In this document: positions 1 through 64,000 of the stretch, in pieces | How positions within the stretch are numbered: the first letter of the stretch is position 1 | Layout: each line of letters opens with the position of its first letter | Source of the DNA: an uncultured Bacteroidota bacterium | GTDB lineage: Bacteria > Bacteroidota > Bacteroidia > Bacteroidales > GCA-2748055 | Reading direction: 5' to 3' | Length of the DNA: 64,000 nt | Assembly (NCBI GenBank): GCA_937129385.1 | Contig: CAKZNC010000100.1 | Location: 12,349 to 76,348 of the forward strand | Notes under the pieces: model-generated | Databases searched by the model: none | Seen by the model: only the letters and a program-made list of their open reading frames with translations | What the model was told of the DNA's origin: nothing | Translations under genes and position numbers: made by a program

Positions 1-691
1 CGTTCCCGGTATGCATCATTCTCATCATTCCTTCGACCAGGTCGTCCACATACTGGAAACTCCTGGTTTGAGAACCATCACCATAAATTGTAATGTCTTT
101 ATTTTTCAGTGCCTGTACGATAAAATTGGAGACCACCCTTCCATCATTGGGATGCATATTGGGGCCATAAGTGTTAAAGATCCTCACGACTTTGATCTTC
201 ACCTGGTTCTGCTTGTGATAATCCATGAATAGTGTTTCTGCACACCGTTTGCCTTCGTCGTAACATGACCGGGCACCAACCGGATTCACATTGCCCCAGT
301 AAGATTCAGGTTGAGGATGCACCGCGGGATCGCCATAGACTTCACTTGTGGATGCCTGGAGGATTTTGGCCTTGATACGCTTAGCCAGACCAAGCATGTT
401 GATGGCACCCATGACAGAGGTTTTGACTGTTTTAATAGGGTTGTATTGGTAGTGGATAGGGGAGGCGGGGCAGGCCAGGTTATAGATTTCATCCACTTCT
501 GCATAATATGATTGTGTCACGTCGTGCCTGACCAGTTCGAAGAACGGGTGGTCGAGCAGGTGGACAATATTTTTCTTGGATCCGGTAAAATAGTTGTCCA
601 GGCAGATCACGTCATTGCCTTCATTCAACAACCTTTCACATAAATGTGATCCAATAAATCCTGCACCTCCGGTGACGAGTATTCGTTTCAT
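1..691 (-). CDS. UDP-glucuronate decarboxylase (UDP-xylose synthase), C-terminus cut by window edge
   Basis: Not in the ORF track because it has no stop in the window. My translation of the minus strand from the ATG at 691..689 gives [58 protein letters not shown]...[18 protein letters not shown]... It carries a GxxGxxG Rossmann motif and the YDEGKR segment typical of UXS-type SDRs. The start overlaps the ugd stop by 1 nt (TAATG). Confidence 0.85.
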
Positions 692-2025
692 TAATTATTG
701 GCTATCATAGGTTTCCTGCCAATGCTGTAATATGAAAATCCATATTCATGCATTTCCTCAGGTTCGTATATATTCCTTCCATCAAATATAACCTTTTCTT
801 TCATGAGCTTCTCCATCATCCTGTAATTGGGGACCCTGAATTCAGCCCACTCTGTAACAATGACGAGTGCACTGGCATCAAGTACAGCTTCATGTCGGTC
901 CTTGGCATATGCGATTCGGTCTCCGAGTATCCTTTTCGCCTCATCAAAGGCGACGGGATCATAAGCGGTCACCCTTGCACCTGCCTTCAGCAGTGCATTG
1001 ATAATTACCAGTGATGGTGCTTCACGCATATCATCGGTTTCGGGCTTGAATGAAAGTCCCCAGACTGCAATATGCTTATCTTTCAGTGATCCGCCAAAGT
1101 GATCGATCACCTTCCGGCCCACAATGGTCTTTTGATGATCATTTGCATCTTCAACTGATTGCAATATCCTGAGCGGTGCAGCATATTCTTTGCCGGTGCG
1201 CACAAGTGCTTTCACATCTTTAGGAAAACATGACCCCCCGTATCCAGCGCCAGGATAGATGAATTTGTTCCCGATACGCGGATCCGATCCGATCCCTTTT
1301 CTGACCAGGTTTACATCGGCCCCAACCGCCTCGCACAGGTTGGCGATCTCATTCATGAAACTGATCTTTGTGGCCAGCATCGCATTGGCAGCATATTTTG
1401 TCATTTCAGCAGACCGGATATCCATGATGATCACCGGGTGACCGTTCAGCAGGAATGGTTTATACAACCGGTTGATGATCTTTTCTGCACGCTCTGAATC
1501 AGTCCCGACCACAATCCGATCGGGTTTAAGGAAATCGTTTACCGCAGCCCCCTCCTTTAAGAATTCGGGGTTGGATGCCACATCGAATTCGATCTTCGCA
1601 TCCCGGTTCTTCAATTCCTCTGAAATTGCGCTTCTCACCTTTTCCGATGTATTGATCGGCACCGTACTCTTGGTGATCACAACCAGGTATTCCTCCATGT
1701 GACGACCGATCTCCCTGGCAACTGACAATACATACTGGAGATCAGCACTTCCGTCCTCATCCGGAGGTGTGCCCACCGCGATGAATACTGCCTCGCAGTC
1801 CTGGATGCTCTCTTTAAGACTCGTGGAAAATGTAAGCCGCTTCTTTTCGAGATTGTTTTTTATTAGCCTCGTCAGGCCCGGTTCATAGATTGGCACTTCC
1901 CCGTTGCGTAAACGCTCAATCTTCTCTTCATCAATATCCACACAGGCAACCTGTATACCTGTTTCGGCAAAGCATGTTCCAGAAACCAATCCGACATAAC
2001 CTGTGCCTATAACTGCAATTTTCAT
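691..2025 (-). CDS. ugd: UDP-glucose 6-dehydrogenase
   Basis: 444-aa ORF with the NAD-binding N-terminus [16 protein letters not shown] and the catalytic [10 protein letters not shown] motif. Sits directly upstream of the UXS gene. Confidence 0.93.
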
Positions 2026-2171
2026 CTGTTTTGGGTTTTAAGAAATGTAAAGTTAGAGTTTTTCGTACAATGTGCTAAAAGTCTCTGTTGAATTGTTCTA
2101 CAGCATATTTTCACACGCGCAGGATATGGTGTTTATTTTTCTGATATTTAGGGATTTTGCACTAAAAAATG

Positions 2172-2179
2172 TATCTTTG
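2172..2179 (+). promoter_or_regulatory. Candidate Bacteroidota -7 promoter box (TATCTTTG) for rpsA
   Basis: Matches the TAnnTTTG consensus 57 nt upstream of the rpsA ATG. I saw no well-spaced -33 TTTG. Confidence 0.35.
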
Positions 2180-2235
2180 CGGCTCGATTAAATAAACTAT
2201 AATGTCTAACTTATTAATTTTAAACAATTTGTCTA

Positions 2236-4434
2236 ATGAGTGAAAAGGAAAAAGACACTTTGAACGAAGAACAAAATTCTGCTCAGAGTGCTAATGAAAA
2301 CAACGAAAAAACCGGAAAAGAGGTAGCGGAAAACATGGAGGAAGTGGAAGCGAAGAAATCAGATGAGGTAAAAGAAGAAGCCCCGACTGCAGAAAATGCC
2401 CCTGAAGAGGCTGAAACCAAAAAAGAAGAAACTGCGAAGTCAGAACAGGCCGAAACTCCTGAAACTGCTGAAAAAGCAGATGATCCTGCTGAAAAGAAAA
2501 CAGATGAAACTGCCGAAGTGAAGGCAGAATCAAAAGAAGAAATTAAATCAGAACCCGCGGAAGCAAAAGCTGAAAAAAGCGAAACTCCTGAAGCCACTGC
2601 AGCAGAGCAAAAAACTGCCTATAATGCGGATGCTACTGAAGGTGATGCAGACTTTGACTGGGATACATTTGGTGCCGATGTTCTTGATGAAACTGTAGAA
2701 GACCAGGAGAAACTGGAGGAGTTGTACAGCAACACACTTTCAACAATTGCCGAGAATGAGGTGATTGACGGAAAAGTGATCTCCATGAACAAGCGGGAAG
2801 TCGTGATCAACATTGGTTACAAATCCGAAGGTGTTGTTTCTCTCAATGAGTTCCGCTATAATCCTGAATTAAAGGCGGGCGATACCGTTGAGGTGTATGT
2901 TGAGAGCCAGGAAGATAAGAAAGGACAGCTTGTGCTTTCCCATAAGAAAGCTCGTGCAATGAGGTCATGGGACCGTGTCAACCAGGCACTGGATCAGGAC
3001 GAAGTGATCAAAGGCTACATCAAGTGCCGTACAAAAGGAGGTATGATTGTGGATGTATTCGGTATTGAAGCGTTCCTTCCGGGTTCCCAGATCGACGTCA
3101 AGCCTATCCGCGACTATGATGCATATGTTGACAAGACCATGGAATTCAAGGTGGTGAAGATTAACCACGAATTCAAGAACGTCGTGGTATCACACAAAGC
3201 ACTGATAGAGGAAGAGCTCGAACAGCAGAAGAAAGAGATCATCGCTAAACTTGAAAAAGGCCAGGTACTTGAAGGTGCCGTCAAGAACATTACTTCATAC
3301 GGTGTATTTATCGATCTGGGTGGTGTTGACGGACTCATTCATATCACCGACCTTTCATGGGGACGAGTCAATCATCCTGAAGAGATCCTTTCACTTGATG
3401 AAAAACTCAACGTGGTGATCCTTGATTTCGATGATGATAAGAAACGTATTGCACTTGGTCTGAAACAACTTACCCCGCACCCATGGGATTCACTTGATGA
3501 AAACCTGAAAGTGGGTGACAAAGTGAAAGGAAAGGTTGTCGTTATGGCTGACTATGGAGCGTTTATAGAAATTGCTCCGGGCGTTGAAGGACTGATCCAC
3601 GTTTCAGAAATGAGCTGGTCACAGCACCTGAAGAGTGCCCAGGAATTTATGAAAGTTGGTGACGAAGTGGAAGCTGTCATCCTTACCCTGGACAGGGAAG
3701 AAAGAAAGATGTCGCTGGGCATCAAGCAACTGAAAGAAGATCCATGGGATGAAGTACAGGAAAAATTTGCTGTGGGTACGAAACATACAGCAAAAGTTCG
3801 TAACTTTACTAACTTCGGTGTGTTTGTTGAAATCGAAGAAGGCGTTGACGGCCTGATTCATATTTCAGATCTTTCATGGACGAAGAAAGTGAAACATCCG
3901 GCAGAATTTACTTCCATTGGAGCTGACATTGAGGTGGTTGTTCTGGAAATTGACATTGAAAACCGTCGATTGAGCCTTGGTCATAAACAGCTGGAAGAGA
4001 ATCCCTGGGATGTATTTGAATCAGTTTTTGAAGTTGATTCAATTCACGAAGGAACGATCGTTGAATTAATGGACAAGGGTGCAGTCGTTGCACTTCCCTA
4101 TGGTGTGGAAGGATTTGTTACTCCAAAACACCTTGTAAAGGAGGATGGATCATCTGCAAAACAGGACGAAAAATTATCTTTTAAGGTAATTGAGTTCAAT
4201 AAGTCGGCAAAAAAGATTATCTTGTCTCATAGCCGAATTCATGAAGATGAGAATAGACAGTCTTCAGGGAAGTCAGGAAAGTCAGAAAAGCAGTCTGCTG
4301 CTGCTGACACACGGAGAACGGCCAAGAAAATCAAGAGCAATCTTGAGAAAACAACGCTTGGTGACATTTCCGATCTTGCTGCACTGAAGAATGAAATGGA
4401 AGAGAATGAGAAGAATAAGGCTGGAAAAAAGTAA
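2236..4434 (+). CDS. rpsA: 30S ribosomal protein S1 with ~135-aa acidic N-terminal extension
   Basis: 732-aa ORF with six S1/OB repeats, e.g. GKVISMNKREVVINIGYKSEGVV, GAVKNITSYGVFIDLGGVDGLIHITDLSW, GKVVVMADYGAFIEIAPGVEGLIHVSEMSW and AKVRNFTNFGVFVEIEEGVDGLIHISDLSW. Confidence 0.93.
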   Translation: MSEKEKDTLNEEQNSAQSANENNEKTGKEVAENMEEVEAKKSDEVKEEAPTAENAPEEAETKKEETAKSEQAETPETAEKADDPAEKKTDETAEVKAESKEEIKSEPAEAKAEKSETPEATAAEQKTAYNADATEGDADFDWDTFGADVLDETVEDQEKLEELYSNTLSTIAENEVIDGKVISMNKREVVINIGYKSEGVVSLNEFRYNPELKAGDTVEVYVESQEDKKGQLVLSHKKARAMRSWDRVNQALDQDEVIKGYIKCRTKGGMIVDVFGIEAFLPGSQIDVKPIRDYDAYVDKTMEFKVVKINHEFKNVVVSHKALIEEELEQQKKEIIAKLEKGQVLEGAVKNITSYGVFIDLGGVDGLIHITDLSWGRVNHPEEILSLDEKLNVVILDFDDDKKRIALGLKQLTPHPWDSLDENLKVGDKVKGKVVVMADYGAFIEIAPGVEGLIHVSEMSWSQHLKSAQEFMKVGDEVEAVILTLDREERKMSLGIKQLKEDPWDEVQEKFAVGTKHTAKVRNFTNFGVFVEIEEGVDGLIHISDLSWTKKVKHPAEFTSIGADIEVVVLEIDIENRRLSLGHKQLEENPWDVFESVFEVDSIHEGTIVELMDKGAVVALPYGVEGFVTPKHLVKEDGSSAKQDEKLSFKVIEFNKSAKKIILSHSRIHEDENRQSSGKSGKSEKQSAAADTRRTAKKIKSNLEKTTLGDISDLAALKNEMEENEKNKAGKK

Positions 4435-4464
4435 TGTATTACAATAAAAATTAAAATTTCAGCT

Positions 4465-4812
4465 ATGGAGTTCAAAATTGACAAATTTGAAAACCATACT
4501 TTGATCAAAGTATTGGAAGAAAAACTGGATACGCATATCGCCCCGACACTTAAGTCGGAGCTGGTACTTGTTTCCGGGAATGGCGAAAAAAATATCGTGC
4601 TCGATCTCGAGAACTGTCGCTATTGTGATTCTTCTGGTCTGAGTGCGATCCTGGTGGCCAACAGGCTTTGCAAAAATGCAAGCGGTACATTTGTGCTGGC
4701 AGGACTGAATGATGCAGTGGAAAGACTGATCACAATCTCTCAACTCGATACGGTTCTGAACATTGCAGATTCTGTGGACGAGGCAGAAAAAATGATCAAG
4801 GAAGCTGAGTAA
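4465..4812 (+). CDS. STAS-domain protein (anti-sigma-factor antagonist family)
   Basis: 115-aa ORF of SpoIIAA/RsbV-like size and pattern. The conserved phospho-Ser motif is present in LDLENCRYCDSSGLSAIL. Confidence 0.85.
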   Translation: MEFKIDKFENHTLIKVLEEKLDTHIAPTLKSELVLVSGNGEKNIVLDLENCRYCDSSGLSAILVANRLCKNASGTFVLAGLNDAVERLITISQLDTVLNIADSVDEAEKMIKEAE

Positions 4813-4827
4813 ATACAGATACATTTC

Positions 4828-5754
4828 GTGTCTTTTGAACTGATAATTTTGGGTAGCAGCTCCGCATTGCCTACCTCAAAACGATCAACAACCGCTCATT
4901 TATTGAATATGAATGAGCGGTTTTTTTTGATCGATTGCGGAGAAGGTACGCAGATTCAGCTCCGTAAAAATAAACTCAGTCCGGCCCGGATCAACCATAT
5001 CTTTATTTCCCACCTGCATGGGGACCATGTTTTCGGATTGTTTGGACTGATGTCAAGCCTGGGACTGATGGGCCGCAAAGCTGTTCTGAACCTCTATGGT
5101 CCGGCTGCACTCAGGGACATGGTCGAACATCACCTGGAATTCTTTGGACCACTGCCCTACGCACTCGATTTTCATACCTGTAAGGCAGGTACCCCCATCT
5201 ATGAGGATTCCAGGAACGAGGTGATCCCCATTCGACTGAAACACAGAACCGAAACCTATGGATACCTCTTCAGGGAGAAAGCACGTATGCTCAATATTGA
5301 CAAAAAAGCCATCGACCGATACAACCTGGGCCTGGAAGATATCAAACATGTCAAGCAAGGGAAAGACCATCAAACCGATTCCGGGGAGATCATATCAAAC
5401 AGCGATCTTACACTTCCTCCATATAAACAACGCTCCTATGCATTCCTTTCGGATACCGGCTATGATCCGGGAATCCCTGAATTAATACGGGAGGTCGATC
5501 TGCTGTACCATGAGGCAACTTTCCTTGAGGCTGACAGTGATCTTGCCAGGCAGACTTTGCATTCAACAGCAAGTCAGGCCGCGATGGTAGCAAAGGAGGC
5601 CCGGGCAGGAAAATTACTGATCGGCCATTTCTCAACACGGTATAAATCTGAAAATGACTTTATCTCGGAAGCAGGTCAGATCTTTGAGAATGTTACCGCT
5701 GTGAACGATGGTGACCGATTCACTCTTGATCTTACCAGGGTCAGGAAGGAATGA
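4828..5754 (+). CDS. rnz: Ribonuclease Z (tRNA 3' endonuclease)
   Basis: 308-aa ORF with a GTG start. Metallo-beta-lactamase HLHGDH motif, and an N-terminus (LIILGSSSALPTSKRSTTAHLL...FLIDCGEGTQ) typical of RNase Z. Confidence 0.9.
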   Translation: MSFELIILGSSSALPTSKRSTTAHLLNMNERFFLIDCGEGTQIQLRKNKLSPARINHIFISHLHGDHVFGLFGLMSSLGLMGRKAVLNLYGPAALRDMVEHHLEFFGPLPYALDFHTCKAGTPIYEDSRNEVIPIRLKHRTETYGYLFREKARMLNIDKKAIDRYNLGLEDIKHVKQGKDHQTDSGEIISNSDLTLPPYKQRSYAFLSDTGYDPGIPELIREVDLLYHEATFLEADSDLARQTLHSTASQAAMVAKEARAGKLLIGHFSTRYKSENDFISEAGQIFENVTAVNDGDRFTLDLTRVRKE

Positions 5755-5825
5755 TTTATTCAGGGCATTCCTTCGTGGACATATAAAATGTGCTAATTTT
5801 ACGGTTTTAAAAATCATATATTATT

Positions 5826-7355
5826 GTGGCAGAGAAAATACTTATCCTGGACTTCGGATCTCAATATACACAGCTGATCGCACGTAAAGTGAGGGAAAAC
5901 AATGTCTATTGTGAAATACATCCCTATAATGCCTACCCTGAACCGGATGAAGATGTAAAAGGAGTCATCCTCTCCGGAAGTCCGTTCTCGGTCAGGGATG
6001 ACAATGCACCAATCCCAGATATAACCTCCATCAAAGGCAAACTCCCGCTCCTGGGAATCTGCTATGGAGCGCAATATCTCTCCCATTATTATGGTGGCGA
6101 AGTAGCTGCATCAGATTCCAGGGAATATGGAAGGGCCAGGCTGAACAGTATCGATTCCACAAATGTATTGCTGAAAGATATTCCCATACAGACACAGGTG
6201 TGGATGTCTCATGGTGATACGATCCGGAATCTTCCTGAAAAGTGCCAAGTCATTGCCAGCACTGGAGATGTGGAGGTAGGTGCTTATGCATCAAAGGATG
6301 AACCTACATTCGGATTGCAGTTCCACCCAGAAGTATACCATACAACAGAAGGAAAAAAGATCCTGGGTAATTTCCTGCGGGATATTTGTGGATGCCACCA
6401 GGAGTGGACTCCCGAGTCTTTCATCGAGGCAACCGTGTCGGAGTTGAAAAGAAAGCTAGGTAGTGACAATGTGGTGCTGGGCCTGTCAGGAGGAGTGGAT
6501 TCTTCAGTTGCCGCGATGCTCCTTCACAAGGCAATAGGACCACAGCTCACCTGTATCTTCGTAGATAACGGATTGCTGAGAAAAAATGAGTTTGAGGAAG
6601 TCCTGGTATCATATAAGGATATGGGACTGAATGTTGTCGGGGTTGACGCAAAGGAAAAATTCCTTGCCGACCTGAAGGGAATCAGTGACCCTGAACTGAA
6701 AAGAAAAAGCATCGGTAAAAATTTTATAGAAGTATTCGAGTCTGAAGCTAAAAAGCTCAAACAGATCAAATGGCTGGGCCAGGGAACCATCTACCCCGAT
6801 GTGATCGAGTCTGTCTCCGTAAACGGACCCTCTGTGACCATCAAATCTCATCATAATGTGGGCGGTCTTCCTGAGAAGATGAACCTTAAGGTGGTGGAGC
6901 CGCTGAGACTTCTTTTCAAAGATGAAGTGAGAAAAGTCGGGTATAAACTGAAAATTGGAAGCCATATCCTGAAAAGACACCCATTCCCGGGCCCCGGACT
7001 TGGAATCAGGGTATTGGGCGAAGTAACGCCAGAAAAAGTCGGGCTCGCCCAGGAGGCGGACCACATTTTTATCCGTGGACTTAAGGAATATGGTTTGTAT
7101 GACCGTGTCTGGCAAGCAGGAGCAATGCTACTTCCGGTACAATCGGTCGGTGTAATGGGGGATGAACGTACCTATGAATTTGTTGTGGCCCTCCGGGCAG
7201 TAACTGCAACGGATGGTATGACGGCAGACTGGGCCCATCTTCCAGATGCATTCCTGAGTAAGGTATCCAACGATATCATCAACAAGGTTCGGGGAATCAA
7301 CCGGGTGGTCTATGATATCAGCTCCAAGCCACCTGCCACCATCGAATGGGAGTAA
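5826..7355 (+). CDS. guaA: GMP synthase (glutamine-hydrolysing)
   Basis: 509-aa ORF with a class-I amidotransferase domain (LLGICYGAQ), the ATP-PPase P-loop GLSGGVDSS, and the C-terminal end ...[10 protein letters not shown]. Confidence 0.95.
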
Positions 7356-7412
7356 ACACAACAATTTGATTTTATTGAGGTTAATAATTATACAAACCAA
7401 TAATAAAGGCGT

Positions 7413-8993
7413 ATGACTTTTTTTAGCAGGACAGTGTTAAGTCTGATTTTAATTGTCACAGTCACGGGTCTGAATGCCCAGTTTGATGTGAACGGACTTA
7501 AACTGATGGAGGTGATGGATAAAGTGAGCCGCTACTATGTGGATTCACTGGACGAGGGTAAATTCGTTGAAAATACGATCGAACAGATGCTGCATGAACT
7601 GGATCCGCACTCTGCTTATATCACGGCTGAAGAGTTGAAGGAGATCAGTGAACAGCTCAGCGGTGAGTTCGAAGGAATCGGTGTTTCATTCAATATACTC
7701 GAAGATACCATTTTTATTGTCGGAACCATACAGGGAGGGCCTTCTGAAAGGGTTGGTATCCTAGCAGGAGACAGGATCATAGAAGTGGATGGAGAAAATG
7801 TTGCCGGTATCGGGATTACAACGGCAGGCGTGCAAAAAAGACTCAAGGGAGAAAAAGGCACCCAGGTGGATGTAAAGGTGCTCAGAAAATCAACCGAAAA
7901 TGTAATGGATTTTGCAATCGTCCGTGACAAGATCCCGGTGTATAGCCTGGATGCTTCCTACATGGTGAACGACGATATTGGCTATATCAAACTGTCCAGG
8001 TTCTCACAGACGACAGCTGATGAATTTGAGGAGGCTTTGAAAGAGCTCCAGGCTTCAGGGATGGAAAATCTGATCCTTGATCTGAGTGGAAATGGTGGAG
8101 GCTATCTCAGGATCGCCATTGAGCTTGCCGATCATTTTTTGACCGGCGGCAGGAGAATAGTTTATACCGAAGGAGATAAGGTTCAGAGAAGAGACTACAA
8201 GGCGACCGCCAGGGGGTTGTTTGAAGATGGAAGGCTTGTGATCATGATCGATGAGAATTCTGCCTCTGCCAGTGAAATTGTCAGCGGAGCAGTTCAGGAG
8301 TGGGACCGGGGTGTGATTGTAGGAAGAAGATCATTCGGTAAGGGATTGGTGCAACAGCCATTCAGGCTAAATGACGGATCTGAAATGAGACTGACCATCG
8401 CCAGATATTATACCCCCACAGGCAGATTGATCCAAAAGTCCTATGAAGAAGGATATGAGGATTATACCAGGGACATCGTGAATCGTTTCAATTCAGGTGA
8501 ATTGATCAGCAAAGACAGCATTCTCTTCCCGGAAGCGGACAAATATAAAACGCTTGTCAAAGGCAGAACCATCTATGGCGGTGGAGGGATCATGCCCGAC
8601 TATTTCGTGCCGTTTGATACAACTTCATTTTCGGAATACTACAGGCAGCTGATTAGCCTGGGAGTCTTTAACAGGTTTGTACTCGGTTTCGTGGATGAAA
8701 ACCGACCGGCCCTTGAACGAAAATACAGGAATTTTAATGCTTTCAGGCAGAAGTTCAATCCCGGTGAATACATGGATGAACTGATAAGTTTTGCTGAGCA
8801 GGAAGGGGTGACCTTTAATGAAGCAGACTGGGAGTTGTCAGGTGACCGGATCGCCTTGTTGTTTAAAGCATATGTAGCAAGAGATCTCTGGGAGACCGGA
8901 AATTTTTTCGAGATTTACAATGAGTCCGATCCAATTTATCATAAAGCAAAAGAGATTCTTGAAGATCCAAGCTACTATGTGGATAAACTTTGA
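7413..8993 (+). CDS. S41 family C-terminal processing peptidase
   Basis: 526-aa ORF with a signal peptide, a PDZ-like segment (GILAGDRIIEVDG) and the S41 core (DLSGNGGG, ENSASASE, RRSFGKGLVQ). Confidence 0.9.
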   Translation: MTFFSRTVLSLILIVTVTGLNAQFDVNGLKLMEVMDKVSRYYVDSLDEGKFVENTIEQMLHELDPHSAYITAEELKEISEQLSGEFEGIGVSFNILEDTIFIVGTIQGGPSERVGILAGDRIIEVDGENVAGIGITTAGVQKRLKGEKGTQVDVKVLRKSTENVMDFAIVRDKIPVYSLDASYMVNDDIGYIKLSRFSQTTADEFEEALKELQASGMENLILDLSGNGGGYLRIAIELADHFLTGGRRIVYTEGDKVQRRDYKATARGLFEDGRLVIMIDENSASASEIVSGAVQEWDRGVIVGRRSFGKGLVQQPFRLNDGSEMRLTIARYYTPTGRLIQKSYEEGYEDYTRDIVNRFNSGELISKDSILFPEADKYKTLVKGRTIYGGGGIMPDYFVPFDTTSFSEYYRQLISLGVFNRFVLGFVDENRPALERKYRNFNAFRQKFNPGEYMDELISFAEQEGVTFNEADWELSGDRIALLFKAYVARDLWETGNFFEIYNESDPIYHKAKEILEDPSYYVDKL

Positions 8994-9007
8994 GGAGGAC
9001 CGGGTCG

Positions 9008-9616
9008 ATGATTGATTGGCTTTCGGCAAATTATATTGAGGTTACCGGGGTGATCCTCAGTATCATTTACCTCCTCCTCAGTATACGTCAAAGTATTTAT
9101 CTATGGCCTGTCGGACTGCTGAGCGCAGTGATGTACATCGTTGTCTTTTACGAGGCTAAATTCTATGCCGACATGGGACTGAATGGGTATTATTTTGTGA
9201 TCAGTATATACGGATGGATTAACTGGTCGGGAGCCAACAGGAAGAAGGCGTCTGAACTTCAAGTTGTGCGAACAGGTGTCCGAAGAGCCATGATACTTGC
9301 CGGTGCTGCCATCCTTCTCTTTTTCCTGCTCGGTTTCCTGCTGGATCAGTATACCGATTCACCCATTCCATACTGGGATGCACTTACTACCTCCGGCAGT
9401 ATAGTGGCAACGTGGATGCTGACAAAGAAGATGCTGGAGCACTGGCTCATATGGATCTTTATCGACCTGGTATCAATGACACTGTATGTCTATAGGGGAC
9501 TCTACCCGACAGTAATACTTTTTGCAATATACACAGCAATGGCAGTGGTGGGATATATCAAGTGGAAAAGATCCTTCGCCAAAGCAAGGGAGGAAAAACA
9601 CATGGTGGAAGAATAA
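9008..9616 (+). CDS. pnuC: Nicotinamide riboside transporter PnuC
   Basis: Multi-TM protein with PnuC-like motifs (WPVGLLSAVMYIVVFYEAKFYADMGLNGYYFVISIYGWINW). The ORF track starts at a TTG at 8990. I prefer the first ATG at 9008 (MIDWLSANY...). Confidence 0.82.
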   Translation: MIDWLSANYIEVTGVILSIIYLLLSIRQSIYLWPVGLLSAVMYIVVFYEAKFYADMGLNGYYFVISIYGWINWSGANRKKASELQVVRTGVRRAMILAGAAILLFFLLGFLLDQYTDSPIPYWDALTTSGSIVATWMLTKKMLEHWLIWIFIDLVSMTLYVYRGLYPTVILFAIYTAMAVVGYIKWKRSFAKAREEKHMVEE

Positions 9617-9644
9617 TCATTACTTTCAATGTAAATTATCAGCA

Positions 9645-10796
9645 ATGCAAGCATTTCACGCAAAGACTCTGAAAGGATTTGAGCACATACTGGCTGGTGA
9701 ACTCAGGGAGCTTGGTGCTTCAGAGGTTAAACCAGTCAACAGGGGGGTGAATTTCTCAGGTTCTCTTTCTTTATTGTATAAAGCCAACTTCTGCCTGCGA
9801 ACAGCGCTCAGAATACTTATCCCTGTTGCAAAATTCCGCGTACACAATGAGGATATGCTCTATAAGAAGATCAAAGCCATCGACTGGTCGGCATACATGT
9901 CATACAAAAACTCCTTTGCAATCGATGCAGTTACTTTTTCAAAGGTATTCAGGAACAACCATTACGTCGAATTGAAAGTGAAAGATGCCATTGCAGATCA
10001 GTTCCGGGAAAAAACCTCCCTGCGACCCTCAGTGGATCTGAAGCACGCTGATATTCGCATCAACGTACATGTTCAGGATACCTTTTTTACCATCTCACTG
10101 GATAGTTCAGGGGAGTCCCTTCACAGGAGAGGATACCGCAAACATGCACATGAGGCATCTCTTAGCGAGGTATTGGCTGCAGGAATGGTACTGCTGACCG
10201 GGTGGAAAGGGGAGGAGCCATTGTACAACCCCATGTGCGGGTCCGGGACAATTGCCCTGGAAGCTGCTATGATCGCTTCAAAGTTGTATCCGGGGATCAC
10301 TGGCAGAACCTATAGTTTTCAAAACTGGCCTGATTATGATGCACTCCTGTTTGAGAGGATGCTGGAATCCCTACCGGAACCCGTTGATCTTAAAGTACCT
10401 GTAATTGCATCAGATGCAGATCCGGCAGCAGTCAGAATGTCAAAGAACAACGCACGGGGTATTGAAATGGAAAAGCAGTTGATCATACGGAAAGAGAATT
10501 TCCTGCAATCAGAACCTTCTGAGGGTGAAGGCCTGGTGATCATGAACCCACCCTACGGGGAGCGACTGGAGACTGAGAATATCAACAAGCTATACGGAGA
10601 AATAGGTTCAGTACTCAAACACCAGTACGCAGGATCAACAGCATGGGTATTCAGTGCAAACAGGGAAGCGGTCAATAACCTGGGTTTGAAACCAGGAAAA
10701 AAACTGACTCTGTTCAACGGACCCCTTGAATGCAGTTATTTGAAATATACGATGTTTAGCGGTACACGAAAAGAATTTAAGGATCAATCAGTGTAG
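9645..10796 (+). CDS. THUMP-domain class I SAM-dependent RNA methyltransferase (RlmL/YpsC-like)
   Basis: Shows THUMP-like N-terminal organisation, the SAM site NPMCGSGTIALEAA and the catalytic NPPYGERL. The ORF-track start at 9522 overlaps pnuC, so I prefer the ATG at 9645 (MQAFHAKTLKGFE...). Confidence 0.85.
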   Translation: MQAFHAKTLKGFEHILAGELRELGASEVKPVNRGVNFSGSLSLLYKANFCLRTALRILIPVAKFRVHNEDMLYKKIKAIDWSAYMSYKNSFAIDAVTFSKVFRNNHYVELKVKDAIADQFREKTSLRPSVDLKHADIRINVHVQDTFFTISLDSSGESLHRRGYRKHAHEASLSEVLAAGMVLLTGWKGEEPLYNPMCGSGTIALEAAMIASKLYPGITGRTYSFQNWPDYDALLFERMLESLPEPVDLKVPVIASDADPAAVRMSKNNARGIEMEKQLIIRKENFLQSEPSEGEGLVIMNPPYGERLETENINKLYGEIGSVLKHQYAGSTAWVFSANREAVNNLGLKPGKKLTLFNGPLECSYLKYTMFSGTRKEFKDQSV

Positions 10797-10943
10797 TTTC
10801 ACAGACTAATCATCCCCAAAAAACCTATGTTCGCTGAAAATTCATGAAAATGTAGGGTATATTTAGGCAGGACATTTTTTTTTATTTATATTTAATCTTA
10901 CAAATGCAAGTATATTGGAGGAGTTCCGGTTAATCTTACCTGT

Positions 10944-10973
10944 TTTGTGCTGCAAGATTTTTTTTTATATTTG
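10944..10973 (+). promoter_or_regulatory. Candidate Bacteroidota sigma-A promoter (-33 TTTG / -7 TATATTTG)
   Basis: TTTG at 10944..10947 and TATATTTG at 10966..10973 are separated by 18 nt. The site is 49 nt upstream of the ATG at 11022. Confidence 0.45.
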
Positions 10974-11021
10974 CTGAGCGAGAAGAATGAATTTCATTAC
11001 CAGTAAACAAAAGAAGCTTCA

Positions 11022-11579
11022 ATGAGCTTTGATGTAAACGAGTACTACTCTAAACTAAACGGTGACGACGTGCTGATTGCCTATAAGGGTAATGTCTCCA
11101 GTGAGTTGATCAGCAACGTCCTTGAAGTTGTTGAAGCTCGTATGGATGATTACAGCGAGGCATCCAAGATCCGTAAGAAAGTCTACAATGTGCTGGTAGA
11201 AAGTCTTCAAAACCTTTACCATCATATCGAAGTGCTTCCACCAGAATTACAGAAGGATTTCGATGAAAAATTCGGGATTCTCGTCGTTTCAAGGGTAGAG
11301 GCACAATACAAGATATCAACCGGCAATTTTATTGAAACAGAAAAGGTGGCACAGTTGAAGGGGAAGATCGATAAGATCAATTCCATGAGTGCGGATGAAC
11401 TGAAAGATATGTACAAATTCATCCTCAACCACCAACGGCTGTCCGAAAAGGGAGGAGGAGGACTTGGTCTTGTTGATATAGCAAGGAAAACAGGGAATAA
11501 ACTGGAATACAAATTTCACCAGTTCAGTGATGAATATGCATTCTTTAACCTGGATGTATTTATTGATTATGAAGATTGA
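11022..11579 (+). CDS. SiaB-like GHKL-type protein (Ser/Thr) kinase
   Basis: 185-aa ORF with an N-box-like VLVESLQNLYHH and the glycine-rich ATP lid EKGGGGLGLVDIARKTG. Paired with a DUF1987 gene 24 nt downstream. Confidence 0.7.
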   Translation: MSFDVNEYYSKLNGDDVLIAYKGNVSSELISNVLEVVEARMDDYSEASKIRKKVYNVLVESLQNLYHHIEVLPPELQKDFDEKFGILVVSRVEAQYKISTGNFIETEKVAQLKGKIDKINSMSADELKDMYKFILNHQRLSEKGGGGLGLVDIARKTGNKLEYKFHQFSDEYAFFNLDVFIDYED

Positions 11580-11603
11580 ATATAACTTTTTAAAATTCAA
11601 AAT

Positions 11604-11984
11604 ATGGAACCATTGTTGATTGAAGGAACTGCAAAAACACCTACTGTTAAATTTGACGCCGGGGATGGTGTTGTTGAGATCAAAGGAAGATCTATTCCAG
11701 AAAATTCGATCGAATTTTATAAACCACTGGTTGAATGGTTGGAGGAATACAGTGCGGCACCTCAGAATCTGACACAGGTGAATGTGCAACTGGAATATTT
11801 CAATACCAGTTCCTCAAAATGTATCCTGGATGTCTTCAAGAAACTGGAAGCCATTCATAAAGGTAAAAATGAGGTGATTATTAACTGGCATTACGAAGAG
11901 GATGATGAAGACATGCTCGAGGCTGGAGAAGATTATGAATCCATCATCAGGGTTCCCTTCAAGATGATCGAGATCGTCGAATAA
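11604..11984 (+). CDS. DUF1987 / SiaC-like regulatory phosphoprotein
   Basis: 126-aa ORF with hallmark DUF1987 features: N-terminus TPTVKFDAGDGVVEIKGRSIPEN, the segment FYKPLVEWLEEY, YFNTSSSK with Thr at residue 68, and an acidic WHYEEDDEDMLE segment. Confidence 0.75.
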   Translation: MEPLLIEGTAKTPTVKFDAGDGVVEIKGRSIPENSIEFYKPLVEWLEEYSAAPQNLTQVNVQLEYFNTSSSKCILDVFKKLEAIHKGKNEVIINWHYEEDDEDMLEAGEDYESIIRVPFKMIEIVE

Positions 11985-12007
11985 CAACCTTTTCATTTAA
12001 AGAAAGT

Positions 12008-12041
12008 TGCCATCACGGGAAGCCGGGGTGGCATTTTTTTT
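12008..12041 (+). terminator. Rho-independent terminator after the SiaB/C-like pair
   Basis: The imperfect hairpin TGCCATCACGGG...CCGGGGTGGCA is followed by T8. Confidence 0.6.
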
Positions 12042-12085
12042 GGCATATGGAAAAAGAGAATGCCGAAAAGTTATACGCAATGGTG

Positions 12086-15000
12086 CTAACCTCTTTTGAA
12101 AAGGTTTTCAAATAAATCTAGCGCTCTTTTCAGTACCCTGTAATAAAGCAGGATGTATAACACAATCGTCATTAGCCAGATCACAATTATATTGACCCAT
12201 ATCGTGGGTATATAGGTTCCGAAAACCATCTTCCTGGGTGCATAGAAGTGTGCTTTAATGAAATTTGACCGGGGATCATTGTAAATAGGGTCAGTTTTCT
12301 GAATCAGCTTTCCTTTGAATTCAACGATCTTTTCAAACTCATTTTTATTGGTAACAAATTCTTCCAGGCTGCTATTGTGGTGATTTCGCTTGAGCGCCTG
12401 GAGCTTCTCAAGTTCAAAGCCCTGCTTGATCTCATTGCTCTCACGGAATGCCTTGCGATATGCCTCTGTATAAGCCTCTGAAAGTGCGCGGATGTATGCA
12501 GCTGTGTAATCAAGGATCTCATCGTTGATACGATCTGGATACAGGGAATCGATATATTTCATCTTCCCTATCTTGATGCCTTCACTGTATTCATTGAATA
12601 CCTGCCTGTCCTCATACTCCTTCTTCAGTTCATTCCTGATCAGATCAAGGTGGTTGGCAACCAGTTCGGTTTTTTCAGGATCCCGGTAACTTTCCCTGAC
12701 CACATTGAGCTTGTTCTCAATATTTTTCAACAGGTAATTGGAAGCAAACCCGGTCACGCTTTTTTTCTTTTCGGCCAGGTAAAAGTGCTTCTGGTAATCA
12801 TTCTCCTTGAACTGGTAGGTGGCAAGTGCCTCGTATGCCCAACGTGCGGTAATGATCTCACCATAGAACGGGATCCTGTCCGGTTCAGAAATCTTGGGAT
12901 TCAGGTTTTCAAATTTAACAATGATCCCGCTTAAAATAATTTGTGGGATCACCAGAAAGGGGATGAGAATATAAATGGCTACGACGGTCTTAAAACTATC
13001 GGATATAAGCAGCCCCATCACATTGGCTGATGCCCAGGCAGAGAACAGTACCAGCCAGTATTCGAAATACATGCCCCTGATCTCCATGATGCTGTTTCCG
13101 ATCAGTACAAATGTCGCTGCCTGTACAGCCGACAGGATAAGCTGAACGGCGACTTTGGAGAGTAAGTATCCCGACCAGCTGAGGTTCAGGAATGCTTCTC
13201 TTTTCAATATTTTCCGGTCCTTGATGATCTCCTCTGCACTCACTGAAAGCCCCATAAAAATCGCAACGATCACAGACATAAAAATGTATACAGGGAGATT
13301 GCTGTTTTCCGCAAGCGTATAATCAAATTTGTTGGTAACAGAGACACTGTAATATTTGACGATAAAGGCAAGCAGAAATGCAAGCAGGGGCGCCTCGAGG
13401 AAATTGATGATCATGTACTGTGTATCACTGATCTTTTTCAGTATGTCCCTTTTCAGGAATACCAGGAATTGCCTGAAGCGCGAAGGAGTTTTGAATGAGA
13501 TCTCGGGGAGGTCCTCCCTGGTGGCAGTTGGCTGCATCGCCTCCTGGTAGTCTTCCTTGAAATGGTAGCTCCACTGCTGTGGAGAGATCTTTCTTGTGTG
13601 GGTAACCTTCCCATATTCATCCAGAACACTTGTTTCCACGATATTAAAAACCTGTTCCGGGTTTACATTCCCGCATTCGTGGCACTCACTCTCATTCCAG
13701 TCGGCATGCTGCACTTTCGTTTTGAAATACTGGATGGAATCAATGGGATTCCCATTGTAAATGAGGTACCCCCCGGTATCCAGGATCAGAAGCCTGTCAA
13801 ACATCTTGAAAATATCGGAAGAGGGTTGGTGAATGACAACAAATACCAGCTTCCCTTTCAGCGACAATTCCTTCAGAAGATCCAGGATATTCTCGCTGTC
13901 CCTGCTGGAAAGACCTGAAGTGGGCTCATCCAGGAAAAGCACCGCGGGTTCACGGATCAGCTCCAGGGCGATATTCAGCCGCTTTCTTTGTCCGCCGCTG
14001 ATCTTCTTGTTCAGGGGAGACCCGACCTGGATCTCACGAATTTCATACAGTCCGAGGTTTTTTAAAACATTGTTTACAGCGGCCTCCAGCTGCTCATCAC
14101 TGTAATTGTCAAAACAAAGCTTCGCATTGTAATACAGGTTCTGGTAGACCGTCAACTCTTCGATCAGGAGGTCGTCCTGGGATACGAAACCAATGATACC
14201 GTTCACTGCAGGATCGTCACTGTGGATATCGATGCCATTTATAAGGACCGATCCTTCCGTTGGGGTATTGCTTCCGTTCAGCACATTAAGAAGCGTTGAT
14301 TTGCCTGCACCGCTTGCCCCCATGATTCCAACCAGTCGGCCCGAAGTCTCTGTAAAGCTGATGTCATGCAGACCAATGGCTCCGTTTGGAAATTTGTAAA
14401 CGATTTGATTGGCCTGGAAAACGATCCTGGACTTCACCCGGTCTTCCACGAATGAACTTACAATGTCGCTGTAATAGATGGGAATGATCTGCTGGTTCCT
14501 GATAGAGGCGCCGGTATTCAGCGGGTAGGTTTTGTATTGTTCAAGCAGCTGACCGTTAATGTAGATTTCAGCCTGTCCGATGTATTTGACAAAATAGAGG
14601 TTGGTGGATAGAATATGCAACACCCGCATCTGTCCCGAGAGGTTTTTGCGCTGGATATGTTTAGCCCCGCCCGGCAGATTCCGCCCTTTCTCCGTATCAT
14701 CCACAAAAAGGAAATGTGAAGAGGAGGCAAGCTTTTTGTCGTTGAGAACGAATTCCCTTATCGAATTGTATTCCTCGATGTTGATATTGAATGTGTCAGA
14801 TACCGTCGACACAAACTCCATCTCCTGGTCTGTCACCACATCGGCATCGGATTTGATGAACTCAAGCAGCTGTATCAGGAATACCACCTTCTGCTGCTGG
14901 GTAAGCTCTTCGTTGATGTTGGTACATATCTTGAGAACCCTTACCGATCTGCGCGCAAGGATACGGCCTGCATTCTGTGATTTTTTCTCGTCCTCTTCGG

Positions 15001-15172
15001 CGAACTTGCTGACAAACTCATCATAAATATTCAGGAATTCTTCTGCGAGTTCCCTGTTAAGCTGCTTGATCAAAAATGATTCTACTACTGCACGGCGGTC
15101 ATCAACTGAGCTTTCAGGTCTGGCAATGATGGCAAACAGCTGCATCAGCGCCTTGAGAATCTTTTCACTCAT
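12086..15172 (-). CDS. ABC-G-type transporter (NBD-TMD fusion) with N-terminal regulatory modules and C-terminal extension
   Basis: 1028-aa ORF with Walker A GASGAGKST, signature ISGGQRKR and Walker B VLFLDEPTSGLS, followed by an ABC-2-type multi-TM region. About 250 aa precede the NBD and about 230 aa follow the TMD, ending in one more TM helix. Confidence 0.85.
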   Translation of the reverse strand: MSEKILKALMQLFAIIARPESSVDDRRAVVESFLIKQLNRELAEEFLNIYDEFVSKFAEEDEKKSQNAGRILARRSVRVLKICTNINEELTQQQKVVFLIQLLEFIKSDADVVTDQEMEFVSTVSDTFNINIEEYNSIREFVLNDKKLASSSHFLFVDDTEKGRNLPGGAKHIQRKNLSGQMRVLHILSTNLYFVKYIGQAEIYINGQLLEQYKTYPLNTGASIRNQQIIPIYYSDIVSSFVEDRVKSRIVFQANQIVYKFPNGAIGLHDISFTETSGRLVGIMGASGAGKSTLLNVLNGSNTPTEGSVLINGIDIHSDDPAVNGIIGFVSQDDLLIEELTVYQNLYYNAKLCFDNYSDEQLEAAVNNVLKNLGLYEIREIQVGSPLNKKISGGQRKRLNIALELIREPAVLFLDEPTSGLSSRDSENILDLLKELSLKGKLVFVVIHQPSSDIFKMFDRLLILDTGGYLIYNGNPIDSIQYFKTKVQHADWNESECHECGNVNPEQVFNIVETSVLDEYGKVTHTRKISPQQWSYHFKEDYQEAMQPTATREDLPEISFKTPSRFRQFLVFLKRDILKKISDTQYMIINFLEAPLLAFLLAFIVKYYSVSVTNKFDYTLAENSNLPVYIFMSVIVAIFMGLSVSAEEIIKDRKILKREAFLNLSWSGYLLSKVAVQLILSAVQAATFVLIGNSIMEIRGMYFEYWLVLFSAWASANVMGLLISDSFKTVVAIYILIPFLVIPQIILSGIIVKFENLNPKISEPDRIPFYGEIITARWAYEALATYQFKENDYQKHFYLAEKKKSVTGFASNYLLKNIENKLNVVRESYRDPEKTELVANHLDLIRNELKKEYEDRQVFNEYSEGIKIGKMKYIDSLYPDRINDEILDYTAAYIRALSEAYTEAYRKAFRESNEIKQGFELEKLQALKRNHHNSSLEEFVTNKNEFEKIVEFKGKLIQKTDPIYNDPRSNFIKAHFYAPRKMVFGTYIPTIWVNIIVIWLMTIVLYILLYYRVLKRALDLFENLFKRG

Positions 15173-15289
15173 GGGTTGTCACTTTTGGTACGAATAAAGA
15201 AAAGTTGCCTGACTTTCCGAAGATAATAAATTTATGGGAAACCTGGAATGCTCCAGGGACTTATAAGCTATGCTGAATGGGACGTCTCT

Positions 15290-15856
15290 CTACGTCCAGA
15301 GATACAGCAGCAGAAAGACCAATGGAATGATGATCCCCACACCAAAAAGGATGCCACCCTGGCCCCTGATTCCCTTTTTACCACGGGCCATGAACAGTCC
15401 GGATACAGCCAGGACGATCAGCGAAAATGCAAACAGATCGGCAAAATAGGTCCAGAGCTGCTTCGGCTTGTTGTAATGCAGGAAATTCATCTCCCTGAAG
15501 ACTCTCCTGTTCCTGATCTTAATCACAGTGGCTTCCCCGGTCTCCAGGTTAACGTTGATGTGCCCTTTATCAAGATATATCAGTAATGAACCCTGGCCCG
15601 GGAAATAGTATTGTTTGTAGTTGTCCTTCTCTCCTGCTTTCTCAAGGATCTCCTGAATGTATTCCTTACCTACAGATTCCCGGTCCATGGGCCGGACTCC
15701 CTGGATGCTTTCAGACCTTTCCACAAGTGATGGATTCCAGTGACGTGCGATATGATGATTCAGTGCAATACCGGAAACACCATAGACAATTGCCATTCCA
15801 AAAAACAAATAGCCGAGTTTCCGGTGCAACCACCGGTTCCATTTTCGCCAGTTCAT
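15290..15856 (-). CDS. PepSY-associated TM-helix protein
   Basis: The N-terminus MNWRKWNRWLHRKLGYLFFGMAIVYGVSGIALNHH is typical of the PepSY_TM family, and there is a second TM pair at the C-terminus. I chose the ATG at 15856 rather than 15886 to avoid overlapping the upstream gene. Confidence 0.7.
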   Translation of the reverse strand: MNWRKWNRWLHRKLGYLFFGMAIVYGVSGIALNHHIARHWNPSLVERSESIQGVRPMDRESVGKEYIQEILEKAGEKDNYKQYYFPGQGSLLIYLDKGHINVNLETGEATVIKIRNRRVFREMNFLHYNKPKQLWTYFADLFAFSLIVLAVSGLFMARGKKGIRGQGGILFGVGIIIPLVFLLLYLWT

Positions 15857-15872
15857 GAAATAATACTTAAAA

Positions 15873-16373
15873 CTACCTGGATGCAAGCTCCTTGAATGAG
15901 GTAGCTTCTACATGGTAAGTAACATTCGTTTTGCATTCATCACCCTCTGCACCTGCTTTCATTGCCTCCTCAGTTGGGCAATTTGCGGGTTCTCCTTCAG
16001 CTTTGTTCGCTTCCTGCATCTCTCCTTCAGAATGATCAGACTCCATCTCATTGACCATAGTAGCGATCAGTTTCCCGGTAACCTCAACATTGCTCCCCTC
16101 AAGTGCAATATCAAATTCAGGGATGGATTTTGAAACACGTACCAGCAGGTTTACATCCTGGGATGAATTGGTAAGGAACATTTTCTGTCCACCGTGTTTA
16201 CAGACGTGGGAAACCATCCCGGTCACCCGAACCACATGGTCGGTCAGTTCACCGCCTTTAACGTCTATATTTTCCAGTGCAACGTCCTCTGCAGATTGAG
16301 TGTTATCATTTTTATTAGTTGAATTGCAGGAGATAAGCAGAGCTGCGACCAATATGGCAAGTACTTTTTTCAT
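15873..16373 (-). CDS. Lipoprotein of unknown function (OB-fold-like core, acidic Cys-containing tail)
   Basis: The start at 16373 gives MKKVLAILVAALLISC, a lipobox signal. The central pattern VRVTGMVSHVCKHGG...VEVTGKLIA suggests a small beta-barrel. I recognise no family. Confidence 0.6.
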   Translation of the reverse strand: MKKVLAILVAALLISCNSTNKNDNTQSAEDVALENIDVKGGELTDHVVRVTGMVSHVCKHGGQKMFLTNSSQDVNLLVRVSKSIPEFDIALEGSNVEVTGKLIATMVNEMESDHSEGEMQEANKAEGEPANCPTEEAMKAGAEGDECKTNVTYHVEATSFKELASR

Positions 16374-16439
16374 GTGCTGATTTTTTTCAATTATAATTTG
16401 ATGCAAAAATAAGAACATTTCACGATTATTCGCACTTGC

Positions 16440-16778
16440 TCACTGAAAACTGTCCAGGCAATCTTTGCAGTGATCATAGATCTCAAAAACATTGTGTAGT
16501 TGCAACACCTTGAAAAGCTCCTTAACCTCCGGATTGACATTGCAGATTTTTAGCTCACCATAGTTGTTATTGGCCGCCTTCATCAATGAAAGAAATACAC
16601 TGAAACCAGAGCTGTCAATAAATTTAATCCCGGCAAGATCGATGACCAACCGGGTATTTGGCTTGCTGTAATAGGCGAGCAGTTTTTCTTTTACCGGTTC
16701 GGTGATCAATCCGTTAAACCTGTCTTCCCCGGTGAAACTGGCTACCAGGATGCCCTGCTTTTCATTAACTTCGATCAT
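16440..16778 (-). CDS. STAS-domain protein (anti-sigma-factor antagonist family)
   Basis: 112-aa ORF with IDLAGIKFIDSSGFSVFL, which carries the conserved DSSG phospho-Ser motif. Lies 3 nt downstream of the Hpt gene. Confidence 0.85.
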   Translation of the reverse strand: MIEVNEKQGILVASFTGEDRFNGLITEPVKEKLLAYYSKPNTRLVIDLAGIKFIDSSGFSVFLSLMKAANNNYGELKICNVNPEVKELFKVLQLHNVFEIYDHCKDCLDSFQ

Positions 16779-16781
16779 GTT

Positions 16782-17123
16782 TTAGCTCTTTGAGAGATAT
16801 TGCTCCAATTCAATGAGTGCGTAACCTGAATTTTCTATAAAAGTATCGATAAGCTCTTTATAGGATTCCGGCTCAAGCCCTTCCTTGGATTTGAACTCCA
16901 GCTCTTTTAGCCGGTCCGCCTCGGATTGCATTCCCATGACTGCAACAGATGATTTGGCTTTATGTGCGACACGTGATAGATTCTCGTAATCAGATGCTTG
17001 CAGCAGCCTGGGCATCTCAATACTGTATTCTTCAATCTGTTCACGGAATATGTCGACCATTTCCCTGATGAATTTGTGGTCGTTTCCCGACATCGATTCC
17101 AGGTATGAAAGGTCTGTGATCAT
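16782..17123 (-). CDS. Hpt (histidine phosphotransfer) domain protein
   Basis: 113-aa helical protein with the Hpt signature LSRVAHKAKSSVAVMG (HxxKxS). Confidence 0.8.
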   Translation of the reverse strand: MITDLSYLESMSGNDHKFIREMVDIFREQIEEYSIEMPRLLQASDYENLSRVAHKAKSSVAVMGMQSEADRLKELEFKSKEGLEPESYKELIDTFIENSGYALIELEQYLSKS

Positions 17124-17329
17124 ATGCTTTAATTTCTCCCTGCTGTTTACCGTTGATAAATAACTATGAATCTCTAAAATTATTTTTTTATTTTTAGAAA
17201 TGAAACCCTTTTGAAGATATTTTAGTCATACCACATGGGATGTGACCCTTAATTCTGCCTTTAAAACAAATGAATGGATTCAAAGGTATGTTATTAAACC
17301 GATCAATATTAATTTGAAAACAGGTCCGA

Positions 17330-18364
17330 ATGAAACACGCAATCAGTACACTTATCCTGATCTCTGTTTTTTCTACACTTCTGAACGGACAATTGTCTGT
17401 CAGGGAGAAGAGAGATATGGATAGATTTTATAATGCAGGAGTGGAACAGCTCCGGGAAAATGATTATATCGAAGCGATCACTTCGTTTGATGAGTGTCTT
17501 GGTATTGATTCGACACATGCGAAGGCCTACATGAACAGGGGACGAGTGAAAGCCGCCCTGGGGGATCATGAAGGTGCGATCAATGACCTGGGCCAGGCTA
17601 TAAGATTTGACCAGGACCTGGGGGAGGCATTTTTTTATAAAGGATATTTCCTCTATGGGAAAGATACCACCTCCTTGCCGGTTGAATTGCTCAAAGCATC
17701 AATTTCCAAAGGATTTGAAATGCCGCAGGCACATTACCTGATCGGACTTGAATACCTGGAATCAGGAGAGGACGACAAAGCACTGATCAGTTTCAATAAG
17801 GCCATCCGACAAAAGGATGATTTTGCACTTGCATACCATGAGCGTGCCGGTATCAAGCGTAAGATGGGCGACTTTAACGGTGCGTTGTACGATTACAAAT
17901 CTGCAGTAAATTACCGTGAAGACTTCCCCGTGGCTTTTAACAATATGGGTTCAGTAAAAATCGTTCTTGGAGATTTTGAAGGCGCAATACAAGACTTTTC
18001 CACAGCCATTGAACAGTCATCAGATCTCCACCTGGCATATAACAACAGGGGGTATGCAAACTACCAGTTGGGCAATCTTGATACAGCACTGGAAGATTTC
18101 AGGAAAGCGATCACCCTTCAGCCAGCATTTATGGAGGCCAAACTGAATACCGCAAGTGTGCTGACAAAACTGGATCAGCTGGATGAATCGCTGGCAATGC
18201 TCGATCAGGTTATACAGGAAAATCCTGAGGAGGGTGAATTGTACCTGAATCGCGGTTTGGTGAAGGAGATGAAGGGTGAGGTTATTGAAGCGTGCAATGA
18301 CTGGAACAAGGCACTGGAACTTGGAGAAGTGCAGGCCTCGGAATATTTAAAAGAATGCAAATAA
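17330..18364 (+). CDS. Tetratricopeptide-repeat protein, secreted
   Basis: 344-aa ORF with a signal peptide and repeated TPR consensus (A..Y.NRG.....G....A..D...AI..). Confidence 0.85.
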   Translation: MKHAISTLILISVFSTLLNGQLSVREKRDMDRFYNAGVEQLRENDYIEAITSFDECLGIDSTHAKAYMNRGRVKAALGDHEGAINDLGQAIRFDQDLGEAFFYKGYFLYGKDTTSLPVELLKASISKGFEMPQAHYLIGLEYLESGEDDKALISFNKAIRQKDDFALAYHERAGIKRKMGDFNGALYDYKSAVNYREDFPVAFNNMGSVKIVLGDFEGAIQDFSTAIEQSSDLHLAYNNRGYANYQLGNLDTALEDFRKAITLQPAFMEAKLNTASVLTKLDQLDESLAMLDQVIQENPEEGELYLNRGLVKEMKGEVIEACNDWNKALELGEVQASEYLKECK

Positions 18365-18365
18365 A

Positions 18366-20462
18366 ATGAATGCGATTATGAACAGGAGAAGATCACTATT
18401 GTTCTTTATCATCTTAAGCGCAGGTACTGTACTCTTTGCCCAGGAACAGGTTGATATCAGGAAGAAAGAATTCAGACAGACAGATCAAACCGAAGGGTTC
18501 AAAGAAGCATGGAAAAGTGTCAAAGAGGGTGATAAATATTTTGAACAGGGCATAGGCACCTATAAAATAGCCAGGGACCATTACCTGTTTGCAAACCAGT
18601 TCAATGGTTTTAACCCGGAACTGAACTATAAAATCGGGATATGTTATCTGCATACCGATGATAAATTTGAAGCCATTGATTACCTCCTGAAAGCATATGA
18701 GCTGGACCCTGATGTGGCGGCAGATATCAAGTACCAGATCGGCAGGGCTTACCACCTCGTTGAGGAATTTGACAAAGCACGGCAGTTTTACCTGGAATAC
18801 CGCGATGAAATTCCGGAAGAGGAACGATCCGCTGAACTAAGCGACCGGATCGACAAACTGATCATAGAATGTAGAAATGGGGATGAATTGACAAGGGAGC
18901 CACGGCGCGTGATCATTCAAAACCTTGGTGAAGATGTGAATTCAATCTATGACGATTATAACCCGGTTTATGCATACAACGATACTGCATTGTATTTTAC
19001 TTCACGACGTCCTTCCGGAAAAAAACCCAAACGCAATGAGCTGGACAACAAATACTTTGAGAATATCTTCCTGAGTCCGGTTACCGAAGAGGGATTTGAT
19101 GCTGCATATCCATTGGGAAAGCCATTTAGGGAAAAAGGGAATATCTCTCTTGTTGAGGTGGCAGCAGACGGTGGCCGTGTATTCGTATATGTGGGCGGAG
19201 AAAATGGAGGTGATATAGAGGAAGCACCATTTTTGCAGGAAAAGGACAAGTGGAAAAAGCCGAAATCAGTCTCCAAAAGAATCAATACCGATTATGCCGA
19301 AACAACAGCCTCCCTTGCACCCGGTGGCAAGGTGATCTACTTCGTTTCCGCAGATCCGGAATTGTCGAACGGTGGCAAGGATATCTTTGTATCCCGACTG
19401 GACGCCAAAGGGAAATGGGGTTTGCCGGTCAATATAGGCGGACTCATCAATTCAAGATATGATGAGGAGGGCGTGTTCCTGACGGCAGACGGTCAAACCA
19501 TGTACTTTGCATCGCGCGGCCACAATACCATGGGTGGTTTTGATGTTTTCAAAAGCGAGAAGGATGAAAATGACAGGTGGGGACCACCCGAAAATCTTGG
19601 CTACCCTATAAATACACCGGAAGATGAGGTTTTTTACATTACAGATTCTACCGGGGTGTATGGATATTTTTCAACAATCAGGGAAGGCGGTATCGGTGGA
19701 CGCGATATTTATAAAGTCATCTCACTGGGATCAGAAAAAGAGGTAACCACCATGACAAGGGATGAACTGGTTGCAGGACTCCGATACCTTGATATCGATC
19801 CGTTTCTGACACTACCGGATCCTGTTACTGTCGATACTACATTGATCCTGAGCGGACAGGTGAGGGACACTGTTGGAGATGCAGATACAACAGTTATGGC
19901 CGGACTAAGTTTTATGAATCCTGAAACAGGAGAAGTTGTTGCGCGAGCAATGACCGGTACAGACGGGTTTTACAGGGCCCGGATTCCCGAGCCCAGGATG
20001 TATGGTGTGGAGATCAATGCAACCGGGTACCTTTATTACCTCGACATACTTGACTTGTCTGGACTGAATCCGGATGAGCCGGCAGAACGTGATTTCTACC
20101 TGCAAAAAATTGAGGTAGGTACCAAGGTTGTACTGGATAATATCTACTTTGAAACCGGGAAATCAGTACTCACGGTTGCATCCTATGAGTCGCTTGACCA
20201 GGTCGCAAGATTCCTGGAAAATAATGAATCGGTGCGCCTCGAAATATCAGGTCATACCGATAATACGGGATCACTTCGTGTCAATACCAGACTCTCCGAA
20301 GCCAGGGCAAAAGCCGTGGTGGACTACCTGGAGGGAAGAGGGATTGATGCAGGCAGACTGGAGTACAAGGGGTATGCCGATACACAGCCTGTTGCTTCCA
20401 ATGATACACCGGAAGGAAGGGAGATGAACAGGCGTGTGGAGTTCAAGGTGCTGAGTAAATAG
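18366..20462 (+). CDS. OmpA-family protein with TPR, TolB-like beta-propeller repeats and C-terminal OmpA domain
   Basis: 698-aa ORF with a signal peptide, repeated propeller-like motifs (YFTSRR, YFVSADP...GGKDIFVS, MYFASRGHNTMGGFDVFKS), and a C-terminal OmpA domain (NIYFETGKSVL...ISGHTDNTGS...NRRVEFKV). Confidence 0.85.
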   Translation: MNAIMNRRRSLLFFIILSAGTVLFAQEQVDIRKKEFRQTDQTEGFKEAWKSVKEGDKYFEQGIGTYKIARDHYLFANQFNGFNPELNYKIGICYLHTDDKFEAIDYLLKAYELDPDVAADIKYQIGRAYHLVEEFDKARQFYLEYRDEIPEEERSAELSDRIDKLIIECRNGDELTREPRRVIIQNLGEDVNSIYDDYNPVYAYNDTALYFTSRRPSGKKPKRNELDNKYFENIFLSPVTEEGFDAAYPLGKPFREKGNISLVEVAADGGRVFVYVGGENGGDIEEAPFLQEKDKWKKPKSVSKRINTDYAETTASLAPGGKVIYFVSADPELSNGGKDIFVSRLDAKGKWGLPVNIGGLINSRYDEEGVFLTADGQTMYFASRGHNTMGGFDVFKSEKDENDRWGPPENLGYPINTPEDEVFYITDSTGVYGYFSTIREGGIGGRDIYKVISLGSEKEVTTMTRDELVAGLRYLDIDPFLTLPDPVTVDTTLILSGQVRDTVGDADTTVMAGLSFMNPETGEVVARAMTGTDGFYRARIPEPRMYGVEINATGYLYYLDILDLSGLNPDEPAERDFYLQKIEVGTKVVLDNIYFETGKSVLTVASYESLDQVARFLENNESVRLEISGHTDNTGSLRVNTRLSEARAKAVVDYLEGRGIDAGRLEYKGYADTQPVASNDTPEGREMNRRVEFKVLSK

Positions 20463-20514
20463 TATCACCTGTTGATCCCTGCTTTTAAACAACTGGATTC
20501 AATTCAGAAAATGC

Positions 20515-20522
20515 TACTTTTG
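20515..20522 (+). promoter_or_regulatory. Candidate -7 promoter box (TACTTTTG) for gcvT
   Basis: Matches TAnnTTTG 40 nt upstream of the ATG at 20562. Confidence 0.3.
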
Positions 20523-20561
20523 CATCATTGAATGCAATTGAACATTTCCTTAATCGAATCA

Positions 20562-21650
20562 ATGAAGAAAACAGTATTTTATGATGCCCATCTGAAGATG
20601 GGGGGGCGAATGGTCCCTTTTGCCGGTTATGAAATGCCTGTCGAGTTTTCAGGCGTCCGGGATGAACATATTCACGTAAGAAAGAAGGTCGGTATCTTCG
20701 ATGTCTCCCACATGGGGGAGATATGGGTTCAGGGCCCGAATGCAAAGGATTTTGTGCAATACGTGACCACCAATGATGTGAGCAGACTCAATCCCGGAAT
20801 GGTGCAATACTCATGCTTCCCCAATGGGAGAGGAGGAATCGTGGATGACCTGTTGGTGTATATGATGGAGGCGGAACGGTACCTGCTCGTTGTGAATGCT
20901 TCAAATATAGAGAAGGATTGGACCTGGCTTGCTACAAACAGGATGGACGGAGCTGATATAAATAATGCTTCCGATGTGACAAGCCAGCTGGCGATTCAGG
21001 GGCCCTCCTCGCAAAAGGTCCTTCAAAAAGTTACCTCTTCTGATCTGGATCAGCTCCACGGGTTCCATTTTATCCAGGGAAACATTGCCGGTTTTGAAAA
21101 TGTGATCATCAGCAATACCGGGTACACAGGCGCAGGCGGATATGAAATATATTTCAGGAATGAGGATGGCCCCGGAATACTCAGCGAGATCATGGCGGCA
21201 GGAAAAGAAGAAGACATTCAGCCCATCGGGCTGGCAGCTCGTGATACACTCAGGCTGGAAATGGGTTACTGCCTTTACGGGAACGATATAGATGATACTA
21301 CCTCCCCGATTGAAGCCGGACTGGGCTGGATTACTAAATTTAATGATGGAAACGATTTTGTCGATCGCCCACTGCTTGAAAAACAGAAAGCTGAAGGCGT
21401 TTTAAAAAAATTGTCCGGATTTGAACTGAAAGAGAGAGGAATTCCCAGGCATGGCTATCCACTCGTGGATGAGAAGGGTGATCAAATCGGTGAAGTGACT
21501 TCAGGGACCATGTCACCCATGACCTCAAAGGGTATTGGAATGGGCTATCTCAATGTGCCCTTTAATCGTCCGGGTACTGAGATATTTGTCGCTATAAGAA
21601 ATAAACAGATTCCCGCAACAGTAGTAAAACCGCCATTTTTTAATCAGTAG
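20562..21650 (+). CDS. gcvT: Glycine cleavage system aminomethyltransferase T
   Basis: [31 protein letters not shown]...[10 protein letters not shown] is the canonical GcvT N-terminus. I prefer the ATG at 20562 over the ORF-track start at 20532. Confidence 0.93.
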
Positions 21651-21653
21651 CAT

Positions 21654-22385
21654 ATGGGTAAGAATAGAGAGGTAGAGGTTTGCTTCAGTCCGGCGATCTA
21701 CGCATCCTATGAAAACAAGGATGCGATCGTGGTAGTGACAGATATCCTGCGTGCAAGCTCGGCGATCGTTACCGCCTTCATGAACGGAGTTGAACGGCTC
21801 ATACCTGTGGGTACACTTGAAGAGGCAAAAGCCTACAAGCAAAAAGGATACATGGTTGCCGCTGAGAGAGACGGGATCGTACGTGATTTTGCTGATTTTG
21901 GCAACTCACCCTATAATTTCAGTAAAGAGAGGGTCCATGGAAATGAGATCGTCTACTCAACGACCAATGGAACACATGCAATTCACCTGGCGTCAAGTGG
22001 CCATGAGGTTTTAATCGGTGCCTACCTGAACCTGACAGCACTGGCCGAATATGTCGTTGTAAGTGACCGTGACCTTCTGATCCTCTGTGCAGGATGGAAA
22101 AATAAGTTTAATCTCGAGGACAGCCTGTTTGCAGGAGCACTTGCACAACTCGTCCTCCGGAACCATGGATTCACGACAATCTGTGACTCAACAAAAGGAG
22201 CAATGGACCTGTACAATGTCGCAAAGCAAGACATGATGACCTATATCGATAATGTCGCCCAACGCCACAGGTTGAAAAAGAATGGTTTGGATGATGTCAT
22301 CGAATATTGCCATGAGATCGACCGTACAAAGCTGATCCCTGTTTTCAGGGATGGCGCCATCACACTTATTAATGATTCGTTATAA
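21654..22385 (+). CDS. 2-phosphosulfolactate phosphatase (ComB) family protein
   Basis: 243-aa ORF with the ComB-family pattern VVVTDILRASSAIVTAFMNG...ERDG...GNSP. Confidence 0.78.
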   Translation: MGKNREVEVCFSPAIYASYENKDAIVVVTDILRASSAIVTAFMNGVERLIPVGTLEEAKAYKQKGYMVAAERDGIVRDFADFGNSPYNFSKERVHGNEIVYSTTNGTHAIHLASSGHEVLIGAYLNLTALAEYVVVSDRDLLILCAGWKNKFNLEDSLFAGALAQLVLRNHGFTTICDSTKGAMDLYNVAKQDMMTYIDNVAQRHRLKKNGLDDVIEYCHEIDRTKLIPVFRDGAITLINDSL

Positions 22386-22498
22386 ATTGAGTTGTTAACT
22401 ATTAGTTTATAACTAGAATCAATTGTATTTGTGTTAATTTATTGAATAACTATCTTTACTGTTATTAAAATAACGATAATACATTTAAATTTAACCAG

Positions 22499-23569
22499 AT
22501 GAAGAAGCACAATTTTTACGCAGGTCCGTCCATCCTGTCTGAATACACGATCAAGCAAACTGCAGAGGCAATTCTTGACTTTGAGGGAATGGGTCTTTCG
22601 GTCATGGAGATATCACACAGGAGCAAGGAGTTTGTTGCAGTAATGGAGAAGGCAAAGCAACTTTTCAGGGAATTGCTGAATATTCCGGATGGTTATTCAG
22701 TTCTTTTCCTCCAGGGAGGAGCCAGCATGCAGTTTTGCATGGTTCCGTACAACCTGCTATCCAAAAAGGCTGCCTACCTGGATACCGGATCCTGGGCATC
22801 CAAAGCAATCAAGGAGGCCGGACTGTTCGGGGAGGTGGATGTTGTAGCTTCATCAAAAGAGGATACTTACTCCTATATTCCAAAGAATTACAAAGTTCCA
22901 GCCGATGCTGATTATTTCCATATCACAACCAACAACACAATATATGGTACCGAGATCAGGGAGGACATTGAACCCGGTGTTCCATTGGTGGCAGATATGT
23001 CTTCTGATATTTTCAGCAGACCCATGGATGTATCAAAATATGCGCTGATCTATGGCGGCGCACAGAAGAATCTCGCTCCGTCCGGGGTAACTTTCGTCAT
23101 TGTGCGTGATGATATCCTCGGAAAGATGGACAGGAAAATTCCAACCATGCTGAATTACCAGACGCATATTGATAAGGAATCGATGTTCAACACTCCACCT
23201 GTAGTGCCGGTACTGGCAGCATTGAAGACCCTTGAATGGTATAAGGATCAGGGCGGCGTCGAAGCCATGCACAAGATCAACCTTGAGAAAGCCGGACTGC
23301 TGTATGGTGAGATCGACAGGAATAAACTTTTCAGACCAAATGTCGGGGACGAGTCGGATCGTTCCATCATGAATGTTACCTTTGTGATGGATGAGAATTA
23401 CATGGATCTTGAAGCCGATTTCCTTGCATTTGCCACCGAACAGGGAATGGTCGGACTGAAAGGTCATCGCTCAGTCGGAGGATTCAGGGCTTCGATCTAC
23501 AATGCCATGCCGCTCACGGGAGTTCAGGCACTGGTGGACACGATGAAAGCATTTGAACAAAAAAATTAA
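22499..23569 (+). CDS. serC: 3-phosphoserine/phosphohydroxythreonine aminotransferase
   Basis: 356-aa ORF with [17 protein letters not shown]..., [10 protein letters not shown] and the PLP-Lys region [12 protein letters not shown]. Confidence 0.93.
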
Positions 23570-23577
23570 TTAGCACC

Positions 23578-24498
23578 ATGACAAAAGTATTGATAGCCAC
23601 AGAAAAACCCTTTTCCAATCAGGCTGTATCGGAAGTGAAACAGGTATTTAATGCCGCAGGATATGCACTTGAAATGCTGGAAAAGTATGAAGATAAAGCG
23701 GCCCTGATTGACGCAGTAAAAGGAGTCGATGCCTTGATAATAAGAAGCGACAAGATTGATGCAGATGTTATTGATGCTGCGGATGAGCTTAAGATCGTCG
23801 TGCGGGCCGGTGCCGGATATGACAATGTCGACCTTTCAGCGGCTACAGCCAAGGAAGTTACGGTCATGAATACTCCCGGACAAAACTCCAATGCAGTCGC
23901 GGAACTTGCGTTCGGTATGCTGGTGTACCTGAACAGAAATGGATTCAATGGCACTGCCGGAACCGAACTCAGAGGTAAAAAGCTTGGGATTCACGCCTAT
24001 GGATATGTGGGTCGTATCGTGGCTAGCATTGCAAGGGGCTTTGGCATGGAGGTGTTTGCATTTGATCCGTTTGTAGACGATGTCCTGATTAAAAATGACG
24101 GTGTCACATGCCTGGGTTCTGCAGAAGAGCTCTATGAAACCTGTCAGTTCATCTCACTTCACATTCCTGCAAATGACCAGACCCGTGGATCTATCAATGA
24201 GAAAATGCTGATGTCCATGCCGGATGGAGCCACACTCGTCAATACAGCCAGAAAAGAGGTCATCGATGAAGAGGGACTCCTCAAAGTGATGGAGAATCGA
24301 AATGATTTTCGCTATCTTTCTGATATCGCCCCTGATTGCAAGGACGATTTTATAGACAAATATGAGGGAAGGTATTTTTTCACTCCCAAAAAGATGGGGG
24401 CACAGACCGCAGAAGCTAATCTGAATGCAGGTGTGGCAGCAGCAAAACAAATTGTTGGATTTATCGAAGAAGGTGATACCACTTTTAAGGTAAACTAG
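23578..24498 (+). CDS. serA: D-3-phosphoglycerate dehydrogenase (short form, 2-hydroxyacid dehydrogenase family)
   Basis: 306-aa ORF with the NAD-binding GIHAYGYVGRIVA and the D-isomer-specific dehydrogenase core. Sits immediately after serC. Confidence 0.86.
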   Translation: MTKVLIATEKPFSNQAVSEVKQVFNAAGYALEMLEKYEDKAALIDAVKGVDALIIRSDKIDADVIDAADELKIVVRAGAGYDNVDLSAATAKEVTVMNTPGQNSNAVAELAFGMLVYLNRNGFNGTAGTELRGKKLGIHAYGYVGRIVASIARGFGMEVFAFDPFVDDVLIKNDGVTCLGSAEELYETCQFISLHIPANDQTRGSINEKMLMSMPDGATLVNTARKEVIDEEGLLKVMENRNDFRYLSDIAPDCKDDFIDKYEGRYFFTPKKMGAQTAEANLNAGVAAAKQIVGFIEEGDTTFKVN

Positions 24499-24522
24499 AT
24501 TCTGAATAATAGATTTCCCGTT

Positions 24523-25773
24523 ATGGCAGTAATGAAACCGTTCAAGGGGTACCGCCCCCCTGTGGAATATGTAAAGGAGGTTGCATCGAGACCTTACGAT
24601 GTATTGAATTCTGATGAGGCAAGAACAGAAGTGGAGGGAAACCCGCATTCCTTTCTGCATGTAGTCAAACCTGAGGTAGACCTGGACCAGGGAGTGGATC
24701 TTCATTCACCCCAGGTGTATGCGAAAGCCAGGGTAAACCTTGAAAAACTGATCGAACAGGGGTTCTTTGTGCAGGAGGAGAAAGATGTATTCTACGTCTA
24801 TGCGCAAACCATGTTCGGTAAGACGCAATATGGGGTCGTGGGTTGTTCATCTGTAGATGATTACATGAATGAAGTGATCAAAAAACATGAACTTACACGC
24901 CCGGATAAGGAAGAGGACAGGATGAACCATATCAGGGTGACAAACTTCAACGCTGAACCGGTGTTTTTTGCCTATCCCGATCATGACGGAATTGACAGGA
25001 TCGTTCAGAAGGTGATCACTGAAACACCTGTGTATGATTTTGTTACTGATGATGAGGTGGGTCACCATTTCTGGATCATAGATGAGAAAAAGGATATTGC
25101 GGACATCACCAGGTACTTTGAACAGGACATTCCTAATACCTATGTAGCAGACGGGCATCACAGGACGGCAGCTGCAGCCCTGGTGGGGAATGAGAAAAAG
25201 AAAGACAACCCTGGTCACAAGGGGAACGAAGAGTACAATTATTTTCTTTCAGTGAATTTCCCCGCCTCGCAACTGTCAATCATCGATTACAATCGTGTCG
25301 TTACGGATCTGAACGACCTTACTCCAAAACAATTCCTGGGAGAACTTGACAAAGGATTTGAAGTAAAACAGATCGGCAAAGAAATATTCAAACCGGGTGA
25401 ACCCCACACATTCAGCATGTACCTTGAAGGCAATTGGTTCTCACTCAAAGCAAAACCCTCTACATATAATGACGATGATCCCATCGGGTGCCTGGATGTG
25501 ACCGTTTTATCAGAGCAGGTGCTTGGTCCGGTTCTCAACATTACCGACCTTCGAAAATCCAACAGGATTGATTTTATTGGCGGTATCAGGGGACTCGAAG
25601 AGCTGAAGCGACTGGTTGACCAGGGACAGATGGAAGTTGCTTTTGCCCTTTACCCGGTTTCAATGAAGCAGCTGATGGATATTGCCGATAATGACCTGAT
25701 CATGCCCCCGAAAACGACCTGGTTTGAGCCAAAACTGCGAAGCGGACTGGTTATTCATTCACTGGATTCATGA
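24523..25773 (+). CDS. DUF1015 family protein
   Basis: 416-aa ORF. The N-terminus KPFKGYRP...VASRPYDVL...NPHSFLHV and the ADGHHR motif are typical of DUF1015. Function unknown. Confidence 0.82.
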   Translation: MAVMKPFKGYRPPVEYVKEVASRPYDVLNSDEARTEVEGNPHSFLHVVKPEVDLDQGVDLHSPQVYAKARVNLEKLIEQGFFVQEEKDVFYVYAQTMFGKTQYGVVGCSSVDDYMNEVIKKHELTRPDKEEDRMNHIRVTNFNAEPVFFAYPDHDGIDRIVQKVITETPVYDFVTDDEVGHHFWIIDEKKDIADITRYFEQDIPNTYVADGHHRTAAAALVGNEKKKDNPGHKGNEEYNYFLSVNFPASQLSIIDYNRVVTDLNDLTPKQFLGELDKGFEVKQIGKEIFKPGEPHTFSMYLEGNWFSLKAKPSTYNDDDPIGCLDVTVLSEQVLGPVLNITDLRKSNRIDFIGGIRGLEELKRLVDQGQMEVAFALYPVSMKQLMDIADNDLIMPPKTTWFEPKLRSGLVIHSLDS

Positions 25774-26444
25774 TGGATGTTGTTCAAAACCTGAGAGATA
25801 TAAAGGAGACACTACCTGGAGAAGTCTCCCTGGTAGCTGTTTCCAAGACCAAACCAGCCAGTATGGTGATGGACCTGTTCAATGCAGGTCATCTCGATTT
25901 TGGTGAGAACAAGGTACAGGATCTGCTTGAAAAACAAGAGCAATTGCCTGGGAAGATCAGGTGGCATATGATCGGACATCTGCAGTCGAATAAAGTGAAA
26001 TATATTGCCCCCTTTGTTCACCTCGTGCACGGAGTGGACAGCCTGAAATTACTGAAAGTTATCAACAAGGAGGGACGCAAGAATGATCGGATCATCCAGT
26101 GTCTCCTGCAGATACATATCGCAAGTGAAGCCTCAAAGTTTGGAATTTCACCTGAGGATATTGACCAGACCCTGCAATCAGATCTCTTTAAAGAACTATC
26201 CTTCGTCAAAATTCGGGGACTCATGGGGATGGCAACTTTTACGGATGATTCTGCCGTTGTCAGGGAGGAGTTTAAAAATCTAAAACGTATATTTGAACAG
26301 GTGAAAAAAGACCATTTCACTGGTGCTCCCGATTTTGATATCCTTTCAATGGGTATGTCGGATGATTACAAGATTGCCATCGAGGAGGGCAGCAATATGG
26401 TCAGGGTGGGCAGTTTGATATTTGGCCCGCGACATTATTCATAA
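25770..26444 (+). CDS. yggS: YggS-family pyridoxal-phosphate homeostasis protein
   Basis: 224-aa ORF with the PLP-Lys context LVAVSKTKP, plus HMIGHLQSNKVK and SMGMSDDY. Has an ATGA start/stop overlap with DUF1015. Confidence 0.9.
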   Translation: MMDVVQNLRDIKETLPGEVSLVAVSKTKPASMVMDLFNAGHLDFGENKVQDLLEKQEQLPGKIRWHMIGHLQSNKVKYIAPFVHLVHGVDSLKLLKVINKEGRKNDRIIQCLLQIHIASEASKFGISPEDIDQTLQSDLFKELSFVKIRGLMGMATFTDDSAVVREEFKNLKRIFEQVKKDHFTGAPDFDILSMGMSDDYKIAIEEGSNMVRVGSLIFGPRHYS

Positions 26445-26458
26445 ATAACTGGAAAACT

Positions 26459-27436
26459 ATGGTTGATCTATCAGTCAGGTATGCAGGATTAGAACTGAAA
26501 AGTCCGGTGATCGTTTCCAGCAGCGGTCTGACCGGTTCAGTGGCAAGAATTGAAAAAATCGCCGAGGCAGGCGCTGGCGCGGTGGTGCTGAAGTCGCTTT
26601 TCGAGGAACAGATTCGTTTTGAGATCGGGAAAATGGAAACGGGGGATGGATACCCTGAAGCTGCAGACTACCTGGCCACTTATGCGAAAGAAAACTCTGT
26701 GAATACATACCTTGAGTTGATCAGTGCCGCAAAAAAGGCAGTGGACATACCTGTGATTGCAAGTGTCAACTGTTTTTCCAGCAATGATTGGGTTGAGTTT
26801 ACCGCGCAGATGCAGGAAGCCGGAGCAGATGCGATCGAACTGAATATCTACTACCTTGCCAATGACCGGAAAAAGGATCCGAGGGAATATGAGATGACCT
26901 ATCTCAATATATTGGAGGCGGTGACAAAAAATGTCTCCATCCCCGTAACGGTTAAATTGGGTATGCATTTTACTAATCTGACATGGATGGCAGAGGAGCT
27001 TTTTGTCAGAAAGGCATCCGGAATCGTGCTGTTCAACCGGTTTTATGCTCCAGATATCAATACCGATGATCTTACAATGTCCTCAGCCGAAGTGCTTAGT
27101 TCACCGGCTGATATAAGGAATTCACTCAGGTGGGTGGGCATTATCTCTTCTGAAGTTGAAAAGCTTGATATTGCAGCCTCTACCGGTGTGCACAGCGGTC
27201 TGGGTGTGGTCAAACAACTTCTCGCCGGCGCTGAAGCAGTCCAGGTATGTTCTGTGCTTTACAGGAATGGGGTGGATTACCTCCGGGACATTGTCGGGGA
27301 GGTCAAAACCTGGATGGAAAAGAAACAGTTCCGCGATATAGAAGAATTCAAGGGCAGAATGAGCTATAAAAATCTTGCCGACCCTGCAGCTTATGAGAGA
27401 GCACAGTTCATTAAGTATTTTTCAAAAATGCACTAG
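26459..27436 (+). CDS. Dihydroorotate dehydrogenase-like TIM-barrel flavoprotein
   Basis: 325-aa ORF with a PyrD-like N-terminus (LELKSPVIVSSSGLTGS) and a class-1 DHOD-like barrel pattern. The true substrate is unknown. Confidence 0.78.
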   Translation: MVDLSVRYAGLELKSPVIVSSSGLTGSVARIEKIAEAGAGAVVLKSLFEEQIRFEIGKMETGDGYPEAADYLATYAKENSVNTYLELISAAKKAVDIPVIASVNCFSSNDWVEFTAQMQEAGADAIELNIYYLANDRKKDPREYEMTYLNILEAVTKNVSIPVTVKLGMHFTNLTWMAEELFVRKASGIVLFNRFYAPDINTDDLTMSSAEVLSSPADIRNSLRWVGIISSEVEKLDIAASTGVHSGLGVVKQLLAGAEAVQVCSVLYRNGVDYLRDIVGEVKTWMEKKQFRDIEEFKGRMSYKNLADPAAYERAQFIKYFSKMH

Positions 27437-27439
27437 GAA

Positions 27440-27979
27440 TCAGTAATTCCTGATAACTCCAATAAGCTCGCGGATCAACTTTTTCTTGTTGTCACTTACC
27501 TGGGACAATCCTTCATTCAGCAGCGATGAGAGCTGGACGATCTCATCATCATCCAGGTCTCCAAGACTGTTTTCAATAACAGTGAAGGCCTCGATGGCAG
27601 CCGCATAATCATCTTTGATTACGATCCTTGCAAAAAGCTGGTAATGCGCACTGTAGTCAAGCCCGCTTTGCCAGCAAGAAGATGCCAGGATTTGTCTGAC
27701 AGGACGGTACCTGGAATTTTTCAGGGCTGAGATTACATGGGATGATCCCTCTGCTGATTTAAGATCATTCAATAGCCCGGTACAGGCTTCCATCACTTCG
27801 TCATCCTCTGTATCAAGCAGCAATTCAAAGATCTCCGGGAGGATCGTGGTTTTGCCTGTATTCCTGATCTCTTCAATCGTGTCAAGAATTGCGTTGCTGT
27901 TACCCGACCTGAGAATACCGATCTGTTTCATTTCAGCTTCCCTGGCTTTCTGTTCAGTTTCGTTTTTATTACTGTTCAT
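27440..27979 (-). CDS. Hypothetical cytoplasmic helical-repeat (HEAT-like) protein
   Basis: 179-aa ORF with no signal peptide and helical-repeat character. It is the last gene of a tightly spaced minus-strand operon, 2 nt after the TPR gene. Confidence 0.55.
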   Translation of the reverse strand: MNSNKNETEQKAREAEMKQIGILRSGNSNAILDTIEEIRNTGKTTILPEIFELLLDTEDDEVMEACTGLLNDLKSAEGSSHVISALKNSRYRPVRQILASSCWQSGLDYSAHYQLFARIVIKDDYAAAIEAFTVIENSLGDLDDDEIVQLSSLLNEGLSQVSDNKKKLIRELIGVIRNY

Positions 27980-27981
27980 GA

Positions 27982-29187
27982 TTAATTATTACATAGCCTG
28001 TCAATGAAATCCTTTGCTTCATATTTACCATACCTGAAAGCTTTCTTAAAATCAAAGCAGGCAGTTTGTTCATTTCCAAGTTCAAGGTCGGCTATTCCCT
28101 TTTCAAACCAGGTTTCCGGATTGAGTGGATCAAGGTCCAGGGCCATTGAAAAATCTTTCTCCGCATATCGATAGGTTCCGGTGGCCGCATATGTCCTGCC
28201 CCGGTTATAGAAATAATCTGCATTTCCACTCTCTTCTTCTAGTGCCTTATTGAACGATTTCAAGGCATCCAGGAACTGTCCGTTTTCAAAGTGGATCTCG
28301 CCCTGTGTATTGAAGGCGTTGTGCGATCCGGGAAACAACTCAAGGTAGGTCCCCACCCGTTTCAGGGCCTGGTCATACTTCCCGGTCTTTGAAAGCAATT
28401 TGCCGGAGGTGAGGTAATATTCAAATTCAACGGGATCCTGCCGCAATAATTGATCACAGTCGGCTGCTGCTTTCTCGAAATTTTCAGCCAGTGTGTTTAG
28501 TTCAATTCTGATCTTCAGGGCCTCGGTGTTCCGTCCGTTTGCAGCAATTGAACGGTTGATGGCATCCATAGCCGCCTTCTCATTTCCCGATACAAGATAC
28601 AATTCGGCAAGGTACTGGTTGACGATGGTCTTTTTGAACCCGGTACCATCCAGTTCATTGAGCCGGTTGATTGCCTCCAGGTTTTCCCTGTTTGACATCA
28701 GGTATTCTATTTCCTGCAGCTCCCTGTCATATGCTGAATACCACTCCTTTTCCCGCCAGAGATTTTTCCAGGAATCTGTTTTTTCCAGTAACTGGAGATC
28801 TTCATCCAGCAGCAAGTCACTTTCTGACTGCTTGTAATAGGATGTCAGATGCTGACGGAGGTATTTGACGGCAAGTTCAGGATGATTCAGCCTGGCTTCC
28901 GTCTTTGCAAGCATTAGGCTCGCCTTGCCTGAACTTCGTTTATTGACAAAAAGAAAGTCGCCCAGTGCCTTGTCGTATCGTTTCAATTTAAAATTACATA
29001 TACCGCGGTTGTAATAAAGATCTGTATTTCCTGGCTGATTCACGATGGCCATGGATAGGATCTGTGCCGCAGAATCGTATTTGCCAACAGACATGAGGGA
29101 CCCTGACCTCAACAGCGGGTCATTCTGGCCACCTGCATTGGCAGTAAATAGTACGATCATCAATATGAAAAGATACCTCTTCTTCAT
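27982..29187 (-). CDS. Tetratricopeptide-repeat protein, secreted
   Basis: 401-aa ORF with a signal peptide and multiple TPR units (YYNRGICNFKLKRYDKALGDF, FYNRGRTYAATGTYRYAEKDFSMALDLDP). Confidence 0.8.
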   Translation of the reverse strand: MKKRYLFILMIVLFTANAGGQNDPLLRSGSLMSVGKYDSAAQILSMAIVNQPGNTDLYYNRGICNFKLKRYDKALGDFLFVNKRSSGKASLMLAKTEARLNHPELAVKYLRQHLTSYYKQSESDLLLDEDLQLLEKTDSWKNLWREKEWYSAYDRELQEIEYLMSNRENLEAINRLNELDGTGFKKTIVNQYLAELYLVSGNEKAAMDAINRSIAANGRNTEALKIRIELNTLAENFEKAAADCDQLLRQDPVEFEYYLTSGKLLSKTGKYDQALKRVGTYLELFPGSHNAFNTQGEIHFENGQFLDALKSFNKALEEESGNADYFYNRGRTYAATGTYRYAEKDFSMALDLDPLNPETWFEKGIADLELGNEQTACFDFKKAFRYGKYEAKDFIDRLCNN

Positions 29188-31814
29188 TACTCTATAAATA
29201 CTTCGTTTTCGTCACCTGCAAATACATAAATAAAGCCTGTGAGCGTATAGGATTCCAATCCGCCCAGCCTGGGCTCGAAAACCTCGCATATGTAGTAATA
29301 GACCCCTGGCGATACAACTGTGTTGGTGTTCATGATTTTACCATCCCAGTTCAGGTCAGGATCTTCGGTGCGGAATACAAGCAAACCCCACCTGTTGAAT
29401 ACCTGGAAATCTACTTTTTCAACATACGTTGTACGATTGGGTATGAACAGGTCATTCTTCCTGTCATTGTTGGGTGAAAAGAAATTTGGAAGAATATAGT
29501 CTGAACACTCATCAAGACATAGCTGAACTGAAAGCGGTGACTCGTTTGCAAATGAATCCACAGCACTGATGTAGTAACATCCTGTCAGTGTAGCTTCGGT
29601 CTTCATATCAATATATGAGGTGTCGTCTTTTTGACTTTCATAATCCTGTACCAGCTCAGGAACTCCATCCTGTGTTTGTGAATAGTATAGTCGGTAACCT
29701 TCAACATCCTCCAGGCAAGTGTCAGAATTGAATCCCCATGTCAGGAGATTATAGAACTTATCACAGAACGATTGTCCTCTAAGGACAGGAGTGCAGGGCG
29801 GAGTCGTATCAACAGGCTGGGTGCAGTTGACATGACTGTAGTTTACATTTTCATAAAGTGTTCCTTCAATACTTCGCCATCCCGTACTTTTTACCCTGTA
29901 GCAATACTCTGTGTTGTTCTGCAATCCCCTGTCGACATATACTGGATCAGTGGTGTAGGCGATGGAATCAAAATTGCCGCTTGCATCACTGTACCTGTAA
30001 ATGGTATAATCATAGTTGATCCAGGGGACATTTTTTACCATGGTCAGCTCGATCTGGTTATCACCGCCAATTAGATCAGGGTAAAACGAAGATGCGGTCT
30101 CAAGCTTTGAAGTGTCACTGATGGCGAACCTGTTGCCTGGTTCGTTATTGTACAGTGCGATGCTGTAGGAATAGGGAAAAGATTGGGTATCCACATCAGT
30201 ATCTGTGAAAACAGTATCTGTAATATCCGCAGTGTTCTTTGTGAAGACCGCTTCGGGAATATCCCCGAATAGTCCTGAGCTTCTTGTGATCACATATTCA
30301 TATGGACCATTGGCGGGGATGGTGTCCAGATTACGGGGTTGCACCCATCTGAGCTCAATGTCACCTGAAGGACTGTCGTCTGTCACACTCGCTTGCATCA
30401 GTGCCGGGAGTCCGGCAACAAGGGGCGAGCAAACTTCCATGCTTGGATAGCCGGTGGCACCATCGGGATAGACCGATGCGATCATATAACAAAATTCAGT
30501 GCCCTGTTCGAGCCCATTCCCATTATTGTCATCGAAATAGATCGTTTCCTCCCTTTCGCTGACAAGCGCGATTCCCACATAACCTGTGCTGGCAGGTACC
30601 CCGGTAACACAAGAGTCAGGGGTGTAACCTGAGGGTCCCTCTTTCCTGTAGATCCTGTATCCGGTTACCGAGGGACATGGGTCTTCCGGCCAGGTGACAG
30701 TGATGCTGTTGGAAGCAGGAATGAGCGTAGGGTCCCCCGGGGGTGGCCCGGTTACCCTGATATTGACGTTGATGATGTCGACGAGCTTGGTATCCGGGTT
30801 GTTGTCTTCGGCTTTGATTACGGCTGTATATGACTGCTGTCTGACATGACTGCAGTTGGTTTGCCAGCGGAATACTGCCTCGCTGTTTCCGGGGTATGAA
30901 TTTGCCTGGTCGATATCAAATTCCGCCTGGCTACCGTCGACGACAAACGGACCGCCTGTGGCTGTAAGCCTTACCGAATCATTGTCCGGATCGATTGCCT
31001 TCACGCGGAACTCGACCAGGGTCCCTGCCTCCACGCAAAGGTCCGGAAGGTCTTCCAGGATCGGGGTTTGGTTATCAGTTTCATAAACCTCGATCTGCAT
31101 GTCCCTGACGATGTTGCCGATCTTCACACCTTCCCTCCACTCTTCAATATCTATGGCGATATTGTAGATCCCGGTCTCATTGGGCCTGATCCAGTTCAGA
31201 TCTCCTGTCACCGGGTCGATAAAAAGTGTATCACTCGCACCCGGAAGAACATAGTTTTCAATGGGCTTGCCATCTTCTTCCGTGCAGACAGTAAGTTTAT
31301 AGGAGATGCTGTCACCGTCCGGATCGTAGGCTGCTGGATTGTGGATAAAAACCTGGTTCAGGGCAGCGCGGTCGATGGGCGGATTCAGCAGGACCGGTGT
31401 GGAATTTTGCCCGATGGCAGGATTGATCGAAATCGTGGTTTTGATGGAAAAGACCACGTTGACAGAATTTGGAATGTTCTTTACACCCAGGTTCCTGTTG
31501 GGATCCTGGACAACGATCTCATACGTTCCGGCACCTGGAAAGGTGTGTTGCGCCTTATAGATATTTTTCTGATAGAAATTAGGCAATCGTGTGATGTTTT
31601 GCCTCGCGGCGGAACTCATGGTATTGTCACCCCACTGAACCTCAAGGGAGGCACGGTCGGCTTGACTGAGCGTATAGGTGAAGGTTGTAATAAGGATCTC
31701 ATAGGTGAATTCATCGAGCTGACGAAGTGTAATTTCCCCCGCCCGGTTGTGGGTGCCGGAGACGGGCTTCACCAGCAGCAATAATATCGTAATAAATAGA
31801 AATAATCTCTTCAT
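29187..31814 (-). CDS. Large cell-surface protein with FN3/Ig-like modules and type-B T9SS (gliding-motility-associated) C-terminal sorting domain
   Basis: 875-aa ORF with a signal peptide and four FN3-like modules (..GYRIYRK.., ..YTIYRYS.., ..GYRLYYSQ..). The C-terminus LPNFFSPNNDRKNDLFIP...FQVFNRWGLLVF...WDGK...VSPGVYYYICEV matches the type-B CTD motif. Confidence 0.85.
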   Translation of the reverse strand: MKRLFLFITILLLLVKPVSGTHNRAGEITLRQLDEFTYEILITTFTYTLSQADRASLEVQWGDNTMSSAARQNITRLPNFYQKNIYKAQHTFPGAGTYEIVVQDPNRNLGVKNIPNSVNVVFSIKTTISINPAIGQNSTPVLLNPPIDRAALNQVFIHNPAAYDPDGDSISYKLTVCTEEDGKPIENYVLPGASDTLFIDPVTGDLNWIRPNETGIYNIAIDIEEWREGVKIGNIVRDMQIEVYETDNQTPILEDLPDLCVEAGTLVEFRVKAIDPDNDSVRLTATGGPFVVDGSQAEFDIDQANSYPGNSEAVFRWQTNCSHVRQQSYTAVIKAEDNNPDTKLVDIINVNIRVTGPPPGDPTLIPASNSITVTWPEDPCPSVTGYRIYRKEGPSGYTPDSCVTGVPASTGYVGIALVSEREETIYFDDNNGNGLEQGTEFCYMIASVYPDGATGYPSMEVCSPLVAGLPALMQASVTDDSPSGDIELRWVQPRNLDTIPANGPYEYVITRSSGLFGDIPEAVFTKNTADITDTVFTDTDVDTQSFPYSYSIALYNNEPGNRFAISDTSKLETASSFYPDLIGGDNQIELTMVKNVPWINYDYTIYRYSDASGNFDSIAYTTDPVYVDRGLQNNTEYCYRVKSTGWRSIEGTLYENVNYSHVNCTQPVDTTPPCTPVLRGQSFCDKFYNLLTWGFNSDTCLEDVEGYRLYYSQTQDGVPELVQDYESQKDDTSYIDMKTEATLTGCYYISAVDSFANESPLSVQLCLDECSDYILPNFFSPNNDRKNDLFIPNRTTYVEKVDFQVFNRWGLLVFRTEDPDLNWDGKIMNTNTVVSPGVYYYICEVFEPRLGGLESYTLTGFIYVFAGDENEVFIE

Positions 31815-31818
31815 CCGC

Positions 31819-32313
31819 TCACCTCAGGTTCAGGACTTCTTCTTTCCTGTGAAAATCAAATTTAATTCCTTTCTCCCTATTCCCGGAGGAATAGATCAAT
31901 AAGTTGGTCTGGTCGGCAAAAATATCTGTAAGTATCGCGTTGTAAATGTACAAAGTTTTCGGATTTTGTTTCAGTTTTGAACTCAATTCAATGTGCATGG
32001 AAAGTTCATCGAAGTATACGGTGTCAATAGTGAACTGAATTACATCCCCTTTCTTCCCTTCACTTACCTTCAAAGATGCCTCCAGGTAATCCCTGAACCA
32101 ATCACCTTGCAGGTGAGCCGGCTCTTTCAGACTGATCTTTTTTCCATAGTAATGAAAATATGCCGTTTCCCAATCGTCTACGAAGGTGTTGAGGGAGAGC
32201 TTCAGTGTTTTTTCATTCAGTGTAAGATTCACCACAGAAACATGAACCGGATGTGAAAAGGTTTCCGGAAAAACTGACAAAAACAGCAACAGGATGATCA
32301 GTCTCTTTTCCAT
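31819..32313 (-). CDS. Small secreted protein of unknown function (predicted mature N-terminal His)
   Basis: 164-aa ORF. The signal peptide MEKRLIILLLFLSVFPETFS is followed by HPVHVSVVNL. It is the first gene of the minus-strand operon and sits divergent from the HupE/UreJ gene. Confidence 0.6.
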   Translation of the reverse strand: MEKRLIILLLFLSVFPETFSHPVHVSVVNLTLNEKTLKLSLNTFVDDWETAYFHYYGKKISLKEPAHLQGDWFRDYLEASLKVSEGKKGDVIQFTIDTVYFDELSMHIELSSKLKQNPKTLYIYNAILTDIFADQTNLLIYSSGNREKGIKFDFHRKEEVLNLR

Positions 32314-32355
32314 TCTTCAAATTTACATTAAACTTGTAACTTTTAAAGCAGAACC

Positions 32356-32940
32356 ATGTCAATATTCAGACTCTATCTCGAACTTGGTGTTACGCATATA
32401 CTGGATTTCAGGGGATACGACCATATTCTCTTTATCATGACACTCTGTTCGGTCTACTATTTTAACGAATGGAAGCGGGTACTTATTCTGATCACTGCCT
32501 TTACAGTCGGCCATACAGCTACACTGGTACTTTCAACCTTCGAAATGATCGATTTGCCGGTCGGACTGATCGAGTTTTTAATTCCGCTTACAATCTTTAT
32601 TACTGCAATCTTCAATGCGGTATATCGGCAATCGACCGCCGGAGGTAAGCTGCACATGCTCAAATATGTTGCTTCCTTGTTTTTCGGACTGATCCACGGC
32701 CTGGGATTCTCCGGGTATCTTAAGAGCTTGTTAGGCAGTGAGGAACGGATAACAACACCGCTTTTTGCATTCAATGTGGGGATCGAACTGGGACAGATCC
32801 TGGTTGTGATTTTGGTAATGAGCCTCTCCTGGCTGATCACCAGGATATTCAAGGCACCCAGGCGTGAGTGGAACCTTCTGGTCGCCGGGGGTGCCATGGG
32901 AATCTCCCTGATCCTGATGTTTGAAAGAGTTCCCTGGTAA
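32356..32940 (+). CDS. HupE/UreJ-family membrane protein (putative Ni/Co-type metal transporter)
   Basis: 194-aa multi-TM ORF with the HupE/UreJ_2-like signature GVTHILDFRGYDHILF and the second motif FTVGHTATL. Confidence 0.78.
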   Translation: MSIFRLYLELGVTHILDFRGYDHILFIMTLCSVYYFNEWKRVLILITAFTVGHTATLVLSTFEMIDLPVGLIEFLIPLTIFITAIFNAVYRQSTAGGKLHMLKYVASLFFGLIHGLGFSGYLKSLLGSEERITTPLFAFNVGIELGQILVVILVMSLSWLITRIFKAPRREWNLLVAGGAMGISLILMFERVPW

Positions 32941-32991
32941 CGTTCCAGCTATTGGAAATTTCTGATAACTTGCATCGCAATAAGCCTGATC

Positions 32992-33900
32992 ATGGAAACC
33001 TGGGAGGAATTGATTGCGGAATACAGGAGTTTTCTAAAGCTCGAAAAGGGATTGTCGGAAAATTCTGTTGAGGCCTACGAGAACGACATCCGAAAACTGA
33101 TGCAATTCCTTGATATGAAGGGGATCGTCATGCCCCCGGAACGCGTCGACAAGGCGATCCTGCACGAATTTCTCGGATGGACCGGTGAGCTGGGGGTCAA
33201 TACACGTACCCAATCCAGGCTGGTCTCTGGAATCAGATCATTCTTCAGGTACCTGCTGCTTGAGGAAAGAATTCCAGCCGATCCTACACAATCCATGGAA
33301 ATGCCAAGGACAGGGAGGAAATTACCCGAGGTCCTCTCCATCGAAGAGATTGACCGGCTGATATCAAAGATCGATCTCAGCAATCCGTTGGGGAGGAGAA
33401 ACAAGGCGATGCTGGAAGTGCTATACAGTTGCGGCCTCAGGGTGAGTGAGCTGGTGGGTCTGAAAATTTCAGACATTTACAGGGATGAAGGATATATCAG
33501 GATCATCGGGAAAGGGGATAAGGAGCGACTGGTCCCAGTCAGTCATACGGCACTCCGTGAGATCGATCAGTATATGCCCGACAGGAATGCGATGCTTGAC
33601 AATGACATGGGCCACAGTGATATTCTTTTCCTGAACAGGCGCGGCAGGCAGCTCACCCGGGTCATGGTTTTTACGATCATCAGGCAGCTCGCCGAAAGGG
33701 CTGGCTTTAAAAAAAAGATCAGTCCGCATACCTTCCGGCACTCCTTCGCAACACACCTGGTCAACGGGGGTGCAGATCTCCGGGCGGTCCAGGAAATGCT
33801 GGGCCACGAATCCATTGTAACTACCGAGATATACACGCACCTCGACAGGGAATATCTGCGGGAAACCATTATCAGCCATCACCCGAGATCACGGCGGTGA
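32992..33900 (+). CDS. xerD: Site-specific tyrosine recombinase XerD
   Basis: 302-aa ORF with a SAM-like N-domain and the catalytic residues in RVSELVGL, HTFRHSFATHL and LGHESIVTTEIYTHL. Confidence 0.9.
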   Translation: METWEELIAEYRSFLKLEKGLSENSVEAYENDIRKLMQFLDMKGIVMPPERVDKAILHEFLGWTGELGVNTRTQSRLVSGIRSFFRYLLLEERIPADPTQSMEMPRTGRKLPEVLSIEEIDRLISKIDLSNPLGRRNKAMLEVLYSCGLRVSELVGLKISDIYRDEGYIRIIGKGDKERLVPVSHTALREIDQYMPDRNAMLDNDMGHSDILFLNRRGRQLTRVMVFTIIRQLAERAGFKKKISPHTFRHSFATHLVNGGADLRAVQEMLGHESIVTTEIYTHLDREYLRETIISHHPRSRR

Positions 33901-33972
33901 AAATCACCCCCGGGTATACAGAAGTATACAATTATTTAACTCTATTTAGAATTGTTTTATCAATTTTTTGGA

Positions 33973-33980
33973 TACATTTG
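33973..33980 (+). promoter_or_regulatory. Candidate -7 promoter box (TACATTTG) for ppdK
   Basis: Matches TAnnTTTG 62 nt upstream of the ppdK ATG. Confidence 0.3.
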
Positions 33981-34041
33981 TACTTTCAAAAAATTTCCCA
34001 TAGTTAACTCGTTCATTATTAACACTTAAAAGAATATAAGA

Positions 34042-36759
34042 ATGTCAAAAGTTAAGCGTGTTTACACCTTTGGAGACAAGAAGGCTGAAGGAAAAGCTGA
34101 CATGAAGAATTTGCTGGGCGGCAAAGGAGCCAACCTGGCTGAAATGAACCTGATTGGTGTACCCGTTCCTCCGGGATTCACCATCACCACCGATGTTTGT
34201 GCTGAGTACTATGAACTTGGTCGTGAAAAAGTAGCCGAGCTGCTTAAGCCCGAAGTGGAAGCTGCAGTCAAGAATGTAGAACAGATCATGGGAACAAAAT
34301 TCGGAAGCAATGAGAATCCCTGTCTGATGTCTGTACGTTCAGGAGCAAGGGTCTCAATGCCCGGTATGATGGATACTGTATTGAACCTTGGTATGAATGA
34401 GGATGCAGTGAAGGGGTTGATCGCCAAAACCGGAAATGAAAAGTTTGCCTGGGACAGCTACCGCAGGTTTGTTCAGATGTATGGTGATGTTGTCATGGGA
34501 ATGAAGCCTGAGAGCAAGGAAGATATTGATCCATTCGAGGAGATTCTTGAAGAGGTGAAAGAGGCAAAGGGTGTAGACAACGACAATGAACTTGATGTTG
34601 AAGACCTGAAAGGACTCGTAGAAAAGTTTAAAGCTGCTGTGAAAAAGCAGACCGGACAGGAATTTCCGGTAGATCCATGGGATCAGCTTTGGGGAGCTGT
34701 GATGGCTGTTTTTGACAGCTGGAATACTGATCGCGCTATTTATTATCGCCAGATGCACCAGATCCCGGAAGAGTGGGGTACAGCCGTCAATGTTCAGGCA
34801 ATGGTATTCGGTAATATGGGGAACAACTCCGGAACCGGCGTTGCATTTACAAGGGATGCAGCCACTGGTGAAGATATCTTCAACGGGGAATACCTGATCG
34901 ATGCACAGGGTGAAGACGTTGTTGCAGGTGTTCGCACACCTCAGCAGATCACAAAAGAGGGTTCATTGAGGTGGGCCAAACTTGCAGGTGTTTCTGAAGA
35001 GGTTCGTTCATCCAAGTTTCCATCACTGGAAGAGCTGATGCCGACAGTATATAAAGAACTTGATGATACACAGACCAAGCTTGAGAATCATTATAAGGAC
35101 ATGCAGGATATTGAGTTCACCATCCAGGATGGTAAACTCTGGTTGCTGCAGACACGTAACGGGAAACGTACCGCCGCCTCCATGGTGAAGATTGCGATGG
35201 ACCTGCTTCGCGATGGAATGATCGATGATAAAACAGCACTGCTCAGACAGGAGCCTGCAAAACTGGATGAGCTGTTACACCCGGTATTTGACAAGAAGGC
35301 GCTTGCCGACGCTGAAGTGATCGCAAACGGATTGCCGGCATCACCCGGAGCCGCCACAGGTCAGATCGTTTTCTTTGCTGATGAAGCAGAAAAATTCCCG
35401 CAGTCGATCCTGGTACGTATTGAAACATCACCGGAAGACCTTGAGGGAATGAATATTGCCAGGGGAATCCTCACTGCACGCGGAGGGATGACTTCCCACG
35501 CTGCTGTTGTGGCACGCGGAATGGGTAAATGCTGCGTTTCAGGAGCCGGAGGTGTGAAGATCAACTACAAGACCAGGACCATGGTCGTTGGTGGAAAAAC
35601 ACTGAACGAAGGTGACTGGATCTCACTCGACGGTGGAGAAGGAAATGTCTACGAAGGCAAGATCACAACGATCGATCCTGAACTGAGTGGTGACTTCGGT
35701 AAGGTCCTGGAACTTGCTGAGAAACTTACCAAAATGGATGTGCGCACGAACGCGGATTCACCAAATGATGCCAAGGTGGCAAGAGATTTTGGTGCCAAGG
35801 GTATCGGGCTGACACGTACAGAGCATATGTTCTTTGAAGGAGAGCGTATCATTGCGATGCGTGAAATGATCCTCGCTTCTGATGAAGCTGAAAGAAGGAA
35901 GGCACTTGAAAAACTGCTGCCTTACCAGCGTGAAGATTTCGAAGGAATTCTCGAAGCGATGCAGGGATACGGAGTCACCATCCGACTGCTTGACCCGCCA
36001 TTGCACGAGTTCGTGCCGCACGATGATGAAAATCAGAAAGAGATGGCAGACCAGATGGGTGTTACAGTTGACGATATCAAGGCATTGGTGGAAGACCTGC
36101 ATGAATTCAACCCCATGCTCGGACACCGCGGATGCCGTCTTGGCAACACCTATCCTGAAATCACCGAGATGCAGGCCAGGGCCATCATTGAGGCAGCCGT
36201 GAACCTGAAGAAAAAAGGTGTTGACGCAAGACCGGAGATCATGGTTCCTTTGATCGGTACAGTTGAAGAGTTCAGGATGCAGGAAGATATCATCAGGAAA
36301 ACCGCTGAAACAGTATTCGAGGAAAAAGGTGAAAAGTGTGAGTACCTCGTTGGTACAATGATCGAGATCCCAAGGGCTGCACTTACAGCTGATAAGATCG
36401 CGAACCATGCAGAGTTTTTCTCATTCGGAACAAATGACCTTACCCAGATGGGCTTTGGTTATTCTCGTGACGATGCAGGTAAATTCCTGCCGGTGTACCT
36501 CAAGAAGGGAATCCTGAAGGTTGACCCGTTCCAGTCTCTCGACCAGGAAGGAATCGGTCAGCTTGTCGAGATTGGTACCACAAAGGGACGTTCGACGAAT
36601 GCCGATCTTAAGGTAGGTATTTGTGGTGAACATGGTGGAGACCCAAGCTCTGTGGAATTCTGCTACAAGGTGGGTATGAACTACGTAAGTTGTTCTCCGT
36701 TCAGGGTGCCGATCGCACGACTCGCAGCTGGCAGGGCTTCGATCAAGTATGATCGTTAG
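34042..36759 (+). CDS. ppdK: Pyruvate, phosphate dikinase
   Basis: 905-aa ORF with the ATP-grasp N-terminus (GGKGANLAEM), the phospho-His swivel domain (GGMTSHAAVVARGMG) and a PEP-utilising C-terminal TIM barrel (FFSFGTNDLTQ, GICGEHGGDP). Confidence 0.96.
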   Translation: MSKVKRVYTFGDKKAEGKADMKNLLGGKGANLAEMNLIGVPVPPGFTITTDVCAEYYELGREKVAELLKPEVEAAVKNVEQIMGTKFGSNENPCLMSVRSGARVSMPGMMDTVLNLGMNEDAVKGLIAKTGNEKFAWDSYRRFVQMYGDVVMGMKPESKEDIDPFEEILEEVKEAKGVDNDNELDVEDLKGLVEKFKAAVKKQTGQEFPVDPWDQLWGAVMAVFDSWNTDRAIYYRQMHQIPEEWGTAVNVQAMVFGNMGNNSGTGVAFTRDAATGEDIFNGEYLIDAQGEDVVAGVRTPQQITKEGSLRWAKLAGVSEEVRSSKFPSLEELMPTVYKELDDTQTKLENHYKDMQDIEFTIQDGKLWLLQTRNGKRTAASMVKIAMDLLRDGMIDDKTALLRQEPAKLDELLHPVFDKKALADAEVIANGLPASPGAATGQIVFFADEAEKFPQSILVRIETSPEDLEGMNIARGILTARGGMTSHAAVVARGMGKCCVSGAGGVKINYKTRTMVVGGKTLNEGDWISLDGGEGNVYEGKITTIDPELSGDFGKVLELAEKLTKMDVRTNADSPNDAKVARDFGAKGIGLTRTEHMFFEGERIIAMREMILASDEAERRKALEKLLPYQREDFEGILEAMQGYGVTIRLLDPPLHEFVPHDDENQKEMADQMGVTVDDIKALVEDLHEFNPMLGHRGCRLGNTYPEITEMQARAIIEAAVNLKKKGVDARPEIMVPLIGTVEEFRMQEDIIRKTAETVFEEKGEKCEYLVGTMIEIPRAALTADKIANHAEFFSFGTNDLTQMGFGYSRDDAGKFLPVYLKKGILKVDPFQSLDQEGIGQLVEIGTTKGRSTNADLKVGICGEHGGDPSSVEFCYKVGMNYVSCSPFRVPIARLAAGRASIKYDR

Positions 36760-36781
36760 TCCTGGAAATTTGAATTCATTG

Positions 36782-36819
36782 AAAAGCAGTAGAACTTTGT
36801 TTTTACTGCTTTTTTTTTG
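36782..36819 (+). terminator. Rho-independent terminator after ppdK
   Basis: The hairpin GCAGTA...TACTGC is followed by T9. Confidence 0.6.
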
Positions 36820-36893
36820 ATATTTGATAAGATTAGGGAACCATGCCGAAATTGATCCTGAAATTCTGATTTTGTTAAATTAAAACAACTACC

Positions 36894-38513
36894 ATGAGCA
36901 TCAAAACCAATGCCCTTGACCTGGATAAGTATGGGATTAAAAATCCCAGTGAAGTTCTGTACAATCCTGGTTATAAGCAATTATTCAGCGAAGAGCTGGA
37001 CGCCTCCCTTGAGGGGTATGAAAAAGGAGTTGAATCAGAATTTGGGGCAGTCAAAGTTGATACCGGCGTTTTTACAGGCCGGTCACCTAAAGACAAATAT
37101 ATCGTTTTGGATGATACCACCAGGGATACCGTATGGTGGAAATCGGATAAGGCAAAATCCTCCGACAACAAACCAATCGATGAGGAGACATGGAAAAAAG
37201 GGTTTAGCCTGGCCGCCGGGGAGCTGTCAGGAAAAAAACTCTATGTGATGGATGTTTTCTGTGGTGCCAACAAAGACAGCAGGTTAAAGGTCAGGTTCAT
37301 CATGGAGGTGGCATGGCAGGCCCATTTCGTAAAAAACATGTTCATCCGGCCCACGGACGAAGAGTTGAAGGACTTCGAGCCGGATTTTGTTATGCTCAAT
37401 GCTGCCAAGACTACCAACCCGGAATGGGAAAAACAGGGACTGAATTCCGAAGTGTTCGTATTTTTTAATCTGAATGAACGTATGGGAGTGATCGGGGGAA
37501 CCTGGTACGGGGGTGAAATGAAGAAGGGGATCTTTTCAGTGATGAATTATTACCTTCCATTGCGCGGAATTGCAGCTATGCACTGCTCTGCAAATGTAGG
37601 ACCGGATGGTGACACGGCGATCTTTTTCGGCCTCTCGGGAACCGGGAAGACCACATTGTCAACGGATCCCAACCGCGCACTGATCGGCGATGATGAACAT
37701 GGCTGGGATGATGACGGGGTATTTAATTTTGAAGGGGGGTGTTATGCAAAAACAATTCACCTGAGTGAGGAGAATGAACCGGATATCTATCATGCCATTC
37801 GCCGGGACGCACTGCTGGAAAATGTTTCCGTTGATCAGGCCGGCAAGGTGGATTTTGATGACGGATCCATCACCGAGAATACAAGGGTCTCGTATCCGAT
37901 CTACCATATTGACAATATTGTAAAACCCGTCTCACGTGCCGGTCATGCAAGTCGGGTCATTTTTCTTACTGCAGATGCATTCGGCGTAATGCCACCAGTG
38001 TCAAAACTGACACCCGACCAGACCAAGTATCATTTCCTATCTGGATTTACAGCAAAACTTGCAGGGACCGAGCGTGGGATCACCGAACCGGTTCCGGCAT
38101 TTTCAGCTTGCTTCGGAGCGGCATTCCTTACATTACACCCAACAAAATACGGGACCGAACTGGTGAAACGGATGGAGGCTGCAGGTTCCTCTGCTTACCT
38201 GGTAAATACAGGATGGAATGGGACAGGAAAAAGAATTTCCATTAAAGATACAAGGGCCATTATCGATGCTATTCTGAATGGAAATATCGATGCTGCCGAT
38301 ACCCGGACCATTCCCTATTTTAACCTTGAAGCACCGGTTTCTCTTGAAGGCGTTGATGATGGCATCCTTGATCCACGAGATACTTATGCTGATCCAGCTG
38401 AATGGGAAAGGAAAGCACGCGACCTGGCTGAAAGATTCATTAATAACTTCAGGCAGTTTACCGATAACCAGGAGGGAAAACGGCTTGAGAAGGAAGCTGG
38501 CCCGAAGATCTGA
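36894..38513 (+). CDS. pckA: Phosphoenolpyruvate carboxykinase (ATP)
   Basis: 539-aa ORF with the kinase-1a P-loop [13 protein letters not shown] and the IGDDEHGW motif. Confidence 0.96.
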
Positions 38514-38517
38514 TACG

Positions 38518-39177
38518 GTGACATTGGAGAACTCAGAACTACTCTTTGCAGTATGGATGGTACCAGCTGCATATTTGCTTGGCTCAATCCCTGCCGCAGT
38601 CTGGACAGGGAAGATCTTTCACGGTATTGATGTACGCGAGCACGGGAGCGGTAATGCAGGCGCAACGAATGTGATGCGTGTGCTGGGGGTGCGGACAGGC
38701 GTTCCGGTCTTGTTGTTTGATATTTTCAAGGGCTGGGCAGCGGTTTCACTCATCACCCTGCAGAAATCAATTCCGCAGAATGGAGATGTGGCGATGATCA
38801 TGTCAATAATCCTTGGAATATGCGCAGTGACAGGTCATGTATTCCCCTTGTTCGCAGGGTTTAGGGGGGGGAAGGGGGTTGCAACGATTGCCGGTGTATG
38901 CATTGGACTCCATCCCCTGGCAACGATTTGCGCATTGGCCACATTCATCCTTGTACTGCTTATCTGGAAATTTGTTTCACTTGGTTCCATTGTTGCCGGT
39001 TTATCATTCCCGGTATGGGTGATCTTCGTCTTTGATTCGCCATTCAGATCCCTCTGGATATTCTCATTGCTTGCAGCGGTTCTCTTGTTGATCACACACA
39101 GGAAGAACATACGCAGACTGCTCAGGGGAGAGGAGGGCAAGGCGGGATTTCTTTTCAGGAACAGGAAGCCAGACTGA
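38518..39177 (+). CDS. plsY: Glycerol-3-phosphate acyltransferase PlsY
   Basis: Carries YLLGSIPAAVWTGKIFHGIDVREHGSGNAGATNVMRVLG and FRGGKGVAT. The ORF-track start at 38278 lies inside pckA and is spurious. Candidate starts are GTG 38518, TTG 38524 and ATG 38557. The upstream ones keep TM1 intact. Confidence 0.82.
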   Translation: MTLENSELLFAVWMVPAAYLLGSIPAAVWTGKIFHGIDVREHGSGNAGATNVMRVLGVRTGVPVLLFDIFKGWAAVSLITLQKSIPQNGDVAMIMSIILGICAVTGHVFPLFAGFRGGKGVATIAGVCIGLHPLATICALATFILVLLIWKFVSLGSIVAGLSFPVWVIFVFDSPFRSLWIFSLLAAVLLLITHRKNIRRLLRGEEGKAGFLFRNRKPD

Positions 39178-39182
39178 TTCAC

Positions 39183-39965
39183 TCAATCACCAAATTCCTC
39201 TTCCAGTTTCTGGGTCAGGATCTTGATCCCGATATTTTTCTGAAGGATTCCGTTTTCGGCGATGGAGATCTGTCCTGTTTCCTCGGATACAATGACCACA
39301 AGTGAATCGGTTACCTCCGATATACCTAATGCGGCGCGGTGGCGGAGTCCGTACTCGGGAGGCAGGTTGGGTTTATCTGTAACGGGAAGAATCACACGGG
39401 CCGCCACCAACTGGTCCCGGTCGATTACGATTGCTCCATCGTGCAACGGACCGGTCTTATTGAATATGCTTGTGATAAGTCTGCTAGAGGTATGACTGTA
39501 CAATACCTCTGCCGATTCGGTATACATTTTCAGGTTGGACTTCCTCCGGATGACGATCAGTGCACCGGTCTTTGTCTGGGCCATCTGCATCACAGCCTTC
39601 AGTACTGATTTGATCGGAATCCTGGGTTTCGACTCAAATCTCATGTTGAAAAAACGATCCAGGCTGATCATGTTCCCGTCGACATATCTCGATCCCATGT
39701 AGATCAGGAATCGCCGTATCTCCTGCTGGAATACGATGATCAGTGCGATTACCCCCACACCGATCACCTGCCCGATGATCGAGCTGAGCAGTTCCATCTG
39801 GAGTGCTCTTACTATCCACCAGAACAGGTAGATCACTGCGATGACAACGATAATGTTCAGCGCCACCGTACCCCTGACAAGCATGTACAGCTGGTACAGG
39901 AGTATCGCTACTAGTAGGATATCGATGATATCCAGCAACCGGATATGAATGAATAGTGGCGTCAT
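39183..39965 (-). CDS. cdaA: Diadenylate cyclase CdaA (c-di-AMP synthase)
   Basis: 260-aa ORF with three N-terminal TM helices and a DAC domain carrying the DGA (LHDGAIVI) and RHR (GLRHRAALG) motifs. Confidence 0.88.
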   Translation of the reverse strand: MTPLFIHIRLLDIIDILLVAILLYQLYMLVRGTVALNIIVVIAVIYLFWWIVRALQMELLSSIIGQVIGVGVIALIIVFQQEIRRFLIYMGSRYVDGNMISLDRFFNMRFESKPRIPIKSVLKAVMQMAQTKTGALIVIRRKSNLKMYTESAEVLYSHTSSRLITSIFNKTGPLHDGAIVIDRDQLVAARVILPVTDKPNLPPEYGLRHRAALGISEVTDSLVVIVSEETGQISIAENGILQKNIGIKILTQKLEEEFGD

Positions 39966-40010
39966 CTGTAATTCTCTCCAGACAAATGTACAAAAAGATG
40001 ATCAAAGGTT

Positions 40011-40889
40011 TCAGCTTGTTTTTGTCCGGGTCTCATTGAATATCGTTACAGCCTCTGCTGCTTCCTTTACATCGTGTACCCTGATGATGTCCACCCCTTT
40101 CTGCAACAAGATCATATGTACCGCTGTTGTGCCGTTAAGTGATTCATTCCTCGATGATCCGAGCAGACCCGAAATCATCGATTTCCTTGACACGCCTGCA
40201 ACAATGGGTAGCTGAAACATCTGTAAATCAGATACCTGTGACAGCAGTTCGTAGTTGTGCTCAAGGTTTTTTCCAAATCCAAATCCAGGATCGATCAAAA
40301 CATCACTCACACCTCGCTGGTGCAATTGATGTACCTTTTCTGAGAAATACCGTATGATCTCATCTGTGACGTTCTGGTATTCAGGGTTGAGTTGCATATT
40401 TCCCGGAATCCCTTTCATATGCATGATTATATAAGGGACCTTCAGCTTAGTGATCATTGGGAACATGGCCGGATCAAGATCGCCCGCAGAGATGTCGTTT
40501 ATGAGATCGGCACCGAAGTCAGTGACCATTTTCTCTGCCACCTGTGCATGTGTTGTGTCGATGGAGACAATCGCATCAGGGAACGCTTCCCTGAGTGCGT
40601 ACATAGCAGGCTCAAGTCGTTCCAGTTCCAGCTCCGGGCTTATCATTTCTGCCCCGGGTCTGGATGAAGCAGCACCAACATCTATGATATCTGCCCCATG
40701 GGAGAGCATTTCACCTGCTCTGTCAACAGCAGCAGTTGGTTCGGTATAATGTCCGCCATCATGGAACGAATCCGGCGTAACATTCAGTATACCCATCACA
40801 CGCGGTGAAGCGAGACTTAAGAGTCTGCCCCTGCAGTTCAGACTGCGATTCTTTGAAAAAAATGTATCTTTAGCTTTGTTTTCCAGCAT
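40011..40889 (-). CDS. folP: Dihydropteroate synthase
   Basis: 292-aa ORF with GILNVTPDSFHDGG, ADIIDVGAASSRPG and DPGFGFGK. Confidence 0.92.
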   Translation of the reverse strand: MLENKAKDTFFSKNRSLNCRGRLLSLASPRVMGILNVTPDSFHDGGHYTEPTAAVDRAGEMLSHGADIIDVGAASSRPGAEMISPELELERLEPAMYALREAFPDAIVSIDTTHAQVAEKMVTDFGADLINDISAGDLDPAMFPMITKLKVPYIIMHMKGIPGNMQLNPEYQNVTDEIIRYFSEKVHQLHQRGVSDVLIDPGFGFGKNLEHNYELLSQVSDLQMFQLPIVAGVSRKSMISGLLGSSRNESLNGTTAVHMILLQKGVDIIRVHDVKEAAEAVTIFNETRTKTS

Positions 40890-41010
40890 GGGAAATATTT
40901 TTGATACGGCGCTGTTTTATCTGACCCGGCCATGACAGGTGAGGATTCAATTCCGACCGGAATCCGGGACAAAATAAATAAAAATATTTATAAACAATTG
41001 AAAAGAGTTC

Positions 41011-41685
41011 ATGAGATTTCTTGTAATTGAAGGACTTGACGGTTCGGGGAAATCTACCCAGCTGGAACGGTTGAGGAAGTACCTGACTGCGCGATCGATA
41101 AAGTATAAATATCTCCATTTCCCCCGCCTCGAGGAGGGTGTATACGGAAAACTGATCGCCAGGTTCCTGCGTGGGGAGATGGGCAAAAATGACGAGGTTG
41201 ATCCCTACCTGGTGGCACTGATGTTCGCAGGGGACAGAAACGATGCCCGGCCAATGATGCAGAAGTGGATGGATCAGGGGTACCTCGTGATCGTCGACCG
41301 GTATGTCTATTCCAATATTGCCTTTCAATGTGCGAAGTTCAGGGACCAGGTTTTGCAGGATGAACTTGCCGAATGGATCCTGGAACTTGAATATAAGAAC
41401 CATGAATTGCCTGCTCCCGATATGAACATATTTCTTGATGTGCCGTTTGATTTTACCAGGAGCAGATTGTCTGAGGAAAGGAGCGGGGAAGACAGGAGTT
41501 ACCTGAAGGGACAAAAGGATATTCATGAAAATGATCTTGACTTCCAGGAGAAGGTGAGGAGTGTTTATCTTGGGATATGCAGTAAATTCGGTGATCTCAG
41601 GGTGATCAATTGCGCAGACGACCAGGGAAAAATGAAATCACCGGAAACAATTTTCGACGACCTGGTAACAACAGTCGGCCTCTGA
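41011..41685 (+). CDS. tmk: dTMP (thymidylate) kinase
   Basis: 224-aa ORF with the P-loop MRFLVIEGLDGSGKSTQ and the DR(Y/F) motif VIVDRYVYSNIAFQ. Confidence 0.85.
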   Translation: MRFLVIEGLDGSGKSTQLERLRKYLTARSIKYKYLHFPRLEEGVYGKLIARFLRGEMGKNDEVDPYLVALMFAGDRNDARPMMQKWMDQGYLVIVDRYVYSNIAFQCAKFRDQVLQDELAEWILELEYKNHELPAPDMNIFLDVPFDFTRSRLSEERSGEDRSYLKGQKDIHENDLDFQEKVRSVYLGICSKFGDLRVINCADDQGKMKSPETIFDDLVTTVGL

Positions 41686-41705
41686 TAGTAAAAGAATATA
41701 CAGCT

Positions 41706-43070
41706 ATGAAAGCAATAAAAACATTGAGTCGGTTTATCCTTGGAATTGTATTTTTATTTAGCGGTTTCGTGAAAGCCATTGACCCGTTGGGGTCGGCTTA
41801 CAAGTTCTCTGATTATTTCCAGGCATTCGGACTGGAATTCCTGGATGGACTGAGTCTCGGACTGGGGATCTTTCTCGCGGTTTTTGAACTGGTGCTCGGA
41901 TTGACCCTCATCCTGGGTTACCAGAAAAAGATCGTCTATGTGATCCTTTTGCTATTTATGGGATTTTTTACATTGCTGACCTTTGTCCTGGCCCTTACCA
42001 ATCCGGTTACAGATTGCGGGTGTTTTGGGGATGCGCTTGTACTGACCAATTGGGAGACCTTCTTTAAGAACGTGGTATTGATGGTGTTCGTACTGATATT
42101 ATTCACCTCCCGGAAACGAGCACGCAATGTCCATGGGAGTGGACTGGAACGTTCCCTGATCCTCCTGATTTTTACAGGTGGAGTTGTGCTGTCCCTCACA
42201 GCATTGAGGCATCTTCCTTTCATTGATTTCAGGCCCTACGATGTGGGCACCTTCATTCCCGGGGAAATGGTGATACCTGAAGGAGCACCAGTGGATGAAT
42301 ATGAGACCATATTGTACTACAGGAACCTGGAGACAGGTGAGAATGAGGCGTTTTCACTGGAAAATTACCCGAAGGACACATCAAAATATGCTTTTGAAAC
42401 AAGTGAATCGATCCTTGTGAATAAAGGGTATGAACCACCGATTCACGATTTTGGGATCCTTGATCCTGATGGTAATGATGTGACAGATGAAATCCTTAAT
42501 TTTGAAGGGTATTCTTTGCTTCTGATCAGCTACGATCTGCAAAAATCAGACGGAAAGGTGCTCTCCCGCGGGAACAGGTGGTCTGAACTTGAGGACCTTT
42601 CGTCAGACTTCAGGTTTATTCCGGTCACTGCATCGGCCGGACAGATTTTGGAGGAGATGGCTGCCACGAACGGGCTTACTTACGAATTTTATGCTGCTGA
42701 TGAAACCATGCTGAAAACTGTTGTCCGGTCCAATCCGGGGTTTGTACTTCTTAAAAATGGAAGCATCACGGGGAAATGGGCGGGGGACGATTTTCCGGAA
42801 ATGGAAAAATGGAACGGTTCCTGGCCTGAAGAGATTGATCGTTACAAAGAGGAACAGGATCCTGAGATCAGTCAGCTCATTGAGGAGGGGTATATGGAAC
42901 CCCTTGAGCTCAATTTGATCGATTTTGACCGGTCCGCAGCAGCAATGAGTCCCGGCTGGATAATGAACAGCAGGGAAAAGTTGACCTGGGCAGTCTACAT
43001 CCTGGGAGTCATATTGCTGCTGAGTATATTGCAGGCCATTCCGTGGAAACAGAGTCACCAACGTGTTTAG
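41706..43070 (+). CDS. DoxX/MauE-type membrane protein fused to a thioredoxin-fold-like domain (BT_3928-like)
   Basis: The ATG at 41706 gives MKAIKTLSRFILGIVFLFSGFVKAIDP. It has the MauE/DoxX-like CGCFG motif, a soluble C-terminal domain without CxxC, and a terminal TM helix. The ORF-track start at 41610 overlaps tmk. Confidence 0.68.
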   Translation: MKAIKTLSRFILGIVFLFSGFVKAIDPLGSAYKFSDYFQAFGLEFLDGLSLGLGIFLAVFELVLGLTLILGYQKKIVYVILLLFMGFFTLLTFVLALTNPVTDCGCFGDALVLTNWETFFKNVVLMVFVLILFTSRKRARNVHGSGLERSLILLIFTGGVVLSLTALRHLPFIDFRPYDVGTFIPGEMVIPEGAPVDEYETILYYRNLETGENEAFSLENYPKDTSKYAFETSESILVNKGYEPPIHDFGILDPDGNDVTDEILNFEGYSLLLISYDLQKSDGKVLSRGNRWSELEDLSSDFRFIPVTASAGQILEEMAATNGLTYEFYAADETMLKTVVRSNPGFVLLKNGSITGKWAGDDFPEMEKWNGSWPEEIDRYKEEQDPEISQLIEEGYMEPLELNLIDFDRSAAAMSPGWIMNSREKLTWAVYILGVILLLSILQAIPWKQSHQRV

Positions 43071-44142
43071 AAGGATCATATATAAATCTTTTTACGGACT
43101 CCTTGTGTTATGGGGTGTAGTCACCCTTGTATTCATGCTTTTTAATGTTCTTCCTGGGGATCCGGCACGCATGATGCTTGGTCAGAGGGCAGACCTTAAA
43201 ACCGTTGAACTGATCAGGGAGGAGCTGGGTCTGGACAGGAAACTTAGCTTACAATATGTCCGTTATTTGAATGACCTTTCGCCGGTCTCCATCCATAACC
43301 TGCAAAATGCCGACAGCTATTTTTACCTGGATCCGCAAAAATATCCCGGTGCTTCCACGCTGATCAAATCCGGATCTGGAGCTGTTGTATTGAAGCCACC
43401 ATACCTCGGACTCAGTTATCAAAACAGGAGAACGGTTACAAGTATGATCGCCGATGTAATCCCAACCACTTTTCTGCTTGCACTTACTTCGATCTTTTTT
43501 GCATTTGCAGCCGGACTATTGATCGGTATCCTGTGTGCCATCAGGAAAGACTCCTTTTTTGACCGTGCAGCATTGGTTATAAGTACAATTGGGGTGTCCC
43601 TGCCGTCGTTTTTCACTGCAATTCTATTTGGATGGTTGTTTGCATTCGTACTTGCCGATTTTACTCACCTGAACCTTACCGGTAACCTATTCGAGATAGA
43701 TGACCTGGGAAATGGAAGAACGCTGGTATTGAAAAATCTTCTCCTTCCGTCAATCACGCTTGGTATCCGGCCCTTATCCATTATTATACAGCTCACCAGG
43801 AATGCAATGCTCGATGTATTGGGGCAGGACTATATTCGGACGGCAAAGGCCAAGGGCATTGCATTTTCAAGGGTGATCATCCGGCATGGGATGCGAAACT
43901 CCATGAATCCTATTGTCACCGCGGTAAGCGGCTGGTTTGCATCATTGATGGCAGGTGTCGTTTTTGTTGAGTATATCTTTGGCTGGAAAGGATTGGGCTA
44001 TCTCATTGTCAATGCATTGAACCAGTATGATATGCCTGTGGTACTCGGTGCCGTGATCACCATTGCCTCGGTATTCGTGATCGTGAATATCCTTGTGGAT
44101 ATCTCATATTCCCTCCTCGATCCGAGAGTGAGACTGGTATGA
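43063..44142 (+). CDS. ABC transporter permease (DppB/OppB-like), no partner genes adjacent
   Basis: 359-aa ORF with the N-terminus LWGVVTLVFMLFNVLPGDPARMMLG and the EAA-loop region DYIRTAKAKGIAFSRVIIRHGMRNSMNPIVT. Confidence 0.8.
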   Translation: MFRRIIYKSFYGLLVLWGVVTLVFMLFNVLPGDPARMMLGQRADLKTVELIREELGLDRKLSLQYVRYLNDLSPVSIHNLQNADSYFYLDPQKYPGASTLIKSGSGAVVLKPPYLGLSYQNRRTVTSMIADVIPTTFLLALTSIFFAFAAGLLIGILCAIRKDSFFDRAALVISTIGVSLPSFFTAILFGWLFAFVLADFTHLNLTGNLFEIDDLGNGRTLVLKNLLLPSITLGIRPLSIIIQLTRNAMLDVLGQDYIRTAKAKGIAFSRVIIRHGMRNSMNPIVTAVSGWFASLMAGVVFVEYIFGWKGLGYLIVNALNQYDMPVVLGAVITIASVFVIVNILVDISYSLLDPRVRLV

Positions 44143-44220
44143 CAACAGAAACCTGGACAAATCCACCGAATTATGATTATCTTTATCACGCGAAAATTAA
44201 ATTGTAAAAGTTAATCTATC

Positions 44221-44970
44221 ATGAGAAGAAAAATTGTTGCGGGCAACTGGAAAATGAATACACAGCTCCACGAAGGGCTTGAACTTGCTAAGGCTGTTGA
44301 AGCTACTGCAAAAAACAAAAAGAGCGATGCAATTGTGATCATAGCACCTCCTTTTACACATCTGGCCAAGGTACGCGACGTGATCAGCGATGTTAGGCTC
44401 TCAGCACAGAACTGTTCCAGCGAGGAAAGTGGTGCTTATACCGGTGAGATATCCCCTGACATGTTAAAATCAGCCGGAGCTGAGTTTGTAATTATCGGGC
44501 ATTCTGAGAGAAGATCCTACTTCCACGAAGACAACGAATTGCTTAATAAGAAGACCAAGCTGGCACTCTCGAAGGGATTGTCACCGATCTTTTGCTGCGG
44601 GGAACTGCTTGAAGAAAGAGAGGCAGAAAGGCATTTCGATGTGATCAGGGAGCAGATAACAGTCGGATTGAAAGACCTGGCTGCAGCCGATATGGCAAAT
44701 ATCATTATTGCCTACGAACCGGTATGGGCCATTGGAACCGGTGTTACAGCCTCACCGGAACAGGCACAGGAGATGCATAAATTTATCAGGGACCTGCTGG
44801 CAGAATTATTTGATGGATCCGTATCGGATGATACAACCCTTCTTTATGGCGGAAGTTGTAAACCTTCAAATGCCCAGGAGTTATTTGCGAATCCTGATGT
44901 TGACGGTGGACTGATAGGGGGTGCCTCTCTAAAAGCGGGAGACTTTATTCAAATCGTTGATGCTTTTTAA
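44221..44970 (+). CDS. tpiA: Triose-phosphate isomerase
   Basis: 249-aa ORF with VAGNWKMN, IGHSERR, AYEPVWAIGTG and GGASLK. Confidence 0.95.
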   Translation: MRRKIVAGNWKMNTQLHEGLELAKAVEATAKNKKSDAIVIIAPPFTHLAKVRDVISDVRLSAQNCSSEESGAYTGEISPDMLKSAGAEFVIIGHSERRSYFHEDNELLNKKTKLALSKGLSPIFCCGELLEEREAERHFDVIREQITVGLKDLAAADMANIIIAYEPVWAIGTGVTASPEQAQEMHKFIRDLLAELFDGSVSDDTTLLYGGSCKPSNAQELFANPDVDGGLIGGASLKAGDFIQIVDAF

Positions 44971-44997
44971 GCGCGGTCTTCCTCAGGATCATGCAGC

Positions 44998-45834
44998 ATG
45001 ATCATTCTTGAATACAAGTTCAATTATCCTTCGTCCGTTTCCATCACAGAAATGCTCATTGCCTTGCTGGATGGAGAGGGGTTTACAGGTATACTTGAGG
45101 CCGAAGATACACTGCTTGCCTATCTTCCTGAAGCGGAGAGGAATGATGACAGGTTAAATGCTCTGCTGAATACTCTGTCAGAAGGATCGGAGACCATGGA
45201 ATTTGATTGTCATCCTGTCCCTGAAATGAACTGGAATGCAAAATGGGAAAGTGAGTTTCAACCCATAGAGATTGACCAGTCTGTTCAGGTGAGAGCATCC
45301 TTCCATGATCGGAAAACCACATTTGATTACGATATTGTTATCGATCCCAGGATGTCATTTGGGACGGGGCATCATCAGACCACAAGGATGATGATCAGAG
45401 CCATCCTCAATACAGACATGACGGATAAGGAGGTGCTGGACCTGGGCAGTGGAACGGGTGTTCTGGCGATTCTGGCATGTAAAAGATCTGCGAAACACGT
45501 TGTGGCTGCGGATATTGATGAATGGTCTTACAGGAACTGCCTGGATAATATACAGACGAATAATTGCGGGGGAATCGAAGTCGTTCTGGGAGGGATGGAA
45601 AAAGTAAGCCACCGTTTTTACGATGTGATCCTGGCCAATATCAACCGGAATGTACTCATGGAACTGATGCCGCTGTTCAGAAAGCAGTTGAACCCTGGAG
45701 GTTCATTGTTGCTGTCAGGGATCATGTGGCATGATCAGAAGGCATTGGAGGAAAGGGCGTTGGAGTATGGTTTTAAAAAGGAGGGATCATATCGCGAAGG
45801 GGAATGGCAAGCAATTTCATTCCGCTCCGATTGA
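44998..45834 (+). CDS. prmA: Ribosomal protein L11 methyltransferase
   Basis: 278-aa ORF with FGTGHHQTT, the SAM motif VLDLGSGTGVLAI, and ANI....L. Confidence 0.88.
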   Translation: MIILEYKFNYPSSVSITEMLIALLDGEGFTGILEAEDTLLAYLPEAERNDDRLNALLNTLSEGSETMEFDCHPVPEMNWNAKWESEFQPIEIDQSVQVRASFHDRKTTFDYDIVIDPRMSFGTGHHQTTRMMIRAILNTDMTDKEVLDLGSGTGVLAILACKRSAKHVVAADIDEWSYRNCLDNIQTNNCGGIEVVLGGMEKVSHRFYDVILANINRNVLMELMPLFRKQLNPGGSLLLSGIMWHDQKALEERALEYGFKKEGSYREGEWQAISFRSD

Positions 45835-45837
45835 GTT

Positions 45838-45872
45838 GTCAGGAGCGCATCCCTGTCCTGATTTTCCGTTTT
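45838..45872 (+). terminator. Candidate terminator after prmA
   Basis: The TCAGGA...TCCTGA stem (11-nt loop) is followed by TTTTCCGTTTTTT. Confidence 0.4.
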
Positions 45873-45939
45873 TTCAAAGGAAATTTGTACTTTGGTTTAA
45901 GATTCCCCAAACAGGAACAGAATTTGAAAGCATTATCCC

Positions 45940-48900
45940 ATGAAAAAGCTCTTTTCCATTGCCATTTTCACCCTGACATTTACCATTTCATATAGCCAGT
46001 ATGTCCGTGAATTTTCCCAGGATACTTCAAATTACATCCAGGAATTGACAACCCTATTCGGCACATCACTGATGGATGACGAAGATCCGGTTTTTAATGG
46101 ATTTATATCTACCTGGGACTCACTGGATCATCAAAACCGGGTGGAAATAATGGAGATCTCCGAGCTGATGAGGCAGCGCAGTTGCCGGCCACGCCCCCAC
46201 TATATTATGTTCCTCAGGATCCTGGAAGAGTTTCATCGTGAGGGGAAACTGGATCTGGGTTATGACAATTGGATCGAGGGCTACAGGAGTTTCATGGAAA
46301 ACGAGAATACATTGCTTAAGGAGATCGCTAATGTGAACAATACCGTCTTCCTGATGCTGGATCAATCCATGTTCTACAATTCATCTTCACTCTCATGGAA
46401 GATGCTGGAACAGTCTTTCGACTTCGTATATGATGATCGTGTGAAGATCTTCACATCGGGGAACACACTTGTCGGTATTTCCTCGGGTGACAGCATCATG
46501 GTGCATGATGTATCAGGATATGTAGACCCTGTGAGTCAGGTATTTGTAGGAACATCCGGGCGGGTATTCTGGGATCGTGCCGGCCTGAGCCGCGATACTG
46601 TTTTTGCGAAACTTCAGAACTACCGGCTCCTGTTCAGCAGGCCGGAATATAAGGCAGACTCTGCAATATTTGAGCATCGGTTATTGATTGATGATCCCAT
46701 AATTGGCATCCTGGAGGACAGGATCACCAGGATTAAAAATCCTGAAGCGGCAAAATATCCCCAGTTCAAAAGTTACAAGAGCAGTTATGTGCTGAATGAA
46801 GTCGTTGAGGGAATTGATTACCGGGGTGCAATCTCCATGCAGGGTGCAAATCTTGCAGGCACTGGAATCCGGGGTAACAATGCACTTTTAGAGATATCCA
46901 ATAATGACACGGTAAGGGTTTCAATGCGCTCAGAAGTTTTTCTATTTGGAAAGAACAGTATCATGTCTCCAAGTGCAGAAGTTGCAGTATATATTGAAAA
47001 TGATTCGATCTATCATCCCGACCTGTTAATGAATTATACTATTGCGAGGGAATTGCTGCGATTGACCCGATCTGACGATTACAATTCACAGGGACCCTAC
47101 TCCAATTCTTATCACCAGGTTGACATGAGCTTTGATGAATTGAACTGGGTGAGAACTGAACCGGTCATAAGGATGCAAGCCGCACTTGGGACTTCCCTTG
47201 GAAATGGATTTTTTGAATCCAATGATTTTTTCGATATGAAAGTCTATGAAAGTTTGCAGGGTATGGATTATCAAAACCCGCTTGCCGACTTGTGGACCTT
47301 TGGCGATATGCTCGGAGGAAGTACTTTTGCGGTTGAATCCTTTGCCTCCTATATGGGGAAGGCAGCTTATATGATCAGGCACCAGTTGATGCAGTTCACA
47401 AAGCTGGGGTTTGTCTATTTTGATTTTGAAAGAGATATGGTGACTCTCAGACCAAAACTTTATGATTTCATTGAAGCAAGCCTTAAAAGGAGAGACTATG
47501 ATGTGATCCGCTTCATCTCGCGTACAAGTGGAGGTAATGAAAATGCCTTGCTTGACCTGACGACAAAAGATCTGACGATAAACGGGATCCCAAATATTTT
47601 CCTGAGCGACTCACAAAACGTAAGGCTGGTGCCCAGGAGAAACCAGATCATTATGAAAAGAAACAGGAATTTCCAGTTCGATGGCGTTATCGATGCAGGT
47701 CTTTTTAAATTCTATGGTCAGAATTTCTTTTTTGAATACGACAGCTTTAAGATCAACCTGCAGAACATTGATTCGTTGTCTATCAGTGCAAAAATAGATA
47801 AACGTGATGCAACCGGACGTTTTCTGACAACCGAGCTGGACAACAAGATCGAGAATATTACCGGGGAACTGCTGATAGATGCACCGGTGAATAAGTCTGG
47901 ACTGGAATCCTATCCCGAGTACCCGATCTTTACAAGCCGGGAAGGATCTTCTGTTTACTTTGATGAAAAAAGTATCCAGGATGGTGTCTACGACAGGAAA
48001 AGATTCTACTTTGAACTTTCCCCGTTTACCATCGACAGTCTGGATAATTTTACAAGGGAGGCACTGAAGATGGATGGGACATTTGTCTCGGCTGGAATTC
48101 TTCCTCCAATGGAAATGGAGATGTCGCTCAGGCCAGACAATTCACTTGGCTTCTATATGCGCACTCCTGAAGAGGGCATTGATGTATTTGGCGGCAAGGC
48201 GATTTTCTACAACGACATAGAGATGAGTAGCGCTGGTTTGCATGGCTATGGGTCCCTCGATTACCTGACTTCCACAACATGGTCGGATGATTTCCTTTTC
48301 CATCCGGATTCTATCATGACGATCTCCAGGAGGTTTCTTGAGCGTGAGCAATCGGATAGGCAATCCTATCCGTATGTTGAAAATACCACAACAGGAATTA
48401 CCTATCATCCCCACGAGGATGTCATGCGCATCAGGCGGTTGGAGGATGTGTTTAAAATATATACCGACAGTACCTTCTTCGGAGGAAACCTGGCATTACG
48501 TCCGGCGGGATTATCCGGAGACGGAACGCTTGTCTTTCCGGATGCAAGGTTTGAATCTGAAGTCTTCAGTTTTAATGACCAGGACTTTAATGCCGATTCG
48601 GCCGGCGTGCAATTCAGGAAGGCTCAGGACGAAGATTATACCTTCATTACCGATGACCTTGAAATTGATGTAGACCTGGTAAAGCGGGAGGGCGATTTTA
48701 CTGCCAGGGCAGACAATACCCTGGTGAGCATGCCTGAGAATATGTACCAGACCAGGATTGACCAGGTAAAATGGTTGATGGATCGAGATGAGGTAAGGAT
48801 GTCCCAGGTCAAAATGTTGCCCGAAAATGATCTGCATTCCGGGATTGATTCCCTGGATATCAATGCGCCCTCGTACATATCGACAAACCCGCAGCAGGAT

Positions 48901-50406
48901 TCACTTCATTTTGCTGCTCCAATTGCATATTTTAATTACGGAGATGGTCTCCTGAATGCAGAGCAGGTGCCTTTTATGGCCATCGGGGATGCATTCATCT
49001 TTCCAGACAGCGGGAAGGTGCAGATACTGCAAAAAGCCACTATCAAGCCCCTGAGGCGGGCTAAACTGCTGGCCAATACCGATTCACATTATCACCTGAT
49101 GCACAGTGCCAACCTTGTGGTGGATTCCAGGATCCATTACAGGGGGTCCGCCGATTATGACTATGTAGATGAATTTGGCAATGTGTACACATTCAGAATG
49201 GATCATGTTGAAGTGGATACTTCGATCCGCAGTTTCGGTATAGGACAGGTTGCTGAAACAGATTCCTTCAGGCTAAGTCCCTATTATGATTACCAGGGAG
49301 AAATCAGGATGCAGGCACAAAAGCCATTTCTCGATTTTGCAGGAGGTGTCAGGCTGACTCATGACTGTAATGTCCGTAAATACTACCTCAAATTCGAGTC
49401 TGAGATCAATCCGGACAGTATCCTGATACCGGTGGAAAGGCCAATGCAGAATATTGCGCTGAATAATATATATGCAGGCACACTAAAAGCAAGGGACTCG
49501 ATCCACATCTATCCCACTTTCATGTCTGGGCGCAAAGACTACTTCGACAGGAATGTTACATATGCGAATGGGTATCTGTATTACGACAAGACCACCAATA
49601 GTTATGAGATCGCCGATTCTGCGAAACTGGCAGACAGCAAGAATGGGGGTAACTATCTTGCACTCAGGACCGATTCTTGTGACTTGTACAGTGAGGGATT
49701 GATTGATCTCAATATTGAATTTGGCAGGATCAGCTTGAAATCGGTTGGGAATGCCACACATAAGATCGATCCGAATACCTTGAAGCTGAACCTGGTCATG
49801 GGAATGGACTTCTATTTTAGTCAGGATGCACTGAATATATTTGGCAGGGAAATGGACAGTCTTCCAGGCCTCGATCCCGTTGACCTGACGACATCGTTCT
49901 ATCAGCAGGCGATAACCGATCTTGCAGGAAGGGCTCAGGCAGAAAAGCTGGATACTGAGCTTGGGCTCTATGGCAGCTATTCAGAAATTCCGGACAGCCT
50001 GGATTTTTCGATCTTGTTTAACGACCTGTCCCTGGAGTGGAACCAGGAAACCCGATCCTTCAGGCACAATGGAAAAGTAGGGATTGGAATTATCGGAGAT
50101 GTACAGGTAAACCGTAAAGTTGATGCGTACGTTGAATTCGTTGAGCGGGGGTCAGGAGATATCTTTGATATTTACCTACAGGTGGATGACAATACATGGT
50201 ATTATATGGCATACAGTCCGGGAGGCTTCCAGGTATTATCCTCCAACCAGCAATTCAATGACCTGATTTTTGGTTTGCCTGCCAAGGAACGTAGACTTAA
50301 GTCCAGGGGACGGCAACCTTCCTACATTTATTCACTTGCTTCCAGCAGGCGAATGGCACTGTTCCTGGACAGGTTCAGGATGTTTGATGAGCAGGAACAG
50401 GAATAG
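45940..50406 (+). CDS. Very large (1488 aa) secreted protein of unknown function
   Basis: Uninterrupted 4.5-kb ORF with the signal peptide MKKLFSIAIFTLTFTISYSQ. I recognise no catalytic or repeat motif. Confidence 0.8.
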   Translation: MKKLFSIAIFTLTFTISYSQYVREFSQDTSNYIQELTTLFGTSLMDDEDPVFNGFISTWDSLDHQNRVEIMEISELMRQRSCRPRPHYIMFLRILEEFHREGKLDLGYDNWIEGYRSFMENENTLLKEIANVNNTVFLMLDQSMFYNSSSLSWKMLEQSFDFVYDDRVKIFTSGNTLVGISSGDSIMVHDVSGYVDPVSQVFVGTSGRVFWDRAGLSRDTVFAKLQNYRLLFSRPEYKADSAIFEHRLLIDDPIIGILEDRITRIKNPEAAKYPQFKSYKSSYVLNEVVEGIDYRGAISMQGANLAGTGIRGNNALLEISNNDTVRVSMRSEVFLFGKNSIMSPSAEVAVYIENDSIYHPDLLMNYTIARELLRLTRSDDYNSQGPYSNSYHQVDMSFDELNWVRTEPVIRMQAALGTSLGNGFFESNDFFDMKVYESLQGMDYQNPLADLWTFGDMLGGSTFAVESFASYMGKAAYMIRHQLMQFTKLGFVYFDFERDMVTLRPKLYDFIEASLKRRDYDVIRFISRTSGGNENALLDLTTKDLTINGIPNIFLSDSQNVRLVPRRNQIIMKRNRNFQFDGVIDAGLFKFYGQNFFFEYDSFKINLQNIDSLSISAKIDKRDATGRFLTTELDNKIENITGELLIDAPVNKSGLESYPEYPIFTSREGSSVYFDEKSIQDGVYDRKRFYFELSPFTIDSLDNFTREALKMDGTFVSAGILPPMEMEMSLRPDNSLGFYMRTPEEGIDVFGGKAIFYNDIEMSSAGLHGYGSLDYLTSTTWSDDFLFHPDSIMTISRRFLEREQSDRQSYPYVENTTTGITYHPHEDVMRIRRLEDVFKIYTDSTFFGGNLALRPAGLSGDGTLVFPDARFESEVFSFNDQDFNADSAGVQFRKAQDEDYTFITDDLEIDVDLVKREGDFTARADNTLVSMPENMYQTRIDQVKWLMDRDEVRMSQVKMLPENDLHSGIDSLDINAPSYISTNPQQDSLHFAAPIAYFNYGDGLLNAEQVPFMAIGDAFIFPDSGKVQILQKATIKPLRRAKLLANTDSHYHLMHSANLVVDSRIHYRGSADYDYVDEFGNVYTFRMDHVEVDTSIRSFGIGQVAETDSFRLSPYYDYQGEIRMQAQKPFLDFAGGVRLTHDCNVRKYYLKFESEINPDSILIPVERPMQNIALNNIYAGTLKARDSIHIYPTFMSGRKDYFDRNVTYANGYLYYDKTTNSYEIADSAKLADSKNGGNYLALRTDSCDLYSEGLIDLNIEFGRISLKSVGNATHKIDPNTLKLNLVMGMDFYFSQDALNIFGREMDSLPGLDPVDLTTSFYQQAITDLAGRAQAEKLDTELGLYGSYSEIPDSLDFSILFNDLSLEWNQETRSFRHNGKVGIGIIGDVQVNRKVDAYVEFVERGSGDIFDIYLQVDDNTWYYMAYSPGGFQVLSSNQQFNDLIFGLPAKERRLKSRGRQPSYIYSLASSRRMALFLDRFRMFDEQEQE

Positions 50407-50412
50407 GATCTT

Positions 50413-50916
50413 TCATGATATGGATGACCGATTTCCCAGTTCGATCATTTCAAGACCGGTAACACGTTTGTGTTGTATACTGAATCGAACAGCGGTCCGC
50501 ACCTGGTGCAACCCGTGGTACCCGGCTGCCCCCGGATTTATGTGAAGCAATCCCAGTTTTTTATCCGGAATCACTTTTAAAATGTGGGAATGGCCCGAAA
50601 TAAAAAGGTCAGGTGATTCCTGACTGATCAATTCACGGACCCTTCTGTCGTAATTTCCTGGATATCCGCCGATGTGAGTCATCCAGATACTTACACCAGC
50701 TTTCTCGTGCCGCTGATGTTCTTTGCATTCCGACCTGATCTCATGGTTGTCAACATTTCCAAATACGGCAATGACCGGTTTAAAGTTCCTGAGTTCCAGT
50801 AATACCTCCATGCTGCCAATGTCGCCGGCATGCCAGATCTCGTCACAATCGCGAAAAAAATCGAATAGCTGTTCATCCAGCCTGCCATGGGTGTCGGACA
50901 AAAGACCAATTTTCAT
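50413..50916 (-). CDS. YfcE/MJ0936-type metallophosphoesterase
   Basis: 167-aa ORF with MKIGLLSDTHG, WHAGDIG, GNVD and SGHSH. Confidence 0.85.
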   Translation of the reverse strand: MKIGLLSDTHGRLDEQLFDFFRDCDEIWHAGDIGSMEVLLELRNFKPVIAVFGNVDNHEIRSECKEHQRHEKAGVSIWMTHIGGYPGNYDRRVRELISQESPDLFISGHSHILKVIPDKKLGLLHINPGAAGYHGLHQVRTAVRFSIQHKRVTGLEMIELGNRSSIS

Positions 50917-50970
50917 AGATCAAACGTGTTTCAGCGTGAAATTACTATTTTTGGGAAAGCGACAGCAGAT

Positions 50971-51675
50971 ATGAACATTTTTTATGAGCCCTCCGCAGGC
51001 AAATCAGATATAGTGACACTTGACCCCACTGAGTCAGGTCACTGTATCAGGGTCATGCGGCACCGTACGGGAGACCAGGTTGAGATCGTAGATGGAGCAG
51101 GAGGAAGATATACGGGTCAGATCATAAGTGAGGATCCGGCCGCCTGCGATATTCGTGTAATTGGTCATGAAAGGCAAATCACTCAACCCGACCGAAAGGT
51201 ACATATCGGGATCGCTCCCACAAAGCGCATTGATCGATTTGAATGGTTTCTTGAAAAGGCCACAGAGATCGGGATCACCAGTATTACCCCAATCATTTGC
51301 AGTCGGTCGGAGAGAACCCGTGTACGGGCCGACAGGATGCATAAAATTCTTGTTTCTGCGATGAAACAATCTGGCAGGGCATTTCTCCCTCAATTAAATG
51401 AACCGCTGAAATTCGAACAGGTGATTAATGGCACTGCTCCCGGATCTAAATTCATTGCCCATTGCGTTGATGATGATAAAACTGACCTTCTGGATGTGGC
51501 CTTTTCTGATGAGATTACATTTTTAATTGGACCTGAAGGGGATTTTACAGAAGAAGAAATAAGAAAGGCACTCCAGAACGGGTATTTGGCTGTCTCCATG
51601 GGCCAATCTACGCTTCGTACCGAAACTGCCGGCATCATGGCGGTTGCTGCAGCCTTTTTCAAACCGCATACATAA
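50971..51675 (+). CDS. rsmE: 16S rRNA (uracil1498-N3)-methyltransferase RsmE
   Basis: The ATG at 50971 gives MNIFYEP..., with a PUA-like N-domain (HCIRVMRHRTGDQV) and the SPOUT knot region IGPEGDFTEEE...LRTETA. The ORF-track start at 50887 overlaps the divergent gene. Confidence 0.88.
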   Translation: MNIFYEPSAGKSDIVTLDPTESGHCIRVMRHRTGDQVEIVDGAGGRYTGQIISEDPAACDIRVIGHERQITQPDRKVHIGIAPTKRIDRFEWFLEKATEIGITSITPIICSRSERTRVRADRMHKILVSAMKQSGRAFLPQLNEPLKFEQVINGTAPGSKFIAHCVDDDKTDLLDVAFSDEITFLIGPEGDFTEEEIRKALQNGYLAVSMGQSTLRTETAGIMAVAAAFFKPHT

Positions 51676-51680
51676 AAAAA

Positions 51681-51700
51681 ACCGCCCCGGGGGGGCGGTT
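51681..51700. terminator. GC-rich hairpin terminator shared by convergent transcripts
   Basis: ACCGCCCC-GGG-GGGGCGGT is flanked by A8 on the left, which reads as T8 for the minus strand. It is therefore strongest for the sigma/small-ORF transcript and weaker (TTGTTAGATTT) for rsmE. Confidence 0.7.
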
Positions 51701-51701
51701 G

Positions 51702-51896
51702 TTAGATTTCTTCTAACTTTTCCAGTGTCCGCGAAACCAGGTCATCGCCCGGATCAACTTCGAGGAGATTCAGAAAGCAGCTGTAATACTCGTCTTTCAG
51801 CAGGTTTTCTTCATGTGGAGTTAGAATCATATCTGACGGTAAATTTAGATCATCCACCAGATAAAAAAGCGTAGAGGTTTCTACCATAGGCAACAT
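51702..51896 (-). CDS. Small acidic hypothetical protein (64 aa) downstream of the ECF sigma gene
   Basis: The ORF lies between the sigma gene and the strong terminator. It has no TM segment, and I count 15 Asp/Glu against 3 Lys/Arg. Confidence 0.45.
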   Translation of the reverse strand: MLPMVETSTLFYLVDDLNLPSDMILTPHEENLLKDEYYSCFLNLLEVDPGDDLVSRTLEKLEEI

Positions 51897-51958
51897 TGGT
51901 TTAGGTTTTCAAAAGAATAACGCCAATGCTGCAATGAATATTGTACAGGATCTGGAAA

Positions 51959-52549
51959 TTACGAACTGGTCAGGATCAGGTTACGCTCATTGATCATTTT
52001 TCGCAGGTTGATCAGTGCATATCTCATTCTCCCCAGGGCTGTGTTAATGCTCACACCGGTATGATCGGCGATCTCTTTAAAGCTTAGTCCGCCGAAATGC
52101 CTGAGCAGCACAACTTCCCGTTGATCATCAGGCAATTCATTGATCAGCTTTCGAAGATCTTTTTTGATCTGACTACTGACCATCAGTTGTTCAATATTGT
52201 CGTCAGATAGCTTCTTGCTATTGAACAGGTCCATTTCTGTATCGTCATTCGATACGGAGTTCAACTGCTTTTCCTTCCTGAAATGGTCAATGATCAGGTT
52301 GTGGGCAATACGGATCACCCAGGAAAGGAACCGGCCATTGTCACGGTATTTGCCCCTACGCAGTGATTGAATGACTTTAATAAAGGTTTCCTGGAAGAGG
52401 TCTTCCGCCAATGCCTGGTTCTTAATTGTCAGGAGAATATAGGTATATACCTTGGTTCTGTGTCGATTGATCAACGTTTCAATACAAGATTCTTCACCAT
52501 TGAGAAACGCTTGCACCAACTCCTGGTCGCTCATTTTTTTTGTTTTCAA
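51959..52549 (-). CDS. ECF-type RNA polymerase sigma-70 family factor
   Basis: 196-aa ORF with region 2 (AEDLFQETFIKV...FLSWVIRIAHNLIIDHFRK) and region 4 HTH (LSFKEIADHTGVSINTALGRMRYA). Confidence 0.88.
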   Translation of the reverse strand: MKTKKMSDQELVQAFLNGEESCIETLINRHRTKVYTYILLTIKNQALAEDLFQETFIKVIQSLRRGKYRDNGRFLSWVIRIAHNLIIDHFRKEKQLNSVSNDDTEMDLFNSKKLSDDNIEQLMVSSQIKKDLRKLINELPDDQREVVLLRHFGGLSFKEIADHTGVSINTALGRMRYALINLRKMINERNLILTSS

Positions 52550-52659
52550 AACGATTGATGTATTGGTTCAGCGTAAAGGTGTTTCGATAGGCTTTTTTTT
52601 AAGTTCAACTTGTATTGAATACGCAAATAAGTGAAAAAAACTCTTTTTACAAAATGTAT

Positions 52660-52667
52660 TACTTTTG
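52660..52667 (+). promoter_or_regulatory. Candidate -7 promoter box (TACTTTTG) for uvrA
   Basis: Matches TAnnTTTG 36 nt upstream of the uvrA ATG. Confidence 0.3.
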
Positions 52668-52702
52668 TTTCTTGAATTATTAATGAAATAGAATCAAAAA
52701 TT

Positions 52703-55498
52703 ATGCCAACCAACACCGATCAGGAGATTTTTATTAAAGGAGCGCGGGTGCATAATCTTAAAAACATTGATCTTTCTATACCGAGAGATCATTTGATTGT
52801 AGTGACCGGTGTTTCAGGATCAGGCAAATCCTCCCTGGCATTTGATACGCTATATGCAGAAGGTCAGAGACGTTACGTTGAGAGTTTGTCGGCCTATGCA
52901 AGGCAATTTCTAGGGAGGATCGATAAGCCGGATGTTGATTTCATTCATGGAATTCCTCCCGCCGTTGCCATTGAGCAGCGGGTAAATACAAGGAATCCCA
53001 GGTCCACTGTGGGTACCTCAACTGAAATATACGATTACTTAAAACTTCTCTTTGCCCGGATTGGTAATACTTATTCTCCCGTCTCGGGGAAACAGGTCCA
53101 TAAGCATTCGGTTACTGATGTAGTGGATCATATCCTGGGTTATGAGGAGCAGAAAAAACTGGTGATCCTGTCTACGGTCTGCCTGAATACCGATGGCGAC
53201 CTGAAAGATCAACTGGATATTCTCTCCCAGCAGGGGATGACCCGGGTGCTTCATGGCAATGAATTGAAGGATATACATGCCTTATTGGAAGAGGCAGCAT
53301 TCAAAAAGAGCGGAATCCTCCACCTGGTAATCGACCGTATCATTGTAAGTCGTGATGAAAACAACATCAGCAGGATATCCGACAGTGTCGAGACAGCACT
53401 CCAGGTAGGTCATGGATATTGCAGTATCTGGGATCCTGAAATAAAAAAGACATCTGATTTCTCCAGCCGGTTTGAGTTGGATGGTATCACTTTCGAAGAA
53501 CCATCAGAACATATGTTCAGTTTCAACAATCCGATCGGAGCATGTCCTGTTTGTGAAGGATATGGAATGGTGATCGGTATTGATGAGGACCTGGTGATCC
53601 CGAACAAGGAGCTGACCGTGTATGACGATGCAATTGTGTGCTGGAAAGGTGAGAAGATGAAGCGATGGAAAGAGAAGCTGGTAATGCATGCCGATAAATT
53701 TGATTTTCCGATCCATAAGCCATTTTATGAGTTATCCGAAGAACAGCGAAGTCTCCTCTGGAGAGGAAACCACTATTTCAAGGGGCTGGATCGCTTCTTT
53801 AAGCATCTGGAGGATAAAAAATACAAGATACAATACAGGGTGATGCTATCGCGTTACAGGGGAAAAACAAGGTGTTATGAATGTGGAGGAACCCGTCTGA
53901 AAAAAGAGGCCTTCTATGTAAAGCTTGCCGACAGATCCATCTCCGATCTGGTAGAAATGCCTGTGAATGAACTTGAGGATTTTTTTAACAATTACAACCC
54001 GGGAAAGCATGACAGGGTGATTGCGGAGAGGCTGATTTCAGAGATCAGGTCAAGACTCAGCTTCCTTAACAATGTAGGGTTGGGGTACCTGACCCTGAAC
54101 CGCCTTTCTTCGACCCTTTCAGGTGGAGAAAGTCAGCGCATTAATCTTGCTACTTCCCTGGGAAGCAGCCTGGTTGGGTCCCTTTATATTCTTGATGAGC
54201 CAAGCATCGGACTGCACCCCAGGGATACGGGCAGACTGATTGGTGTATTGCAGGAACTAAAGAAACTCGGAAATACTGTCCTCGTAGTGGAGCATGATGA
54301 GGATATCATGAAAGCAGCCGACATGGTCATAGATATGGGGCCGGAAGCAGGACGTCATGGAGGTAAAGTTGTCTTCCAGGGATCCCTGAAAAATCTTGTT
54401 GCCGAACCAGGGGGATTAACAGCTGAGTATTTGTCTGGGAAGAGGAGAATCAACCTGCCTGGTACACGCAGAAAGTGGAATAATTATCTTGAGATCATCG
54501 GGGGCAGGGAACACAATCTGAAGTCAGTCAATGTGAAGATTCCTTTACAGATAATGACCGTGATCAGTGGGGTCAGCGGTTCTGGAAAATCCTCATTGGT
54601 AAGAAATATCCTGTACCCGGTCCTGGCACGTAAACTGAATGGTACTGGAGAGAAGCCTGGGAAGCATGATCTGTTCAGGGGTGATATTCAGATGCTTGAT
54701 AAAGTTGAATTCGTGGATCAGAATCCAATTGGAAAATCATCCCGGTCCAATCCCGTGACTTACCTGAAGGCTTATGATGAAATCAGGAAATTATTTGCTG
54801 ACCAGCAGGCATCCAGGAATTTCGGTTTTAAAGCTTCCCATTTTTCATTTAATATCGACGGGGGACGATGTGAAGAGTGCAACGGAGAAGGGGAGATCCT
54901 CGTGGAGATGCAATTCATGGCAGATGTTCACCTTGTTTGCGAGGCATGCGGGGGAAGACGTTTTAAGGACCAGGTCCTTGATGTGAAGTACCGGGACAGG
55001 AACATCCATGATATCCTTGAAATGACGGTCAATGAAGCAACCGATTTTTTCGGAACGGAAGATGAATCCTATGAGAGAAAGATTGTAAAGAAACTGATGC
55101 CACTAAAGGATGTAGGACTGGGGTATATCAAGCTCGGGCAATCATCCAGTACCCTGAGTGGTGGTGAAAGTCAGCGGGTTAAACTGGCATTCTTTCTGAG
55201 CAAGGAGACGGAAGATGCCCGAACAATGTTTATATTTGATGAGCCCACGACAGGATTGCATTTCCATGATATATCAATGTTGTTAAGCGCTTTCAATGCC
55301 CTGATCGGGAAAGGACATACGGTCCTGATCATAGAGCATAACCTGGAGGTGATCAAGTCGGCAGACTGGTTGATAGAGCTGGGTCCTGAAGGAGGGATCG
55401 CCGGGGGAGAGATTATTTATTCCGGCACACCGGAGCAGATGCCCGGTTCACCTGACTCAGTAACGGGAGTTTACCTTGAACCAAAATTGAAGGAATAA
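52703..55498 (+). CDS. uvrA: Excinuclease ABC subunit A
   Basis: 931-aa ORF with two ABC modules (GVSGSGKSS twice, LSGGESQR twice) and zinc-finger Cys clusters (CPVCEGYG, CEECNGEG...CEACGG). Confidence 0.96.
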   Translation: MPTNTDQEIFIKGARVHNLKNIDLSIPRDHLIVVTGVSGSGKSSLAFDTLYAEGQRRYVESLSAYARQFLGRIDKPDVDFIHGIPPAVAIEQRVNTRNPRSTVGTSTEIYDYLKLLFARIGNTYSPVSGKQVHKHSVTDVVDHILGYEEQKKLVILSTVCLNTDGDLKDQLDILSQQGMTRVLHGNELKDIHALLEEAAFKKSGILHLVIDRIIVSRDENNISRISDSVETALQVGHGYCSIWDPEIKKTSDFSSRFELDGITFEEPSEHMFSFNNPIGACPVCEGYGMVIGIDEDLVIPNKELTVYDDAIVCWKGEKMKRWKEKLVMHADKFDFPIHKPFYELSEEQRSLLWRGNHYFKGLDRFFKHLEDKKYKIQYRVMLSRYRGKTRCYECGGTRLKKEAFYVKLADRSISDLVEMPVNELEDFFNNYNPGKHDRVIAERLISEIRSRLSFLNNVGLGYLTLNRLSSTLSGGESQRINLATSLGSSLVGSLYILDEPSIGLHPRDTGRLIGVLQELKKLGNTVLVVEHDEDIMKAADMVIDMGPEAGRHGGKVVFQGSLKNLVAEPGGLTAEYLSGKRRINLPGTRRKWNNYLEIIGGREHNLKSVNVKIPLQIMTVISGVSGSGKSSLVRNILYPVLARKLNGTGEKPGKHDLFRGDIQMLDKVEFVDQNPIGKSSRSNPVTYLKAYDEIRKLFADQQASRNFGFKASHFSFNIDGGRCEECNGEGEILVEMQFMADVHLVCEACGGRRFKDQVLDVKYRDRNIHDILEMTVNEATDFFGTEDESYERKIVKKLMPLKDVGLGYIKLGQSSSTLSGGESQRVKLAFFLSKETEDARTMFIFDEPTTGLHFHDISMLLSAFNALIGKGHTVLIIEHNLEVIKSADWLIELGPEGGIAGGEIIYSGTPEQMPGSPDSVTGVYLEPKLKE

Positions 55499-55524
55499 AA
55501 AAAACCGGGTGACCCCGGTTTTTA
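55499..55524. terminator. Bidirectional rho-independent terminator
   Basis: AAAAACCGGG-TGAC-CCCGGTTTTT lies between the convergent uvrA and the 147-aa gene. Confidence 0.7.
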
Positions 55525-55552
55525 AAATAATATTTCCTTTAAATTAATTTCC

Positions 55553-55996
55553 CTAATCGTCTTTAAAGCCAAACATAATGGCTACGCAACCCTCTTCGGG
55601 CTCTACGATATTTTCATCTGCGACAGGTACCTTGATCACGATCTTCAGTTGCTGACTTGATTCAAGGCGAAAATCCCACATCCATTCATAATCCTGGTAC
55701 TTGTTGTTATACAAGACCTTTCCGTTGCTGTCCACAATCTTAAATTCAATATCATTCAGGTTTCCGGCACCACAAACTCCGATTCGGTAATCGGTATCTG
55801 AATAAAATGTTTTATATAACTCGGCTTCTTCACCTTCTATCAGCAATGCTGCATGATAATTCCCGTCATGCTGGTACGGATTGAGTCCCACCTTACAGGT
55901 TTTTTTTGCGAACTGTTTACATTGGGACTGCGCAAGTTGAGGTATCGAAACCATTATCGCAACAAGAGAAACTAAAAGTATGCCTTTTCTCATCAT
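55553..55996 (-). CDS. Secreted hypothetical protein (147 aa)
   Basis: Has the signal peptide MMRKGILLVSLVAIMVSIPQLAQSQ and a beta-rich sequence. Lies 10 nt downstream of the lipoprotein gene. I recognise no family. Confidence 0.6.
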   Translation of the reverse strand: MMRKGILLVSLVAIMVSIPQLAQSQCKQFAKKTCKVGLNPYQHDGNYHAALLIEGEEAELYKTFYSDTDYRIGVCGAGNLNDIEFKIVDSNGKVLYNNKYQDYEWMWDFRLESSQQLKIVIKVPVADENIVEPEEGCVAIMFGFKDD

Positions 55997-56006
55997 GATG
56001 TTGTAT

Positions 56007-56936
56007 TTAAGATATATAGCTGTTTCTTAACTCGGTTACTTTCTGAACTAGCTCGTCGAAAACGGGCTTTGTGAGGTTGTGTGAAGAGCTGGATTTCAGG
56101 GTCGTAACATTCGTTTCAGGATCGGTAACGGGCGTATTCTCACCAAGAGTGATCTCGATCTTATCGAATGTTGTTTTCAGCTGTCTGATATCTTCAAGGA
56201 TCTTCTGGGCATCCGGATCTTCACTGGATTCCTGCAGGAGGTTGATCATAAAGTCTACAGATAATTTTTGATCTACTACCCGCTCCACGATCCTGTTGCT
56301 CTCAATGGGATCGTCTCCCACCAGCTGTGTTGCGATATAGAGTCCTTCAACCCATCCGCCGACGAGAATGATAGTGGCAGTGCTTTCGAGTCCTCTTTCC
56401 TTTAGGTAAGAACTTGAGTTGAGCAAAGTCTCGGAGATGATATCAACGATGATCTCCCGGTTATTGATATTGTTTTCGAGCCGCTGGATTGTATTCTCAT
56501 TAATTGCATCCAGGATATTAAGCCCGTCGGCCAGGTTTTTTGCAACTTCAATGTAATTAAGTGTTACCTGGGTTTGGTCGAACAGACTGGCATAGCTGAG
56601 ATCAGTGGTATAAATCCCCAGGTTCAGTGCCATGTCAAGATTAGTGATGTAACCTGTCTGGTTGTCGATCGGGTTCAGCAGACTTGCATCATAAGTAGCG
56701 CCGGCCTTTTGGAGGATCTTTGCTGTTTCAATGGGAGAGGGGAGGGAATAGAAAATCCGTTTTGCAGTCTGGAATTTTTCTTTGGTACCTTCATCGACGC
56801 TGGTAATGAATTCATCCTGCTCACCTGCATTCTCATCTGTTTTTTTTGCTCCCTGGTTACAGCTGGTAACGCTGAAGGCAATGATAACGGTCAGAAGAAT
56901 GAGAGCTTTTCCGGTAACTGGAAGATTTTTGCTCAT
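56007..56936 (-). CDS. Hypothetical lipoprotein (309 aa)
   Basis: Has the lipobox LTVIIAFSVTSC and a predominantly helical sequence. I recognise no family. Confidence 0.6.
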   Translation of the reverse strand: MSKNLPVTGKALILLTVIIAFSVTSCNQGAKKTDENAGEQDEFITSVDEGTKEKFQTAKRIFYSLPSPIETAKILQKAGATYDASLLNPIDNQTGYITNLDMALNLGIYTTDLSYASLFDQTQVTLNYIEVAKNLADGLNILDAINENTIQRLENNINNREIIVDIISETLLNSSSYLKERGLESTATIILVGGWVEGLYIATQLVGDDPIESNRIVERVVDQKLSVDFMINLLQESSEDPDAQKILEDIRQLKTTFDKIEITLGENTPVTDPETNVTTLKSSSSHNLTKPVFDELVQKVTELRNSYIS

Positions 56937-57134
56937 AGGGAAATTGTTTAGTTTTTCTGATCAAGGACATCTTAGTGAAGTAAAATTAACACTTTTTTTT
57001 TAATTTCAAAAAGTAGTATATAAGTCATGAAATCCAATAAATACAAAGGATTCAGAAATTATGGGGAGTCATAGGATAAGATGATTGAGGAGCCCGCTCC
57101 CGACCGATTAATGACTGAACAGCCTGGTGGATAA

Positions 57135-57166
57135 ACAAAAAAAGCCACGAAAAACATCCGTGGCTT
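57135..57166 (-). terminator. Rho-independent terminator (minus strand) after the MORN-repeat gene
   Basis: The minus strand reads AAGCCACGGATGTTTTTCGTGGCTTTTTTTGTTT. This is a GCCACG/CGTGGC stem followed by a T-run. Confidence 0.6.
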
Positions 57167-57187
57167 AGAACTGTATTTTATTCAATA

Positions 57188-57625
57188 TCAGTAATTTCGT
57201 GTAGAAACCAGTGTTCCTGATCCGTTCCAGCTTTTCCACTCACCGGTTCTTTCGCCGTCTTTATATTGCATCTCGTACCTCTTAATACCGTTGGCATCCC
57301 AGATGATCCAGCTGCCATTCTTCAATCCATCTTTATAATTTGCAACAGCAACGAGGTTTTGCTGAGCATCGTATTGCAACCAGGTACCATCCATCTGTCC
57401 ATTGTCAAAAGATCTGACCTCACTCAGGTTACCATTGTCGGCATACAGTTTGTAAATTCCATCCAGACTTTCAGCATCCATTTCCTGGAAGGCTGATGAC
57501 AAAACGATATGCTCTGATTTTCCTGCATTAATCTCATTGCTTGCCAGGATCTCGTCAACACTTTCCTGTGCATGTAGTCCGGCGGCAATGAAAATAATAC
57601 CAATGATATGTGTGATCTTCTTCAT
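57188..57625 (-). CDS. Secreted MORN-variant-repeat (YwqK-like) protein
   Basis: 145-aa ORF with a signal peptide and repeats of the type F.NGQMDGTW..Y / YKDGLKNGSW..W / YKDGERTGEWKSW. Confidence 0.7.
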   Translation of the reverse strand: MKKITHIIGIIFIAAGLHAQESVDEILASNEINAGKSEHIVLSSAFQEMDAESLDGIYKLYADNGNLSEVRSFDNGQMDGTWLQYDAQQNLVAVANYKDGLKNGSWIIWDANGIKRYEMQYKDGERTGEWKSWNGSGTLVSTRNY

Positions 57626-57781
57626 TAGATTTGGATTTTAGATATCCCAAAGTTAATTTATTGTTAAGAAAAAGTAAAATAATTTTCTCATTTAACATTT
57701 CATTTTCCTGTTAAGAATCAGAAAAACAGGCAAATAAGAGTTAACAATTGATTAACGATGATAGGCCTGGGGGGGGCTTTT

Positions 57782-58660
57782 TTAGAATAATCTGTCTGTG
57801 AGCAGGATCTCATATGCAGGGTCGAGATCATCTCTCCAACCGATCATATAGGAGGTGAAATCACCAATTTCAGTATTTCGGAGTTCCATGCCATCCGGAT
57901 TTTGCATGATGTCGTTCGGAAACTGTTCACCCGCAAATTTGATTTTCCGATTGCTCTTTCTTTCGAAGGACTTATACATGTCGATACCCCCGAAAAGCTT
58001 GAGAAAATAGTGTGCGATCTCAGCGGGATACTTGTAGCTGACTAAAGCAAATTCCACATCTTCAGTGTTCATTGTGTTGATTGCGAGCGAGATGTCGTCC
58101 CTGAAATAGTTGTTGACAAAAAACATCAGGGCGACACTTTCAACACCATAGGCATCCCTTAAATGTGCAATCAGGCGTTCTTTTGTCCCCGGCTTTTTCG
58201 TTGCAGGTATTCCATCTTTTTCCTTAATGTAGAGGGATTCACCAACAATTTTTGCTACATAGTCTGCCCACCGGTTCAGGGCATAGATCCCTTTACTGTA
58301 ATTGGGATCAGTAACACTTGTCTTTACAGTGTTTTTTGGCAGATTCCTGTTGATCGTGGTATACTCATTCCCTATGTAATAGTCGGTTTTGATATTGAGC
58401 TCCACGCCTGCTTTCGATGCCTTTGTTTCCAGCCATCGCTTTGCCACATGTATTGAATCTATCGTTGTCATGATGTCAAACTCGGTCCACGGAGAAGTAG
58501 TCCGTGAATCGATGAATACGAAATAGAGCAATACATCGTTGTGGAGTGATTTGCATACATTGTTCTCTCGTGCCTCAAGGAATGTTTCCCTGGAGGATGG
58601 ACCGGCAGAAATAAAAATTAAAGCCAGTAGCATATAAATTACTGTTAACTTGATCTTCAT
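57782..58660 (-). CDS. Secreted hypothetical protein (292 aa)
   Basis: Has an N-terminal hydrophobic signal (MKIKLTVIYMLLALIFISAG). I recognise no family. Confidence 0.6.
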   Translation of the reverse strand: MKIKLTVIYMLLALIFISAGPSSRETFLEARENNVCKSLHNDVLLYFVFIDSRTTSPWTEFDIMTTIDSIHVAKRWLETKASKAGVELNIKTDYYIGNEYTTINRNLPKNTVKTSVTDPNYSKGIYALNRWADYVAKIVGESLYIKEKDGIPATKKPGTKERLIAHLRDAYGVESVALMFFVNNYFRDDISLAINTMNTEDVEFALVSYKYPAEIAHYFLKLFGGIDMYKSFERKSNRKIKFAGEQFPNDIMQNPDGMELRNTEIGDFTSYMIGWRDDLDPAYEILLTDRLF

Positions 58661-58722
58661 CGGACGTTCAGTTGATACTAAACAAATGTAACAATTCTGT
58701 CTGAATCACTCCTTTGCTGATA

Positions 58723-59370
58723 TTATTTGGTTTTTGATATTTTGTGATAATATCTGCATAAATCCGTCAGACCACACTCTCTGCACCTGGGTTTCCGCGC
58801 CTGGCAAACATACCTTCCATGGAGGATCAGCCAGTGATGTGCCTTATGGACCAGGGATTCCGGAATATATCTTGTAAGTTGAAGTTCTGCATCAAGTGGT
58901 GACTTTGCCCGGCTGGTGAGTCCAATCCGCTCAGCTACCCTGAATACATGGGTGTCAACAGCCATGGCCGGCTTCCTGAAGGCAACAGAAAGAATGACAT
59001 TCGCAGTTTTCCGGCCTACACCCGGAAGTTTCTGCAATTCCTCCAGTGTGTCGGGCACCTGGCCATCAAAATCAGCAGTCAGCATCCTTGCCATGCCGAC
59101 AAGGTGCCTGGCTTTGTTGTTGGGGTATGAACAGCTCCTGATGTATTCAAAAACCTCACTGGGTTCATGTTTTGCCAGTACTTCGGCATCCGGAAATTTC
59201 TTAAAAAAGTCCTGGGTGATGATGTTGACCCTTTTATCAGTGCATTGTGCAGAAAGAATAACTGCAATGATCAATTCGTAAGGGTCGGTATAAGTCAATT
59301 CTGTCTCAGCAACAGGCATATGCTTTTCGAAGTATGCAATTACCCGTTCATATCGCGCAGCTTTTTTCAT
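58723..59370 (-). CDS. nth: Endonuclease III (DNA-(apurinic/apyrimidinic site) lyase)
   Basis: 215-aa ORF with the HhH-GPD motif (LPGVGRKTANVIL), the catalytic Lys/Asp context and the C-terminal 4Fe-4S cluster CQARKPRCRECGLTDLC. Confidence 0.93.
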   Translation of the reverse strand: MKKAARYERVIAYFEKHMPVAETELTYTDPYELIIAVILSAQCTDKRVNIITQDFFKKFPDAEVLAKHEPSEVFEYIRSCSYPNNKARHLVGMARMLTADFDGQVPDTLEELQKLPGVGRKTANVILSVAFRKPAMAVDTHVFRVAERIGLTSRAKSPLDAELQLTRYIPESLVHKAHHWLILHGRYVCQARKPRCRECGLTDLCRYYHKISKTK

Positions 59371-59557
59371 GGAATTTGGAAATCTTTCATTGAATCAGAC
59401 CCTAAAAATAGTTTATTTTTGATCAGCATTGAAAGACTGCTATTTAGATTTTCAAAGATCCGAGGGGTTAAAACTTGAAAATTTACTAAAATCGATCAGA
59501 TTCACTTATAATCTTTGTATTTATAAATAATTATAATTACGTTTACACGGCGAAATT

Positions 59558-59608
59558 ATGATGACAAATCCACGTGCATATTATTTCTATTTTTTTGATC
59601 TGCGATAG
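59558..59608 (+). CDS. Candidate aromatic-amino-acid leader peptide MMTNPRAYYFYFFDLR
   Basis: My own reading: ATG ATG ACA AAT CCA CGT GCA TAT TAT TTC TAT TTT TTT GAT CTG CGA TAG. Six consecutive Tyr/Phe codons lie 120 nt upstream of pheA. The ORF is too short to appear in the ORF track. Confidence 0.6.
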   Translation: MMTNPRAYYFYFFDLR

Positions 59609-59632
59609 TTGGTCGGGAGAATAGTATGGATG

Positions 59633-59664
59633 TACCCGGCGTATGCGTCGGGTATTTTTGTTTT
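59633..59664 (+). terminator. Attenuator terminator hairpin upstream of pheA
   Basis: TACCCGGCG-TATG-CGTCGGGTA forms a 9-bp stem with one G-U pair, followed by TTTTTGTTTT. The upstream segment GGTCGGG (59611..59617) can pair with the same 5' arm (CCCGGC) instead. Confidence 0.65.
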
Positions 59665-59728
59665 AGGGCATTTGTCAACGCATATTTCAGGAAATATTTG
59701 ATACCGCTAAGTGGAAAAAAAACAAATA

Positions 59729-60565
59729 ATGAAGCGAATTGCGATACAGGGAGGATACGGTGCATTTCATGAACTTGCAGCAATAAAATACTTCGGTGGC
59801 GAAGAGATTGAGATCCTGCCACGCGATACCTTCCGTGACCTGCTTTCCTCCTTGAAAGATCAGAAATCAGACTATGGTATCATGGCCATTGAGAATTCAC
59901 TGGCCGGCAGCATTCTTCCAAATTACAATCTTCTGAAAGACACGCCAATGCGTGTGATTGGAGAGGTGTACCTGCGGATTAAACAAAATCTCGTTGCACT
60001 GCCGGGTGTGGAGATCAGGGACATTACGGAGACCTTCTCACATCCAATGGCCATCCTGCAGTGCAAACATTTTTTTGAAAAATACCCGCATATCAGGTTG
60101 ATCGAGAGTGTGGATACTGCACTTAGTGCAAAAGAGATCTCCGAGAAAAAGATAGGCACTGCAGCGGCCATTGCCAGCAGGATCGCAGCGGAAAAGTACG
60201 GGTTGAATATTCTTGCTGAGGGAATTGAAACAAACAAAATGAACTATACAAGGTTTCTTATCTTGAAGGAGAATGGCGGAGAGATTGAAAAGAGTTTGGT
60301 AAACAAGGCATCTATTCATTTTGCGCTTGCACACCAGATCGGCTCACTTTCCAAGATACTTTCCATATTCTCTTTTCATGAGATCAACCTTGCGAAGATC
60401 CAGTCCATGCCGATTATGGGCAAGGACTGGGAATACCAGTTTTATGTAGACCTGGAGATCAATGATTTTGATATGTACCAGAAAGCACTGGAATCGATCA
60501 AACCCTTTACATCCGGACTGATGGTAATGGGAGAGTATATAAAAGGTGAAGTATATTTTGATTAA
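59729..60565 (+). CDS. pheA: Prephenate dehydratase
   Basis: MKRIAIQGGYGAFHELAA... with a PDT domain (TRFLIL motif) and a C-terminal ACT domain. I prefer the ATG at 59729 over the GTG at 59711. Confidence 0.9.
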   Translation: MKRIAIQGGYGAFHELAAIKYFGGEEIEILPRDTFRDLLSSLKDQKSDYGIMAIENSLAGSILPNYNLLKDTPMRVIGEVYLRIKQNLVALPGVEIRDITETFSHPMAILQCKHFFEKYPHIRLIESVDTALSAKEISEKKIGTAAAIASRIAAEKYGLNILAEGIETNKMNYTRFLILKENGGEIEKSLVNKASIHFALAHQIGSLSKILSIFSFHEINLAKIQSMPIMGKDWEYQFYVDLEINDFDMYQKALESIKPFTSGLMVMGEYIKGEVYFD

Positions 60566-60576
60566 ATTTTTAAAAA

Positions 60577-61662
60577 ATGGTTGTTGAAGTTGATTTAAAA
60601 CCCCTGTCCATTAAGGGGCTGAAAGGAAAAAGACCACTGATAATGGCGGGTCCGTGCAGCGCCGAATCCGAAGAGCAGGTTCTGATCACTGCACGGGAAA
60701 TTGCTGCACTTGGTGTTCCGGTTTACAGGGCCGGAATATGGAAACCAAGGACAAGGCCAAATGCTTTTGAAGGGGTCGGATCGGTAGGATTGCCCTGGTT
60801 GCAGGCAGTTAAAAAAGAGACAGGAATGCTGGTCTCCACGGAAGTTGCCAATGTGAAACATGTCTATGAAGCCCTCAAGTATGGGGTTGATATCCTTTGG
60901 ATTGGCGCGCGGACATCAGCGAATCCCTTTGCTGTGCAGGAGATTGCTGACAGCCTAAAGGGGGTGAAGATCCCTGTATTCGTAAAAAATCCGGTCAATC
61001 CGGATGTTGATCTTTGGATCGGGGCCATCGAGCGGATCAACCAGGCAGGGATTGAGGAGATCGCAGCAATTCACAGGGGGTTTTCAAGCTATGATAAGAC
61101 CATTTACAGGAATTCCCCTCACTGGCAGGTTCCAATTGAATTGAGGCGAAGGATACCTGAACTCCCGATCATTACAGATCCCAGTCACATTTGTGGCTCC
61201 AGGGAATTGATCTATGATATCAGTCAGAAAGCCATGGATCTCAACTTTGACGGTTTGATCATCGAAACCCATCATCAGCCAGACAAAGCCTGGAGTGATG
61301 CAAAACAGCAGTTAACGCCGGAAGGATTGGGCAAGGTGCTGGATCGCCTGATCATGCGTGATCCGGATATTGATGCCGAACTTATGCTTACCTTGGCAGA
61401 GCTTAGAGACAATATTGACAAACTGGACGACAAACTGATCAATCTTGTTGAACAGCGGATGAAAGTGGTGGAAAATATAGGTACATACAAGAAAGATAAC
61501 AATATCACCATTCTGCAAAACAAGCGATGGGATGACATGCTTCGAAGTCGACTGATACTGGGAGAACGTAAAGGATTGAGCGAGGATTTTATAAATAAGA
61601 TATTCAGTGCGATACACCAGGAATCCATTAACAAGCAAACCCGCATAATGAACGAAGATTAA
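60577..61662 (+). CDS. Bifunctional 3-deoxy-7-phosphoheptulonate (DAHP) synthase / chorismate mutase type II
   Basis: 361-aa ORF with a class I-beta DAHPS/KDO8PS-like barrel (IMAGPCSAES, KPRT, DPSH) and a C-terminal AroQ chorismate mutase helix (LRDNIDKLDDKLINLVEQRMKVV). Confidence 0.88.
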   Translation: MVVEVDLKPLSIKGLKGKRPLIMAGPCSAESEEQVLITAREIAALGVPVYRAGIWKPRTRPNAFEGVGSVGLPWLQAVKKETGMLVSTEVANVKHVYEALKYGVDILWIGARTSANPFAVQEIADSLKGVKIPVFVKNPVNPDVDLWIGAIERINQAGIEEIAAIHRGFSSYDKTIYRNSPHWQVPIELRRRIPELPIITDPSHICGSRELIYDISQKAMDLNFDGLIIETHHQPDKAWSDAKQQLTPEGLGKVLDRLIMRDPDIDAELMLTLAELRDNIDKLDDKLINLVEQRMKVVENIGTYKKDNNITILQNKRWDDMLRSRLILGERKGLSEDFINKIFSAIHQESINKQTRIMNED

Positions 61663-61667
61663 TACGG

Positions 61668-62696
61668 ATGCAGGAACTGACGCTACATATTGATGACCAT
61701 CGCACAAGTATTCTGATCGGAAGAAATCTGTTTCCGCAGCGGGATATAAAGGCCGAAGGTAAGGTGATCTATCTCGTCGATGTTAATGTTTACCAGCACC
61801 ATAAAGAAAAATTTGAAGGTTTGCAATTTATTCTGATCCCCAGCGGTGAGAAATATAAATGTCTTGCCTACGTGGAGGAGCTGATGCGAAAACTTGTCGA
61901 CCTGGAAGCCGACAGAACCTCATTCCTGGTTGGGGTCGGGGGTGGACTTGTCACCGACCTTGTTGGGTTTGTTGCATCCACATTTATGAGGGGGGTTGGT
62001 TTTGGCTTTATTTCCACAACCCTGCTTGGCCAGGTCGATGCAAGTATCGGGGGAAAGAACGGGGTGAACCTCGACGGATTCAAGAATATGATCGGTGTGA
62101 TCCGGCAACCCTCATTCGTTTGGTGTGACCTGACAATGATCGAGTCTCTCGACCAGGGAGAGTTGGTTTCCGGTTTTGCGGAAGTGATCAAGTATGGTGC
62201 GATAAGGGACAGGAAACTCTTTGATTTCCTTGAAGAGAATTACAGTTCAGTCCTTGACCGGAAAACAGAACTACTCGAAAGGATAGTGACCGATTCAGCT
62301 GCCATCAAGATCGATATTGTCGAATCGGATGTGACAGAATTGGGTGACCGGAAATTGCTTAACTTTGGACATACGCTGGGACATGCGATAGAAAAGTTAA
62401 CGGGAATCCTGCATGGTGAGGCGGTCGCGATCGGTATGGTCCTGGCAGCAGAACTGTCCGTAAAGCTGGGATATCTCGGGAGAGATGAAGCTGACAGGCT
62501 CAGAGGGGTGATCGAGGCATCAGGGCTCCCGGTGGAAACAGATCAGTCAATGGAGGCAATCTTCGAAACTCTGCTAAAAGATAAAAAAAGGTCGGGAATC
62601 CACCTGGGCATGATACTGTTGCATTCCCTCGGCGATGCTTTTGTACATAAAATCGAGCTCGAATCATTAAAGAAAGCCCTCTATGATCTGCATTAG
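61668..62696 (+). CDS. aroB: 3-dehydroquinate synthase
   Basis: 342-aa ORF with GVGGGLVTDLVGFVA, DASIGGKNGVN and metal ligands in the HTLGHAIE context. Confidence 0.9.
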   Translation: MQELTLHIDDHRTSILIGRNLFPQRDIKAEGKVIYLVDVNVYQHHKEKFEGLQFILIPSGEKYKCLAYVEELMRKLVDLEADRTSFLVGVGGGLVTDLVGFVASTFMRGVGFGFISTTLLGQVDASIGGKNGVNLDGFKNMIGVIRQPSFVWCDLTMIESLDQGELVSGFAEVIKYGAIRDRKLFDFLEENYSSVLDRKTELLERIVTDSAAIKIDIVESDVTELGDRKLLNFGHTLGHAIEKLTGILHGEAVAIGMVLAAELSVKLGYLGRDEADRLRGVIEASGLPVETDQSMEAIFETLLKDKKRSGIHLGMILLHSLGDAFVHKIELESLKKALYDLH

Positions 62697-63318
62697 TATC
62701 GGCAATGAATCCATGATCAGGGAGGTGAATGCATTGAAACCTTCCCTGGTGGAGATCCGGTATGACCTGCTCAGGAGAGAGCCTGCGATGGTTGCCGGGG
62801 AACTTGACAGCGCGATATTGCAGGTAGCTACCTGTCGGCCAGGTATTTATCCAGAGGAAGAAAGGATGCAGATACTCAAAGATGCGGTGGTCAACGGAGC
62901 ACTCTACGTTGATATAGAGATCGAATCATCCGCAGACTACCTGGCAGAAATAGGAAGCATTGCGAAGGAGAAAAAAGTGCACCTGATCATATCGTATCAC
63001 AACTATAAGGAAACACCCTCTTCAGAAGAACTGAAAGAAATTCTGGCCACCTGCTACGAAAAGGGAGCTGATGTGGCCAAGATCGCTTGCCAGGTGAATG
63101 ATCGGGATGACAATGCACGACTCCTTTCCCTCTATTCAGAGCAGGGCAGGAAGGTGGTCATCGGCATGGGACAGATCGGCAGGGTCACAAGGTATGCAGC
63201 CATCGATCTGGGTGCTGAGTTTTCATTCGCCAGCATTGCTGATGATGCATCCACTGCTCCCGGACAGCTCACTTATCAGCAATTTCAATCCATACAAAAA
63301 ACGCTAAGAAACGCATGA
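62683..63318 (+). CDS. aroD: Type I 3-dehydroquinate dehydratase (short form)
   Basis: 211-aa ORF with LVEIRYDLL, the His context ISYHNY and the Schiff-base Lys context ADVAKIACQ. Overlaps aroB by 14 nt. Confidence 0.8.
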   Translation: MICISIGNESMIREVNALKPSLVEIRYDLLRREPAMVAGELDSAILQVATCRPGIYPEEERMQILKDAVVNGALYVDIEIESSADYLAEIGSIAKEKKVHLIISYHNYKETPSSEELKEILATCYEKGADVAKIACQVNDRDDNARLLSLYSEQGRKVVIGMGQIGRVTRYAAIDLGAEFSFASIADDASTAPGQLTYQQFQSIQKTLRNA

Positions 63319-64000
63319 ATTCATTCGGTCGGTTATTCAGGGTAAGTATATTCGGTGAATCCCACGGTCAGCTTGTCGGCGTGATCCTTGACGGGGTCCC
63401 TGCAGGTATAAGCATTTCGGAAGATGATCTCATGGCAGATCTTGCCCGGCGAAAAAGTGGTGCAGCAGGTACAACACCAAGGAAAGAGGACGATATACCA
63501 CACATCCGGTCAGGGGTTTTCAATGGTTTCACAACAGGCGCTCCGCTGGTTATACAGGTGGAGAATAAGAATACACGCTCAAGGGATTATACTGAATTAA
63601 GGAAGACTCCGCGGCCGGGACATGCAGATTTCACAGCCTTTAAAAAATTTGGAGGTTACGAAGATTACAGGGGAGGGGGGCATTTTTCGGGCCGGCTCAC
63701 CACAGGACTCGTTGCTGCTGGAGCAATTGCAAAGAAACTGATCAGTCCGGTTACCATGGAGACCTCGATCCTTGAGGTAGGCGGCAGCGAGGATATCCAG
63801 GCTGCCATTGACAAAGCGGTGGAAGAAAAAGATTCCATCGGAGGGATCATCGAATGCAGGATCAATGGATTGCCATCCGGGGTGGGCGAACCTTTTTTTG
63901 ATTCATTTGAAGCAGTGATCAGCCACATGGTCTTTTCCATCCCGGCAATCAAGGGAATTGAATTCGGATCAGGGTTTGCAGCAGCCAAAATGAAAGGCAG
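63315..64000 (+). CDS. aroC: Chorismate synthase, C-terminus cut by window edge
   Basis: My own translation from the ATG at 63315 gives MNSFGRLFRVSIFGESHGQLVGVILDGVPAG...RPGHADFTAFKKFGGYEDYRGGGHFSGR... Has an ATGA overlap with aroD. Not in the ORF track because it has no stop in the window. Confidence 0.9.
   Translation, partial: MNSFGRLFRVSIFGESHGQLVGVILDGVPAGISISEDDLMADLARRKSGAAGTTPRKEDDIPHIRSGVFNGFTTGAPLVIQVENKNTRSRDYTELRKTPRPGHADFTAFKKFGGYEDYRGGGHFSGRLTTGLVAAGAIAKKLISPVTMETSILEVGGSEDIQAAIDKAVEEKDSIGGIIECRINGLPSGVGEPFFDSFEAVISHMVFSIPAIKGIEFGSGFAAAKMKG

Follow-up and report, generated by a model that had tools for sequence, protein, structure and literature searches.

Experimental knowledge of Sia-type partner switches is confined to Pseudomonas, where the switch regulates a diguanylate cyclase; those who studied it proposed that, as a rule, a DUF1987 protein regulates the product of the adjacent gene (PMC8457831). 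The locus described here lies in a 64,000-nucleotide stretch of DNA (hereafter, the window) and raises the question of what such a switch controls, and how it is reset, when its kinase and phosphoprotein genes stand without a phosphatase or a cyclase gene beside them. The two plus-strand reading frames, separated by a 24-nt spacer, are found where the sequence-only reading of this DNA had placed them, and the features of the locus are as follows.

10944..10973, + strand: putative Bacteroidetes-type promoter, read from the sequence, with its motif kept in relatives
11022..11579, + strand: gene for a SiaB-family (DUF6272) GHKL-like Ser/Thr protein kinase, 185 aa (profiles, phmmer, AF2)
11604..11984, + strand: gene for a SiaC-family (DUF1987) regulatory phosphoprotein, 126 aa (Pfam, ungapped alignment to P. 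aeruginosa SiaC, PaSiaC)
11805..11807, + strand: codon of the predicted phospho-acceptor T68, inside the invariant block E64-E82
12008..12041, + strand: intrinsic-terminator-like element, hairpin at 12008..12033 and T8 at 12034..12041 (RNAfold)
12086..15172, - strand: gene for an ABC protein, 1028 aa, convergent with the pair (ORF and Pfam)

The 185-aa product had been taken for a GHKL-type kinase from the motifs ESLQNLYHH and GGGGLGLVDIARKTG, both of which are present, and profile searches place it far above the cut-offs of the corresponding families: it scores 160.6 bits against NCBIfam NF038262 (SiaB family; cut-off 85) and matches Pfam PF19788 (DUF6272) at E=7e-40 (136.2 bits, threshold 26.6). 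The N-box (E60-x2-Q63-N64-x2-H67-H68, at 11199..11225) and the G-box (K143-GGGGLG, at 11448..11468) are aligned in a phmmer match to 6KKO_A (E=1.8e-10), and none of E60, Q63, N64, H67, H68, G144, L148 and G149 varies among 28 sequences that reach down to 38% identity; by this family invariance and by analogy with GHKL enzymes, these would be the catalytic residues. An AF2 model of the protein (pLDDT 85.4, pTM 0.82) has SiaB itself as its top Foldseek match (6KKO_A, E=2.7e-11, TM 0.76/0.83, 24% identity in the structural alignment), followed by SpoIIAB, RsbW, UsfX and the CA domains of histidine kinases. Pfam finds no sensor domain in the 185 aa.

The reading of the 126-aa product as a DUF1987 protein is likewise borne out, with PF09345 matched over profile positions 1-119 of 120 at E=9e-45 (151.6 bits, far above the curated cut-off of 24.5). 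Its phmmer alignment to PaSiaC (6KKO_C/6K4F; E=1.7e-20) is ungapped over residues 2-120, such that Y65, N67, T68 and S69 coincide with PaSiaC residues named in PMC8457831, and the threonine pointed out earlier at residue 68, within YFNTSSSK, does align with T68 of PaSiaC. This predicted phospho-acceptor sits in a Y-x-N-T-S loop where helix alpha2 begins and is invariant in 145 unique orthologues. Because both proteins fail the NCBIfam equivalog models (78.5 bits against 225 for NF038264, SiaB proper, and 100.9 bits against 150 for NF038265, SiaC proper), they are, as judged by these profiles, members of the two families and not orthologues of P. aeruginosa SiaB and SiaC. In structure SiaC resembles STAS proteins (PMC7647112), and neither STAS (PF01740) nor HATPase_c-type models are among the Pfam matches of the two proteins at E<=1; the likeness to the classical STAS/anti-sigma partner switch is at fold level only. 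The window also encodes two canonical STAS proteins and, as its only sigma factor, one of the ECF type 40 kb away.

The signals that flank the pair had also been read from the sequence, and they recur in its relatives. Upstream, a -33 element (TTTG, 10944..10947) is separated by an 18-nt spacer from a -7 element (TATATTTG, 10966..10973), and the kinase start codon follows 48 nt 3' of the latter. The strict motif TTTG-N17-21-TAnnTTTG was found in 41 of 84 loci, at 30-58 nt from the ATG (120 nt in one locus), and 80 of the 84 have TAnnTTTG in the 90 nt before the start codon, against 4.7% of background 90-nt windows; 10944..10973 thus probably acts as a promoter. Downstream, between the convergent SiaC-like and ABC genes, the stem GCCAUCAC.GGG/CCG.GGGUGGC folds at -15.3 kcal/mol (RNAfold) ahead of the T8 tract, and a comparable element (a hairpin of -8 kcal/mol or stronger, then at least four T) occurs within 110 nt of the SiaC stop codon in 65 of 79 loci. 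A search of leader and spacer for a regulatory RNA gave only a sub-threshold chance match in Rfam, to a snoRNA model. With the convergent 1028-aa ABC transporter gene also confirmed, the earlier picture of a self-contained unit is supported: to judge by these conserved sequence elements, the pair is an autonomous two-gene operon with its own promoter and terminator.

What the locus lacks was established in several ways. Pfam scans of all called genes in the 64-kb window revealed no PP2C/SpoIIE or GGDEF domain, a six-frame search of the window found no GG[DE]EF motif, and its six-frame ORFs of at least 60 aa include neither a SpoIIE (local HMM) nor a GGDEF (phmmer) match, so that three tests agree with the original observation that both enzymes are missing from this stretch. 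A survey of 85 syntenic orthologous loci (SiaB 52-88% identical) gave the same result within ±10 kb. Since all 85 lack both enzymes, a cognate PP2C/GGDEF pair does not lie beside all orthologues with this genome as the exception. GGDEF was absent, moreover, from all of the ~165 loci of the orthogroup (these 85 and 80 metagenome loci) in a search that did detect the Azospirillum locus used as a positive control. The orthogroup extends across Bacteroidales, and no account of it was found in the literature on DUF1987, DUF6272, the SiaB family or Bacteroidota partner switching. At 146 of 152 loci the kinase gene is followed directly by the SiaC gene after a gap of 11-30 nt; both ORFs are intact in ~150 loci, and three proteins (P0138, P0159 and P0200) are natural DUF6272-DUF6272-SiaC fusions in a single polypeptide. 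By analogy with the Pseudomonas system, the SiaB-like kinase would be expected to phosphorylate the adjacent DUF1987 protein on a threonine, an expectation to which the gene adjacency and the fusions lend indirect support.

The target of the phosphoprotein can be approached through its binding face. Twelve residues of PaSiaC contact SiaD (PMC8457831). Four of these are retained here, all in the phospho-loop (Y65, N67, T68 and S69), and eight are changed (Q10A, D29R, Y31I, I71S, M75L, R103D, L107A and E110D), with a reversal of charge in D29R and R103D. Five of the changes (D29R, Y31I, I71S, R103D and L107A) are fixed at 97-100% in the 145 orthologues. I71 and R103 are common to the cyclase-linked SiaCs of Pseudomonas and Azospirillum, while S71 and D/E103 are common to the four Bacteroidota SiaCs compared with them. 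That the residues which grip SiaD have been replaced by others that are themselves invariant implies a different conserved target, and the best explanation of this sequence pattern is that the output of the switch in this orthogroup is not a diguanylate cyclase. Where SiaB is 50-60% identical, the median identity of SiaC is 80%, compared with 77% for rpsA, 72% for guaA, 56% for the ABC protein, 49% for S41 and 43% for RlmL, so by this measure SiaC evolves as slowly as ribosomal protein S1. It is from such constraint that a single conserved target may be postulated.

Where a phosphatase could come from is indicated by a sister clade whose SiaC and SiaB are 71-76% and 41-45% identical to those of the window. 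At eight of its loci (L127, L137, L144, L146, L160, L163, L164 and L168) the order is Reg_prop-Y_Y_Y-TM-SpoIIE (1064-1114 aa), lipoprotein, SiaB, SiaC, and a ninth, L171 (JGI gene calls), is an independent instance; the order SpoIIE-SiaB-SiaC is also seen in Persicobacter and Azospirillum. The description of the pair as stand-alone thus holds for the locus but not necessarily for the system: because the sister-clade pair directly follows a SpoIIE sensor phosphatase, this genome probably carries a cognate phosphatase gene at another locus, unlinked rather than absent. There is precedent for unlinked partner-switch components that control an enzyme (bioRxiv 10.64898/2026.04.08.717354). Related Y_Y_Y-SpoIIE genes do lie unlinked, amid housekeeping genes, in Bacteroidales genomes (two long contigs), and these may serve other substrates, such as the window's two canonical STAS proteins. 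The protein encoded between the sister-clade phosphatase and kinase (c2) was considered as an output and rejected; its signal peptide and lipobox Cys mark it as extracytoplasmic, so it is more likely a co-sensor. In no clade, the more distant loci included, does the pair have a conserved neighbour that is a candidate for its output.

Set against SiaABCD of P. aeruginosa and the SpoIIE-SiaB-SiaC-HK-DGC locus of Azospirillum sp. B510, the window operon has a homologous kinase of the same fold with the same N-box and G-box, an identical Y65-x-N67-T68-S69 phospho-loop, a conserved hydrophobic pocket (L63, W95) and the same kinase-then-substrate gene order. It differs from both in that neither the operon nor the 64-kb window contains a PP2C or GGDEF gene, and in the far higher conservation across the Bacteroidales orthogroup, and from SiaABCD in the altered SiaD contacts and the sub-equivalog scores. 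The sister-clade operon (L127, L146, L168, L171 and others) carries the same invariant R29, I31, S71, D103 and A107 and likewise has no diguanylate cyclase and no conserved output gene, but has the sensor phosphatase and the ~280-aa lipoprotein immediately upstream and no RlmL or ABC neighbours. Two Cytophagales plasmid loci, in Bernardetia sp. Wsw4-3y2 (NZ_CP147018.1) and on pPP7 of Persicobacter psychrovividus, are also from Bacteroidota and also lack a cyclase, and their SiaCs both have S71 and D/E103. The Bernardetia locus is a bare two-gene pair like that of the window (SiaC 44%, SiaB 27% identical), whereas that of Persicobacter (SiaC 31% identical, SiaB with no tblastn match at E<=1e-3) has a TPR-TM-SpoIIE phosphatase directly upstream; neither neighbourhood is related to that of the window. 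The logic is shared with SpoIIAA/SpoIIAB/SpoIIE and RsbV/RsbW/RsbU, in which a small STAS-fold protein is phosphorylated by a GHKL kinase and dephosphorylated by a PP2C/SpoIIE phosphatase, and with the enzyme-controlling variants HptB-HsbR-HsbA and Anabaena HenR-All4160-Alr3423, the latter of which is an example of a switch with unlinked components and an enzyme as its output. Unlike the classical modules, the window pair misses the Pfam STAS and HATPase_c models and has no linked sigma factor, and in the Sia paradigm it is the phosphoprotein that contacts the output and not the kinase.

Several other accounts of the pair can be envisioned. The absence of partner genes at the locus is the sole point in favour of a decaying, non-functional remnant left after the phosphatase and output genes were lost; yet the catalytic motifs and T68 are invariant in ORFs that remain intact, identity among the 145 unique sequences reaches 98% or more at 43% of SiaC positions, and promoter and terminator are likewise conserved, so that this account is effectively refuted by the conservation data and has next to no chance of being right. 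A functional module with a kinase only, having no dedicated phosphatase in this lineage, would be reset by turnover, dilution or a promiscuous phosphatase, and regulation would then act on the activity or the expression of the kinase. The empty surroundings of the pair, in the window and at its 85 relatives, would fit such an arrangement, as would the bare pair of Bernardetia in another order, but a SpoIIE phosphatase with a sensor domain provides the input in all of the better-resolved relatives of the system (Azospirillum, Persicobacter and the sister clade), and the 185-aa kinase lacks a sensor domain; we consider this account very unlikely.

It is also conceivable that the SiaC-like protein regulates the convergent ABC transporter through the ~260-aa N-terminal cytoplasmic domain of the latter, which is conserved and of unassigned function. 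The ABC gene is the most persistent neighbour: most of the 85 syntenic loci have it in convergent orientation ~100 nt downstream, and it stays beside the pair at some loci with altered upstream genes (L089, L090, L102, L125, L157 and L161). However, the convergent orientation means that the two are not co-transcribed; the pair occurs with the ABC gene absent or displaced at nine loci (L012, L013, L020, L021, L026, L034, L041, L047 and L056) and with no ABC neighbour across the phosphatase-linked sister clade, and the ABC gene elsewhere retains partners of its own (c5 and c6). Adjacency says little in any case, because the whole 20-kb rpsA...gcvT block, guaA included, is syntenic down to 52% SiaB identity, and for this reason synteny within the lineage was rejected as a clue to partnership for RlmL, STAS and Hpt as well as for the ABC protein. 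(The window's guaA is intact, with a GTG start at 5826.) An FHA or other phosphothreonine-binding domain in the ABC N-terminus is unsupported, with Pfam (E<=1) giving a weak TerB-like match only, and a 43-sequence profile of the domain found nothing meaningful among PDB sequences (best E=0.53). Regulation of the transporter is, on balance, quite improbable. Somewhat less so, though still unlikely, is a reversal of roles, in which the SiaB-like kinase would be the effector that sequesters a sigma factor or another protein, like SpoIIAB and RsbW, and the unphosphorylated SiaC-like protein an antagonist that frees it. The anti-sigma kinases SpoIIAB, RsbW and UsfX do come directly after SiaB in the fold comparison (probability 1.00, TM about 0.5/0.6), SiaC has its STAS-like structure (PMC7647112), and neither kinase nor phosphoprotein has an output gene beside it. 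But the kinase is under far weaker constraint than SiaC (median identity ~55% against 80%), the opposite of what would be expected if it bore the conserved target interface; a sigma-factor gene is linked to the pair in none of the ~165 loci; and in the only such switch to have been characterised, it is SiaC rather than SiaB that the output binds (PMC7278518).

The account that we favour, and which as a whole seems to us rather probable, is that of an autonomous Sia-type switch with a conserved target that is not a cyclase, a SpoIIE/PP2C reset and partners encoded elsewhere. The GHKL-like SiaB-family kinase would phosphorylate Thr68 of the small STAS-like SiaC-family protein, which in its unphosphorylated form would, by analogy with SiaC, bind and regulate its partner via the alpha2/alpha3 face; the choice of the unphosphorylated form as the active one is an assumption carried over from P. 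aeruginosa. The partner would be a highly conserved protein encoded elsewhere and not a diguanylate cyclase, and SiaC would be constrained like a ribosomal protein because that partner is itself highly conserved. Reset would probably fall to a membrane SpoIIE/PP2C sensor phosphatase whose Reg_prop/Y_Y_Y domain is periplasmic; its gene lies a short distance upstream of the pair in the sister clade and is most likely unlinked in this lineage. We infer here the phosphorylation itself, together with the existence and identity of both the phosphatase of this genome and the target.

With its core kept and no output beside the pair in any clade, the orthogroup stands as a clean counter-example to the proposal that DUF1987 proteins regulate their neighbours: the switch core is under exceptional constraint, and the target-binding face, once altered, has stayed fixed. 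Reg_prop/Y_Y_Y is the type of sensor that Bacteroidota use for glycans, and, to our knowledge, these bacteria largely lack c-di-GMP signalling. We suggest, tentatively, that the SiaC-like protein could be a hub regulator that couples an extracytoplasmic Reg_prop/Y_Y_Y sensor phosphatase to a core, c-di-GMP-independent target throughout the order. If true, this would be a new class of output for Sia-type switches, with input, switch and output at separate loci. The invariant residues R29, I31, S71, D103 and A107 offer a direct experimental handle for identifying the partner, whose identity would test whether STAS-like phosphoproteins are general-purpose adaptors beyond sigma factors and cyclases, and would show what abundant sediment and anaerobic Bacteroidales control through threonine phosphorylation.

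The two genes of the pair lie exactly at the coordinates proposed in the sequence-only reading, and profile searches place both products in the families of the Pseudomonas aeruginosa Sia partner switch.

11022..11579, + strand: SiaB-like kinase gene, 185 aa (Pfam DUF6272; NCBIfam 'SiaB family protein kinase')
11604..11984, + strand: SiaC-like gene, 126 aa (Pfam 'SiaC family regulatory phosphoprotein', DUF1987)

The kinase matches DUF6272 with E=7e-40 and the NCBIfam subfamily model with 160.6 bits (cut-off 85), while the DUF1987 match spans the whole 126-aa protein (E=9e-45). Because both fall under the cut-offs of the NCBIfam equivalogs for P. aeruginosa SiaB (78.5 bits, cut-off 225) and SiaC (100.9 bits, cut-off 150), they belong, on these profile scores, to the two families without being orthologues of SiaB or SiaC proper. 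By phmmer the kinase aligns with SiaB (6KKO_A, E=1.8e-10), with VESLQNLYHH opposite IEMTQNIRHY and GGGGLGLVDIARK opposite SGAGLGLLDIARK, and among 28 single-domain relatives (identity down to 38%) the invariant columns are E60, Q63, N64, H67 and H68 of the N-box, N102, and G144, L148 and G149 of the G-box. The best PDB match of an AlphaFold2 model (pLDDT 85.4, pTM 0.82) is SiaB (TM 0.76/0.83, E=2.7e-11); next come the anti-sigma kinases SpoIIAB, RsbW and UsfX together with ATP-binding domains of histidine kinases, so that motif alignment, invariant boxes and structural matches all back the earlier GHKL-type label.

The alignment of residues 2-120 of the SiaC-like protein with P. aeruginosa SiaC (PaSiaC; 6KKO_C, 6K4F) is ungapped (E=1.7e-20). 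Residue numbering is therefore equivalent, and Y65, N67, T68 and S69, named as the PaSiaC phospho-site and its surroundings (PMC8457831), coincide, bearing out the equivalence of Thr-68 suspected from the sequence alone. Across 65 loci whose kinase is 50-60% identical to that of the window, median identity to the window proteins is 80% for SiaC, 77% for rpsA, 72% for guaA, 56% for the ABC protein, 49% for the S41 peptidase and 43% for RlmL; SiaC identity is still 73% where the kinase has fallen to 38-50%. In 145 unique orthologues, 43% of SiaC positions are at least 98% identical, and the near-invariant positions take in all of the E64-E82 block as well as the acidic helix W95...Y111. In PaSiaC, 12 residues are reported to make contact with the stalk of SiaD (PMC8457831), and the SiaC orthologues keep those of the phospho-loop alone; D29R, Y31I, I71S, R103D and L107A are changed relative to PaSiaC yet fixed at 97-100% of the 145. 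Cyclase-linked SiaCs (Pseudomonas, Azospirillum) have I71 and R103, and four Bacteroidota SiaCs have S71 and D or E at 103. The simplest reading of these alignments is that the phospho-switch has been preserved with a different conserved binding partner.

The pair is flanked by signals of its own, the Bacteroidetes promoter consensus being TTTG/TAnnTTTG at -33/-7.

10944..10947, + strand: predicted promoter, -33 box TTTG, 18 nt before the -7 box
10966..10973, + strand: predicted promoter, -7 box TATATTTG, fitting TAnnTTTG
12008..12033, + strand: terminator-like hairpin, -15.3 kcal/mol, followed by T8

A -7 box occurs no more than 90 nt 5' of the kinase start in 80 of 84 loci, compared with 4.7% of background windows, and the strict two-box motif is found at a constant position in 41 of the 84. 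The gap from kinase stop to SiaC start is 11-30 nt across loci (24 nt in the window), a hairpin followed by a T-run lies 3' of SiaC in 65/79, and an Rfam search found no RNA element at the pair. Because the predicted promoter, short gap and hairpin are conserved, the pair is, as far as such signals can tell, the self-contained two-gene operon that had been proposed.

The reported absence of PP2C/SpoIIE and GGDEF proteins from the 64 kb was upheld at each level: neither domain turned up when all called genes were scanned with Pfam, no frame contains a GG[DE]EF motif, and a SpoIIE HMM built locally from phosphatase domains recovered in this analysis, run with a GGDEF query against every six-frame ORF in the window and in 168 loci, matched only positive controls and sister-clade loci. 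Kinase relatives in the protein collection number more than 2,800; the 120 best clusters, every one of them from Bacteroidales or Bacteroidota MAGs, have identities of 77% or more. The syntenic set comprises 5 loci on encoding contigs and 80 in species-representative genomes, with SiaB 52-88% identical, and its long shared block runs rpsA, STAS, RNase Z, guaA, S41 peptidase, (PnuC), RlmL, SiaB, SiaC, beyond which lie the convergent ABC gene and, further on, STAS and Hpt. Some loci have extra genes (ClpB, flavin reductase, a NadR-like AAA_28 protein, DPP-IV, MatE), none of them a phosphatase or cyclase. A phosphatase or cyclase beside every orthologue but this one, the outcome singled out earlier as adverse, is thus not what is seen, all 85 syntenic loci being without either.

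Several other genes of the window deserve mention.

4465..4812, + strand: canonical STAS gene, 115 aa, DSSG phospho-motif, directly 3' of rpsA
16440..16778, - strand: second canonical STAS protein, DSSG motif, adjoining the Hpt gene
16782..17123, - strand: Hpt phosphotransfer protein, adjoining the STAS gene
39183..39965, - strand: CdaA-type diadenylate cyclase (CdaA_N and DAC domains), 27 kb from the pair
45940..50406, + strand: 1488-aa ORF, no Pfam family at E<=1e-4
55553..55996, - strand: 147-aa gene, no Pfam match
56007..56936, - strand: 309-aa gene, no Pfam match

The first STAS protein is 75-97% identical over all syntenic loci, a constraint nearly that of SiaC, while the 64-kb window nowhere encodes a kinase of SpoIIAB/RsbW type or a PP2C phosphatase. 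The STAS-Hpt pair (16440..17123), kept in most syntenic loci, is reminiscent of the HptB-HsbR-HsbA scheme, though with no receiver-PP2C protein in its vicinity. CdaA is the sole cyclic-dinucleotide synthase in the window, and no linkage of its gene to the pair was seen in relatives. An ECF sigma factor gene is also present; neither it nor the STAS, Hpt or CdaA genes adjoin the pair. The 147-aa and 309-aa genes, about 40 kb from the 1030-aa ABC transporter gene here, lie directly beside it in other lineages (L040, L069, L078, L089, L090, L102, L104, L111, L125, L157, L161), and their products may be its functional partners, separated by rearrangement. Two loci (L057:7511-7894, +; L096) encode a second, divergent DUF1987 paralogue, ~33% identical, between the guaA and S41 peptidase genes, without its own kinase gene and with N-S-G-S instead of N-T-S-S in the phospho-loop.

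A search of 1.84 billion representatives returned 3,167 family members. Many DUF6272 proteins (P0122, P0125, others) are ~370 aa with two tandem domains, and P0138, P0159 and P0200 are single-chain DUF6272-DUF6272-SiaC fusions of ~500 aa, which offer Rosetta-stone evidence suggesting a physical kinase-substrate relationship; we found neither architecture described in the literature searched. Annotated plasmids and chromids display three context types: HAMP-SpoIIE, SiaB, SiaC, histidine kinase and GGDEF in Azospirillum; TPR-TM-SpoIIE, SiaB and DUF1987, without a cyclase, in Persicobacter (Cytophagales); and a bare SiaB-DUF1987 pair in Bernardetia (Cytophagales). Intermediate relatives, used to seed a scan of metagenomes, led to a sister clade (identity to the window proteins 41-45% for SiaB and 71-76% for SiaC; RlmL/ABC synteny lost) ordered SpoIIE sensor, ~280-aa predicted lipoprotein, SiaB, SiaC, then variable housekeeping genes, an order confirmed by the database gene calls for L171, an independent contig. 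The sensor (1064-1114 aa) has Reg_prop beta-propeller repeats, a Y_Y_Y domain, one TM segment and, at its C-terminus, SpoIIE.

L146:7073-7918 and 11 other loci, + strand: predicted lipoprotein family c2, ~280 aa, no Pfam match

The lipoprotein gene, always between the phosphatase and kinase genes, may encode a periplasmic co-sensor. Neither the window nor the 85 syntenic loci contain homologues of this phosphatase or lipoprotein; related Y_Y_Y-SpoIIE genes stand unlinked, amid housekeeping genes, in Bacteroidales genomes.

A Sia-type switch is the best-supported model for the pair. That the kinase is instead an anti-sigma-like effector is less likely, the kinase being much less constrained than SiaC, and so is a kinase-only module that lacks a dedicated phosphatase, given the sensor SpoIIE phosphatases of Azospirillum, Persicobacter and the sister clade. 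Regulation of the convergent ABC transporter by the SiaC-like protein is likewise less likely; since housekeeping genes belong to the block, adjacency carries little functional information. The conservation data speak against a decaying remnant, which is effectively excluded.

The family assignment is not new, as the NCBI pipeline already names a 'SiaB family protein kinase' and a 'DUF1987 domain-containing protein', and in the literature searched we found neither this orthogroup nor a Bacteroidota Sia-type system of any kind described. New are a locus architecture with neither input nor output linked, a constraint on SiaC at the level of a ribosomal protein, a SiaC target face that was remodelled and then frozen, and, in the sister clade, linkage of the pair to a Reg_prop/Y_Y_Y sensor phosphatase. 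Under the Sia-type model, the kinase would phosphorylate T68 of the SiaC-like protein, a sensor phosphatase of the SpoIIE type, its gene lying elsewhere in this lineage, would strip this phosphate on an extracytoplasmic cue, and unphosphorylated SiaC would then bind a conserved partner other than a diguanylate cyclase. GGDEF proteins are few or absent in many Bacteroidia, a scarcity with which such a partner would fit.

Follow-up and report, generated by a model that had tools for sequence, protein, structure and literature searches.

The locus lies within a 64-kb stretch of DNA from an uncultured member of the Bacteroidales, referred to here as the window, whose numbering is used throughout. 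On the minus strand, a gene for a stand-alone histidine phosphotransfer (Hpt) protein of 113 amino acids (16782..17123) is followed by a gene for a single-domain STAS protein of 112 amino acids, of the anti-sigma-antagonist class (16440..16778). In the direction of transcription, the Hpt frame runs from 17123 to 16782 and ends with TAA, three nucleotides (AAC) follow, and the STAS frame occupies 16778 to 16440, a spacing from which translational coupling is plausible. Farther along the same strand are the genes for a lipoprotein of 166 amino acids (15873..16373; ATG at 16373, 66 nt after STAS), for a PepSY_TM_like_2 membrane protein (15290..15856; ATG at 15856, 16 nt past the lipoprotein gene), and for an ABC-G-type exporter of 1028 amino acids (12086..15172; ATG at 15172, after a further 117 nt). 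When recomputed, all the open reading frames, their coordinates, and the gaps between them (3, 66, 16, and 117 nt) agreed with those of a preliminary description of this DNA. Upstream of the Hpt gene, a two-gene unit is encoded divergently on the plus strand (17330..20462), comprising a TPR protein (17330-18364) and a TPR/PD40/OmpA protein (18366-20462) that resembles PorE and CHU_0125 with scores under the equivalog cut-offs.

Both members of the pair could be assigned by profile searches. The Hpt reading frame matched PF01627 with 29.3 bits (curated cut-off, 24.6) and carries the signature AHKAKSS, in keeping with the preliminary assignment of this gene. The putative phospho-acceptor, His54, is found within the signature, in AHKAKSSVAVMG (longer stretch, AH54KAKSSVAVMG); it occupies the conserved histidine position of the HxxKG/S…G motif by which members of the family are recognized, and the residues A53-H54-K55-A56-K57 and G64 are unchanged across 75 orthologues. 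In alignments made with the family profile, which 4563 library proteins matched at E ≤ 0.001, His54 fell opposite the GHFLKGSSATLG histidine in PDB entry 8pbw ("HPt domain-containing protein"), and the profile also matched YPD1. The closest non-orthologous kin were the Hpt domains of HisKA-HATPase-REC-Hpt kinases, and others among the closest were Hpt domains fused to CHASE8/HAMP hybrid kinases or encoded right after them, or REC-Hpt proteins. Because its kin are Hpt domains fused to or following kinases, together with REC-Hpt proteins, the protein can be placed in a working phosphorelay family, and its sequence points to a genuine phosphorelay module predicted to exchange phosphate with receiver domains. 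The fold expected of the family is a four-helix bundle; a single-sequence AF2 model gave five to six helices with a pLDDT below 50.

The STAS reading frame passed the cut-offs of both PF01740 (62.9 bits vs. 22.6) and TIGR00377 (63.5 vs. 53.45), and its DSSG motif is intact, as had been noted earlier from the sequence. Its top relatives among solved structures were SpoIIAA proteins (1auz, 1th8), with D55-S56-S57-G58 aligned to the DSSG of SpoIIAA. The putative phospho-acceptor, Ser56 in FIDSSGF, falls in register with Ser58 of SpoIIAA, which we take to be the phosphorylated serine of that protein, and it corresponds by alignment to the DSSG serine expected at the start of helix 2 in such domains. 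Residues D55, S56, and G58 are unchanged across 75 orthologues. Since the score against the SpoIIAA equivalog model was under its cut-off (49.2 vs. 114.75), the protein is not SpoIIAA itself. Together, these features suggest an antagonist of the SpoIIAA/RsbV/HsbA class, whose choice of partner is predicted to be set by the phosphorylation of Ser56. A second single-domain STAS gene with an intact DSSG is located at 4465-4812.

The enzymes that would connect such proteins are not encoded close by. A domain scan of every sizeable reading frame in the 64-kb window gave no HisKA/HATPase histidine kinase, no receiver, and no PP2C phosphatase, in line with the preliminary description, and no cognate RsbW/SpoIIAB-type kinase or PP2C for the STAS protein was found in the operon or in the window. 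For receivers, the scan also covered the 10 kb on either side of 74 loci carrying the pair in related genomes, and only two of these had any: one with a single REC protein (L074) and one with a REC-HisKA protein and two hybrid kinases (L075), none of them with a receiver-phosphatase layout. The PP2C scan was confined to the window. The only sigma factor gene in the window is of the ECF type (51959-52549), 35 kb away from the pair.

A partner-switch kinase of another family is, however, present, contrary to the earlier statement that no RsbW/SpoIIAB-type kinase is nearby. About 4.5 kb from the pair and just past the ABC gene, with which it is convergent, the plus strand encodes a SiaB-family partner-switch Ser/Thr kinase (11022..11579; NF038262, 160.6 bits vs. 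85; DUF6272) that matches Pseudomonas aeruginosa SiaB (PDB 6kko chain A, E = 1.8e-10). It is followed on the plus strand by the gene for its substrate, a SiaC-family (DUF1987) phosphoprotein (11604..11984; PF09345, 151.6 bits) whose alignment to 6kko chain C (E = 1.7e-20) sets FNTSS against LNTSS, with the threonine of NTSS conserved. As the SiaC equivalog model gave 100.9 against a cut-off of 150, this assignment is made at the level of the family only. SiaC has a STAS-like fold (PMC7647112, PMC8457831), and proteins of this type have been proposed as regulators of adjacent proteins (PMC8457831). SiaC is 87-96% identical among the loci compared, with a mean p-distance of 0.07 vs. 0.35 for GcvT, and the two genes lie convergently behind the ABC gene in 33 of 42 loci. 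Of the other components of the P. aeruginosa system, the PP2C phosphatase SiaA and the diguanylate cyclase SiaD, neither was found in the window or at the syntenic loci.

The remaining neighbors are conserved to differing extents. The lipoprotein, with MKKVLAILVAALLISC as its signal peptide and lipobox and with no Pfam or NCBIfam match, is encoded directly downstream from STAS in 41 of 59 loci; where a clpB gene is inserted, it keeps with the PepSY_TM and ABC genes, and the PepSY_TM gene (PF16357, 44.1 bits vs. a cut-off of 27) always travels with it. In 40 of 42 loci, the ABC gene shares the strand of the pair and lies no more than 8 kb from it. Besides the ABC_tran and ABC2_membrane domains, the exporter has a TerB-like helical domain at its N terminus, with a match that is weak here and called in homologues, and an FHA-like β-sandwich is predicted at about residues 150-235 (window positions 14468-14725) in an AF2 model with a pLDDT of 91.7. 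The top Foldseek matches of this β-sandwich in the PDB were all FHA domains, with probabilities of 0.9-1.0 and E-values of only 3e-3 to 0.1. On the upstream side of Hpt, 65 of 70 loci have the TPR gene, and 60 of 62 have the OmpA-like gene.

The most consistent feature of the region is the pair itself. In all 74 informative loci, each from a different species-level genome of related uncultured Bacteroidales, the Hpt gene is followed by the STAS gene, over a range of Hpt identity from 75% down to 41%, with gaps between −8 and +63 nt (mode, 11) that include overlaps of 1 to 8 nt. The adjacency is thus not peculiar to the source genome, one of the points on which the preliminary description had made its proposal depend, and it was also retained when the look-up began at STAS. 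The 74 loci do not count as independent observations, because they come from one order-level group and have inherited a strong background synteny in common, such that the unrelated gene gcvT is usually nearby as well. The pair is intact where a clpB or flavin reductase gene has been inserted downstream, and in several genomes it is flanked by the divergent TPR gene on one side and a convergent clpB on the other. Since it outlives these rearrangements and has such borders, we regard the pair as an autonomous bicistronic unit, as the earlier proposal of a dedicated unit had it. Hpt relatives with no adjoining STAS gene were found at five loci (L073, L077, L086, L089, and L090). Although the two genes share a frame here, the spacing in orthologues departs from multiples of three and the frame is not preserved, which rules out a conserved fusion of the two proteins by read-through or frameshift.

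Upstream of the Hpt gene, two conserved blocks could be recognized on the minus strand. The first, the promoter/operator-like block GGTTTCATTTCTAAAAATAAAAAAATAATTTTAG (17174..17207), is common to the Hpt gene and the divergent TPR gene, is near-invariant in about 60 of the 74 loci, and is unique in the window. Its core, CTAAAAATAA, is present in the 120 nt ahead of Hpt at 50 of the 74 loci and at 7 other places in 2.3 Mb of sequence. With its TTTC-N19-TAATTTTA geometry, the block appears to resemble the Bacteroidetes -33/-7 promoter; the exact -7 box, TAnnTTTG, was found upstream of Hpt in 12 of 72 loci, which is no enrichment, and the conserved element is the variant TAATTTTA. The second block (17150..17165; AGTTATTTATCAACGG in the window, consensus AAGAAGTTTTCAACCTA) is probably within the 5' UTR, and 39 of the 74 loci have GTTTTCAAC in the 60 nt ahead of Hpt. 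No Rfam family matched between 11000 and 18500.

The preliminary description had the pair heading a single co-directional operon, a view that did not hold. Only the 41 of 59 loci mentioned above have the lipoprotein and PepSY_TM genes immediately after the pair, and the gap between STAS and the lipoprotein gene contains TATTTTTG (16404..16411, minus strand), a match to the -7 box located 38 nt ahead of the lipoprotein ATG. The background frequency of TAnnTTTG is 0.38 per kb per strand, and 23 of 72 loci, against an expectation of about 3%, have the box in the 80 nt past the STAS stop codon, most often at +7. We regard TATTTTTG as a candidate for a separate promoter of the lipoprotein gene. Scans for σ70-type promoters and terminators gave a number of sites not above that in shuffled sequence, and no minus-strand terminator was predicted in the STAS–lipoprotein gap. 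The five-gene run is a case of synteny, not one operon.

The reading that we favor, with a probability of roughly 45%, is that this autonomous Hpt–STAS operon, with its own upstream element, is wired as a phosphorelay-controlled partner switch that works through an unlinked receiver-phosphatase. Hybrid histidine kinases encoded elsewhere would phosphorylate the Hpt protein at His54, and Hpt~P would hand the phosphate to the receiver of an unlinked PP2C phosphatase or phosphatase/kinase. That enzyme would in turn set the phosphorylation of Ser56 of the STAS protein, opposed by a serine kinase, and the STAS protein, in its phosphorylated or unphosphorylated form, would sequester or free an output protein. 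The pair could then be seen as a junction of two signaling logics, with the unlinked receiver-phosphatase and kinase being components whose existence we infer. A point against such wiring is that the three Pseudomonas genes form one operon, while here the linking enzyme is not near the pair.

A rather unlikely alternative is that the Hpt and STAS proteins bind each other with no receiver-phosphatase in between. Either the phosphorylation of Ser56 would decide whether Hpt is sequestered, gating the phosphorelay, or Hpt~P and Hpt would differ in their affinity for STAS, with Hpt in the role of the "anti-sigma" partner. This would fit the fact that the pair is never split in the 74 loci, while every other neighbor is lost or displaced somewhere, and that, unlike in Pseudomonas, no receiver or histidine kinase gene has been recruited beside it in the clade and no PP2C gene in the window. 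Against it, neither the listed 120 STAS homologues nor the top 150 representatives of the Hpt family included an Hpt–STAS fusion protein, the multi-domain relatives being REC-Hpt or kinase-REC-Hpt proteins, and a literature search yielded no precedent for an Hpt–STAS complex. A mirror-tree comparison of distances, controlled for GcvT and THUMP in 15 loci, gave a partial r of 0.17 for Hpt and STAS, which is no higher than for unrelated neighbors and so carries no signal either way, and a single-sequence model of the two proteins concatenated (pLDDT, 49.6; pTM, 0.43) was too low in confidence to inform on a complex. The fuller form of the idea, in which the phosphorylation of one direct partner governs binding or phosphate flow, so that the partner switch gates the His-Asp phosphorelay or the reverse, seems to us unlikely, although it would account for why no receiver, kinase, or phosphatase gene has joined the operon in the clade. 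That the two genes share a promoter by historical accident and serve separate pathways, with slow rearrangement in a single clade keeping them together, is improbable. The restriction to one order-level group with strong synteny, in which gcvT and the TPR and OmpA genes are also retained, and the five Hpt relatives lacking an adjoining STAS gene speak for it, but it sits poorly with a pair that was retained without exception while both its flanks were independently rearranged several times, and with operon-like gaps, overlaps included, behind a dedicated conserved upstream element; such spacing maintained down to 41% identity is rare for functionally unrelated genes.

Two other readings draw in the genes downstream. 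The pair, SiaB, SiaC, and the exporter with its TerB- and FHA-like domains might make up an island-level module in which SiaB, or a shared phosphatase under the control of Hpt, acts on the phosphorylation of both SiaC and STAS, with exporter activity as the output; we consider this quite unlikely. The recurrent positions of the ABC gene (40 of 42 loci) and of SiaC/SiaB behind it (33 of 42) would agree with it, as would the regulation of adjacent proteins proposed for the SiaC type (PMC8457831), the retention in SiaC of the motif with the phosphorylated threonine, the presence in the exporter of an FHA-like fold (FHA domains being binders of phospho-threonine), and, as leads only, weak matches that link SiaB with the slr1658 superfamily and STAS with the slr1659 superfamily. 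Yet three loci (L075, L074, and L080) have the pair without a co-directional ABC/SiaBC block, several genomes have clpB or other genes between the pair and the ABC gene, and the unrelated gcvT is just as syntenic, which makes linkage alone weak evidence. Furthermore, FHA domains read phospho-threonine whereas the STAS site is a serine, and the FHA assignment depends on weak Foldseek E-values. That the STAS protein, instead of being a partner-switch antagonist, serves the downstream ABC transporter as an MlaB-like accessory subunit is highly improbable. The ABC gene is co-directional with STAS, and there is a weak match to the NCBIfam MlaB model (E = 2.9e-4), but its 21.2 bits are far under the cut-off of 90, and the antagonist models do reach their own cut-offs; moreover, rearranged loci have STAS beside Hpt and not beside the ABC gene, and the ABC protein is of the ABC-G and not the MlaF type. 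An MlaB-type subunit was rejected on the score and because STAS is not invariably linked to the transporter gene.

Partner switches and phosphorelays both rank among the main decision circuits of bacteria, and to our knowledge the Pseudomonas HptB pathway is the only well-studied case of an Hpt protein feeding a STAS switch. A large clade of uncultured Bacteroidales strictly conserves a minimal Hpt–STAS operon that has no linking enzyme beside it. This operon may offer a simple way to track down the missing receiver-phosphatase and the output, or, should there be a direct action of one protein on the other, it may represent a new mechanism of coupling between a phosphorelay and a partner switch. 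The upstream element, SiaB/SiaC, and the FHA-like ABC exporter provide concrete experimental handles.

Several known systems share parts of this arrangement. The nearest sequence kin of the Hpt protein come from unorthodox hybrid kinases of the ArcB/TorS type, which carry a C-terminal Hpt domain, and from the hybrid kinase–Hpt operons of Bacteroidota with CHASE8–HAMP kinases; in those, the Hpt domain is fused to or encoded right after the kinase with no STAS gene, whereas here the kinase is unlinked and STAS follows. The STAS protein passes the same antagonist models as those of the SpoIIAA/SpoIIAB/SpoIIE and RsbV/RsbW/RsbU switches of Bacillus, with the phospho-serine aligned, but it has no adjoining RsbW/SpoIIAB kinase, PP2C, or alternative sigma factor gene, and the Bacillus operons have no Hpt gene. 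With P. aeruginosa SiaABCD, the locus shares SiaB- and SiaC-family genes 4.5 kb from the pair and the threonine of NTSS; unlike that system, it lacks SiaA and SiaD and has an ABC exporter as the neighbor. A literature search found no paper on Hpt–STAS pairs or SiaB/SiaC in Bacteroidota, or on Bacteroidota partner switching, and two papers report a two-component signal being handed to a partner switch in other systems too (PMC10950880, PMC4574943).

The closest parallel is in Pseudomonas, and it contradicts the earlier remark that no characterized Hpt–STAS unit was known: in P. aeruginosa, hptB, PA3346 (hsbR), and PA3347 (hsbA) form one operon, in which HptB binds the receiver of a PP2C regulator/kinase that sets the phosphorylation of Ser56 of the STAS antagonist (PMC2904497, PMC8256260). 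This operon and its P. putida counterpart, hsbAR-hptB, connect a His-Asp phosphorelay fed by multiple kinases with a partner switch based on Ser phosphorylation (PMC2904497, PMC8256260, PMC5085249, PMC6482189), and like the locus described here they encode a stand-alone Hpt and a DSSG-type single-domain STAS protein, with Ser56 in both, in the same operon. The pathway's outputs are FlgM/σ28, RpoS control, and the cyclase HsbD. Of the features that define an HptB-type system, the Hpt and STAS genes in one predicted operon are present, while the linking receiver–PP2C(–kinase) gene is absent from the cluster: HsbR (receiver, PP2C, and kinase) has no equivalent in the operon or the 64-kb window, no such receiver layout was seen in the flanks of the other loci, and the Bacteroidales sequences are not close orthologues of the Pseudomonas ones. 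The pair is most likely a stripped-down relative of the Pseudomonas HptB–HsbR–HsbA pathway, and not a new signaling logic.

The gene set at 15290–17123 on the minus strand was recovered with the coordinates and gaps of the preliminary description, and the domain identities proposed there all scored above the curated cut-offs of Pfam and NCBIfam: 29.3 against 24.6 for Hpt, 62.9 against 22.6 for STAS (63.5 against 53.45 for TIGR00377), and 44.1 against 27 for PepSY_TM_like_2. The Hpt gene (17123..16782, minus strand) encodes 113 aa and is closed by a TAA stop and three further bases, AAC, before the STAS gene (16778..16440, minus strand; 112 aa). On the same strand, the lipoprotein gene starts at ATG 16373, 66 nt past STAS, and carries the signal peptide MKKVLAILVAALLISC; the PepSY_TM gene (ATG 15856) follows after 16 nt, and the ABC gene (ATG 15172; 12086–15172; 1028 aa) after another 117 nt. 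Hpt and STAS share one frame across TAA AAC (16779–16784, minus strand), and a read-through product would be a 226-aa fusion. Conserved read-through was rejected because the gap lengths in orthologues are not divisible by three, and the common frame is probably a coincidence.

Close homologues of the Hpt number 447, nearly all of ~110 aa; those that are named derive from Bacteroidales MAGs. The window's own sequence was found again, with gene order unchanged, in mat and sediment metagenomes. By scanning one genome per GTDB species, calling ORFs and matching them to the window's proteins, we obtained 80 loci, in which identity of the Hpt ranged from 75% down to 41%. A stand-alone orthologous Hpt and enough downstream sequence to judge were present in 74, and in every one of these (74/74) the STAS gene came next after Hpt on the same strand, at a distance of −8 to +63 nt (commonest 11, 8 or 15). 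The six loci left out do not speak against the adjacency: L058 and L070 are truncated at contig ends, L068 and L085 encode hybrid kinases that carry Hpt as their C-terminal domain, and the Hpt genes of L073 and L077 are paralogues in different surroundings. In the reverse look-up, from the most distant STAS homologues, Hpt preceded STAS every time, and in these loci the pair lies between a divergently oriented TPR gene and clpB, which converges on it. The Hpt–STAS pair is thus a real, conserved and autonomous unit. All loci but one (79/80) are from Bacteroidales/Bacteroidota MAGs. The exception is L015 (JAGYNX010000356.1): this contig has the Hpt–STAS–lipoprotein block usual for Bacteroidales, but its MAG bears the title 'Spirochaetes bacterium', probably through a binning error. 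In L023 (CAVTME010000003.1), the syntenic block occurs twice, inverted, over the whole locus with most ORFs fragmented, which resembles an artefact of long-read assembly, with frameshifts, and not biology.

The proposal that the pair heads one co-directional run did not hold. Gene retention drops around the pair, and the lipoprotein and PepSY_TM genes are directly downstream in only 41/59 loci, while the TPR gene upstream is kept in 65/70, the PorE/CHU_0125-like OmpA gene, also upstream, in 60/62, the downstream ABC gene in 40/42, and SiaC/SiaB in 33/42. Several lineages have a flavin reductase gene, or clpB in opposite orientation, between STAS and the downstream genes, and there the lipoprotein and PepSY_TM genes remain beside the ABC gene. 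Within the gap between STAS and the lipoprotein gene, TATTTTTG matches the Bacteroidetes −7 box TAnnTTTG (background 0.38/kb/strand); in 23/72 loci this box falls no more than 80 nt from the STAS stop, against ~3% expected. The run of five genes reflects synteny and does not form one operon. Linkage over the wider block is itself weak evidence of common function, because background synteny in the clade is high, the unrelated gcvT likewise being mostly near the pair.

Divergent from the pair is an operon (17330–20462, plus strand) for a TPR protein and a TPR/PD40/OmpA protein; the latter resembles PorE (type IX secretion) and the CHU_0125 outer-membrane integrity family, with scores below the equivalog cut-offs. 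This operon adjoins the pair in >90% of loci. The TPR–Hpt intergenic region holds an element (17150–17207, minus strand) conserved beyond the surrounding coding sequences, made up of the block GGTTTCATTTCTAAAAATAAAAAAATAATTTTAG (17207..17174, minus strand) and a second block closer to the Hpt start codon. Its core, CTAAAAATAA, has one copy in the window; in 50/74 loci it lies upstream of Hpt at a distance of no more than 120 nt, and it occurs only 7 times elsewhere (2.3 Mb, both strands). No Rfam family matched the element. Its layout is like that of a Bacteroidetes −33/−7 promoter in the Hpt direction, the opposite strand carries a −7-like box, and the element's ends form an imperfect palindrome; judged by this sequence layout, it is likely a compact bidirectional promoter/operator.

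Across 75 sequences, Hpt A53-H54-K55-A56-K57 and G64 and STAS D55-S56-x-G58 are invariant. By alignment, Ser56 is in register with the DSSG serine of SpoIIAA, and His54 with the motif histidine of the solved HPt protein 8pbw; the Hpt profile also matched YPD1. Searched against 1.84 billion representatives, this profile matched 4563 relatives at E≤0.001, of which 566 also passed E≤1e-10. The top 150 mostly stand alone at ~110–120 aa, and the longer proteins scanned were REC-Hpt or HisKA-HATPase-REC-Hpt, none with a STAS domain. The Hpt's sister group recurs in Bacteroidota (L068, 8054–10342; L085, 8060–10339; L077; and two further relatives, L089 and L090) in operons that combine a large protein, PD40-repeat or unannotated, with DUF4154, a CHASE8/HAMP hybrid kinase and Hpt, the Hpt sometimes fused to its kinase and otherwise adjacent, and never with a STAS gene. 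These operons are a candidate source of the Hpt's cognate kinase type. Since the sister group has the kinase and lacks STAS, the Hpt appears to be a bona fide relay module that lost its kinase linkage and gained a STAS partner.

The statement that no partner enzymes are nearby was borne out for histidine kinase, receiver and PP2C genes, of which the whole 64-kb window has none; it failed for a partner-switch kinase of the SiaB family (11022–11579, plus strand; NF038262, 160.6 bits against 85). When all 74 pair loci (1.16 Mb) were scanned with a receiver-domain HMM, only L074 and L075 had receivers, none of receiver-phosphatase architecture. The window also contains a second single-domain STAS anti-sigma-antagonist gene (4465–4812, plus strand; 115 aa, DSSG intact as YCDSSG), flanked by the genes for ribosomal protein S1 and a tRNase Z-like protein, with no kinase or phosphatase beside it. 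The sole sigma gene seen in the window, of ECF type (51959–52549, minus strand), is 35 kb off the pair, with no anti-sigma gene recognised next to it.

The SiaB gene and that of the phosphoprotein SiaC (11604–11984, plus strand; PF09345, 151.6 bits; 126 aa) lie just past the ABC gene and convergent with it. Both proteins have matches in 6kko, the structure of the SiaB–SiaC complex of P. aeruginosa, and the phosphorylated Thr motif is retained; in the SiaABC system, SiaB takes the place of the anti-sigma-factor kinase (PMC7647112). Neither a SiaA phosphatase nor a SiaD cyclase accompanies the two genes at 11022–11984. SiaC is 87–96% identical over the clade, against ~60% for GcvT in the same loci (mean p-distance 0.07 against 0.35), which points to unusually strong constraint for a 126-aa regulator. 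The N-terminus of the ABC-G-type exporter (250 residues; 14393–15172, minus strand) was modelled by AF2 as a TerB-like helical domain and a β-sandwich (pLDDT 91.7), whose best PDB matches by Foldseek were all FHA domains (probability 0.9–1.0, with weak E-values of 3e-3 to 0.1), making it a putative FHA-like domain. Because SiaC is a Thr-phosphoprotein so highly conserved over the clade, it might, speculatively, be a candidate ligand of this domain, and its position flanking the exporter suggests phospho-dependent control of the latter.

By analogy with hptB–PA3346–PA3347 of P. aeruginosa, the pair would most likely (probability roughly 0.45) be a phosphorelay-controlled partner switch, in which a receiver-phosphatase and a serine kinase, encoded elsewhere and unlinked to the pair, would connect the phosphorelay to the STAS protein. 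The persistent absence of a receiver-phosphatase or serine kinase gene near the pair is in keeping with direct coupling of Hpt to STAS, which we nevertheless consider unlikely. Less likely still is a circuit at the level of the island, joining the pair, SiaB/SiaC and the exporter, for which the conserved neighborhood speaks, with the weight that the high background synteny leaves it. Neither an AF2 model of fused Hpt–STAS from single-sequence input nor a distance-correlation test of Hpt against STAS, which gave no signal, discriminated among the partner switch, direct coupling and the island circuit.

Overall, the preliminary description was essentially right in its observations and partly so in its interpretation, where the autonomous unit stands and the single operon does not. 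It was not aware of any characterised example, but a characterised junction of Hpt and STAS exists. In P. aeruginosa, the receiver bound by HptB belongs to a PP2C (and kinase) regulator, and this regulator controls phosphorylation of the STAS protein HsbA at Ser56 (PMC2904497, PMC8256260, PMC5085249, PMC6482189). The literature searched contained no account of this Bacteroidales Hpt–STAS pair; the joining of phosphorelay and partner switch is already known in Pseudomonas.

Follow-up and report, generated by a model that had tools for sequence, protein, structure and literature searches.

A candidate Tyr/Phe-sensing leader-peptide attenuator upstream of the pheA-aro operon in a Bacteroidales genome

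Described attenuators and the Bacteroidales leader

How Bacteroidota regulate the synthesis of amino acids has been little charted, and leaders of the kind discussed below are unannotated. One described case is that of Flavobacterium psychrophilum, in which a 'leader peptide attenuation element' precedes pheA-aspC3 (Guerin et al. 2021, ISME Commun, PMC9723704, Table S7). The 5' region of this element has been mapped and its read-through is condition-dependent; it is conserved in Flavobacteriaceae and lacks an Rfam match (PMC9723704). The initial annotation of the 64-kb stretch of DNA analyzed here (hereafter the window) had mentioned a Bacteroidetes precedent for leader-peptide attenuation, and this transcriptome-supported case bears that statement out (PMC9723704). 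The F. psychrophilum leader resembles the one in the window with respect to its phylum, its first gene, pheA, and its mixture of F/Y(/W) codons (MNTNNTFYSNNSFYFYWNIGRDCYMVI); in addition, a G-rich segment 10 nt past its aromatic run pairs with the 5' arm of its CCC/GGG terminator (-12.2 kcal/mol). However, F. psychrophilum belongs to the Flavobacteriales, while the window belongs to the Bacteroidales. Moreover, the F. psychrophilum leader spans 27 codons and has its antiterminator strand (segment 2) inside the ORF, as do some classes of leader among the relatives of the window but not the window's own class, and its operon is pheA-aspC3 rather than pheA-DAHPS/CM-aroB-aroD-aroC. Finally, its support includes transcriptome data, in contrast to that of the window leader, which comes from sequence.

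The pheL-pheA attenuator of E. coli works on the principle that we propose for the window leader: a ~15-codon Phe-rich ORF is followed by an intrinsic terminator ahead of pheA, and the RNA can form alternative hairpins (1:2, 2:3 and 3:4; PMC3082878). In contrast to this shared layout, the two leaders displayed no detectable homology in sequence or structure: no T-box, riboswitch or leader family emerged from an Rfam cmscan of positions 59300-59800 with E values up to 10, and the window as a whole gave no hit at the gathering level. Since the Rfam scans gave no match to Phe_leader (which we take to be RF01859), nor to Bacteroid-trp (RF01692) or the Leu/phe leader (RF01743), the window element would work like pheL yet stand outside of its family. 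The only noteworthy match below threshold, to the eukaryotic snoRNA snR39 (59393-59478, minus strand), scored 28.5 bits compared to a cut-off of 40, and was taken as chance. The two systems also differ in that pheL contains only Phe codons, whereas those of the window leader are for both Tyr and Phe; that regulation in E. coli is limited to pheA, but would in the window, as we propose, extend to the common shikimate pathway; and that the window leader, unlike pheL, possesses a candidate Bacteroidetes promoter and no Shine-Dalgarno sequence.

Leaders that respond to more than one amino acid are familiar from E. coli, where thrL (Thr and Ile) and ilvL (Leu, Val and Ile) are multivalent, such that shortage of any one of the respective amino acids relieves termination. 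The window leader is similar to thrL and ilvL in that a single leader bears codons for at least 2 amino acids that depend on the operon, and differs from them in the amino acids and pathway concerned, as well as in showing no homology to them. Within the phylum, attenuators have reportedly been predicted in Bacteroidetes/Chlorobi by Vitreschak et al. in 2004 (FEMS Microbiol Lett) and by Lopatovskaya et al. in 2010. The Bacteroid-trp leader (RF01692), a leader-peptide attenuator of the Trp operon in Bacteroidetes, was identified by comparative genomics (Weinberg et al. 2010, PMC2864571), and has been mapped upstream of trpE in F. psychrophilum (PMC9723704). It shares with the proposed attenuator of the window the phylum and the type of target, an operon for an aromatic amino acid; in contrast, it bears Trp codons and precedes the trp operon, and its model failed to match the window region. 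A full-text literature search found no paper on a Bacteroidales pheA attenuator. Neither Naville & Gautheret 2010 nor Seliverstov 2005 mentions Bacteroidetes or pheA, and a Bacteroides thetaiotaomicron transcriptome paper discusses leader-like short ORFs in general terms only. The mechanism considered below is textbook, and our analysis reveals no new one; what is new is this leader, which is conserved in relatives and lacks an Rfam model.

The leader, its promoter and its operon in the window

The leader lies within a 358-nt gap that separates nth (58723-59370, minus strand), the endonuclease III gene, which is divergent from pheA, from the pheA ATG (59729). Measured between these points, the gap length given in the initial annotation was correct. 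The leader ORF (MMTNPRAYYFYFFDLR plus a stop; 59558-59608, plus strand) contains 16 codons and reads ATG ATG ACA AAT CCA CGT GCA TAT TAT TTC TAT TTT TTT GAT CTG CGA TAG, with the TAG at 59606-59608 and 120 nt between the stop and the pheA ATG. Read from the sequence, the putative regulatory codons TAT TAT TTC TAT TTT TTT (Y Y F Y F F) occupy positions 59579-59596 of the plus strand; the coordinates originally assigned to the ORF and to its six aromatic codons proved correct to the base. Based on a search of all six frames, this run was the only one of at least 5 consecutive F/Y/W codons in the 64-kb window. Likewise, no further leader ORF with an amino-acid run was found ahead of a terminator anywhere in the window.

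Bacteroidetes promoters conform to a consensus of -33 and -7 elements, and the sigma-70 promoter scan was uninformative for Bacteroidota. Matches to the Bacteroidetes-type consensus were observed on the plus strand upstream of the leader: a candidate -33 element, TTTG, at 59514-59517, and, 20 nt downstream of it, a candidate -7 element, TACGTTTA, at 59538-59545 (consensus TAnnTTTG). The final base of this -7 box is A, compared to G in the consensus, and the box lies 12 nt from the leader ATG. The closest relatives showed the same -33/-7 arrangement. Of the 78 loci described below, 57 have a TAnnTTT[GA] box in the 70 nt ahead of the leader ATG, at a modal distance of 18 nt, and 20 have the full TTTG-N17-23-TAnnTTT[GA] pattern. 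The consensus match suggests that transcription starts near 59550. We assume that the resulting 5' UTR of ~8 nt, which would lack a Shine-Dalgarno sequence, supports efficient and prompt initiation of the leader. Reading of the 73 nt that separate the terminator from pheA showed no Bacteroidetes-type match indicative of an internal promoter.

The five genes downstream of the leader, all on the plus strand, had been named pheA, DAHPS/CM, aroB, aroD and aroC, and NCBIfam matches support these identities. Prephenate dehydratase (pheA, 59729-60565) matched NF008865 with E = 5e-56 and 189.8 bits, below the curated cut-off of 219. It is followed by a DAHP synthase-chorismate mutase fusion (60577-61662), in which NCBIfam placed DAHP synthase at residues 16-258 and chorismate mutase at residues 272-356. 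The 3-dehydroquinate synthase gene (aroB, 61668-62696) matched TIGR01357 above its cut-off (330 bits), that for type I 3-dehydroquinate dehydratase (aroD, 62683-63318) matched TIGR01093 with E = 8e-30 and 104.6 bits, below the cut-off of 139.3, and that for chorismate synthase (aroC, 63315-64000, truncated by the end of the window) matched TIGR00033 above its cut-off (247.8 bits). The first two intergenic gaps are 11 and 5 nt, while aroB overlaps aroD, and aroD overlaps aroC. Terminator-like sites among these genes were weak, and all fell within coding sequence. The operon covers the Phe branch and the common aromatic pathway, and so makes the amino acids that the leader would sense.

Minimum-energy folds assigned four segments to the leader RNA, all on the plus strand. 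Segment 1 (59587-59600), which spans the last aromatic codons and GAUC, pairs with segment 2 (59611-59624) to form a 1:2 'protector' hairpin of 14 pairs (-15.1 to -15.5 kcal/mol; z = -4.5 compared to shuffles). This hairpin, through which the aromatic codons are linked to the antiterminator strand, was absent from the initial annotation. Segment 2 has as its core GUCGGG (59612-59617), the 5' strand of the antiterminator, which begins 15 nt past the last aromatic codon and 3 nt past the stop. Segment 3 (GTACCCGGCG, 59632-59641) is the 5' arm of the terminator, and contains the antiterminator partner, CCCGGC (59635-59640). Segment 4 (CGTCGGGTAT, 59646-59655), identified by the folds and a consensus scan, is the 3' arm. 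The resulting terminator hairpin, GTACCCGGCG-TATG-CGTCGGGTAT (59632-59655), is followed by a T-run, TTTTTGTTTT (59655-59664), at which the attenuated transcript would be expected to end. The consensus terminator scan described this hairpin as having 10 pairs, 6 of them G-C, together with a 4-nt loop and a T-run; its predicted energy alone is -15.3 kcal/mol, and the T-run follows the hairpin on the plus strand only. The GGTCGGG (59611-59617), the CCCGGC, and a slightly shorter version of the terminator, TACCCGGCG-TATG-CGTCGGGTA (59633-59654) followed by TTTTTGTTTT to 59664, had all been noted previously, and their positions match the sequence.

Overall, the 121-nt leader folded at -35.4 kcal/mol (z = -2.6 compared to dinucleotide shuffles). 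Comparison of the alternative folds, which had been suggested as a check of the attenuation reading, predicted both structures and favored the terminator at equilibrium: with segment 2 free, the terminator stood at -17.1 kcal/mol compared to -10.5 kcal/mol for the antiterminator. Since the terminator wins at equilibrium, the antiterminator must act kinetically, forming before segment 4 is transcribed, as it does in the trp attenuator of E. coli. In the nascent RNA, the antiterminator (59612-59617 with 59635-59640; 6 bp, one of them G-U) amounts to -9.2 kcal/mol, and represents the minimum-energy fold at every possible ribosome stall position on the aromatic codons.

Conservation among Bacteroidales relatives

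A PheA scan of species-representative genomes yielded 80 loci from Bacteroidales or Bacteroidota metagenome-assembled genomes, and the PheA of the window is 66-89% identical to these 80 Bacteroidales homologues. In approximately 17 of these 80 relatives, the complete leader-terminator unit is present twice, in tandem. Each of 77 usable loci offered at least ~250 nt of upstream DNA; together with the window these gave 78 leaders. Aligning the regions upstream of pheA orthologues had been proposed in the initial annotation, and the F/Y codon run was kept in 77 of 77. A Y/F-rich mini-ORF precedes pheA in every one of the 77 loci (MRTSFGTYYFYFFDLR, MARINSVYYFYFFTGR and MNAGLFAYFYFFFFWVHAGPGSL are examples of the peptides), invariably directly upstream and on the same strand. 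Tyr and Phe codons are both present in all 77, and Trp codons are also present in 17. Conservation across leaders is confined to the ATG, the aromatic run and the hairpin cores, while the peptide termini and the spacers diverge.

Within the aromatic runs, 575 of 602 codons bear T at position 1, while 224 of the 242 A's fall at position 2 and 165 of the 184 C's at position 3. TTT, TTC, TAT and TAC are all used, and synonymous variation is present. This periodicity is the one expected from selection on translated codons, and would be absent from a simply U-rich RNA motif. In 500 kb covering the related loci, we counted 82 aromatic runs of at least 5 codons on the sense strand within 700 nt upstream of pheA, compared to 23 in all six frames everywhere else. 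Several loci contain stray aromatic runs 1-2 kb upstream of pheA; the one inspected, at 1176-1190 (minus strand) of locus L021, was rejected as a second leader because it lacks a start codon and is located in an AT-rich gap that resembles a promoter.

The spacing between the aromatic run and the antiterminator strand was similarly constrained. Among 76 loci, the last aromatic codon and the first paired base of segment 2 were separated by a median of 14 nt (interquartile range 13-15), with the window at 15 nt. The position of the stop codon relative to that base, in contrast, varied from 29 nt upstream to 9 nt downstream. The conserved quantity is therefore the distance from the stall site, as predicted by a model in which the ribosome is the sensor, given the generally accepted size of its footprint.

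We next consider the helices. A terminator hairpin with a T-run was present 3-45 nt past the stop in 76 of the 78 leaders, the window included. Formal pair counts were based on a MAFFT alignment of 75 loci, which was cut relative to the aromatic run and not to structure. In this alignment 85% of terminator cells were paired, and the covariation score was 0.358 compared to 0.186 for shuffled alignments, a value reached by none of 500 shuffles; slid controls gave at most 0.116. For the antiterminator, 69.9% of cells were paired and the score was 0.204 compared to 0.154, again reached by none of 500 shuffles, with all slid controls lower. Compensatory changes, which the initial annotation had suggested looking for in both stems, were observed in 8 of 12 pairs of each. 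The covariation support is thus weaker for the antiterminator than for the terminator, in part because sequence classes extend the antiterminator helix differently from a fixed GGG/CCC core.

Differences between classes were informative for the antiterminator. The core of segment 2 is unchanging within its sequence class while its flanks diverge, and we therefore sought covariation between classes. For the same reason, RNAalifold on the closest class, in which the core does not vary, recovered the terminator alone and no antiterminator. Pairs of antiterminator strand and terminator arm include GUCGGG/CCCGGC (the window's class), GCCCGGG/CCCGGGC, ACCGGGAU/AUCCCGGU, GGGGCUUU/AAAGUCCC and CCGGGAU..CCU/AAGGUCCCGG, and cognate pairs were 2.6 kcal/mol better than cross-class pairs. 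The antiterminator segment (GGTCGGG in the window) and the terminator 3' arm had been described as near-duplicates that compete for a single arm, and this holds in every sequence class. The best upstream complement of the terminator 5' arm, sought after the aromatic run, was stronger than in shuffled sequence (median z = -2.9); 71% of loci had no more than 5 of 200 shuffles that did as well.

In contrast to the terminator and antiterminator, the 1:2 hairpin was not conserved family-wide (median z = -0.35), being strong in the window and some close relatives; in 21 of 76 loci, the aromatic run paired with at least half of segment 2. The 1:2 step of the classical scheme may therefore be optional here.

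Proposed mechanism and alternative explanations

Based on these sequence elements, predicted energies, conservation, covariation and spacing, we conclude that the leader is very probably a functional Tyr/Phe-sensing, ribosome-mediated attenuator of the pheA-DAHPS/CM-aroB-aroD-aroC operon. The initial annotation had read this locus as a case of classical attenuation, a view that gains support from the conservation of the mini-ORF, terminator, antiterminator and spacing in relatives. From the sequence we infer where transcription starts, that the leader is translated, where transcripts end, and that read-through responds to the supply of Tyr and Phe. According to the model, transcription would begin at ~59550 and the 16-codon leader would be translated at once. 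When Tyr and Phe are plentiful, the ribosome would reach the UAG (59606-59608), and with this codon in its A site its footprint would cover GUCGGG (59612-59617); with segment 2 covered, segments 3 and 4 would pair, and RNA polymerase would stop at the resulting terminator, in the U-run near 59660-59664. When Tyr or Phe is scarce, and with it charged tRNA-Tyr or tRNA-Phe, the ribosome would instead stall on the six Y/F codons (59579-59596), melting the 1:2 hairpin. Even at the last Phe codon, a stalled ribosome would not extend to segment 2, which lies 15 nt away. The exposed segment 2 would then pair with CCCGGC (59635-59640) once the latter is made, pre-empting the 5' arm of the terminator and permitting read-through into pheA. 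If the leader is not translated, the 1:2 hairpin (-15 kcal/mol) would hold segment 2, making termination the default. The mixture of Tyr and Phe codons would fit an operon that feeds chorismate and prephenate to both branches. Such an element would bring the Phe branch, together with chorismate mutase and the entire common shikimate pathway, under the control of one Tyr/Phe switch.

Two of the alternatives that we weighed retain a regulatory leader but assign its action to something other than a ribosome stalled ahead of a terminator. A trans-acting factor, such as an RNA-binding protein, an uncharged tRNA or a small molecule, might set the switch between terminator and antiterminator, with the mini-ORF being incidental. 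Two alternative hairpins alone fit any antitermination mechanism, and the weak antiterminator might need help. Nevertheless, all 77 loci keep the ATG, the frame and the Y/F codons, which vary synonymously and show codon periodicity, whereas the remainder of the peptide diverges; the ~14-nt spacing is measured from the aromatic codons; and no T-box, riboswitch or other Rfam family matched at E values up to 10. We consequently regard control by a trans factor as improbable. We assign an equally low probability to the idea that the leader ORF acts by Rho-dependent polarity, by mRNA stability, or by translational coupling or reinitiation at pheA. This idea draws on the fact that Bacteroidota do without Shine-Dalgarno-led initiation, and on a proposal that short upstream ORFs work through reinitiation (PMC4833913). 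However, the leader stop lies 120 nt from the pheA ATG, well past the 11-14 nt at which reinitiation is reported to peak in Bacteroidetes (PMC4833913), and a canonical hairpin with a T-run, whose pairs covary, follows nearly every leader.

The remaining two alternatives would detach the element from pheA. The unit from promoter to terminator might chiefly constitute an independent small RNA or encode an aromatic-rich micropeptide, with any effect on pheA being secondary; leader transcripts and peptides produced by attenuation can act in trans elsewhere, as reported for rnTrpL and peTrpL of S. meliloti (PMC6614838, PMC7298713). We consider this still less probable than the preceding alternatives, given that the unit is invariably directly upstream of pheA on the same strand and that the Y/F run is the only conserved part of the peptide; moreover, a role in trans would supplement attenuation rather than replace it. 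The least probable explanation is that of a chance ORF in T-rich DNA beside an ordinary constitutive terminator or insulator. AT-rich intergenic DNA readily yields F and Y codons, as illustrated by the 23 aromatic runs elsewhere in the 500 kb, including the L021 example without a start codon. In contrast, the run in the leader is the sole one of its kind in the 64-kb window and is conserved across the family. A constitutive terminator is further disfavored because nth is divergent, leaving nothing to terminate, and the T-run occurs on the plus strand only. The chance reading is thus strongly disfavored, and even taken together the four alternatives are unlikely to account for the locus in place of Tyr/Phe-sensing attenuation.

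With somewhat more doubt than confidence, we suggest that the window leader may be a member of a large Bacteroidales family of dual-input attenuators (Tyr and Phe, sometimes Trp) for which there is no matching RNA-family model. Such a family would comprise at least a dozen interchangeable hairpin classes built on a fixed CCC/GGG core and a ruler of ~14 nt, with ~1/5 of its members being tandem, two-checkpoint switches. If so, one could gauge from natural sequences alone how far along the mRNA the ribosome reaches, and how transcription and translation are coupled, in a phylum whose translation starts without Shine-Dalgarno pairing. The comparative set permits one to ask how ribosome and polymerase are coupled without Shine-Dalgarno sequences, and whether tandem attenuators sharpen the response. 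The ~77 leaders, with several structural classes and some tandem units, are sufficient for an annotation family model. A covariance model (R1) based on 31 relatives, with the window left out, gave a single significant match in the window, at 59558-59661 on the plus strand, which covered the full length of the model, was aligned from the leader ATG, and scored 89.9 bits (E = 6e-14).

Putative stall-site spacing and codon content of the leader

We compared the geometry of the probable attenuator across related Bacteroidales pheA loci (alignment A2). The spacer separating the last aromatic codon from the antiterminator strand was near-constant in length, with a median of 14 nt and an interquartile range of 13-15 nt (75-76 related loci); in the window this spacer lies at 59596-59612. 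Across the same 75-76 loci the stop codon was variably placed, between 29 nt upstream and 9 nt downstream of the point where the antiterminator strand begins; in some hairpin-sequence classes this strand falls inside the leader ORF.

Since Trp codons adjoin the Tyr/Phe run in 17 of the 77 leaders (L022, L026, L030, L042, L044-L046, L053, L059 and others; e.g. FWYFFYFYFF and FFFFW), these sequences suggest that all three aromatic amino acids are sensed in some relatives. One related locus, L019, carries a degenerate leader, MALVSYVHYPYFFTGR (2881-2986), in which His and Pro break the run and the hairpins are intact; its sensor may be weakened or decaying.

Promoter-like elements and probable chance matches upstream

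A conserved promoter-like pair, TTTG ... TAnnTTT(G/A), lies directly 5' of the leader ATG, at 59514-59545 in the window and at equivalent positions in the related loci L001-L010. This arrangement implies a leader 5' UTR of just about 5-12 nt and the absence of a Shine-Dalgarno sequence for the leader ORF.

In the AT-rich DNA that separates nth from the leader promoter there is a sub-threshold Rfam match to the yeast snoRNA snR39 (59393-59478, minus strand; 28.5 bits versus a gathering score of 40, E = 0.0047), which we take as chance. A YYFYF-coding stretch also recurs on the opposite strand, in an intergenic gap flanked by two conserved genes and 1-1.8 kb 5' of pheA (L021, 1176-1190, minus strand; similar runs in L010, L038, L039, L048 and L066). 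In L021, the one locus inspected, we rejected it as a second leader because it has no start codon; it looks there like AT-rich promoter DNA instead.

Tandem leader-terminator units

Two full aromatic leader-ORF and terminator units stand in series 5' of pheA in L011 (about 2700-3000), an arrangement that would make a tandem attenuator. The first belongs to the window's class; the second leader, MYKLRDSYYYFYFYFWTEKDRG, follows directly and has its own terminator (CCCGG/CCGGG). Further loci with two such full units in series upstream of pheA are L030, L031, L036, L044-L047, L050, L053, L056, L059, L063-L065, L067 and L073. The window carries one.
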